Assembly: GCA_951812855.1 (NCBI GenBank)
Contig: OX638337.1
Coordinates: 1,110,001 to 1,142,000, forward strand
DNA length: 32,000 nucleotides
Source of the DNA: an uncultured Lentisphaeria bacterium
GTDB lineage: Bacteria; Verrucomicrobiota; Lentisphaeria; JABSQK01; JAJFLO01
Direction of reading: 5' to 3'
Shown one piece after another: positions 1 through 32,000 of the stretch (position 1 is its first letter; each line of letters begins with the position of its first letter). A model generated the notes under the pieces. The model saw only the letters and a program-made list of their open reading frames with translations, had not been told where the DNA came from and searched no databases. Position numbers and translations under genes: made by a program.

Positions 1-1467
1 ATCTTTTGCAAGATTTTCGTATATTAATGCGGCTTGCTTAAATTTTCCCAACGATGTAAACAATTTTGCTAAATGCAGTAATGATTCTTTATTCTCTGAC
101 AATTTATCTTTATAAGAAATCGATATGCGATGTAATAGCGACAGGGCTTTTTCCATTTTACCACCTGAGATAAACGCTTGACATTGAAGAAATAATACAT
201 TTATCGTCAGATCATTTTCTGGAAACTCATTCTCAAATGAATTCGCACGTACTGTTAATTCATCGTACCTGCCCATCTCAAATAAACAATCAATAGCATA
301 GTAATACGAAAAAAGCCTATAGGTACTGTCATCAAAATTATCTACAATTTCGATGAAATCTGTTAATGCTGAACTAAACCGGTCCAATTGTTTTAAGGAC
401 AGTCCACGAAGGTAGATTAATTCATCATTACTTTCAGAAAACAGCGTATTATATTCTATAGACAATTCGATTAATTTTTTATATTGTTTAAGATTTAATA
501 ATATCCACGCCTGACCCGCCAGGGCATTTTGTGCAAATTTACTTCCGGGATAGTTTTTAAGTAACTTGTCATAGTAAAATATTGCATTTTCTTTTGCTCC
601 TTTAACATTTTCTAATTCACCGAGCTGAAATAATGCTTCTTCTTTTACTGAATCCGGCAAACTGTCTGAATTATCGAGGCGTTTTAAATACTCCAATGAT
701 TTATTAAATTTACCAAGGTCCTTATAAATTTTCGCAAGGTTTAAAACTGCATAAGGGCGATAAATACAGCTATCCGAAAAAGGCTTGTCTGCAAGGGTTA
801 GAAAATGGATAATAGATTGCTGTTGATTCCCTGTTGAATTATTTATCACAGCAAGATAATAATTTGCGGTTTCTGAAATTTTTTCATCAACTCCGGTGCG
901 TTTAATAAGAAGGGTCAATTCTTTTTTCGCTTCTTTCATTTTACCCAATTCCATATAAGTATTCGCAATAATAATTGCTGCTTTTTGGGAATATGGGTGG
1001 TTTGGGTATTTGATCTTCAATTGTGATAATGTTTCAACACTCTCATTCAGTTTCTGAGCCTGTCTCAAGCAGTCACCTAATTTAAATAATATGTCCGGCT
1101 TTAACTCGGGTGAATGATTCTCTTCTAATAATTTTAGAAACTCTTTTTCTGCCATGTCAAAATATCTGCGCCGAATTAATCCATCCGCAAATTTGAAACG
1201 TTCGAAAACATTTTTATGATTTTGCTTTTTAGTAGAAGATTCATCTAATGAATTTGAAGCTCCTAAACAAATTGTGGAAAAGGAAAAAGAGAATACAATT
1301 ATCAAAAAAGGTATGTGTTTACAGGATCTAATGAAAGATATTGGTAAAACCGAACGTAAACACTGAAGATCTGGCTCTGCAGTAAAAACCTGTAGAAAAG
1401 AAGAGGTACCTAAATTACCGGTCAGAGTATGGTAAAGATATAAGAAAAGGGTTCTGACAGTTGTCAT
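1..1467 (-). CDS. TPR-repeat protein (partial; C-terminus lies beyond the left edge; start uncertain)
   Basis: Hand translation of the minus strand gives an uninterrupted frame from ATG (CAT at 1465-1467; alternative in-frame ATG at 1486-1488) to base 1, 489 codons. It is absent from the ORF track because there is no stop in the window. It has a hydrophobic N-proximal segment (KHIPFLIIVFSFSFSTICLGAS) followed by many TPR-like units, e.g. AAIIIANTYMELGKMKEAKKEL, YAVLNLAKIYKDLGKFNKSLEYLKRL and LLHLAKLFTSLGKFKQAALIYENLAKD. It sits on the same strand about 100 nt downstream of exbD. Confidence 0.7.
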   Translation of the reverse strand, partial: MTTVRTLFLYLYHTLTGNLGTSSFLQVFTAEPDLQCLRSVLPISFIRSCKHIPFLIIVFSFSFSTICLGASNSLDESSTKKQNHKNVFERFKFADGLIRRRYFDMAEKEFLKLLEENHSPELKPDILFKLGDCLRQAQKLNESVETLSQLKIKYPNHPYSQKAAIIIANTYMELGKMKEAKKELTLLIKRTGVDEKISETANYYLAVINNSTGNQQQSIIHFLTLADKPFSDSCIYRPYAVLNLAKIYKDLGKFNKSLEYLKRLDNSDSLPDSVKEEALFQLGELENVKGAKENAIFYYDKLLKNYPGSKFAQNALAGQAWILLNLKQYKKLIELSIEYNTLFSESNDELIYLRGLSLKQLDRFSSALTDFIEIVDNFDDSTYRLFSYYYAIDCLFEMGRYDELTVRANSFENEFPENDLTINVLFLQCQAFISGGKMEKALSLLHRISISYKDKLSENKESLLHLAKLFTSLGKFKQAALIYENLAKD

Positions 1468-1571
1468 AGAATAAGAAAATTTCAGCATTGAGCGTATTGA
1501 AATTAAACAACGTTTCAAGTGAATTCGTGATTAATTTAATTCATATGCATTTCACGAAAAATCGGAAAAAA

Positions 1572-1997
1572 CTAGTGCTGTGAGTTTCCCGGGGAAAGGG
1601 TAGCAAATGAAATATTCCAGATATCTACTTTCCGACAAATATCGATGACAGTAATCACATTTTCATAATCGGTTTCTTTATCACCACGAATGATTACAGG
1701 ATGCCCCTTAAATGTCTCTGCAATTTGACCAAGTAAATCCTGAAGCTTTTCTGGCGTAAAGGACATTGAGTTTATATAGATGTTCCCATCTTTATCAAGA
1801 TTTATTATGATTTCACCCGGTGTTCGACTCGCATCCACTCCAGAGTCTGCGGTTGGAACATTAATCCCGATTTTCGACTCCCATTGGGCATAAATTGATG
1901 CAACCATAAAAAATATCAAAAGTAAAAATACAATATCAATCATTGGCGCCATTTGAAAACCAGGTGATTCCGATTTAAATCCCTTTCGAAAATTCAT
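1572..1997 (-). CDS. exbD: ExbD/TolR-family biopolymer transport protein
   Basis: 141 aa. It has the N-terminal single TM motif typical of ExbD/TolR (APMIDIVFLLLIFFMV) and a periplasmic domain of the expected length. A GGAGCAGGA Shine-Dalgarno sequence lies upstream of the ATG. It is directly downstream of the exbB-like gene. Confidence 0.85.
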   Translation of the reverse strand: MNFRKGFKSESPGFQMAPMIDIVFLLLIFFMVASIYAQWESKIGINVPTADSGVDASRTPGEIIINLDKDGNIYINSMSFTPEKLQDLLGQIAETFKGHPVIIRGDKETDYENVITVIDICRKVDIWNISFATLSPGNSQH

Positions 1998-2044
1998 AAT
2001 TCTAATTCCTGCTCCGGAACCAATTTAATTGAGAACACATTCTA

Positions 2045-2758
2045 TTACTCGGAGTTAGTTCGGTTAAAGATTATTTGATATATTATTGTGTTACATTGCT
2101 CTTCAAGAGAAGCAATTAAACGACTGACATGACCACGGAAATAGGAATAGAGCAACATACAAATAATTCCTACAATTAATCCTCCTGCTGTCGTTACCAA
2201 TGCCTTAGATACACCACTGGCCAATGCAATCGGTTTTACAGAACCAAAATCCGTCTGCAATCCGACAAACGCCTGGATCATACCCAAAACTGTTCCCAGC
2301 AGTCCCACCATAGGTGATATAATTGCAATATCCATCAAATATTGAATACGTTGCCATAACGCACTTGCCTGCCGATGACCTTCATCTTCAATAACATTCC
2401 GAATAACATGATAGTCCGTATCAGGACGTATTTTAATCAGTTGTGCCGCTGATCCAATAATACGTGATCCTGCAGAGGAGTATCTTCGGCATAGATTTGT
2501 TAACTCGTTGATATCATTTGCATTTGCTGCTTCTTCAGCTTCGGTCTGAAATTGTTCAGGCATTAACAGGCTTTCACGTAATGTCATAAGAAAATAGACA
2601 ACAAGAAACGTTGCAAATATTGATAGCAATCCCAATACGCCCATTGGCCAGCCACCATCCTTTATGACCTGTGTGAACGGCACAGTTTTGCTGGATCCAC
2701 CCGCAAATGAATTAAGTATCGCAATAAAAAATAGAATCGAACACGATTTATAGTTCAT
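2045..2758 (-). CDS. exbB: MotA/TolQ/ExbB-family proton-channel protein
   Basis: 237 aa with a signal-like N-terminus and the conserved C-terminal TM2/TM3 region of the ExbB/TolQ family (ISPMVGLLGTVLGMIQAF ... ALVTTAGGLIVGI). A 47-nt gap separates it from exbD. Confidence 0.85.
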   Translation of the reverse strand: MNYKSCSILFFIAILNSFAGGSSKTVPFTQVIKDGGWPMGVLGLLSIFATFLVVYFLMTLRESLLMPEQFQTEAEEAANANDINELTNLCRRYSSAGSRIIGSAAQLIKIRPDTDYHVIRNVIEDEGHRQASALWQRIQYLMDIAIISPMVGLLGTVLGMIQAFVGLQTDFGSVKPIALASGVSKALVTTAGGLIVGIICMLLYSYFRGHVSRLIASLEEQCNTIIYQIIFNRTNSE

Positions 2759-3744
2759 GAAATTCTCTCAAATGTGTTAGTTGTTTTTAGTTATTTAATA
2801 TAAAAAAGATTTTAGTAATAAAAACGTAAATGTACTTGATAGCAACCCATAAACTGTAATATGCAGCAGAATATAATAACATCTTTTCAGTATTGCATAA
2901 GAATTCATTCAAATTTTCAATGAGGAGAATAGACTCGAATTCTTTCGATATTTCCCTGCTGTATCAAGTTGTGAAACCAATTTTGATTACTGTCCATCAA
3001 GCACACAGACATGTCACTGACAAAATTTATAATTACTCTTCTTTATTCAACACCAGTCTCAGTTTGAAAATTAATAACCCGAGACTACAAGATAAAAAAG
3101 CACTCACAATGCGTGAACACCTCATATAAAGTACCAATTAATAATTGACTTATTTAAATTAACCTATTACTTGAACTGCCTGTGCCGATATCTGATTCGC
3201 TACTTGAAACAACAGTAGATTAATTCGACAAAAACCGCTATGAAATTGCATGATAAATGAATTCAAATTGTAAAGAACCGATAAATTTTCAGTTCAAAAT
3301 TATTCACCCCTAATAGTCTTAGTATACATAACTCATTTAACGGGTAACTGATTTGGGAACAGTATAATTTTTTTTACTCAGCTGTTATCTTATTTTAACT
3401 TCAAATTCGTATCGTTAAATTTAAAACTATAGAAAGATAAAATTATTATTTCGCTGCTAAATCGAAGCAACGGATTTTCTTACATAATTTAGATAGCGAC
3501 TAAATCTATGAATTTTTCACTTTTCAATTAAATCAATAGTTACAATAAATTATCAAGCTCCGAAGTATGATGTTAAAGCATTCATCATCTTAGTCATACG
3601 ATGTGAATTTATTCAGAAAGTGTATTAAATTCACTCTTATTAAATTTTAATTGGTTATATATTTGGAAATAGAGAGAGTCGTCATACAATTATAATAATA
3701 ATTCTGTATATCTTCGGAAATCTATAATTTATATCGTTTATAAC

Positions 3745-4332
3745 ATGGACACTGAAAAATTTTCCGGCTTAATCGTGGGCGTTGATCTTGATGGTGTTTG
3801 CTCAGATTTTTATACTCGATTTCGAGAAATTGCCGCCGAATGGTTTGAGTGCCCTGTTGATACACTGACAAAAGAAGTATCATATGGATTGACTGAATGG
3901 GGTATTGACAATCAAAAACAATACGAAAGTCTCCATCGCTTTGCGGTAACTCAGAAGGCTCTTTTTCAAACGTCAGTGATGATAACCGGTGCCAGAAAAT
4001 ATTTACGCAAACTATCCGATGAAGGCGCAAGAATTCGTATCATTACTCATAGATTATTTATTCACTATTTTCATAAAACCGCGGTAAATCAGACTATTGA
4101 CTGGCTTGACAAAAACGGAATTCCCTACTGGGATCTGTGTTTCATGAAAGACAAAGAACAGGTTGGAGCAAATGTTTATATTGAAGACAGTCCGGGAAAT
4201 ATTGAACAACTCAGAAAGTCTGGATTTTATACAATTTGTTTTGGTAACAGCACCAACACTGATATTGATGGACCACGAGTAAAATCCTGGAAGGAAGTAT
4301 ACGATCTTATTGATCGTAAATACGGTTCCTAA
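3745..4332 (+). CDS. HAD-superfamily 5'(3')-deoxyribonucleotidase-like protein (NT5C-like)
   Basis: 195 aa. HAD motif I is present as [12 protein letters not shown] (DxDGV), and there is a late acidic motif, [12 protein letters not shown]. Size and layout fit the NT5C deoxyribonucleotidase family. The family assignment comes from motif recognition only. Confidence 0.55.
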
Positions 4333-4348
4333 AACGTTGTATATATAG

Positions 4349-4912
4349 TTTAATTACCGATTCTACTCTTGTTTAGCGGTAAGCGACGCATCCTGGAAAA
4401 ATCCTGAATCGAACTTCCAGATAATACCTGGAGGGGAAAAAATTGGTGATCATTTATCTGTTCATCCATCGACGATAATTCGGGAGATCAATCGTAACGG
4501 CATTTCCCATGGTTATGATCGCCGGGCAGCTCACGATCCTGCAATCAGGCGACGCGGTACAGTTCGTAAGCCAACGGTATTAACTGAATCAACAATTCAA
4601 TTGATCAAACAACATATCCGATCAGATTCGAGTCCAAAACAAATAAGCGGCTGGTTAAAAAGAAAAGAAATCATGTCAATCAGTCATAAAACCATTTGTA
4701 AATCAGCCTGTCAGGATAAAGGAAAAGGTGAGAATCTTTATCATCATTTGAGATGTCAAAAGAAACGCCGTCGCCTTTATGGAAGCAGCAAAGGATTATT
4801 ATCTCCAACCGTGTATTCAGTGATGATTGGTCCGACAGTGAGTGTTGATCTTAAAACCCGCATTGGGGATTGGGAAGTTGATGCCGTTGTTCCTGACAGG
4901 GGAAATGGTTGA
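4349..4912 (+). pseudogene. IS30-family transposase remnant (N-terminal/HTH part only)
   Basis: The frame is open from 4349, just after TAG at 4346-4348, and has no plausible start codon until 4601. Translation: ...GEKIGDHLSVHPSTIIREINRNGISHGYDRRAAHDPAIRRRG...SPKQISGWLKRKEIMSISHKTICK...LYHHLRCQKKRRR...RIGDWEVDAVV, then a stop. These are the characteristic IS30 blocks (STISRE..RN, WSPEQIAG.L, ISHETIY, LY.HLR, G.WE.D). The ORF ends at the first catalytic Asp block, so the rest of the DDE core is missing. Confidence 0.6.
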
Positions 4913-5204
4913 ATTATCTTACACCAATGAGAAGTATTCTATAAGGAAGGAATTGTACTTCACGGTTGAATCCACCAAATAGTATATTACGTACCCAATC
5001 CTCATTCTACTCAGCATTCGGATAATCCGAAAATCTATTACTCACTGTCATAAAAGACGTATTCGGAAAAACTTGAACATTCAGTATAACACAGTCTATT
5101 TGCATGATTTACATATTATAAATTTCATCTCACTCTTGAGGTCGTTGGAAAAACGGAATTTATGGTGGTTGTATCCAAAAACAAAATACAGAATAAGGTT
5201 GATT

Positions 5205-5294
5205 ATGGGCAGACAATACAAAAAAGTAAGGAAACGCAATAGGCGAAAACGTTACCTGGAGCGTTTAAAAGTTAGACAGAAAAGGTCGACGTAA
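5205..5294 (+). CDS. 29-aa Arg/Lys-rich micro-protein, possibly a bS22-like small ribosomal protein
   Basis: An ATG at 5205 is preceded by AAGG 8 nt upstream. Translation is MGRQYKKVRKRNRRKRYLERLKVRQKRST, then a stop (TAA 5292-5294). It is the C-terminal part of track ORF 5073-5294, whose upstream part looks non-coding. Composition and length resemble bS22 (see findings). Confidence 0.35.
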   Translation: MGRQYKKVRKRNRRKRYLERLKVRQKRST

Positions 5295-5325
5295 ATCATA
5301 AGATTAAACATGAAAGGCCCGAAAC

Positions 5326-6201
5326 TTGAAACTGAGAGGTTGTTACACTGCTCTGGTCACTCCATTAAAAAACGGTCAAATCTGTTATTCAGCTCTCAAA
5401 GAATTAATTGAAGAACAAATTGAAGCTAAGATTGACGGTCTGGTTCCGGTTGGCACAACTGGTGAATCGCCAACATTGAGTATTGATGAGCATAAAAAGG
5501 TTATTGAAATAACGATAGAAACGGTAAAGAACCGATGCCCGGTAATTGCCGGCACAGGTGGAAATTCAACAGCAGAAGCACTGGAACTAACCCAATTTGC
5601 CAAAGAATCCGGTGCAGATGCAACATTACAGGTGACTCCGTATTATAATAAACCTACCCAGGAAGGATTATACTGTCATTTTTCTAAAATCGCCGATGAC
5701 GTCGGATTGCCGATTGTTCTTTACAATATTCCGGGACGAACCGGAATCGAAATTAAATTAGACACTCTGTTACGCCTTGGGAAAAACAGCAACATAATTG
5801 CTGTCAAAGAAGCTGGCGGAAGTGTCGATCGTGTCAGCCAAATAAAATCTCAAGACAATGATATCACTATTTTAAGTGGCGACGACATGCTGACTTTACC
5901 CATGATTGCTGTCGGAGCCGAAGGTGTCATCAGCGTTGCATCAAATTTAATTCCTGAAGAAATGCTGAAACTAACCCACGATGCACTTTCTAATAATTAT
6001 ACGGATGCACGGATTCGTCACCTTAGATTACATAAATTATTTAGTATTTTGTTTATAGAGACAAACCCGATTCCTATAAAAGCTGCACTCGCATATTTTG
6101 GAAAGATTCAAGAAGAATACAGATTGCCGTTATGCAATATGAGTAAAGAAAACAAGGGTTTGCTAATTCAAAGATTAGATGAGTTAAGGAATCCTCAATA
6201 A
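5326..6201 (+). CDS. dapA: 4-hydroxy-tetrahydrodipicolinate synthase
   Basis: 291 aa with a TTG start. DapA signatures are present: GLVPVGTTGESPTLS, YNIPGRTG, and the active-site Lys context AVKEAGG. Confidence 0.9.
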   Translation: MKLRGCYTALVTPLKNGQICYSALKELIEEQIEAKIDGLVPVGTTGESPTLSIDEHKKVIEITIETVKNRCPVIAGTGGNSTAEALELTQFAKESGADATLQVTPYYNKPTQEGLYCHFSKIADDVGLPIVLYNIPGRTGIEIKLDTLLRLGKNSNIIAVKEAGGSVDRVSQIKSQDNDITILSGDDMLTLPMIAVGAEGVISVASNLIPEEMLKLTHDALSNNYTDARIRHLRLHKLFSILFIETNPIPIKAALAYFGKIQEEYRLPLCNMSKENKGLLIQRLDELRNPQ

Positions 6202-6273
6202 AGTGAATCAGGATGTTACATGGTTTCATATACCATGCAAAATATAATAACAACTTTTAGAAGAGATTGACAT

Positions 6274-7077
6274 ATGATACCGATTACAGTAATCGGCGCC
6301 TGTGGCCGAATGGGGAAGGAAATTATAAAGCTCATCGCAGTAGATAATCAGTTATGTTTAGCTGGAGCAATAGACACTGAAATGGCAAAAGGATTTGGCT
6401 ATGATGCCGGCATAAACTCCGGCATTGATAAACTTGGAATTAACATTTCAAATCATTTAACGAATGCAATTCCCGATAGCGAAGTTATAATCGATTTTTC
6501 ATCCCCTCATGCTGTTTTGAATAATACAAAAACCGCAATAGAGGGAAATTGTTCAACCGTCATTGGCACAACTGGTTTTTCCGAAGAAGTTCGAAGTGAA
6601 ATAGAGTCCCTCGCTGCAAGTAATGGAAAAATTGTCATGGCTCCCAATATGAGTATTGGTGTCAACCTTCTTTTTTTACTATGCCGGAGAGCCGCGGAGA
6701 TTCTTGACAACGATTTCGATATAGAAGTTGTTGAAATGCATCACAATCAGAAGCAGGATGCACCGAGTGGAACGGCAGAACAACTTGGCAGAATCTTGGC
6801 AGAACAAAGAAATTTAAGCTATGCCAATGATACAAAACATGGACGATTTGGATTAGTTGGAGAGCGGACGTCAAATGAAATTGGTATTCATTCAATACGT
6901 GGAGGAGATGTAGTCGGTGATCATCAGGTTATCTTTGCAGCTGATGGTGAGCGATTCGAGCTGGTGCACAAAGCGTCAAGCAGGACAACATTTGCAAAAG
7001 GTGCCATTAGAGCTGCTAAATTTATCGTTGATGCAAAACCTGGAATTTACGACATGCAACAGGTCCTTGGTTTATAA
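6274..7077 (+). CDS. dapB: 4-hydroxy-tetrahydrodipicolinate reductase
   Basis: 267 aa. It has an N-terminal Rossmann GACGRMG motif and the DapB signature EVVEMHHNQKQDAPSGTA. It follows dapA. Confidence 0.9.
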   Translation: MIPITVIGACGRMGKEIIKLIAVDNQLCLAGAIDTEMAKGFGYDAGINSGIDKLGINISNHLTNAIPDSEVIIDFSSPHAVLNNTKTAIEGNCSTVIGTTGFSEEVRSEIESLAASNGKIVMAPNMSIGVNLLFLLCRRAAEILDNDFDIEVVEMHHNQKQDAPSGTAEQLGRILAEQRNLSYANDTKHGRFGLVGERTSNEIGIHSIRGGDVVGDHQVIFAADGERFELVHKASSRTTFAKGAIRAAKFIVDAKPGIYDMQQVLGL

Positions 7078-7676
7078 TTAAAATTTTGGTTTGAAATTTC
7101 CTTCTGAATACGGAATATTTTCCAAAGTTTCTATTAAATTATAGAGAATTTTTAGCAAAAGAATGGAAAGTTACGTAACCGTATTGAAAAATTACATCAT
7201 GTTTCTGAAAGGAAGCGGTGGTGGAGCAGCAATTTATGTGACGTCGATGGCAGTTATTTAGTTTATGGTCAGGATGCTTTTCAGCTTCGGTTGCAGAGTT
7301 TCGATTAAGGAACTCTTTTATCCACTTTTTCATCGGATTATTAATTCCAGTTTTTTATCCTGTTTTCATATTATTCAAAATGACTGTTTATACTCCACCC
7401 GACCCTATGGGAGATGCAGTATTGATCGAATTTGTATCTTCAGATGGCAGACTTCAGAAACTAAGAATCCCATATCAGGATATTGACTCGGTCAGGAAAG
7501 CCTGGTTGCGTCCCGCCATTTTCCAGTCATTAAATATTTAATTCATCTTTAATGAACACGGGAAAGAATTATATCCAAACAGTCATGTAACTGTATTGTA
7601 TTGTCACCTTTAATAACCAATGATTGATATTCATTTTAGAATATTGTCATCCCCGAAATACCAGAGATTATATCAA

Positions 7677-10600
7677 ATGTTTAAGAAAGCAAAATCAAAC
7701 GTTAATTTCGCAGAACTTGAAAAAGAAATTTTGTCATTTTGGAAAACAAACGACATTTTCCAATTGTCCCTGAAACAGAGGGAAGGTAATGAAGAATTTG
7801 TATTTTACGATGGTCCTCCATTTGCAACGGGCTTACCACACTATGGCCACTTACTGGCAGGAACAATCAAGGATGTGGTACCACGATACCAGACCATGTG
7901 CGGGAAATACGTTGATCGAGTATTTGGTTGGGATTGCCATGGATTGCCGGTTGAAAATGAAATGGAAAAAGAATTAAATATAACCAGCAAACATGAAATT
8001 GAAGAATATGGAGTGGACAAATTTAACGAAGCCTGCCGAGGCATAGTTCAACGTTATACCTCAGAATGGGAAACTGTCGTAAAGCGAATCGGACGATGGG
8101 TTGATTTTGAAAATGGCTATCGGACCATGGATAAAAGTTACATGGAATCCATATGGTGGGTATTTAAGCAATTATGGGATAAAAAATTAATTTATGAAGG
8201 TCATAAAATCCTTCCCTATTGCCCACGATGTGCAACACCGTTATCTAATTTTGAAGCCAATCAGGGATACAGAGAAGTAAGTGACCCGTCAATTACTATT
8301 CGATTTAAGCTTAAAGATCAAGAAAACACCTATATCCTTGCCTGGACAACGACACCCTGGACATTGCCATCTAATTTAGCACTTGCTCTGGGAAAAGACA
8401 TAGACTACGTCATGGTTCAAGATGGCGATGAAAAATACATTCTGGCTAAAGACCGGTTAGATGTGTATTATAAAAAAGATTCACTGCCTGCAATAATTAA
8501 AGAATATAAGGGTTCTGAATTACGCGATTACCGATATAAACCGTTATTCCCTTATTTTGAAGAGTTAGAAGATCAGGGAGCGTTTAAAATTATCATTGGT
8601 GATTTTGTATCAACTCAGGATGGTACCGGGATTGTCCATATCGCACCTGGATTTGGAGAAGATGATGCCCTGGCAGGGAAACGAAATAATATCCCGTCAG
8701 TTTGTCCGATAGATGCAGAATGCCGGTTTACTGAAGAAATCCCTGAATTCAAAGGACAATTTGTAAAAAAGGCTGATCATGACATCATTGATCATTTAAA
8801 AAGAAAATCTATTCTGGTTCATAAAACAAAGTATCTTCATAATTATCCCCATTGTTGGCGCTGTGAATCTCCCCTGATTTACCGGGCAATTTCAACCTGG
8901 TTTGTCAATGTTGAGAGCATAAAAGATCAACTGTTAAAGTGTAATGAACAAATATCCTGGATGCCTGCTCATATTAAAAACGGCCGATTCGGGAAATGGT
9001 TAAGCAATGCTCATGACTGGGCAATTTCCCGCAATCGATATTGGGGATGCCCTCTTCCTATTTGGAAAAACGAAGATTCTGGAGAAACAATTTGCGTTGG
9101 TTCAATAGCTGAACTTAAACAATTATCCAAAAAGGAAGTGAATGATATTCACAAACATTTTATTGATTACATCGAAATTAAATCAAAATCTGGTGCCATA
9201 TTCAAGAGAGTCCCTGAAGTATTGGACTGCTGGTTTGAAAGTGGATCAATGCCCTATGCCCAAAAGCATTATCCATTTAATAATAGAGAATGGCTCGACA
9301 GCCACTTTCCAGCTGATTTTATCGCTGAAGGATTAGATCAAACCCGGGGTTGGTTCTATACATTAGTTGTCATTGGCGGGGCATTATTTGAAAAACCGCC
9401 TTTTAAAAACGTCATAGTAAACGGACTTATTTTAGCTGAAGATGGACGGAAAATGTCAAAACGGCTGAAAAATTATCCTGCACCTGATTATATCATGGAT
9501 AAATACGGTGCTGATGCATTAAGGTTATGCCTTCTTTCTTCTGCTGTAATGAGGGGTGAAGATTTACGTTTTTCAGAAAAAACGGTGAAAGAGATTATTC
9601 GGTCAGTAATGTTGCCGATGTGGAATTCCTACAGCTTTTTTGTTACCTATGCTGCAGTTGATAATTGGGTACCTGAACTAACCCTGGAAGAATTGCAGGA
9701 AAATCTGAACAATCCACTTGATCATTGGATTATTTCACAACTTTATAAGCTTACTGCTGCCGTAAAACTTAATATGGACGAATATAATCTCCAAGCCGCA
9801 GCAATCTGTTTCGCCGAGTTCATCGATAACTTAACCAATTGGTATATAAGGAGAAGTCGACGCCGTTTCTGGAAGAGTCAAAATGACAGTGACAAAAATG
9901 AAGCCTATCACACACTGTATTTTACCTTAATCACATTCTGCAAAACAACAGCACCGTTCATCCCCTTTATAACAGAATCTATCTATCGAAATCTGAAAAC
10001 TCCATCAATGCCAGAGTCTGTTCATTTGGCTGACTTTCCGATCCTGCCGGTAACATTTTCAGATAAAGACCTTGATGGCAAAATGTCTCGTGCAATTCGA
10101 GCCGTTTCATTAGGCCGATATCTTAGAAGTCAATCCGGAATACGCACGCGTCAACCATTGAGTTCTGTTTTCCTTGTTTCGATAAGCCGTGATGTCAGAG
10201 ACGATTTGGATTCGATGAAAGATGTCATCGCGGAAGAGTTAAATGTAAAAAATGTTGTAATTGATGAAAATGAAGAAAGACTGGTCAACTTGTCTGCAAA
10301 AGCAAACTTTAAGAAACTGGGACCTGAATTGGGTAAAGACATGAAACATGCAGCCTCATCAATTACAAATCTTGATCATCTTGAAATAGACGAGCTGAGA
10401 GAGGGAAAAACGATTGAATTGTCTCTGGCAAATGAAACAATTATCTCGATAACATTGGATGATATTGAAATTTGCAGAGAAGAAAAAGCCGGCTTCATGG
10501 CTGCAAATGAGAGTGATATAACAGTCGCTCTTGATTTCACATTAACCGAAACGCTAAAATTAGAAGGTTTCGCACGGGAAATCGTAAATCGAATTCAAAA

Positions 10601-10811
10601 TATGCGTAAAGATTTAAATCTCGATGTTACAGATAGAATATTGATAAACTATACAGGACCCATAATGATCCAAAAAGTAATCCATGAATTCAATTCATAC
10701 ATCATGGGTGAAACTCTGGCAACTTCTATTAATAAATCTGAGAAAAATGATCATATGGAGACATTTATGATTGACGATCATGAATGCTGTTTTGCAGTTG
10801 AAAAGTCTTAA
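7677..10811 (+). CDS. ileS: Isoleucine--tRNA ligase, type 2 (long, eukaryote-like form)
   Basis: The HIGH motif is PHYGHLLAG and the KMSKS motif is KMSKRLKN, with a long C-terminal extension typical of type-2 IleRS. I prefer ATG 7677 (MFKKAKSNVNFAELEKEILSFW...) over the track start 7620, whose 19 extra residues look non-coding. Confidence 0.93.
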   Translation: MFKKAKSNVNFAELEKEILSFWKTNDIFQLSLKQREGNEEFVFYDGPPFATGLPHYGHLLAGTIKDVVPRYQTMCGKYVDRVFGWDCHGLPVENEMEKELNITSKHEIEEYGVDKFNEACRGIVQRYTSEWETVVKRIGRWVDFENGYRTMDKSYMESIWWVFKQLWDKKLIYEGHKILPYCPRCATPLSNFEANQGYREVSDPSITIRFKLKDQENTYILAWTTTPWTLPSNLALALGKDIDYVMVQDGDEKYILAKDRLDVYYKKDSLPAIIKEYKGSELRDYRYKPLFPYFEELEDQGAFKIIIGDFVSTQDGTGIVHIAPGFGEDDALAGKRNNIPSVCPIDAECRFTEEIPEFKGQFVKKADHDIIDHLKRKSILVHKTKYLHNYPHCWRCESPLIYRAISTWFVNVESIKDQLLKCNEQISWMPAHIKNGRFGKWLSNAHDWAISRNRYWGCPLPIWKNEDSGETICVGSIAELKQLSKKEVNDIHKHFIDYIEIKSKSGAIFKRVPEVLDCWFESGSMPYAQKHYPFNNREWLDSHFPADFIAEGLDQTRGWFYTLVVIGGALFEKPPFKNVIVNGLILAEDGRKMSKRLKNYPAPDYIMDKYGADALRLCLLSSAVMRGEDLRFSEKTVKEIIRSVMLPMWNSYSFFVTYAAVDNWVPELTLEELQENLNNPLDHWIISQLYKLTAAVKLNMDEYNLQAAAICFAEFIDNLTNWYIRRSRRRFWKSQNDSDKNEAYHTLYFTLITFCKTTAPFIPFITESIYRNLKTPSMPESVHLADFPILPVTFSDKDLDGKMSRAIRAVSLGRYLRSQSGIRTRQPLSSVFLVSISRDVRDDLDSMKDVIAEELNVKNVVIDENEERLVNLSAKANFKKLGPELGKDMKHAASSITNLDHLEIDELREGKTIELSLANETIISITLDDIEICREEKAGFMAANESDITVALDFTLTETLKLEGFAREIVNRIQNMRKDLNLDVTDRILINYTGPIMIQKVIHEFNSYIMGETLATSINKSEKNDHMETFMIDDHECCFAVEKS

Positions 10812-10838
10812 ATATATATTCCCGCCTCTATGGGAAAA

Positions 10839-11678
10839 CTAAGGCAATTCAATATGTTGAATAATTTCATCACAAATGTTTGGCGATGCAAATATGACAT
10901 GATCACAAATTTTCCACCGTTGCGAATTGCAACTGTCCAGAATATAATTATTCGAATTTATTGCCGTACTGAATACTTCCCCGGAACCAACAGACTTTCC
11001 AATGATATTTAACTTCTTCAGCATTGGCAGTCCCCCGGCCAAATCCCATAGTTTCAGATTTGCTATATAAGCAAGGTATCGATTCATCAACAAGTATGCA
11101 AGAGGCATCACCGCACAACAAATAGTGTGTACCGGATTTTCAGCATGAAACCGACCTTTTTTTGACATATCCTGGGTAATGGCAATCAAACCTGTTGGCG
11201 AATATTTCCGGGTAAATTTATTTAATTTTATAAACTCGTGACTCTGAACATTTGGTCTGACATTTATCAAAAATACATCATTACCGCCTGAAATAAATAA
11301 TTCTCTTGTAACGGGTAGATAAACAGCACCCTGAATCAAGTCGGAATTTTCAGAATACCCTATTGAAATACCCCAATTTGGAAGATGATTTGCATATGAA
11401 ACAGTGCCATCAATCGGATCAACAATAAACATTTTGCCATTGAATGAATTCTGGATGTAGTCGTTCGATTTAGATTCAACAGTTTCCTCTCCAATTAAAA
11501 ACCGGCCAGATTCAGGTTTATCAAATACGCTTGCAAACAGGCTTTCAATTTCGCAATCAGCATTTGTAACAATACTGCCATCAGTTTTTACGCGAGATGA
11601 CGGATTATCGTAATAATAAAGAGCTATATTACCAGCCTCAATCAAAATATCTATAATTTCATTCTTATTCCACATCAT
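10839..11678 (-). CDS. Inositol-monophosphatase-family phosphatase (SuhB/CysQ-like)
   Basis: 279 aa. IMPase family motifs are present: FIVDPIDGTVSY (DPIDGT) and WDLAGG. It is convergent with ileS. Confidence 0.8.
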   Translation of the reverse strand: MMWNKNEIIDILIEAGNIALYYYDNPSSRVKTDGSIVTNADCEIESLFASVFDKPESGRFLIGEETVESKSNDYIQNSFNGKMFIVDPIDGTVSYANHLPNWGISIGYSENSDLIQGAVYLPVTRELFISGGNDVFLINVRPNVQSHEFIKLNKFTRKYSPTGLIAITQDMSKKGRFHAENPVHTICCAVMPLAYLLMNRYLAYIANLKLWDLAGGLPMLKKLNIIGKSVGSGEVFSTAINSNNYILDSCNSQRWKICDHVIFASPNICDEIIQHIELP

Positions 11679-11802
11679 TAAATCGAGAGTCGCGTAATTT
11701 TATAATAGTCAGAAACAGAAACTTAACCGGCACTGCAATTTTATCCTAATATATTAACCTATTGGAATTCAGCAATAAATAAATTACCCGGCTTCATATT
11801 AT

Positions 11803-12112
11803 ATGAAGACTATAGAAACTTCATTCAGATCTGCAATAATCTTTACCTGCATTCTGTTTTTTGGCTTATCATTTACATATTCTGTCAATACCAATACAAT
11901 TACTGTCCTGCCATTCCGAATTTAAAAGGGCAGAAAAATCCGGGGTATCGTTCTGCGATAATCTGACCATCATCGAAGGATAATATCTGGATATAGCAGA
12001 AACAGACTTCCAGCCTGTTAAAAAAGTCAAAGATATTGAATTAGACTTAAACTCGATCAATTATTTACTATACAAAAATAATATTGAACAACATATTATT
12101 TTTGAAATATAA
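11803..12112 (+). pseudogene. Possible frameshifted remnant of a secreted/lipoprotein gene with an LPFxN...FxDxLT N-terminal module
   Basis: ATG 11803 gives MKTIETSFRSAIIFTCILFFGLSFTYSVNTNTITVLPFRI, then a stop at 11923. Shifting +1 near 11918 continues as EFKRAEKSGVSFCDNLTIIEG(stop)YLDIAETDFQPVKKVKDIELDLNSINYLL... up to the stop at 12110-12112. The signal peptide plus LPF...FCDNLT resembles the common (V/I)LPFEN...YFADGLT module. This is a weak, hand-derived call. Confidence 0.25.
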
Positions 12113-12173
12113 AAATTTCTACAAAGTAGACCTTTTACGTTCTGCCTCTCACCCATTAAACGGAGAAATAAAA

Positions 12174-13811
12174 ATGCTAAAAAAATTCAATGATTTTAAA
12201 GTTCGATCCGGCCCTGTAGTACTTTGTATTATGGATGGTATTGCTGTGGGCCCGAAGTATAAAGGAAATGCCGTTGCAAATGCATATACACCAACCCTCC
12301 ATTGGTTAAAAGAGAATACTCTAAATTTACAGCTGAAGGCTCACGGTACAGCCGTTGGCATGCCCTCTGACAGTGATATGGGAAACAGTGAAGTTGGGCA
12401 TAATGCGATTGGAAGTGGTCGGGTGTTTGCCCAGGGAGCCAAACTGGTAAATAAAGCCATCGAATCAAAACAACTTTTCAGGCAGCCTGTCTGGAACAAA
12501 GCACTTCAAAATTGCCGAGAAAATGATTCTACACTTCATTTCATTGGTCTGCTGTCAGATGGTAATGTTCACAGCCATATCAATCATTTACGCAAAATGA
12601 TTGACGAAGCCAATAATCAAAATATTTCTAAAATTCGTGTCCACGCACTCCTTGATGGTCGGGATGTTGGTGAAACATCCGCATTGGAATACATCCAGCC
12701 ATTCGAAAAATTCCTTTCAATGTTTAACGGGAGTGGAAAAGATTATCGCATTGCCTCAGGTGGTGGCCGTATGAAAATTACAATGGACCGATATAATGCG
12801 GATTGGAATATGGTCAAATTAGGCTGGGACACCCATGTATTGGGGAAAGGAAGACAATTTAACAGTGCTGCGGACGCTATTTTAGCTTATCGTAAAGAAT
12901 TTGAAGTAACAGATCAGGATTTACCTCCATTCGTAATTGCAGAAAATGATAAACCCATTGGAACAATTAATGATCAGGATTCAGTGATTCTTTTTAACTT
13001 TCGAGGCGATAGAGCGATTGAATTATGCAATGTATTTGAAAATGAAACCTTCGATAAATTTGACCGAGTGAAAGTGCCGAATGTCTATTTTGCCGCAATG
13101 ATGGAATACGATGCCGATCAAAAAATACCCAAAAACTTTCTTGTGAACCCACCAGAGTTAGACAAGACTATTGGTGAATATATTGCAAACACCGGAATCC
13201 GCCAATATGCAATAAGTGAGACTCAAAAATTCGGGCACGTAACCTATTTTTTTAATGGCAACCGAACAGGTAAATTTAATGATCGGCTGGAGGATTATGA
13301 TGAAATTAGCTCTGACAATGTGCCATTCGAAGAACGGCCATGGATGAAAGCTGCAGAAATTACGGATAAAGTCTTGCATGCGATAGAATCCCCAAAATAC
13401 AAATTTATCCGCTTGAATTATCCAAACGGCGACATGATTGGACATACAGGCAACTATTTAGCCGCCGTTATATCAGTAGAAACTGTAGACCTGCAAGTGG
13501 CAAGGTTGGTGAAGGCGATTAAGAAAAATAACGGCATACTAATTGTAACCGCAGACCATGGGAATGCTGATGAAATGTATGAACGGGATAAAAAAACTGG
13601 AGAATTGAAATTGGAAAATGGCAGTCCCAAGTCTAAAACCTGTCATACTTTAAATCCGGTGCCATGTTATATTTATGACCCGAACTTTAATGACGACTAT
13701 GCATTGAATTCAGAAACTGAATTGGGGATAAGCAGTCTCGCTGCTACCTGTTTGAATTTTCTTGGTTACAAAGCACCGGATTGTTATGACCCATCAATTG
13801 TCAAATCTTAA
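12174..13811 (+). CDS. gpmI: 2,3-bisphosphoglycerate-independent phosphoglycerate mutase (long form)
   Basis: iPGM motifs are present: LCIMDG, SDMGNSEVGHNAIGSGR and VTADHGNAD. I prefer ATG 12174, which has GGAG 8 nt upstream (MLKKFNDFKVRSGPVVL...), over the track TTG start at 12084. Confidence 0.9.
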   Translation: MLKKFNDFKVRSGPVVLCIMDGIAVGPKYKGNAVANAYTPTLHWLKENTLNLQLKAHGTAVGMPSDSDMGNSEVGHNAIGSGRVFAQGAKLVNKAIESKQLFRQPVWNKALQNCRENDSTLHFIGLLSDGNVHSHINHLRKMIDEANNQNISKIRVHALLDGRDVGETSALEYIQPFEKFLSMFNGSGKDYRIASGGGRMKITMDRYNADWNMVKLGWDTHVLGKGRQFNSAADAILAYRKEFEVTDQDLPPFVIAENDKPIGTINDQDSVILFNFRGDRAIELCNVFENETFDKFDRVKVPNVYFAAMMEYDADQKIPKNFLVNPPELDKTIGEYIANTGIRQYAISETQKFGHVTYFFNGNRTGKFNDRLEDYDEISSDNVPFEERPWMKAAEITDKVLHAIESPKYKFIRLNYPNGDMIGHTGNYLAAVISVETVDLQVARLVKAIKKNNGILIVTADHGNADEMYERDKKTGELKLENGSPKSKTCHTLNPVPCYIYDPNFNDDYALNSETELGISSLAATCLNFLGYKAPDCYDPSIVKS

Positions 13812-13903
13812 AACCTTATCTGCCAGTGGCCTTAATAAGTTCAAGTACCAATTAATACCCCTTAGTGATTCACACGGAAATATTAAAATCAATTAATTTA
13901 GAT

Positions 13904-14213
13904 ATGGGAAATTGTCCCTTTATTCAGGTTCCTTTGATAAGCGGTGGTATGGTCATTGCACATATCGCACTTGCTCATGCATTGCCCGCTCACTATTCCG
14001 TCGGCACTGGCATACGTCTTTATGGTTTAGAAAAAGCAGATCAAAATCAGAAAAACAAAGGTATACAGACAGCACGTAATTTATTGAGTATATCGATTAT
14101 TTACATAAATTTTGTCATTGGAGCCCTTGCCCGGAGTGGGTATATGGTTTAGCATTTCTATATTTTCTGCAGAAGCGACTCAGTATCTAATTCAGAAGTT
14201 TGTATGGCTCTGA
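13904..14213 (+). pseudogene. Cytochrome bd-type quinol oxidase subunit I-like (CydA-like) gene remnant
   Basis: MGNCPFIQVPLISGGMVIAHIALAHALPAHYSVGTGIRLYGLEKA...SISIIYINFVIGALARSGYMV, then a stop at 14150. In the +1 frame it continues as FSISIFSAEATQYLIQKFVWL, then a stop at 14211. The pattern (His-rich TM1 ...H..AHY.VG.G..., TM2 ...G..G.W/F, then ...PEATS.LI..FVW) recalls the N-terminus of CydA-like proteins. The remaining ~350 aa are absent, since 14214-14483 has no coherent frame. Confidence 0.35.
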
Positions 14214-14483
14214 GGGGGGATGAACATTTTTTGCAAGATGGAATTTGGTAATTTATATAATCTCTTATAAGGTAATACCACCTGAAATGCTTACGTACCC
14301 TGAATTCATTCATACACAGAGTTATAAAATCATGCATCCTGATCAAGATTATGATGTTATGTGTTAAAAAGTATTACATACCGGGATCTGTGGTTTTTAT
14401 CAAACACATACTTTTTTTAGTTAGCTGGTAGTAAAAATACTTATAAAAAAATTTTAGCACAACTGTTTAATAATTGAGAACCA

Positions 14484-15701
14484 ATGAATCAAAATCAGAA
14501 ACCTGGCACAATTGAATACACAAAAGAAACACATGATCTTGAAATCAAAGATGCACAGTTAATTTTTCAACAGGTATGGCAAGATTTAATCGCTAAATTC
14601 AAGAAAGAAAATCTCCGGTTCCCGCGAGAAATTATCTGGTTGGGCGGAGCCCCCGGTGCGGGTAAAGGAACCAACACCCCTTATATCATCGAAACAAGAG
14701 GAATAAGTGCTGCACCAATTGTCATCAGCTCACTGCTGAATAACCCGGAAGCAGAGAAAATTAAGAATGCAGGGGGCATGGTTGGTGATAAAGAAGTTGT
14801 TACCTTACTGCTGTTTGAACTGTTAAACCCGATTTATGAATCTGGTGTTGTCGTTGATGGATTCCCTCGAACAAAAGTCCAGGTTGAATGCCTAAAACTA
14901 TTTTTTGAAACAATGTTAAAGTTGAGAGAAGAATTCGAAACCTTAACTCTAAGTAAATGTTTTATACCATCTCGATTTCATCTTGTACTCTTATTCATTG
15001 ACGAAAAGAAAAGCGTGGAACGGCAGTTTAGCCGAGGATGTAAGGTTAAGGAGCACAATAAAAAAGTTCAGGATTCTGGCGTAGGAACACTTTTAGAAGA
15101 ACGATCTACAGATTATTCTGAAGGAAAAGCAAGAAAACGATATAAAGTGTTCAAAGAAACAACTTATGAAGCGTTAAAATCTTTGAGGGAAATTTATCAT
15201 TACCACTTTATTGACGCATCAGGCTCTCCGGAGATGGTACAAGAAAATATATCCCGTGAATTTCAGTATCAGAGTTCTCTGGAATTAGCACCATCGATTT
15301 ATGATCGGATACGTAATATTCCACTCGCCAGCCAAGTAATTCTGCATGCAAGACAAAACTTAATAAAACGCCTTGAAGACTATCAGAACGACTACACTGA
15401 ACTGTTTGGTGTTATAATAAAACTAATCGAGAATGAATTTATTCCTATCATAAAACGGCATGCGATTTCAGGTTTAGCAATTATTAACACGAATAATAAT
15501 GTTTTTAATGATAAGACAGCTCTTGATATATTAATAGACATTCTAATTGAAAGGGGCTACCAAGTCGCAATTGATACGACAACAGTTCATATTCCGGAAA
15601 AAATTAATCCGGTTACCAATTCAATTCAATGTTTAGAATTATTATCGCATAGAATCGAAGTAAAATTTACAGCATGTCAAATCAGAAGGGGAATAAGCTG
15701 A
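14484..15701 (+). CDS. Adenylate-kinase-fold NMP kinase-like protein with N- and C-terminal extensions
   Basis: 405 aa. The P-loop is GGAPGAGKGT, and the AK core motif VVVDGFPRT(x)VQ is present. A LID-like region reads ERQFSRG...EERSTDYSEGKARKRYKVFKETT (compare GR.DD..E....RL..Y...T in adenylate kinases). About 45 aa at the N-terminus and about 140 aa at the C-terminus have no motif I recognise. The stop lies 6 nt before def. Confidence 0.6.
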   Translation: MNQNQKPGTIEYTKETHDLEIKDAQLIFQQVWQDLIAKFKKENLRFPREIIWLGGAPGAGKGTNTPYIIETRGISAAPIVISSLLNNPEAEKIKNAGGMVGDKEVVTLLLFELLNPIYESGVVVDGFPRTKVQVECLKLFFETMLKLREEFETLTLSKCFIPSRFHLVLLFIDEKKSVERQFSRGCKVKEHNKKVQDSGVGTLLEERSTDYSEGKARKRYKVFKETTYEALKSLREIYHYHFIDASGSPEMVQENISREFQYQSSLELAPSIYDRIRNIPLASQVILHARQNLIKRLEDYQNDYTELFGVIIKLIENEFIPIIKRHAISGLAIINTNNNVFNDKTALDILIDILIERGYQVAIDTTTVHIPEKINPVTNSIQCLELLSHRIEVKFTACQIRRGIS

Positions 15702-15707
15702 TTAAGA

Positions 15708-16289
15708 ATGGGACAAATACCTGCACAGACAAATAAATTAACGCTTTGTTATTATGGTCATCGAGCATTACGAAAAAAAAGTTGTGATGTTTGTGAAATT
15801 ACCAATGATATTCAGAGACTGGCCCAAAATATGATTGAAACTATGCATGCGGAAGGTGGTATCGGTTTGGCTGCACCTCAAGTAGGTATAAATATCAATC
15901 TAGTTGTAATAGACATACCCGGTTCAAGCCAACCCGATAATCCAGATTTACCTTCAACCTCACCGGGCGAAATTAATTTATTGCCGTTGATGCCATTGAT
16001 ATTGATAAACCCAAAATTATCCAACTTTTCTGAAACAAAAACTGAATATGTCGAAGGTTGTTTAAGTATCCCCGGTATAAAAAGCAAGGTGTATAGACCT
16101 GAGTTCCATGATTTAGAGGCAACATTAATCAATGGGAAGACGATTTCTTACCGATGCGGTGGGTTATTGGCAAGATGCCTCCAGCATGAACATGACCATC
16201 TTGAAGGTATTTTATTTTTAGATTTATTATCTAAACCCAAACAAAAATCTTTAGACGGACAACTTAAAAAACTAAAATTCAATGATTGA
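15708..16289 (+). CDS. def: Peptide deformylase
   Basis: All three PDF motifs are present: GIGLAAPQVG, EGCLSIPG and QHEHDHLEG. Confidence 0.92.
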   Translation: MGQIPAQTNKLTLCYYGHRALRKKSCDVCEITNDIQRLAQNMIETMHAEGGIGLAAPQVGININLVVIDIPGSSQPDNPDLPSTSPGEINLLPLMPLILINPKLSNFSETKTEYVEGCLSIPGIKSKVYRPEFHDLEATLINGKTISYRCGGLLARCLQHEHDHLEGILFLDLLSKPKQKSLDGQLKKLKFND

Positions 16290-16471
16290 ATTAGAAACTT
16301 ATGAATCAGCATTCTTAATAAGCTTAAAATCAGCCCCAACGAAAAAAATAGTTGAAAATCTGGAATAGCAGAGTTGAGCATCTACGTATACAAATGCAGA
16401 GTACGAAAAGAATTGAGAGCTGAAATTAAACGTTTAAACCAGTATTTAAGTTAATAACGATTTTATTCAAT

Positions 16472-19120
16472 CTACCTCCTAAAATCAGGAAGCCCCCGAA
16501 TGTCTGCTGTCCGAATTGGAAGTCCGGCAGGATTCACTAATCTTGCAGTTACAAAAATTAAGAGATTTGTTTTTCGGCTGTTTTCAGATTTGTTTTTGAA
16601 CAATCGGCCAAATACCGGTATATCTGCAAGATAAGGTATTTTATCATCACGGCTGACAATATTTTCTTTAATCATTCCACCTAAAACAACAGTTTCACCG
16701 TCCCATACGATAACACGTGTTTGAATCAGCCTTCTTGAGACAATTGGTCTCTCTACTTTGACTTCTATTGTGTCACCACCGAGTTCAACATTATAGTTAT
16801 AAGAATCATTTATGTTTTTATCAGCTTCTACAACCTGAGGTTCTAAATCTAATTCGATTGAATAACCGTCAGATGCGACAGTTGGGGTAACCGTCAAAAT
16901 TACACCAACTTCAGTTGCTTCACCAAACTCAGGGGTGGACGGTTTAATTGTCGCCCCTGCTGCATTATCCTGACCTCCTGTTGCAGCCTGGAGTTCTGGC
17001 TCAGTATATGATTCAGGAAAATAATGTTCCTCAATTACTTTAATTACTGCAGTTTCCCCACTTACTGTGGTGATTTTTGGTGCCGATAAAACTTCGGTGC
17101 TGTCTTTTTGCTCCAATGCATGGATGATCGTATCAAACATTAGATCACCAATAATACTGTTTACAGCTAACAGCTCGTCATTACCCAGGAATCTCAGACC
17201 TTTTGATATATTCTGCGGACTCGTATCAGATTGATTTCCAATCGGCTTAAAAGCAAAATTATTACTCAGTTTAAAATCTGGTCCACCTTGACCGTCAAAT
17301 GTTAATACATCGGGATTATTTCGATTTTTTATAACTTCTCCCTTAAATGCCCATTCAAATCCTAACTCTTCTAAATCATTTTGTGCTATCTCTATAAATT
17401 TTGCCTCGATTGTCACCTGGGCTGGCTGTATATTTAATTCAACTAATACCTTTTCGACTTTTCTAAGGTTTCCAGGTGTATTTGTGACAATTAGCTTACT
17501 TGTCCTTTGGTCAAAGGTAATTTTCGCTCCTGCCGGAAATTCAACGCCATATCCTTCAAATAATTTTTTTGGATCAATCAGTGCCTTTTTGCTTGAAGCA
17601 TCGACTCCCTCAAGTCCTCCTTTTGATTCGATCGTTGCTGTTGCCTTTAGAAAACCCGCTTCAATAGGATAAAAACGAGTTTCAAGTTCATCAAACGGGA
17701 TGTCTTGCGATGCAATTATGATTGCATGAGTTTCAACTTTATATTTTAGCCCGGCACCCTGGCAAATATACCGAATTGTTTCCCCCAATGGAATATTATC
17801 AAAATCCATTGTAATTGTAATCTCACCACCAGATGATGACGTGTCACCTTCGTCTTCAGACTCCCCCTCCTCATGTGAATCTTCAAAATCTTCAAAATCT
17901 TCAAATTCGAGTTCATCTCCCTCATTTTCTTCAACTTCTTCTTCAGGCGTTTGACCAGTGGTACCAACTGACAATTGTAAAAATATGTTGACTCCTTCTC
18001 CGTCAGGATCTAACTCTCTGCTCCGGCTTTTCAAATATTTAATAACCGAATGAATCCCTGCTTCCTCAAAAATAATTTTTGGAATAATAATATTTTCTAA
18101 CTTCGACCAAATCCCTTCACCGGCACGTAACATTTTCCTGATTGGTTGAGAACTGTCAACGATAACCTCCGGGCTTACTAAGGGAGCAACTGGATCATTC
18201 CATTTCCATTTTACCTCCGCCATACGATCTGCAACCATTACTTTATGTCTTTCAGCAGCCGCATCAATTAATTTTTCATTTATACGTTTTAAAAACTGAG
18301 TTGCTGATATGTTATAAGGATCTTTCAAAATAACTTGTTCAAATATTTCACGAGCGTCAGAATATCGCTTATTGTTAAAATAAACTCTTCCTTGTGCTAA
18401 TTTTATCTCAATGTTGGTATCCCGGGTTGGTTTTTCAGGATCAACATTTTTTGCAGATGTCCGTTCTTTGAATTCAGCCTGTTTAATCGAATTTCTAAGA
18501 CTTGTAATTTTTTTATAAATTTCCTTTTTCCTGCCTGGATCTTTTTCTATAACTTTCTGATATTTTTCAATTGCATCTTCAAAGTGGTCTGGTTTTACGA
18601 GTACTCTTGCATCTTTTGCGGTTCGTTCAGCCCATTCTTCGTAAGTAAAAGCTAATAGCTGATCTATCAGCTTTTGTTTTTTGACTACGCGTTCTTGCGA
18701 TCGTGATACTTCTGTAAGTCTTACCTGGGCTGATATGAACTCTCTTACAGCAGTTTCATAATCACCTTGAATAAATGATTTCCGGCCGTCCATGTATAGT
18801 TGATCTGCTTCAAGCTCTTTTTTTTTACGTCTGACAATTTCATTTTCATCTATTTCCTGAAGTGAATCCGAAGATATTGAAGGAGTGGGTGTTTCTGCAT
18901 CGATAATATTAGAATCATGCATCATTTCAGACCTTCCGGGTATCAATTGGGGATCATCTTCTATCTCAAGGCCTTCTGCTTCTTCAAATCCATCTTCGAT
19001 TTCTTCTTCATCACCGGCGTATGCAAGATTTACAGTGATAGAATTTAATAAAGAAAATGATACAGCCGCACAAATAAGGACAAAGATCAAAGTTCGAAAC
19101 TTTGATACTAAATTTTTCAT
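16472..19120 (-). CDS. Secretin (GspD/PilQ superfamily) with a long TPR-like N-terminal extension and an acidic linker; Amuc_1098-like
   Basis: The C-terminal secretin domain reads LSAPKITTVSGETAVIKV ... RVIVWDGETVVLGGMI...DKIPYLADIPVFGRLFKNKSENSRKTNLLIFVTARLV. Upstream are N0/N1-like modules (ITITMDFDNIPLGETIRYICQGAGLKYKV; TSKLIVTNTPGNLRKVEKVLVELNIQPAQVTIEAKFIEI). I prefer ATG 19120 (MKNLVSKFRTLIFVLICAAVSFSLL..AYA signal peptide), preceded by AAGGGAGGA, over the track start 19165. Confidence 0.88.
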   Translation of the reverse strand: MKNLVSKFRTLIFVLICAAVSFSLLNSITVNLAYAGDEEEIEDGFEEAEGLEIEDDPQLIPGRSEMMHDSNIIDAETPTPSISSDSLQEIDENEIVRRKKKELEADQLYMDGRKSFIQGDYETAVREFISAQVRLTEVSRSQERVVKKQKLIDQLLAFTYEEWAERTAKDARVLVKPDHFEDAIEKYQKVIEKDPGRKKEIYKKITSLRNSIKQAEFKERTSAKNVDPEKPTRDTNIEIKLAQGRVYFNNKRYSDAREIFEQVILKDPYNISATQFLKRINEKLIDAAAERHKVMVADRMAEVKWKWNDPVAPLVSPEVIVDSSQPIRKMLRAGEGIWSKLENIIIPKIIFEEAGIHSVIKYLKSRSRELDPDGEGVNIFLQLSVGTTGQTPEEEVEENEGDELEFEDFEDFEDSHEEGESEDEGDTSSSGGEITITMDFDNIPLGETIRYICQGAGLKYKVETHAIIIASQDIPFDELETRFYPIEAGFLKATATIESKGGLEGVDASSKKALIDPKKLFEGYGVEFPAGAKITFDQRTSKLIVTNTPGNLRKVEKVLVELNIQPAQVTIEAKFIEIAQNDLEELGFEWAFKGEVIKNRNNPDVLTFDGQGGPDFKLSNNFAFKPIGNQSDTSPQNISKGLRFLGNDELLAVNSIIGDLMFDTIIHALEQKDSTEVLSAPKITTVSGETAVIKVIEEHYFPESYTEPELQAATGGQDNAAGATIKPSTPEFGEATEVGVILTVTPTVASDGYSIELDLEPQVVEADKNINDSYNYNVELGGDTIEVKVERPIVSRRLIQTRVIVWDGETVVLGGMIKENIVSRDDKIPYLADIPVFGRLFKNKSENSRKTNLLIFVTARLVNPAGLPIRTADIRGLPDFRR
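17879..17905. repeat. Perfect 9-bp tandem repeat x3 (ATCTTCAAA) inside the secretin acidic linker
   Basis: Read directly from the sequence: atcttcaaa atcttcaaa atcttcaaa. On the coding (minus) strand it is in frame and encodes FEDFEDFED within EEEVEENEGDELEFEDFEDFEDSHEEGESEDEGD. Confidence 0.9.
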
Positions 19121-19165
19121 GTGATCCTCCCTTAAATTTAATAAGGACATAATATTAACAGACAA

Positions 19166-20275
19166 TCATTGTAATAATCTGTCTTTTTCTTCTGCTGAAT
19201 ACTCTTTCACATTATAATCAACTTCTTCAGATCCAACTTCTCTGGCTATAGTTTGATTTTTGCCTACACTTACTATTTTGTAAATTTCTTCATTCCCATT
19301 TGAGTCTTTCAATGGAATTGCTTCATTCAACATTATTTTTATTTTGCTTGCTCTTTTATTGTAAATATAGACAAATTCGTAAAAATCATTGTGAGCGTAA
19401 GCACGTTTCTTAGGCAATAGCGTTATTGGTTCTTCATTACCTTTCTGTATAGTAATCGAAGAATCTGCAACTGTAATCTTATCGTTTAATTTTTCCGTGT
19501 ACTGAGCATCTTTTATGACATATCCCCCCGACTTTTGAATCTCTTTTCCTATTCTCAAAAAATCGGATTTCCATTTCTTGCCAGATTTATAACTAACATG
19601 AATATCCCAGTTGCTTTTATCATCGGGCTGATTATTAGTATTGATTTTTTTAAGCCTGGCGTTTATGGATTGTCGCACTCTTTTTAAAAATCGCAAGCGA
19701 GTGATAAGTTTAGGTCGGGATTCGGAATCACTCAAATCTGTTTCTCTATTATATTCTTCGATATTGCTGAACCCATCTCCATCGAGATCAAGTCTCGCAT
19801 CTCCGGCTTCCTTCTTGTCAAGCCCTTTTTGAGTTTCTACAAAATCGGGAATTCCATCGGAATCAGAGTCGTCTGAATCCGACATATCTGAATTTGCAGA
19901 TTCAGCTAACAAATTTGACTTCTCGGTAAATGGACTGCGTTTTGTCGTTCTGTGCAATAAATAAGGTGAACCGTCCAGGCTGTGAACAAATTTCCCCGGG
20001 TGCACTAACGAACCTTCCCCAAAACCTTTTTTCCAAAGTTGTTTTGGGTCTGGCTCAAGCTGGATTGCTAACAGTTCATCAGGAACTGATTCTATCTCAT
20101 TTGTTGGCAATTTTGCTTGTAAATCCTGATCGCTTTTATTGACTGCTTCCTGAGTTTTCTGTAAATCTTTCGTTTGGCAAACCAATACAATTGCAAATAT
20201 GATCAGGAGTATGCCCAGGATAATCTTGTCATAATAATTCTTGAAAAAATTTCCAATTAAATGCAAATACTTCAA
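19166..20275 (-). CDS. Membrane-anchored protein with thrombospondin-type-3-like Ca-binding repeats and a C-terminal beta domain (PilP position; Amuc_1099-like)
   Basis: 369 aa. The TTG start lies 5 nt after the upstream stop, with AAGGA 9 nt upstream. There is an N-terminal TM helix (IILGILLIIFAIVLV). Asp-rich repeats are DSDDSDSDGIPDFVE and DLDGDGFSNIEEY (DxDxDG type). The C-terminal ~170 aa look beta-rich. Confidence 0.6.
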   Translation of the reverse strand: MKYLHLIGNFFKNYYDKIILGILLIIFAIVLVCQTKDLQKTQEAVNKSDQDLQAKLPTNEIESVPDELLAIQLEPDPKQLWKKGFGEGSLVHPGKFVHSLDGSPYLLHRTTKRSPFTEKSNLLAESANSDMSDSDDSDSDGIPDFVETQKGLDKKEAGDARLDLDGDGFSNIEEYNRETDLSDSESRPKLITRLRFLKRVRQSINARLKKINTNNQPDDKSNWDIHVSYKSGKKWKSDFLRIGKEIQKSGGYVIKDAQYTEKLNDKITVADSSITIQKGNEEPITLLPKKRAYAHNDFYEFVYIYNKRASKIKIMLNEAIPLKDSNGNEEIYKIVSVGKNQTIAREVGSEEVDYNVKEYSAEEKDRLLQ

Positions 20276-20280
20276 AATCT

Positions 20281-21123
20281 TTATTCCTTTTTATGAAATT
20301 CAAAATAGTCAACGATCATAGTCGCAGTTAATTCTGCAGCTTTACTTGAAAAAGCCAATCTCTCACGCATGCTCAATGGGTTATCACTGTTTCGTCTTTT
20401 AGATGAAGGCGGATTCTTCATCTTAACCGCCCGGGTTTTAATTTCAAAAGTACGAAGTATGAAAAAATATTTGGCCTCATTCAAGGAATTCAAAAAGTGC
20501 TGAATTCTTTCAATGTCTCCAACCAATACTAACTCAAAAGGCATAAAATTATAAAACTCACGCTTTATCACTCTATGGTCACTAATTCGTCTGAATTTTA
20601 CAAGTCTGTCAACCTGGGCCTGTGACACTAAGTAAATTAATTCATTAATTATTTCAATTTGTTTACGCATAAGACTTATTTCTTCGTTGTTAGGCAGAAC
20701 ATCCGGCTGCATATACTTATCATACGAAAAATATTTGAGATCATCCGGCATATAAACATCTTCACCTCTCAACAAATTTTCCATTTTAATGCAGAATTGG
20801 CGTAGATAAAGCTTAAATTTTAGAGGCGTCATGTCCGCATCAACAACGGGTGCAGCGAATTGTTCCTCTAACTGTTTTATCGTTTCATCAAACTCTTCTT
20901 GTATTTTACTGTAATTCTTTTCTGCCCGAATAACGTTATCAGTAATCAACGCATATTTACTGGTTATGAACCCTTCCTCAGCAGCAATGATTTTGTCTAC
21001 ATCAACTTTAAATTTTTGAATCTGATTATTTTGCCCCGCTATAAGAACGGCTCCAATAATGCCGGACAGGACTGTTGAAGCTATAATAATAATCAAAAAT
21101 AAGTGTTTCTTAACAAACTGCAT
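20281..21123 (-). CDS. PilO-like bitopic membrane protein (Amuc_1100-like)
   Basis: 280 aa. It has an N-terminal TM helix (LFLIIIIASTVLSGIIGAVLIAG), a coiled-coil-like middle, and a C-terminal PilO-type block, FMPFELVLVGDIERIQHFLNSLNEAKYFFILRTFEIKT. Several blocks parallel what I remember of Akkermansia Amuc_1100 (see findings). Confidence 0.55.
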   Translation of the reverse strand: MQFVKKHLFLIIIIASTVLSGIIGAVLIAGQNNQIQKFKVDVDKIIAAEEGFITSKYALITDNVIRAEKNYSKIQEEFDETIKQLEEQFAAPVVDADMTPLKFKLYLRQFCIKMENLLRGEDVYMPDDLKYFSYDKYMQPDVLPNNEEISLMRKQIEIINELIYLVSQAQVDRLVKFRRISDHRVIKREFYNFMPFELVLVGDIERIQHFLNSLNEAKYFFILRTFEIKTRAVKMKNPPSSKRRNSDNPLSMRERLAFSSKAAELTATMIVDYFEFHKKE

Positions 21124-21137
21124 GAAACTACCTTAAT

Positions 21138-23048
21138 CTATCGCTTTGTGATTATAGGATTTACAAGTCTAAGTTGAATCTTAAAGGTTGTTAGATTTCT
21201 TGTCTTTTCACTAAAATTTGTTTCTAAAATACGAGTTTCGTCAGGATTCTCTGAAAACATTTCATTCCATTGTAAACTCTCCAGAAAGACTTCGGGTAAA
21301 ATCATATCCGATTTCATTTCGTTTTCTTCCCAGAATCCCTGATAATTTTCAAGCTCCTTTTGTGCTTTATCTCCGGCATCTAACACAATTTCTGCATTTT
21401 GAATTTCCAGACTGCTGAGAATACCTTCAAATTTCTCAACCTGCTCATCGGTATAAAGCTTCCTGGACGGTTCAGTACTTGGAATCGCGATTGCACTGCC
21501 AACGATATTAAACCAGGCATACTCATCTCTCCCGACAGCCGTACTCTTGCCCGATTTTTTACGCACAAATGGGTTTGATGTGCTGGATTTCCTTTTACTC
21601 TTTGACAACGCTGTTTTAGGCGACTTTAACTTTGTAATCTCTTCCAGCCATACATCTTGGGGTTTATGTAATTGAAGTGCGTTTAAAAAATTGCTCCAGT
21701 CATACCGGCGATCTAATAAATCCTTTATTGAATTGAACTGTGCAAATACTTTTTTCTGCTTGTCTTCCGCGGCATTTATCTGAATTTTAATGTTATTCAG
21801 ACGCTCAACATTCGCCCTCTTTTTCTGAGATGTATCCTTGAATAAGGTTGCAGTCTTAGTTTTTACAGCAAATACAATTGCGAAAATTGATAACCAAATG
21901 CACAGACTCCCAATCAAAAAAGGCTTTTGAGTCGCAAATGATTGACTTTTACGTAAAGTCTCGGGGATTAAACTAATTTCAACTGGACATTTCAGGGAAC
22001 TTCTAAGTGCTAATCCGACACTCTCGGGCATCATATGTACAACTTTTTCAAGTTGTTTTACATCCATTGACTCCCCTGTTTTAACTATTTTAAACGGATT
22101 AAAATAGCTCACTTCCATTCTTAATTTTTCTGAAAAGAATGTATCGGTGCAAGCCATTGCAGAACTTCCGCCGGAAAGGTATAAACAGGATGGCTTATTT
22201 CCTTTCTGCTGCGTACGGTAAACACTAATTGATCGATTTATCTCGCCATGCAGACGGGTCATGACGTTACGTACAATCTTTGAAATTGTTGCGGCAACTT
22301 CAGACTCGGGCTCTTCATAAGCTCCTCCGAGGGCAACAAAACCATGACGCTTTTTCAATGTATCGGCTTCTTCTGTACTAATATTAAACTCTTTTGCAAT
22401 CTGCTGTGTTATTGAAAATCCACCAATTGGAATTGTTCTGGCAAAAAAACGTTGTCCATCTAAAAATAATAACGTTGTGCAACGACCGCCAATATTTAAG
22501 ACCATGTCACATCCGTTATTTCCAATACGATTTGCCCGTGCAGCGTTATAAAGAACGGATGGTGCGAAATCGACAATGTGAATACTTAAACCCGCATTAC
22601 CAACAGCATCGATTATGCTTTCAACAATATCGTTTTTAATAACAACAAACATAACCTCCGGTCCTTCTTCAGCTCCAGCCAGCAGCTGATAATCCCAAAT
22701 AACTCCATCCATTGGAAACGGTACATTTTGCTTTGCTTCATATTCAACGATTTGCTTAATTCTGGATTCTTCTTCGGATACTGGCGGGAGATTAACGAAT
22801 CTGAGAAATGCCGCTTGACCGGATACACAAACGGAAGCTTTTCGAGTTGAAAAATTACCCTCCTCCAAAGCCTCTGCAAGTGCTTTTGTAATGACGTCTG
22901 TTCTATTGGCTTCACTAACCTGATCAACATAGTCCGCTTGCTGAAAACCATGGAGAATCAGTCCACCGTTAGCAGGAAATTCAAATTCACTGACCCTTAC
23001 AGCGGTAGAGCCGATATCAATTGCCAGAGATCTGTCTAATTTCGCCAT
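21138..23048 (-). CDS. PilM-PilN fusion protein (actin-like ATPase-fold PilM domain + TM + PilN-like periplasmic region; Amuc_1101-like)
   Basis: 636 aa. The N-terminus reads LAIDIGSTAVRVSEF, followed by LNIGGRCTTLLF and LYLSGGSS, which are FtsA/PilM actin-like phosphate and adenosine motifs. At residues ~357-366, EISLIPETLRK resembles the PilN N-terminal INLLP motif. A TM helix follows (FLIGSLCIWLSIFAIVFAV), then a coiled coil, then a PilN-type RYDWSNFLNALQLHKPQDVWLEEI block. Confidence 0.8.
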   Translation of the reverse strand: MAKLDRSLAIDIGSTAVRVSEFEFPANGGLILHGFQQADYVDQVSEANRTDVITKALAEALEEGNFSTRKASVCVSGQAAFLRFVNLPPVSEEESRIKQIVEYEAKQNVPFPMDGVIWDYQLLAGAEEGPEVMFVVIKNDIVESIIDAVGNAGLSIHIVDFAPSVLYNAARANRIGNNGCDMVLNIGGRCTTLLFLDGQRFFARTIPIGGFSITQQIAKEFNISTEEADTLKKRHGFVALGGAYEEPESEVAATISKIVRNVMTRLHGEINRSISVYRTQQKGNKPSCLYLSGGSSAMACTDTFFSEKLRMEVSYFNPFKIVKTGESMDVKQLEKVVHMMPESVGLALRSSLKCPVEISLIPETLRKSQSFATQKPFLIGSLCIWLSIFAIVFAVKTKTATLFKDTSQKKRANVERLNNIKIQINAAEDKQKKVFAQFNSIKDLLDRRYDWSNFLNALQLHKPQDVWLEEITKLKSPKTALSKSKRKSSTSNPFVRKKSGKSTAVGRDEYAWFNIVGSAIAIPSTEPSRKLYTDEQVEKFEGILSSLEIQNAEIVLDAGDKAQKELENYQGFWEENEMKSDMILPEVFLESLQWNEMFSENPDETRILETNFSEKTRNLTTFKIQLRLVNPIITKR

Positions 23049-23062
23049 ATTAATTTACTAAT

Positions 23063-23821
23063 TTACTCTTTCTCTTTCTTTTTTTTGCTGGAAATATTCG
23101 TTAATTTATCTGAAATAATTGAATTGTATGAACCATAGCTGGCCCATTCCCAAGGCGTTTCACGGCGTCCCTTTAGCCCGGTATTATCTAATTTTATTAC
23201 TTCCCCTTTAAACCAACTTTCATTTGAATTAAACGGAAAAAAATTAGCCGGCAGTGAAGAGCCGGTCCTTAGATCATCCCCTCGCCACCAGACATTTGCT
23301 ACCAGTCTTTTACCGTCATAAACCTTTAATTTAACAAAAATCCCATCTCTTACTATCTGCGAGCCATAACGCTCATAAGCATTAGATTCAATGTATAACA
23401 CGGCATAATGTTTAACAGGAACATTTGCTTTGCCTGCTTTAACACTGCCATAAGTAATATCTTTTTTCATTAAAACTGAATGCTGAATCAACGGTGGATC
23501 GTTGCTTTTTCCAGTTTTACTTCCGGCAATTATTACATTCCAGGAAAATAATAGCTTATCTATCCAGGAATATTTACTATTTCTTGTATTTTTCTGTTGA
23601 GCATTTGAGCTGGCATTATAGTTCACAGTGATCCTAAGATACTGAGACTTTGAGTCCAGTGGCAATCCAGGCACTCGATTATCTGTAGGTCGAATTTTTA
23701 CTTTTTGGGTAGTAATTCCCAAAATTTTAATCTTTGCACGCGGTACATTGACACGGGATTGTGCTGTTCCGGGGAATGTAAAAATTAACAGAGTAACGAA
23801 TATAATTGAAAGGTATTTCAT
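23063..23821 (-). CDS. Secreted beta-rich protein of unknown function, first gene of the pilus-like operon (Amuc_1102 position)
   Basis: I prefer ATG 23821 (MKYLSIIFVTLLIFTFPGTAQS, a signal peptide) over the track TTG at 23836. The protein is 252 aa with no Cys, Trp-rich blocks (WWRGDD, PWEWASYGSY) and a Lys-rich tail (SSKKKKEKE). There is no prepilin G/FTLIE motif. A 14-nt gap separates it from the PilM-N gene. Confidence 0.6.
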   Translation of the reverse strand: MKYLSIIFVTLLIFTFPGTAQSRVNVPRAKIKILGITTQKVKIRPTDNRVPGLPLDSKSQYLRITVNYNASSNAQQKNTRNSKYSWIDKLLFSWNVIIAGSKTGKSNDPPLIQHSVLMKKDITYGSVKAGKANVPVKHYAVLYIESNAYERYGSQIVRDGIFVKLKVYDGKRLVANVWWRGDDLRTGSSLPANFFPFNSNESWFKGEVIKLDNTGLKGRRETPWEWASYGSYNSIISDKLTNISSKKKKEKE

Positions 23822-23859
23822 TAGATATTTTCTCAATTATTAATAAATTACAGCACCTT

Positions 23860-23888
23860 TTTAAATGAGGTGCAGGCACAGCTGTCAA
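23860..23888 (-). promoter_or_regulatory. Candidate sigma70-type promoter of the pilus-like operon (TTGACA-N17-TTTAAA)
   Basis: The minus strand reads TTGACA (23888-23883), a 17-nt spacer gctgtgcctgcacctca, then TTTAAA (23865-23860). It lies about 40 nt upstream of the first gene's ATG. This is a sequence match only, in AT-rich DNA. Confidence 0.3.
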
Positions 23889-24005
23889 TGCTGTAAAGGC
23901 AGAGTGCAAAACGCAGCTTATGTCAGAAGAGTCGGTAACTAAAAATTTAACAAAATAAATTATTGAAAACTGTTATAACAACAATTTTTTGATAAAATTT
24001 TAGTA

Positions 24006-24965
24006 TCATTCAAAAAAATCCCATAATCTTCGGTTAAAACCATTTTTTACTGGATTTTGGTTTTTCCAAATATTGCCTTCATAATAGGAGATCGCTACGG
24101 CTTTTGGCAGTTCTGAACGTGCAAATACCAATTGCGAGGTCATTTCTACTACTTTTGCACGCATTTCTTTTTCTTTAGCAACCGCCTGAACACGTCTCAT
24201 TTCCGCTTTTGCTTGTGCAACCTGCTTGTCGGCAACAGCCTGTGCATCACGTAATCGAGCCCCGATATTATCAATTACTTCTATATCAGCAACATCTACA
24301 GAAACAATTTCAAATGACGTTCCTCTGTCAAGTGCGTGATCCAAAATGTACCGTGATATTAATTCAGGCTTTTCAAGTATATGTTTATGAGATTCAGCGT
24401 TTCCGATTGCAGCAATTATGCCTTCTCCAACTCTGGCAATTACAGTCTCTTCGTTCGCTCCGCCAATTAACTTTTCAAAATTTGTTCTGACTGTAATTCG
24501 CACTTTTACACCTAATCGAATTCCGTCACCTGTCACCCCTTTTATCATTGTAGATTTATCTTTCGGGCATACCAAAACCTTAGGCTCAACCGTCGTTTGG
24601 ACACCATCAATAACATCTCTTCCGGCTAGATCAATTGCTGCCAATCTGGAAAATTGATAATTTAATCCTGCCTTATTTGCCGCAATAGCAGCATCTGAAA
24701 CTGCCTTCAGATTTCCACCTGATAACGCATGGGCTTCTAATTCCTCAGATTCAATTGATAATCCCGCCTTGGTCAACATTATCAAATGAGATCCCACCAC
24801 AATTGGATTCAATCCACGGAGCCTCATTCCAATCATTTGGAAAACGGAAAGTCTTACACCGGAAGAAAATGCCTGGAGCCAAAACAGGAAGTAATTAAAG
24901 AAAACAATCAAAAATGCAACTGATAAAACAATGAAAATTATAAAAAACAGAGTCAAAATCGGCAT
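24006..24965 (-). CDS. floA: Flotillin-like protein FloA (UPF0365/YqfA family, SPFH domain)
   Basis: 319 aa and near-collinear with my memory of B. subtilis FloA. Shared blocks include MIGMRLRG, AHALSGGN, AAIDLAGRDV, RITVRTN.EKLIGGA.EETVIARVGEGI, FEIVSVDVADI and AQAKAE.RR..AVA.E.EMRA. Confidence 0.9.
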   Translation of the reverse strand: MPILTLFFIIFIVLSVAFLIVFFNYFLFWLQAFSSGVRLSVFQMIGMRLRGLNPIVVGSHLIMLTKAGLSIESEELEAHALSGGNLKAVSDAAIAANKAGLNYQFSRLAAIDLAGRDVIDGVQTTVEPKVLVCPKDKSTMIKGVTGDGIRLGVKVRITVRTNFEKLIGGANEETVIARVGEGIIAAIGNAESHKHILEKPELISRYILDHALDRGTSFEIVSVDVADIEVIDNIGARLRDAQAVADKQVAQAKAEMRRVQAVAKEKEMRAKVVEMTSQLVFARSELPKAVAISYYEGNIWKNQNPVKNGFNRRLWDFFE

Positions 24966-24971
24966 ACCTAA

Positions 24972-26471
24972 TCAGCTACTTGAACTATAGTTTGGTGCGT
25001 CCTTAATTACCTTGACATCGTGTGCATGTGCCTCGCGTAATCCAGAACTTGTTAAACGAATAAATCTTGCTTTACTTCTCAATTCCTTTAAGTCTCTGGA
25101 CCCGCAATATCCCAATGCAAATTTTAAGCCCCCTACATATTGAGTTAACGCAGCAGCAACAGACCCGGTGTACTGTACCAATCCTTCAATTCCCTGCGGT
25201 ACTAATTTATCATGGTCTTCTATTCCACTCTGAGAATATCTGTCTTTGCTCCCTTTGCCGCCTTTCATCGCTTCTAAACTGCCCATTCCCCGATAAACCA
25301 CATACGTCCTCCCCTGATGCAGTATTTTTTCCCCGGGACTCTCCTGAGTCCCGGCAAAAGCAGATCCCATCATAACTGTCGCCCCGCCAACAGCAATTGC
25401 TTTTGGAACATCTCCGGATTGTTTTACTCCTCCATCTGCGATTATGGGAATTTCTTCACCAACAGCCTTATACACATCATAAACAGATGAAAGTTGCGGG
25501 ATACCGACTCCTGTCACAATCCTGGTTGTGCAAATAGACCCGGGACCAATTCCAACTTTTAAGGCATCTGCTCCGGCATTAAGCAATTCCTTTGCAGCAT
25601 CACCGGTGCCGATATTACCTGCAACAATATCAACATTGGTAAATTCTTTTTTGACTCTTTTTATGGTTTCAATCACACCTTCAGTATGCCCATGGGCTGT
25701 ATCAATTACTAACGCATCAACACCAGCATTGGCCAGGCGTTCTATTCGTTCATAATCCAGTGGACCTATTGCTGCAGCAACGCATAATTTGTGATATTTG
25801 TCTCGGTTTATAACCGGCTCAACATTTTCAGTGAGACTCTTCACATCGTGAAAACTATATAATCCGCCTAAATTTCCCTGTTCATCAACAATCGGTAATT
25901 TGCCTATCTTATGTAACATCATAATTTCAAAAGCATCATCCAGCGTAGTCCCGACTGAGCCTGTGATAACGTCTGAGGTCATTGCTTCCTCTACGGGAAC
26001 ATTGACATTTCTAAGGAATTTAATATCTTTGGACGTAATAATACCAACCAAATGGCCCTGCTGATCAATAATTGGAAATCCCGAGAAATTATATTTACGT
26101 TCTTCTTTTTCTGCCAGTAAATTTTTTACTCTTATCCCTTTATGAAAAACAACCGGTTTTTCAATCAGGCCATTCAGATATCCTTTTACCTTTCTGACTT
26201 CTTCTGCCTGTAACTCCCGGGACATATTTCTATGAATAACGCCAATTCCACCATTTAGAGCCATAGCAATCGCCATTGATGCTTCTGTAACGGTATCCAT
26301 TGCAGCACTTACGAATGGTATTTTGAGTGAAATATTTCGACTGAACTTAGTCGTGACAGAGGTTTCATCCGGTTTAAAATCAGCATAAGAGGTACAAAGT
26401 GTCACGTCATCAAACGTCAATCCCACACCTGGAAATAATTCCATAAATTCCGGCACACTTCTATTTAGCAA
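24972..26471 (-). CDS. guaB: IMP dehydrogenase
   Basis: 499 aa. It has LTFDDV at the N-terminus, tandem CBS domains, the catalytic loop [12 protein letters not shown], and GGVKQSGD. The start is either TTG 26471 or ATG 26444. Confidence 0.95.
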
Positions 26472-26575
26472 AATATCAAATTCCTTATTGCTTAAAATTA
26501 ATAAATTTAATCAACTGACTGTTTTTCCCTGTAATTACACAGTTAAATACCATATTATAATACAGTTTTAGTGCA

Positions 26576-26604
26576 ATTAAACACCTTCATAACTAAATAG
26601 TCAA
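26576..26604 (-). promoter_or_regulatory. Candidate sigma70-type promoter for guaB-floA (TTGACT-N17-TTTAAT)
   Basis: The minus strand reads TTGACT (26604-26599), a 17-nt spacer atttagttatgaaggtg, then TTTAAT (26581-26576), about 105 nt upstream of the guaB start. This is a sequence match only. Confidence 0.25.
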
Positions 26605-26634
26605 TTATGAAAATAAGTAACAATCATTGAAAAA

Positions 26635-28026
26635 ATGAAACAACTTCTTATTCACGAAATTTATCAAAAAGAACCTATTGATCAAGAGATTTGTGTTAAG
26701 GGATGGATAAAAACCAGGCGCGACTCTAAAGGGGGGTTTTCTTTTTTGGAAATCAATGATGGTTCATCGCTGAAAAATCTACAAATTATAGCTGACAATT
26801 CATTAAAAAATTATCAACAAGACATATTAAAATTGTTTCCCGGAGCTTCAGTAAAAGTAGAGGGAATACTTGTCAGTTCCCCCGGGGGAAACCAAAAAAT
26901 GGAGCTTAAAGCCGAATCAGTCAGGATTTATGGGTTTTCAGACGTAACAACTTATCCGCTTCAAAAACAAAGGATTTCATTTGAAAAATTAAGAGAAATA
27001 GCACACTTGCGAGGAAGAACAAATACGTTTGGTGCGGTCACCAGAGTTCGAAATGCCTTAAGCTTCGCAACCCATTGTTTTTTTCAGGAACGAAATTTTT
27101 ATTATCTCAATACTCCAATTATAACAACCAGTGACTGTGAAGGTGCCGGCCAACTTTTCCGTGTTACAACATTGGATTTTAATAATTTACCCAAAAATAA
27201 ACAGGGAAATATCAACTGCGAATCCGATTTTTTCAGCCAGGAAGCAAGTCTGACTGTAAGCGGTCAATTAGAAGCAGAAACCTATGCATGCGGATTAGGC
27301 AGGGTTTATACATTTGGGCCAACTTTCAGAGCGGAAAATTCTAATACAAGCCGACATCTCGCAGAGTTTTGGATGGTTGAACCTGAAATGGCTTTTACCA
27401 ATTTGACACAGGATATAGCACTTGCAGAAGATTATTTAAAATATCTGATCAATTATATTTTAAACCATTGTAAAGATGATCTGGAATTTTTCAATCTTCG
27501 CATTGAGAATTCGCTGCTTGAACAGCTTAATAAAATCGTAAGCAGTAAATTTATTACATTAACCTATACTGATGCTGTCAAGATACTTTCCAGGAATAGA
27601 AACTTTTCATTCCCCGTAGAATGGGGTATTGATCTCCAATCTGAGCATGAACAGTATTTAACCGAAGTTGAATTCAAGAAACCAGTTGTTTTAACAGATT
27701 ATCCAAAATCAATTAAACCATTTTATATGCGCATGAATGACGATAATAAAACAGTCGCTGCGATGGATGTCCTGCTGCCAAAAATTGGAGAAATTATTGG
27801 AGGAAGTCAACGTGAAGAACGACTTGATTGCTTACAAAACAGGCTGAAAGAACTGGATTTGCATGAAAATGATTATTGGTGGTATCTCGATCTCCGACGA
27901 TATGGAACCGTCCCTCACTCAGGCTTCGGTCTGGGGTTTGAGCGGCTTGTAAAATTGTGCACAGGCATGGGAAATATCAGGGATACGATTCCGTTCCCCC
28001 GAGTTCCAGGCAACGCAAAATTTTAA
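26635..28026 (+). CDS. asnS: Asparagine--tRNA ligase
   Basis: 463 aa. It is a class IIb synthetase with an N-terminal OB fold and the AsnRS-typical block [24 protein letters not shown], with GSQREER and GFGLGFERL near the C-terminus. Confidence 0.95.
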
Positions 28027-28037
28027 TCGAGTCACCT

Positions 28038-28064
28038 TGTCGCAGCGTGCCAGCTGTCAGCGTG
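28038..28064. repeat. GC-rich direct repeat TGTC(G)CAGCGTG / TGTCAGCGTG, flanked by GTCAC ... GTCAC, between asnS and dnaK
   Basis: Read directly from 28031-28068: GTCAC ctt GTCGCAGCGTG ccagc TGTCAGCGTG TCAC. It stands out compositionally in an AT-rich intergenic region. Its function is unknown. Confidence 0.8.
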
Positions 28065-28239
28065 TCACATATGTATGCTAAATGACCAATCGCCCTATCC
28101 CGTTAACGCAAATATAAATGCAATAAACTATTATCACGTTAGTTACAAAACAAAATTAGAAAATTGGCCATCTAACTGCTCTGCCGAGATTGCATATAGT
28201 AACTTTATATTCTTATCGAATTTAGGAGAGAAAAGAAAT

Positions 28240-30186
28240 ATGGGCAAAATATTAGGCATAGATTTAGGGACAACCAATTCTTGCATGGCGGTAATGGAAG
28301 GCGGGGAAGCCGTCGTAATACCCAATGCAGAGGGTCAACGTACAACACCTTCCGTTGTTGCGTTTTCAAAATCTGGCGAAAGGCTGGTGGGCCAGACAGC
28401 CAAACGTCAAGCCGTCACTAATCCGCAAAATACAATTTTTTCTATAAAACGATTTATTGGCAGAAAATATTCTGAAGTAAAAAATGAAACAGAACTCGTT
28501 CCCTATGAGGTTGTTGAAGCAAAAAATGGAGATGTTCATGTAAAAATAGATGACAAAACCTATTCGCCCCCTGAAATTTCTGCGATGATTCTTGCGAAAC
28601 TAAAAGCGGATGCAGAATCATACCTGGATGAATCGGTTAAAGAAGCAGTTATTACCGTACCCGCGTACTTTAATGACAGCCAAAGGCAGGCAACTAAAGA
28701 CGCGGGAAAGATAGCTGGTCTTGAAGTTCGCAGAATTATAAATGAGCCAACTGCAGCATCACTTGCCTATGGTCTTGACAAAAAGAAAGACGAAAAAATT
28801 GCCGTCTATGACTTAGGTGGTGGAACCTTTGATATCTCAATACTTGAATTGGGTGATGGAGTTTTCGAAGTAAAATCAACAAATGGAGACACCCATCTCG
28901 GAGGTGATGACCTTGATGAAGCAATAATTAATTGGCTTGTCAATGAATTTAAAAAAGAGAATGGTATTGATCTAAAGGCTGATCCTATGGCGTTACAGCG
29001 GTTGAAAGAATCTGCTGAAAAGGCAAAATGTGAGCTTTCAAGCAGCTCTGCCAGCGAGATTAACTTACCCTTTATTACTGCAGATGCATCTGGCCCAAAA
29101 CATTTAACGCAATCTTTGACAAAAGCAAATCTGGAGAAATTAACAGACAGCCTCTTAGACAGAACGATTAAGCCATGCAACAACTGTATTAAGGATGCAA
29201 ATTTAACCGCATCAGAGATAAATGAAATCATCATGGTTGGGGGACAAACCCGAATGCCCAGGGTTATTGATATTACTAAAACAATTTTTGGCAAAGATCC
29301 CCATAGAGGAGTCAATCCGGATGAAGTTGTTGCTATAGGTGCCGGAATCCAGGGTGGCGTTTTAGCCGGTGACGTTGACGATGTATTGCTGCTTGACGTG
29401 TCACCACTTTCATTGGGGATTGAAACACTGGGCGGTGTTTATACTAAACTAATCGAAAGAAATACCACGATTCCGACAAAGAAAAATGAAGTATTCAGTA
29501 CAGCAAGTGATAACCAGCCTTCAGTCGAAATTCATGTTCTTCAGGGAGAACGTGAAATGGCTGCCTATAATAAAAGTATCGGAAGATTTCATTTAGATGG
29601 AATTCCTCCGGCACCGAGGGGGATACCTCAAGTTGAAGTTACCTTTGATATAGACGCAAACGGAATTTTACATGTCTCAGCAAAAGATCTTGGAACTGGA
29701 AAAGAACAGAAAATAACAATCACTGCAAATTCAGGTCTTAGCGATGAAGAAGTCGAAAAGATGGTCAACGACGCAAAAACTCATGCTGATGAAGATAAAA
29801 AGAAGAAAGAATCTATTGATACAAAAAATCAAGCTGACACTCTTGTATATCAAACGGAAAAACAGTTGAATGAGAATGGTGAAAAAATTCCTGATGGGAT
29901 TAAAAAGCCTGTCGAAACTGATATTGAAGAGCTCAAGAAAGCCATAAAAGATGATGATACAGAAAAAATGAAATCCATCATGGAAAATCTCCAAAGCAAA
30001 ATGCAGAAATTTGCCGAAGAGTTATACAAAAATGCACCTCCTCCACAAGATCCGGGTGAAAATACTTCAACTGAAAGTGAAGTGTCAAGCAAGGCATCTG
30101 ATTCTTCATCAAAATCAAAAAAACATCATGAAGGAGAGGTGATTGATGCGGAATTTGATATGGTTGATGATGAACAAAGCAAATAA
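28240..30186 (+). CDS. dnaK: Molecular chaperone DnaK (Hsp70)
   Basis: [18 protein letters not shown]..., DLGGGTFD, and an EEVD-less acidic C-terminus. ATG 28240 is preceded by AGGAGAG at 28224-28230. The track start 28075 adds 55 residues that look non-coding. Confidence 0.97.
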
Positions 30187-30264
30187 CTGTCTGATATATA
30201 AAACAAATTTAAAATATCAACAACAAAAATAAAAAATAAAAATATAGAAAGGAGTTCAACCTAT

Positions 30265-30552
30265 ATGAAAATCAAACCGTTAGGAGATCGAGTCTTAGTT
30301 GAAGATATCGAAGAAACCGAGGAAGTGAAGGGTGGAATTGTAATCCCGGACAGTGCGAAAGAAAAATCCCAGGAGGCCAAAATTGTAGCACTTGGAACGG
30401 GTGGAACAGACGACAAAGGCAAAAAGATTCCATTTGAAGTAGAAGTTGGTGACAAAGTCTTAACTTCAAAATATGGCGGGACTGATGTAAAAGTTAATGA
30501 TCAAGAATACAAGATTTTAAGTTCATCTGATATTCTGGCTGTCATTAAATAA
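30265..30552 (+). CDS. groES: Co-chaperonin GroES
   Basis: 95 aa, [13 protein letters not shown]...[12 protein letters not shown], with an AAAGGAG Shine-Dalgarno sequence upstream. Confidence 0.95.
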
Positions 30553-30583
30553 ACAATTTCCACAGTTACCGTATGAAATTTAA

Positions 30584-32000
<1,417 letters not shown>

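Follow-up and report, generated by a model that had tools for sequence, protein, structure and literature searches.

Which machine would be served by five genes that resemble the alignment and outer-membrane half of a type IV pilus or a type II secretion system (T2SS), with neither pilin nor motor genes beside them? The window, that is, the whole 32,000-nucleotide stretch of DNA analyzed, comes from a host whose nearest relatives are Lentisphaeria MAGs. Its ORF listing contains five consecutive minus-strand ORFs at 16472–23836, here called g1 to g5 in the order of reading, which are arranged with their neighbors as follows:

15708–16289, plus strand: def, downstream of the cluster and convergent with it
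16472–19120, minus strand: g5, TPR-secretin fusion, 882 aa, with a signal peptide (ORF 16472–19165, 897 aa from a TTG at 19165; called start ATG at 19120)
16535–17119, minus strand: g5, C-terminal secretin domain
about 17120–17815, minus strand: g5, N-domains
17825–17950, minus strand: g5, acidic low-complexity insert
about 18266–18832, minus strand: g5, TPR region
19166–20275, minus strand: g4, Amuc_1099-like protein in PilP position, 369 aa
19196–19708, minus strand: g4, C-terminal beta domain (aa ~190–360)
19733–19876, minus strand: g4, two predicted Asp-rich TSP3-type Ca-binding repeats (aa 134–181)
20171–20227, minus strand: g4, N-terminal TM anchor (aa 17–35), followed by a disordered linker
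20281–21123, minus strand: g3, Amuc_1100-like/PilO-like bitopic protein, 280 aa
21138–23048, minus strand: g2, PilM-PilN fusion, 636 aa
21141–21920, minus strand: g2, PilN-like part with TM helix (aa 377–395), long coiled coil, and periplasmic alpha/beta domain
21960–21983, minus strand: g2, junction motif VEISLIPE (aa 356–363), kept in the family
21996–23048, minus strand: g2, cytoplasmic PilM actin-like domain (aa 1–351 of 636)
23063–23821, minus strand: g1, Amuc_1102 (MUL2A)-like secreted beta-rich protein, 252 aa in public gene calls from an ATG at 23821 (ORF 23063–23836, 257 aa from a TTG)
23822–24005, minus strand: floA-g1 intergenic region, putative operon promoter region
24006–24965, minus strand: floA, upstream of g1
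24972–26471, minus strand: guaB, upstream of floA

With ATG starts for g1 and g5, consecutive genes are separated by 14, 14, 5, and 45 nt, in agreement with an earlier note on this DNA. Lying on the same strand with gaps of 5–45 nt, g1 to g5 form a predicted operon. The genes are real, since each of the five families recurs, with the order kept, in 56–73 of 80 related loci drawn from Lentisphaeria, Victivallales, Oligosphaera, and Kiritimatiellota MAGs. In this synteny survey, which the earlier note had proposed, the five-gene order was complete in 44 of the 80 loci according to naive ORF calling, and a g2 relative is carried by 457 GTDB species representatives. The region between floA and g1 is presumed to contain the single candidate promoter of the earlier note, because no other gap ahead of any of these genes exceeds 45 nt; sigma-70-like sites are not enriched in it (23 versus 24.4 ± 5.3 in shuffles) and the matches are weak. 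The flanks given previously, floA/guaB and def, agree with the coordinates and with Pfam (FloA 5.8e-106; IMPDH, for guaB, 4.5e-142). Among the related loci, floA is present in 25/80 and directly upstream of the cluster in 22/80. We regard guaB-floA (24006–26471, minus strand) as conserved same-strand neighbors that belong to the genomic context and do not assign them to the machine.

The earlier note had described the products as a signal-peptide beta protein, a PilM-PilN fusion, a PilO-like protein, a TM-anchored Ca-repeat protein, and a secretin. This architecture is correct, and the profile searches suggested there returned significant matches, including PilM_2, PilO, and Secretin. Its report that the window lacks a prepilin leader, PilB/PilC-type genes, and a prepilin peptidase also holds. 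The motif G-[FY..]-[TS]-L-[IV]-E was absent from window ORFs of at least 50 aa except for one regex match in Asp/Asn-tRNA ligase, the T2SS-E Walker A motif was absent in every frame, and no window ORF of at least 100 aa matched the T2SSE, T2SSF, or prepilin peptidase families.

The clearest indication of the type of machine comes from g2. It matches Pfam PilM_2 (1.1e-34), TIGR01175 pilM (133.6 bits, cut-off 133), and NCBIfam Amuc_1101_fam (2.2e-136, 456 bits, cut-off 650). The AF2 model of its PilM domain found PilM of P. aeruginosa, T. thermophilus, and M. xanthus as best Foldseek matches (E 1e-24 to 3.5e-27), with TM(target) up to 0.86. At the junction, the consensus of family profile A6 reads VEISLIP, in which E2 never varies and L5 occurs in at least 90% of sequences; we take this motif to resemble the N-terminal INLLP peptide of PilN that binds PilM. 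Beyond it, hydropathy peaks at aa 377–395, and AF2 predicts a helix (363–461) followed by a beta/alpha domain (466–634). The C-terminal family profile A6 matches M. xanthus PilN (3JC8_Na, E=7.6e-4), and 3 of 11 family members match Pfam PilN (best 8e-5); the window copy does not. Family matches and the model identify g2 as a predicted PilM ATP-binding actin-like domain, a PilN-type junction peptide, one TM helix, and a PilN-like periplasmic domain.

GspL of the T2SS is laid out like g2, with a cytoplasmic actin-like domain, a TM helix, and a periplasmic ferredoxin-like domain, and its topology is that of a PilM-PilN fusion. This likeness favors reading the cluster as a T2SS half equivalent to GspC-L-M-D, in which no surface pilus would be made and a short periplasmic pseudopilus would act as a piston, expelling folded enzymes such as glycoside hydrolases by way of the g5 secretin. 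The structural comparison argues against this reading, as PilM is far ahead of EpsL (GspL), which reached only 2e-9 in Foldseek. Likewise, g2 and g3 match the PilM_2 and PilO families and not T2SS-L or T2SS-M, and no matches to the GspL, GspM, or GspC families were found.

The protein encoded by g3 has an N-terminal hydrophobic anchor at aa ~8–30 and matches Pfam PilO (9.5e-6, 26.2 bits, cut-off 22) and NCBIfam Amuc_1100_fam (7.4e-13, 48.6 bits, cut-off 180). An identical protein carries the precomputed Pfam assignment PF28028 Amuc_1100, and the family profile A4 matches the Amuc_1100 structures 6KNY, 6LAD, and 6LAF at E~4e-9. These matches establish g3 as an Amuc_1100 homologue and predicted PilO-type partner. 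The reported location of Amuc_1100 in Akkermansia is the cell surface, which fits poorly with a purely inner-membrane PilO role.

As a single sequence, g1 has no match in Pfam or NCBIfam, and among 1.84 billion representatives only 38 relatives were found; the family therefore evolves fast. It occupies the same position at 65 of the 80 loci, and a profile built from 63 syntenic members matches Amuc_1102 (PDB 7DSZ, E=5.1e-20, profile positions 34–224). The N-terminus, MKYLSIIFVTLLIFTFPGTAQS, resembles a Sec signal peptide and not a class III prepilin leader. A match to 7QYI, a structure from the FimT paper, was not significant (E=0.025 over 42 residues). The family profile identifies g1 as a predicted Sec-exported Ig-like protein of the Amuc_1102 type.

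The designation of g4 as the 'PilP-position' protein stands for the gene position; likeness to PilP or GspC was not found by Pfam (56 family members), PDB profile search, or Foldseek, the last two giving no significant match of any kind. NCBIfam Amuc_1099_fam matches over aa 12–340 (7.9e-12, 45.4 bits, cut-off 50) and throspo3_MtsD at 2e-5, and TSP3_bac is matched by 36 of 56 family members. AF2 gives an overall pLDDT of 70 and values above 80 for the C-terminal beta domain. Most g4 proteins of Lentisphaeria have a 4-Cys motif, which the window copy lacks. These features define g4 as a predicted inner-membrane-anchored Ca-binding protein of the Amuc_1099 type, and the lack of GspC HR or PDZ likeness is a further point against a T2SS.

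Matches of g5 to Pfam Secretin (9.5e-38), TPR_2 (1.5e-7), and NCBIfam Amuc_1098_fam (5.3e-117, 392 bits, cut-off 750) identify it as a secretin with a predicted N-terminal TPR, pilotin-like region. Among generic NCBIfam secretin models, GspD (1.7e-51, 175.5 bits) scores slightly higher than PilQ (4.1e-47, 161.1 bits), and the PDB matches alternate between the two types (V. cholerae PilQ 8e-24, P. aeruginosa XcpQ 5e-20, PilQ 1e-19), both in favor of a T2SS. Weak matches to HofQ models for DNA-uptake porins (100 bits, well short of the 554 cut-off) raise the possibility of a competence pilus scaffold of the HofMNOPQ or Thermus PilMNOWQ type, and competence loci share the PilMNO(P)Q arrangement of genes. 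We consider this reading very improbable: ComEA, ComEC, and DprA are absent from the window and do not recur in the 80 loci, g1 lacks a significant match to 7QYI, and the specific homologues are Amuc/MUL2 proteins, whose reported phenotype concerns mucin acquisition.

The earlier note had treated the missing motors as remarkable. Related Lentisphaeria, however, carry a separate PilB-PilB'-PilT-PilC operon (two PilB-like genes, PilT-like, and PilC/GspF) at another locus, among housekeeping genes, and in one genome, L060, this operon lies convergent and directly after the secretin. The separate operon points by analogy toward half of a machine that is ordinary apart from being dispersed, a scenario that the note itself had named as counting against its view. 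The L060 ATPase reaches 625.4 on GspE (cut-off 630.25) versus 602.3 on PilB (cut-off 675.65); for the platform protein, the GspF and PilC scores are equal. Both results are what a T2SS would allow. Yet a retraction ATPase of the PilT family, absent from classical T2SS, is encoded in the motor operons (456 bits in L060, NCBIfam cut-off 319), and we judge the T2SS reading unlikely.

Pilin or motor genes are missing within 10 kb at almost all of the 80 loci, as would also be expected of a secretin complex that works without filament, pilins, or dedicated motor and either exports or displays g1 and g3 or imports polymers through a gated conduit in the outer membrane. The surface location of Amuc_1100 agrees with this, as does the reported link between MUL2 and mucin import. 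So does the secretin PilQ/Amuc_1098: localized to the outer membrane, it exceeds every other protein there in abundance by a wide margin in Akkermansia, which is unusual for a pilus secretin. Against it, the cytoplasmic PilM domain is conserved with its PilN-type junction, and in known systems the PilM-PilN part couples to the PilB/PilC motor. Relatives encode PilB, PilT, and PilC, adjoining the cluster in L060, and we found no precedent for such a complex. It appears more doubtful than a T2SS, if less so than a competence scaffold. Because relatives keep the motor operon elsewhere and that of L060 adjoins the secretin, we consider it most likely that the cluster is a single module within a type IVa pilus-like machine whose genes are dispersed.

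Gene order and topology follow the logic of PilM-PilN-PilO-PilP-PilQ in P. aeruginosa, M. xanthus, and T. thermophilus; shared elements are the PilM fold, bitopic proteins like PilN and PilO, and a secretin domain at the C-terminus. Unlike in these systems, PilM and PilN are fused, an additional Amuc_1102-type gene lies upstream, and a TM-anchored Ca-repeat protein that looks unrelated to PilP takes the place of the lipoprotein beta-sandwich. A TPR region at the N-terminus and an acidic insert further distinguish the secretin, in which no AMIN-domain match was found. In the type IVa pilus-like machine, g2 and g3 would form an inner-membrane ring, and g4 would span the periplasm in the place of PilP and connect this ring to the g5 secretin. 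Partners of the module may be PilB/PilT/PilC motors, a prepilin peptidase, and (pseudo)pilins with genes elsewhere in the genome, as in related Lentisphaeria.

The match to Amuc_1102–Amuc_1098 (MUL2) of Akkermansia, stated in the earlier note, was recovered by profile tests for all five genes. Families, order, and orientation are the same, and both clusters combine an upstream Sec-exported Amuc_1102-like protein, a PilM-PilN fusion, a PilO-like Amuc_1100 homologue, a TM-anchored Amuc_1099 homologue, and a TPR-secretin fusion, with no pilin or motor genes inside. The designation as an Akkermansia-type cluster stands as to homology and needs qualification as to host and distance. The host belongs to Lentisphaeria and not Verrucomicrobiae, with a GC of about 0.37 and a small genome (~1.94-Mb contig). 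Against the references used (NCBIfam Amuc_1098/1099/1100/1101 families, PDB 7DSZ and 6KNY), all four Amuc_* scores fall below the curated cut-offs and g1 is recognizable through its family profile only; the low scores thus indicate distant orthology, with functional equivalence assumed. The flanks also differ, guaB-floA and def being replaced in Akkermansiaceae by rho, dephospho-CoA kinase, and 3-dehydroquinate dehydratase, as reported in an ISME J paper.

The statement that the function of this machine is uncharacterized is dated: according to papers that cite Davey et al. (2023), MUL2 is important for the acquisition of mucin by Akkermansia, and pili have been implicated in its import. That phenotype concerns mucin in Akkermansia, and the host here is a member of the Lentisphaeria. 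The five genes probably constitute a self-contained alignment-complex and outer-membrane-channel module of a type IVa pilus-like machine, orthologous to MUL2. By analogy with Akkermansia, a retractile fiber would serve the capture or uptake of polymers from outside the cell, or attachment to surfaces, and not motility alone. As a predicted distant and divergent Lentisphaeria orthologue of MUL2, the operon represents a known type of locus, and its novelty is a modest taxonomic extension into Lentisphaeria.

The five genes g1 to g5 are listed here with their products; the starts of g1 and g5 were taken from the public gene calls on identical DNA.

Genes of the five-gene cluster in the window
23063-23836, minus strand: g1, ORF (public gene call from ATG 23821, 252 aa), Amuc_1102-like protein
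21138-23048, minus strand: g2, ORF call, candidate PilM-PilN fusion
20281-21123, minus strand: g3, ORF call, PilO/Amuc_1100-like protein
19166-20275, minus strand: g4, ORF call, Amuc_1099-like protein
16472-19165, minus strand: g5, ORF (public gene call from ATG 19120, 882 aa), TPR-secretin

With these ATG starts, we reproduced the arrangement described in the earlier note: five consecutive genes on the minus strand separated by 14, 14, 5, and 45 nt. The flanks are also as described there: a convergent def at one end and, on the strand of the cluster, floA-guaB at the other. The single promoter proposed to be shared by the five genes found no support, as a promoter scan of the region gave nothing above shuffle expectation; in the terminator scan, terminator-like sites fall inside genes. 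The remaining genes of the window are housekeeping genes (dapA, dapB, ileS, gpmI, adk-like, asnS/aspS, dnaK, exbB, and exbD), and it contains no match to tRNAs or Rfam elements. Pilin and motor genes are missing from the window, as had been noticed: no prepilin motif of the G-F-T-L-I-E type occurs in ORFs of at least 50 aa, and no T2SS-E Walker A motif in any frame. GC content varies from 0.31 to 0.44 (mean about 0.37); that of Akkermansia is about 0.55. In the protein encoded at 14484-15701 (405 aa), the one domain recognized is a weak adenylate-kinase match (ADK, 4e-9, aa 55-183), followed by a long uncharacterized C-terminal extension; such a protein also adjoins def in the related locus L007. 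The DnaK ORF (28075-30186) is 703 aa long, the same length as in public annotations; its HSP70 match begins at residue 59, which means either that the protein is extended at its N-terminus or that the start was called too far upstream.

The PilM part of g2 is clearly identified. It carries a Pfam PilM_2 domain (1.1e-34) and scores 133.6 bits against TIGR01175 (cut-off 133). An AF2 model (pLDDT 76) retrieves PilM structures first in Foldseek (5EOU, 3.5e-27; 2YCH, TM 0.86). These are the features of PilM, a cytoplasmic actin-like ATP-binding protein. Past residue 351, the protein continues with a conserved VEISLIPE junction, which holds the conserved ISLIP motif, a TM helix (377-395), a helix of ~100 residues, and an alpha/beta domain, in the place of a PilN part fused to PilM. 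The family profile of this C-terminal region matches Myxococcus xanthus PilN (7.6e-4), and three of 11 relatives of g2 have Pfam PilN matches; the Pfam search gives none for g2 of the window itself. The PilM-PilN fusion proposed earlier is therefore firm in its PilM part and suggested by its relatives, weakly for the window copy, in its PilN part. To see whether the PilN and PilO parts might be paralogous, we compared a profile of the C-terminal part of g2 with one of the g3 family; only the TM and coiled-coil segments aligned (probability 59%), and the result was not counted as evidence.

The g3 product is a PilO homologue (Pfam PilO, 26.2 bits for a cut-off of 22, E=9.5e-6), and its family profile matches the crystal structures of Amuc_1100 at about 4e-9. 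The g4 product occupies the position of PilP, as the earlier note had it, but its likeness to PilP goes no further than that position. PilP is a lipoprotein whose beta-sandwich domain binds the N0 domain of the secretin. The g4 protein has no lipobox but a TM anchor, followed by two Asp-rich TSP3-type repeats, and neither the family profile against PDB, nor an AF2 model with Foldseek, nor Pfam searches on 56 members recovered PilP or GspC, the only matches being TSP3 and Zn-ribbon-like ones. Most Lentisphaeria homologues of g4 share a four-cysteine motif, CxxxxC...CPxC, located after the TM anchor and ahead of the TSP3 repeats (alignment A3 of the g4 family), and about 10 of 56 have Zn-ribbon/IBR-like Pfam matches; g4 of the window (19166-20275) and its closest relatives lack this motif and have a single cysteine. 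According to the consensus lines, the g3 and g4 families resemble each other in a short motif at the cytoplasmic N-terminus, M-x-F-[IL]-K-K-[NH], right before their TM anchors. The motif could be a docking peptide common to both families, or just residues that follow the positive-inside rule.

The g5 product combines N-terminal TPRs with a Secretin domain (9.5e-38). Its match to TIGR02515 (PilQ) covers model positions 38-428 of 428 at 161 bits, below the cut-off of 284, and PilQ structures are found among its PDB matches, as expected of a PilQ secretin; it scores 175.5 bits against the GspD model, also below the cut-off (351). Between the TPR region and the N-domains lies a 42-residue acidic low-complexity insert, TPEEEVEENEGDELEFEDFEDFEDSHEEGESEDEGDTSSSGG (17825-17950), and the mature N-terminus is likewise acidic. 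A T2SS-type secretion role for the cluster would call for GspL, GspM, and GspC beside GspD. Specific evidence makes it less likely: no window protein matched a T2SS-L, T2SS-M, or T2SS-C family of Pfam or NCBIfam at E<=0.1, and in the Foldseek ranking of g2 the EpsL cytoplasmic domain (2e-9) comes far behind the PilM structures.

Taken as a single sequence, g1 had no Pfam or NCBIfam match and did not reach 7DSZ, the structure of Amuc_1102, in the PDB search. Its only lead was to 7QYI, a "pilus assembly protein" from a paper on FimT in DNA uptake (E=0.025 over 42 residues), which we treated as a chance match. A family profile built from 63 syntenic homologues matches 7DSZ over nearly its full length (E=5.1e-20). 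The g1 product is a predicted Sec-exported protein of Ig-like type.

All five genes therefore correspond to the Akkermansia muciniphila genes Amuc_1102 to Amuc_1098, a likeness that the earlier note had pointed out. As in MUL2-type clusters, the Amuc_1102-, 1101-, 1100-, 1099-, and 1098-like genes follow each other in this order and are co-oriented. The correspondence rests on the profile match to 7DSZ for g1, whose counterpart is represented by no NCBIfam model among those matched by the window proteins, and on NCBIfam models for the others: Amuc_1101_fam for g2 (2.2e-136, 456 bits, cut-off 650), Amuc_1100_fam for g3 (7.4e-13, 48.6 bits, cut-off 180), Amuc_1099_fam over the whole length of g4 (7.9e-12, 45.4 bits, cut-off 50), and Amuc_1098_fam for g5 (5.3e-117, 392 bits, cut-off 750). 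As all four scores fall below the curated equivalog cut-offs, these proteins are distant homologues, too far removed to be named equivalogs. The system to which the cluster belongs is known and has a name; the cluster is a divergent new member and no new kind of system.

Relatives of g2 were found in 457 GTDB species representatives. The closest belongs to a "Verrucomicrobia bacterium" MAG (88% identity), and the next ones all to Lentisphaeria, Victivallales, Oligosphaera, or Kiritimatiellota MAGs. We surveyed synteny in 80 loci with flanks of up to 10 kb. The g2 family recurs in 73 of them, g1 in 65, g3 in 62, g4 in 56, and secretins in 63 (94 copies). Despite naive ORF calling and the presence of contig ends, the complete g1-g5 order is conserved in 44 of the 80 loci, with median gaps of 5-40 nt. 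The other neighbors are housekeeping genes such as yidC, secG, tpiA, fabF, fabZ, and miaA. Directly upstream of the cluster and on the same strand, guaB-floA is present in 22-25 of the 80 loci, Oligosphaera included (L007-L013, L020, L023, L027, L047, L057, L058, L066, L073, L075, L076, and L078). In the window (24006-26471), guaB and floA are 6 nt apart and floA and g1 about 170-185 nt; this arrangement may be conserved ancestral synteny or reflect read-through from the flotillin gene.

Two tandem secretin paralogues lie downstream of the g4 homologue in 29 of the 80 loci, many of Victivallales type; the window has one secretin, and L073 and L078 have three. Multi-secretin loci are L038, L039, L042-L045, L049, L051, L053-L056, L059, L061, L062, L067, L070-L073, L077-L079, L081, L082, L084, and L086. 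In a few Victivallales loci, proteins of prepilin type (GFTL[IV]E) are encoded 7-10 kb upstream of the cluster, eight of them in seven loci (e.g., L045 2878-3645, L053 2572-3351, and L056 219-1079). As PVC genomes have large pseudopilin families, these proteins are probably incidental. In the ENA assembly ERZ18545485 (L001-L006 and L087), at least six short contigs share an identical g2 with small differences elsewhere (g4 of 366 or 369 aa, guaB of 490 or 494 aa). These sequence variants, and the existence of another, almost identical genome contig (1,947,381 bp), point to a source sample of mixed strains.

Among the 80 loci, practically no cluster has motor genes beside it. The exception is L060, where PilB-like (MshEN+T2SSE), PilT-family (456 bits, above the cut-off), and PilC/GspF-like genes are convergent just past the secretin. 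Elsewhere in Lentisphaeria, PilB homologues belong to a conserved operon of two PilB-like genes, a PilT-like gene, and a PilC/GspF gene amid housekeeping genes; both PilB-like ATPases are MshEN+T2SSE proteins and paralogous. No pilin or PilMNOQ gene lies within 10 kb of this operon.

Motor operons in related loci
8212-14323 in L088
8267-14212 in L090
6325-12270 in L091
17371-21408 in L060

In a search of 5.8 billion proteins with the L060 PilB, none of the 120 matches listed, all at least 64% identical to the query, was on the 1,941,460-bp contig, which encodes the exact g2 protein, or on that of 1,947,381 bp. Judging from these gene neighborhoods, machine genes appear to be dispersed as modules in this lineage. 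As the motor operon is separate in the relatives, an "orphan half-machine" is what one usually finds and no sign that the motors are absent.

In A. muciniphila, other pilus proteins are encoded elsewhere. [quoted passage not shown] The proteins of the cluster are recovered in envelope fractions, and labeling places Amuc_1100 at the cell surface. As related by papers citing Davey et al. (2023), the cluster is named MUL2, with Amuc_1102 as MUL2A and Amuc_1101 as MUL2B, and is important for mucin acquisition, a role known for A. muciniphila only; one of these papers links pili to the import of mucin into "mucinosomes." Synteny of MUL2 across Akkermansiaceae and Verrucomicrobiales is described in a 2026 ISME J paper, with lower conservation in Chthoniobacterales and none in Methylacidiphilales; that paper proposes particle attachment. 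Apart from a remark on PilQ, we found no literature on the cluster in Lentisphaeria.

The best-supported model of the g1-g5 machine is drawn from the canonical architecture of type IVa pili. The PilM domains of g2 would form a cytoplasmic ring, and its fused PilN part would pair with g3 in the inner membrane. The g4 protein would act as a periplasmic bridge to the g5 secretin, whose TPR region plausibly stands in for a pilotin. The module would dock a PilB/PilT/PilC motor encoded at a distance, which would extend and retract a fiber of pilins encoded elsewhere. Going by the MUL2 analogy, the machine probably serves in capturing or taking up polymers, or in attachment. Two other roles, a secretin conduit working independently of a filament and DNA uptake, are less likely, each having specific evidence against it.

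On a broader reading, which we regard as rather unlikely, g1-g5 would be an ancestral machine of Verrucomicrobiota (Verrucomicrobiae, Lentisphaeria, and Kiritimatiellia) in which three lineage-specific parts turn a T4P scaffold into a general device that captures large extracellular polymers and imports them through the secretin. These parts would be the Amuc_1102-type Ig protein, the Ca-binding, periplasm-spanning Amuc_1099-type protein, and the TPR-secretin fusion. Were this so, mucin uptake by Akkermansia would be one special case, and the fact that a streamlined genome of 1.9 Mb has kept the cluster would speak for a place in core physiology rather than for an accessory adhesin.

Interest in the Amuc_1098-1102/MUL2 locus comes from the host activity of Amuc_1100 and from the link between the locus and mucin acquisition. 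The present analysis adds tested homology for all five genes, including g1 to Amuc_1102, extends the conserved five-gene module, with its Amuc_1102- and Amuc_1099-type proteins, to Lentisphaeria and Kiritimatiellota, one small genome of low GC among them, and identifies the motor set as a separate conserved operon. It also supplies divergent sequences for structural and coevolution analysis, and it recasts the locus as a machine module found across the lineage rather than a gut-specific adaptation.
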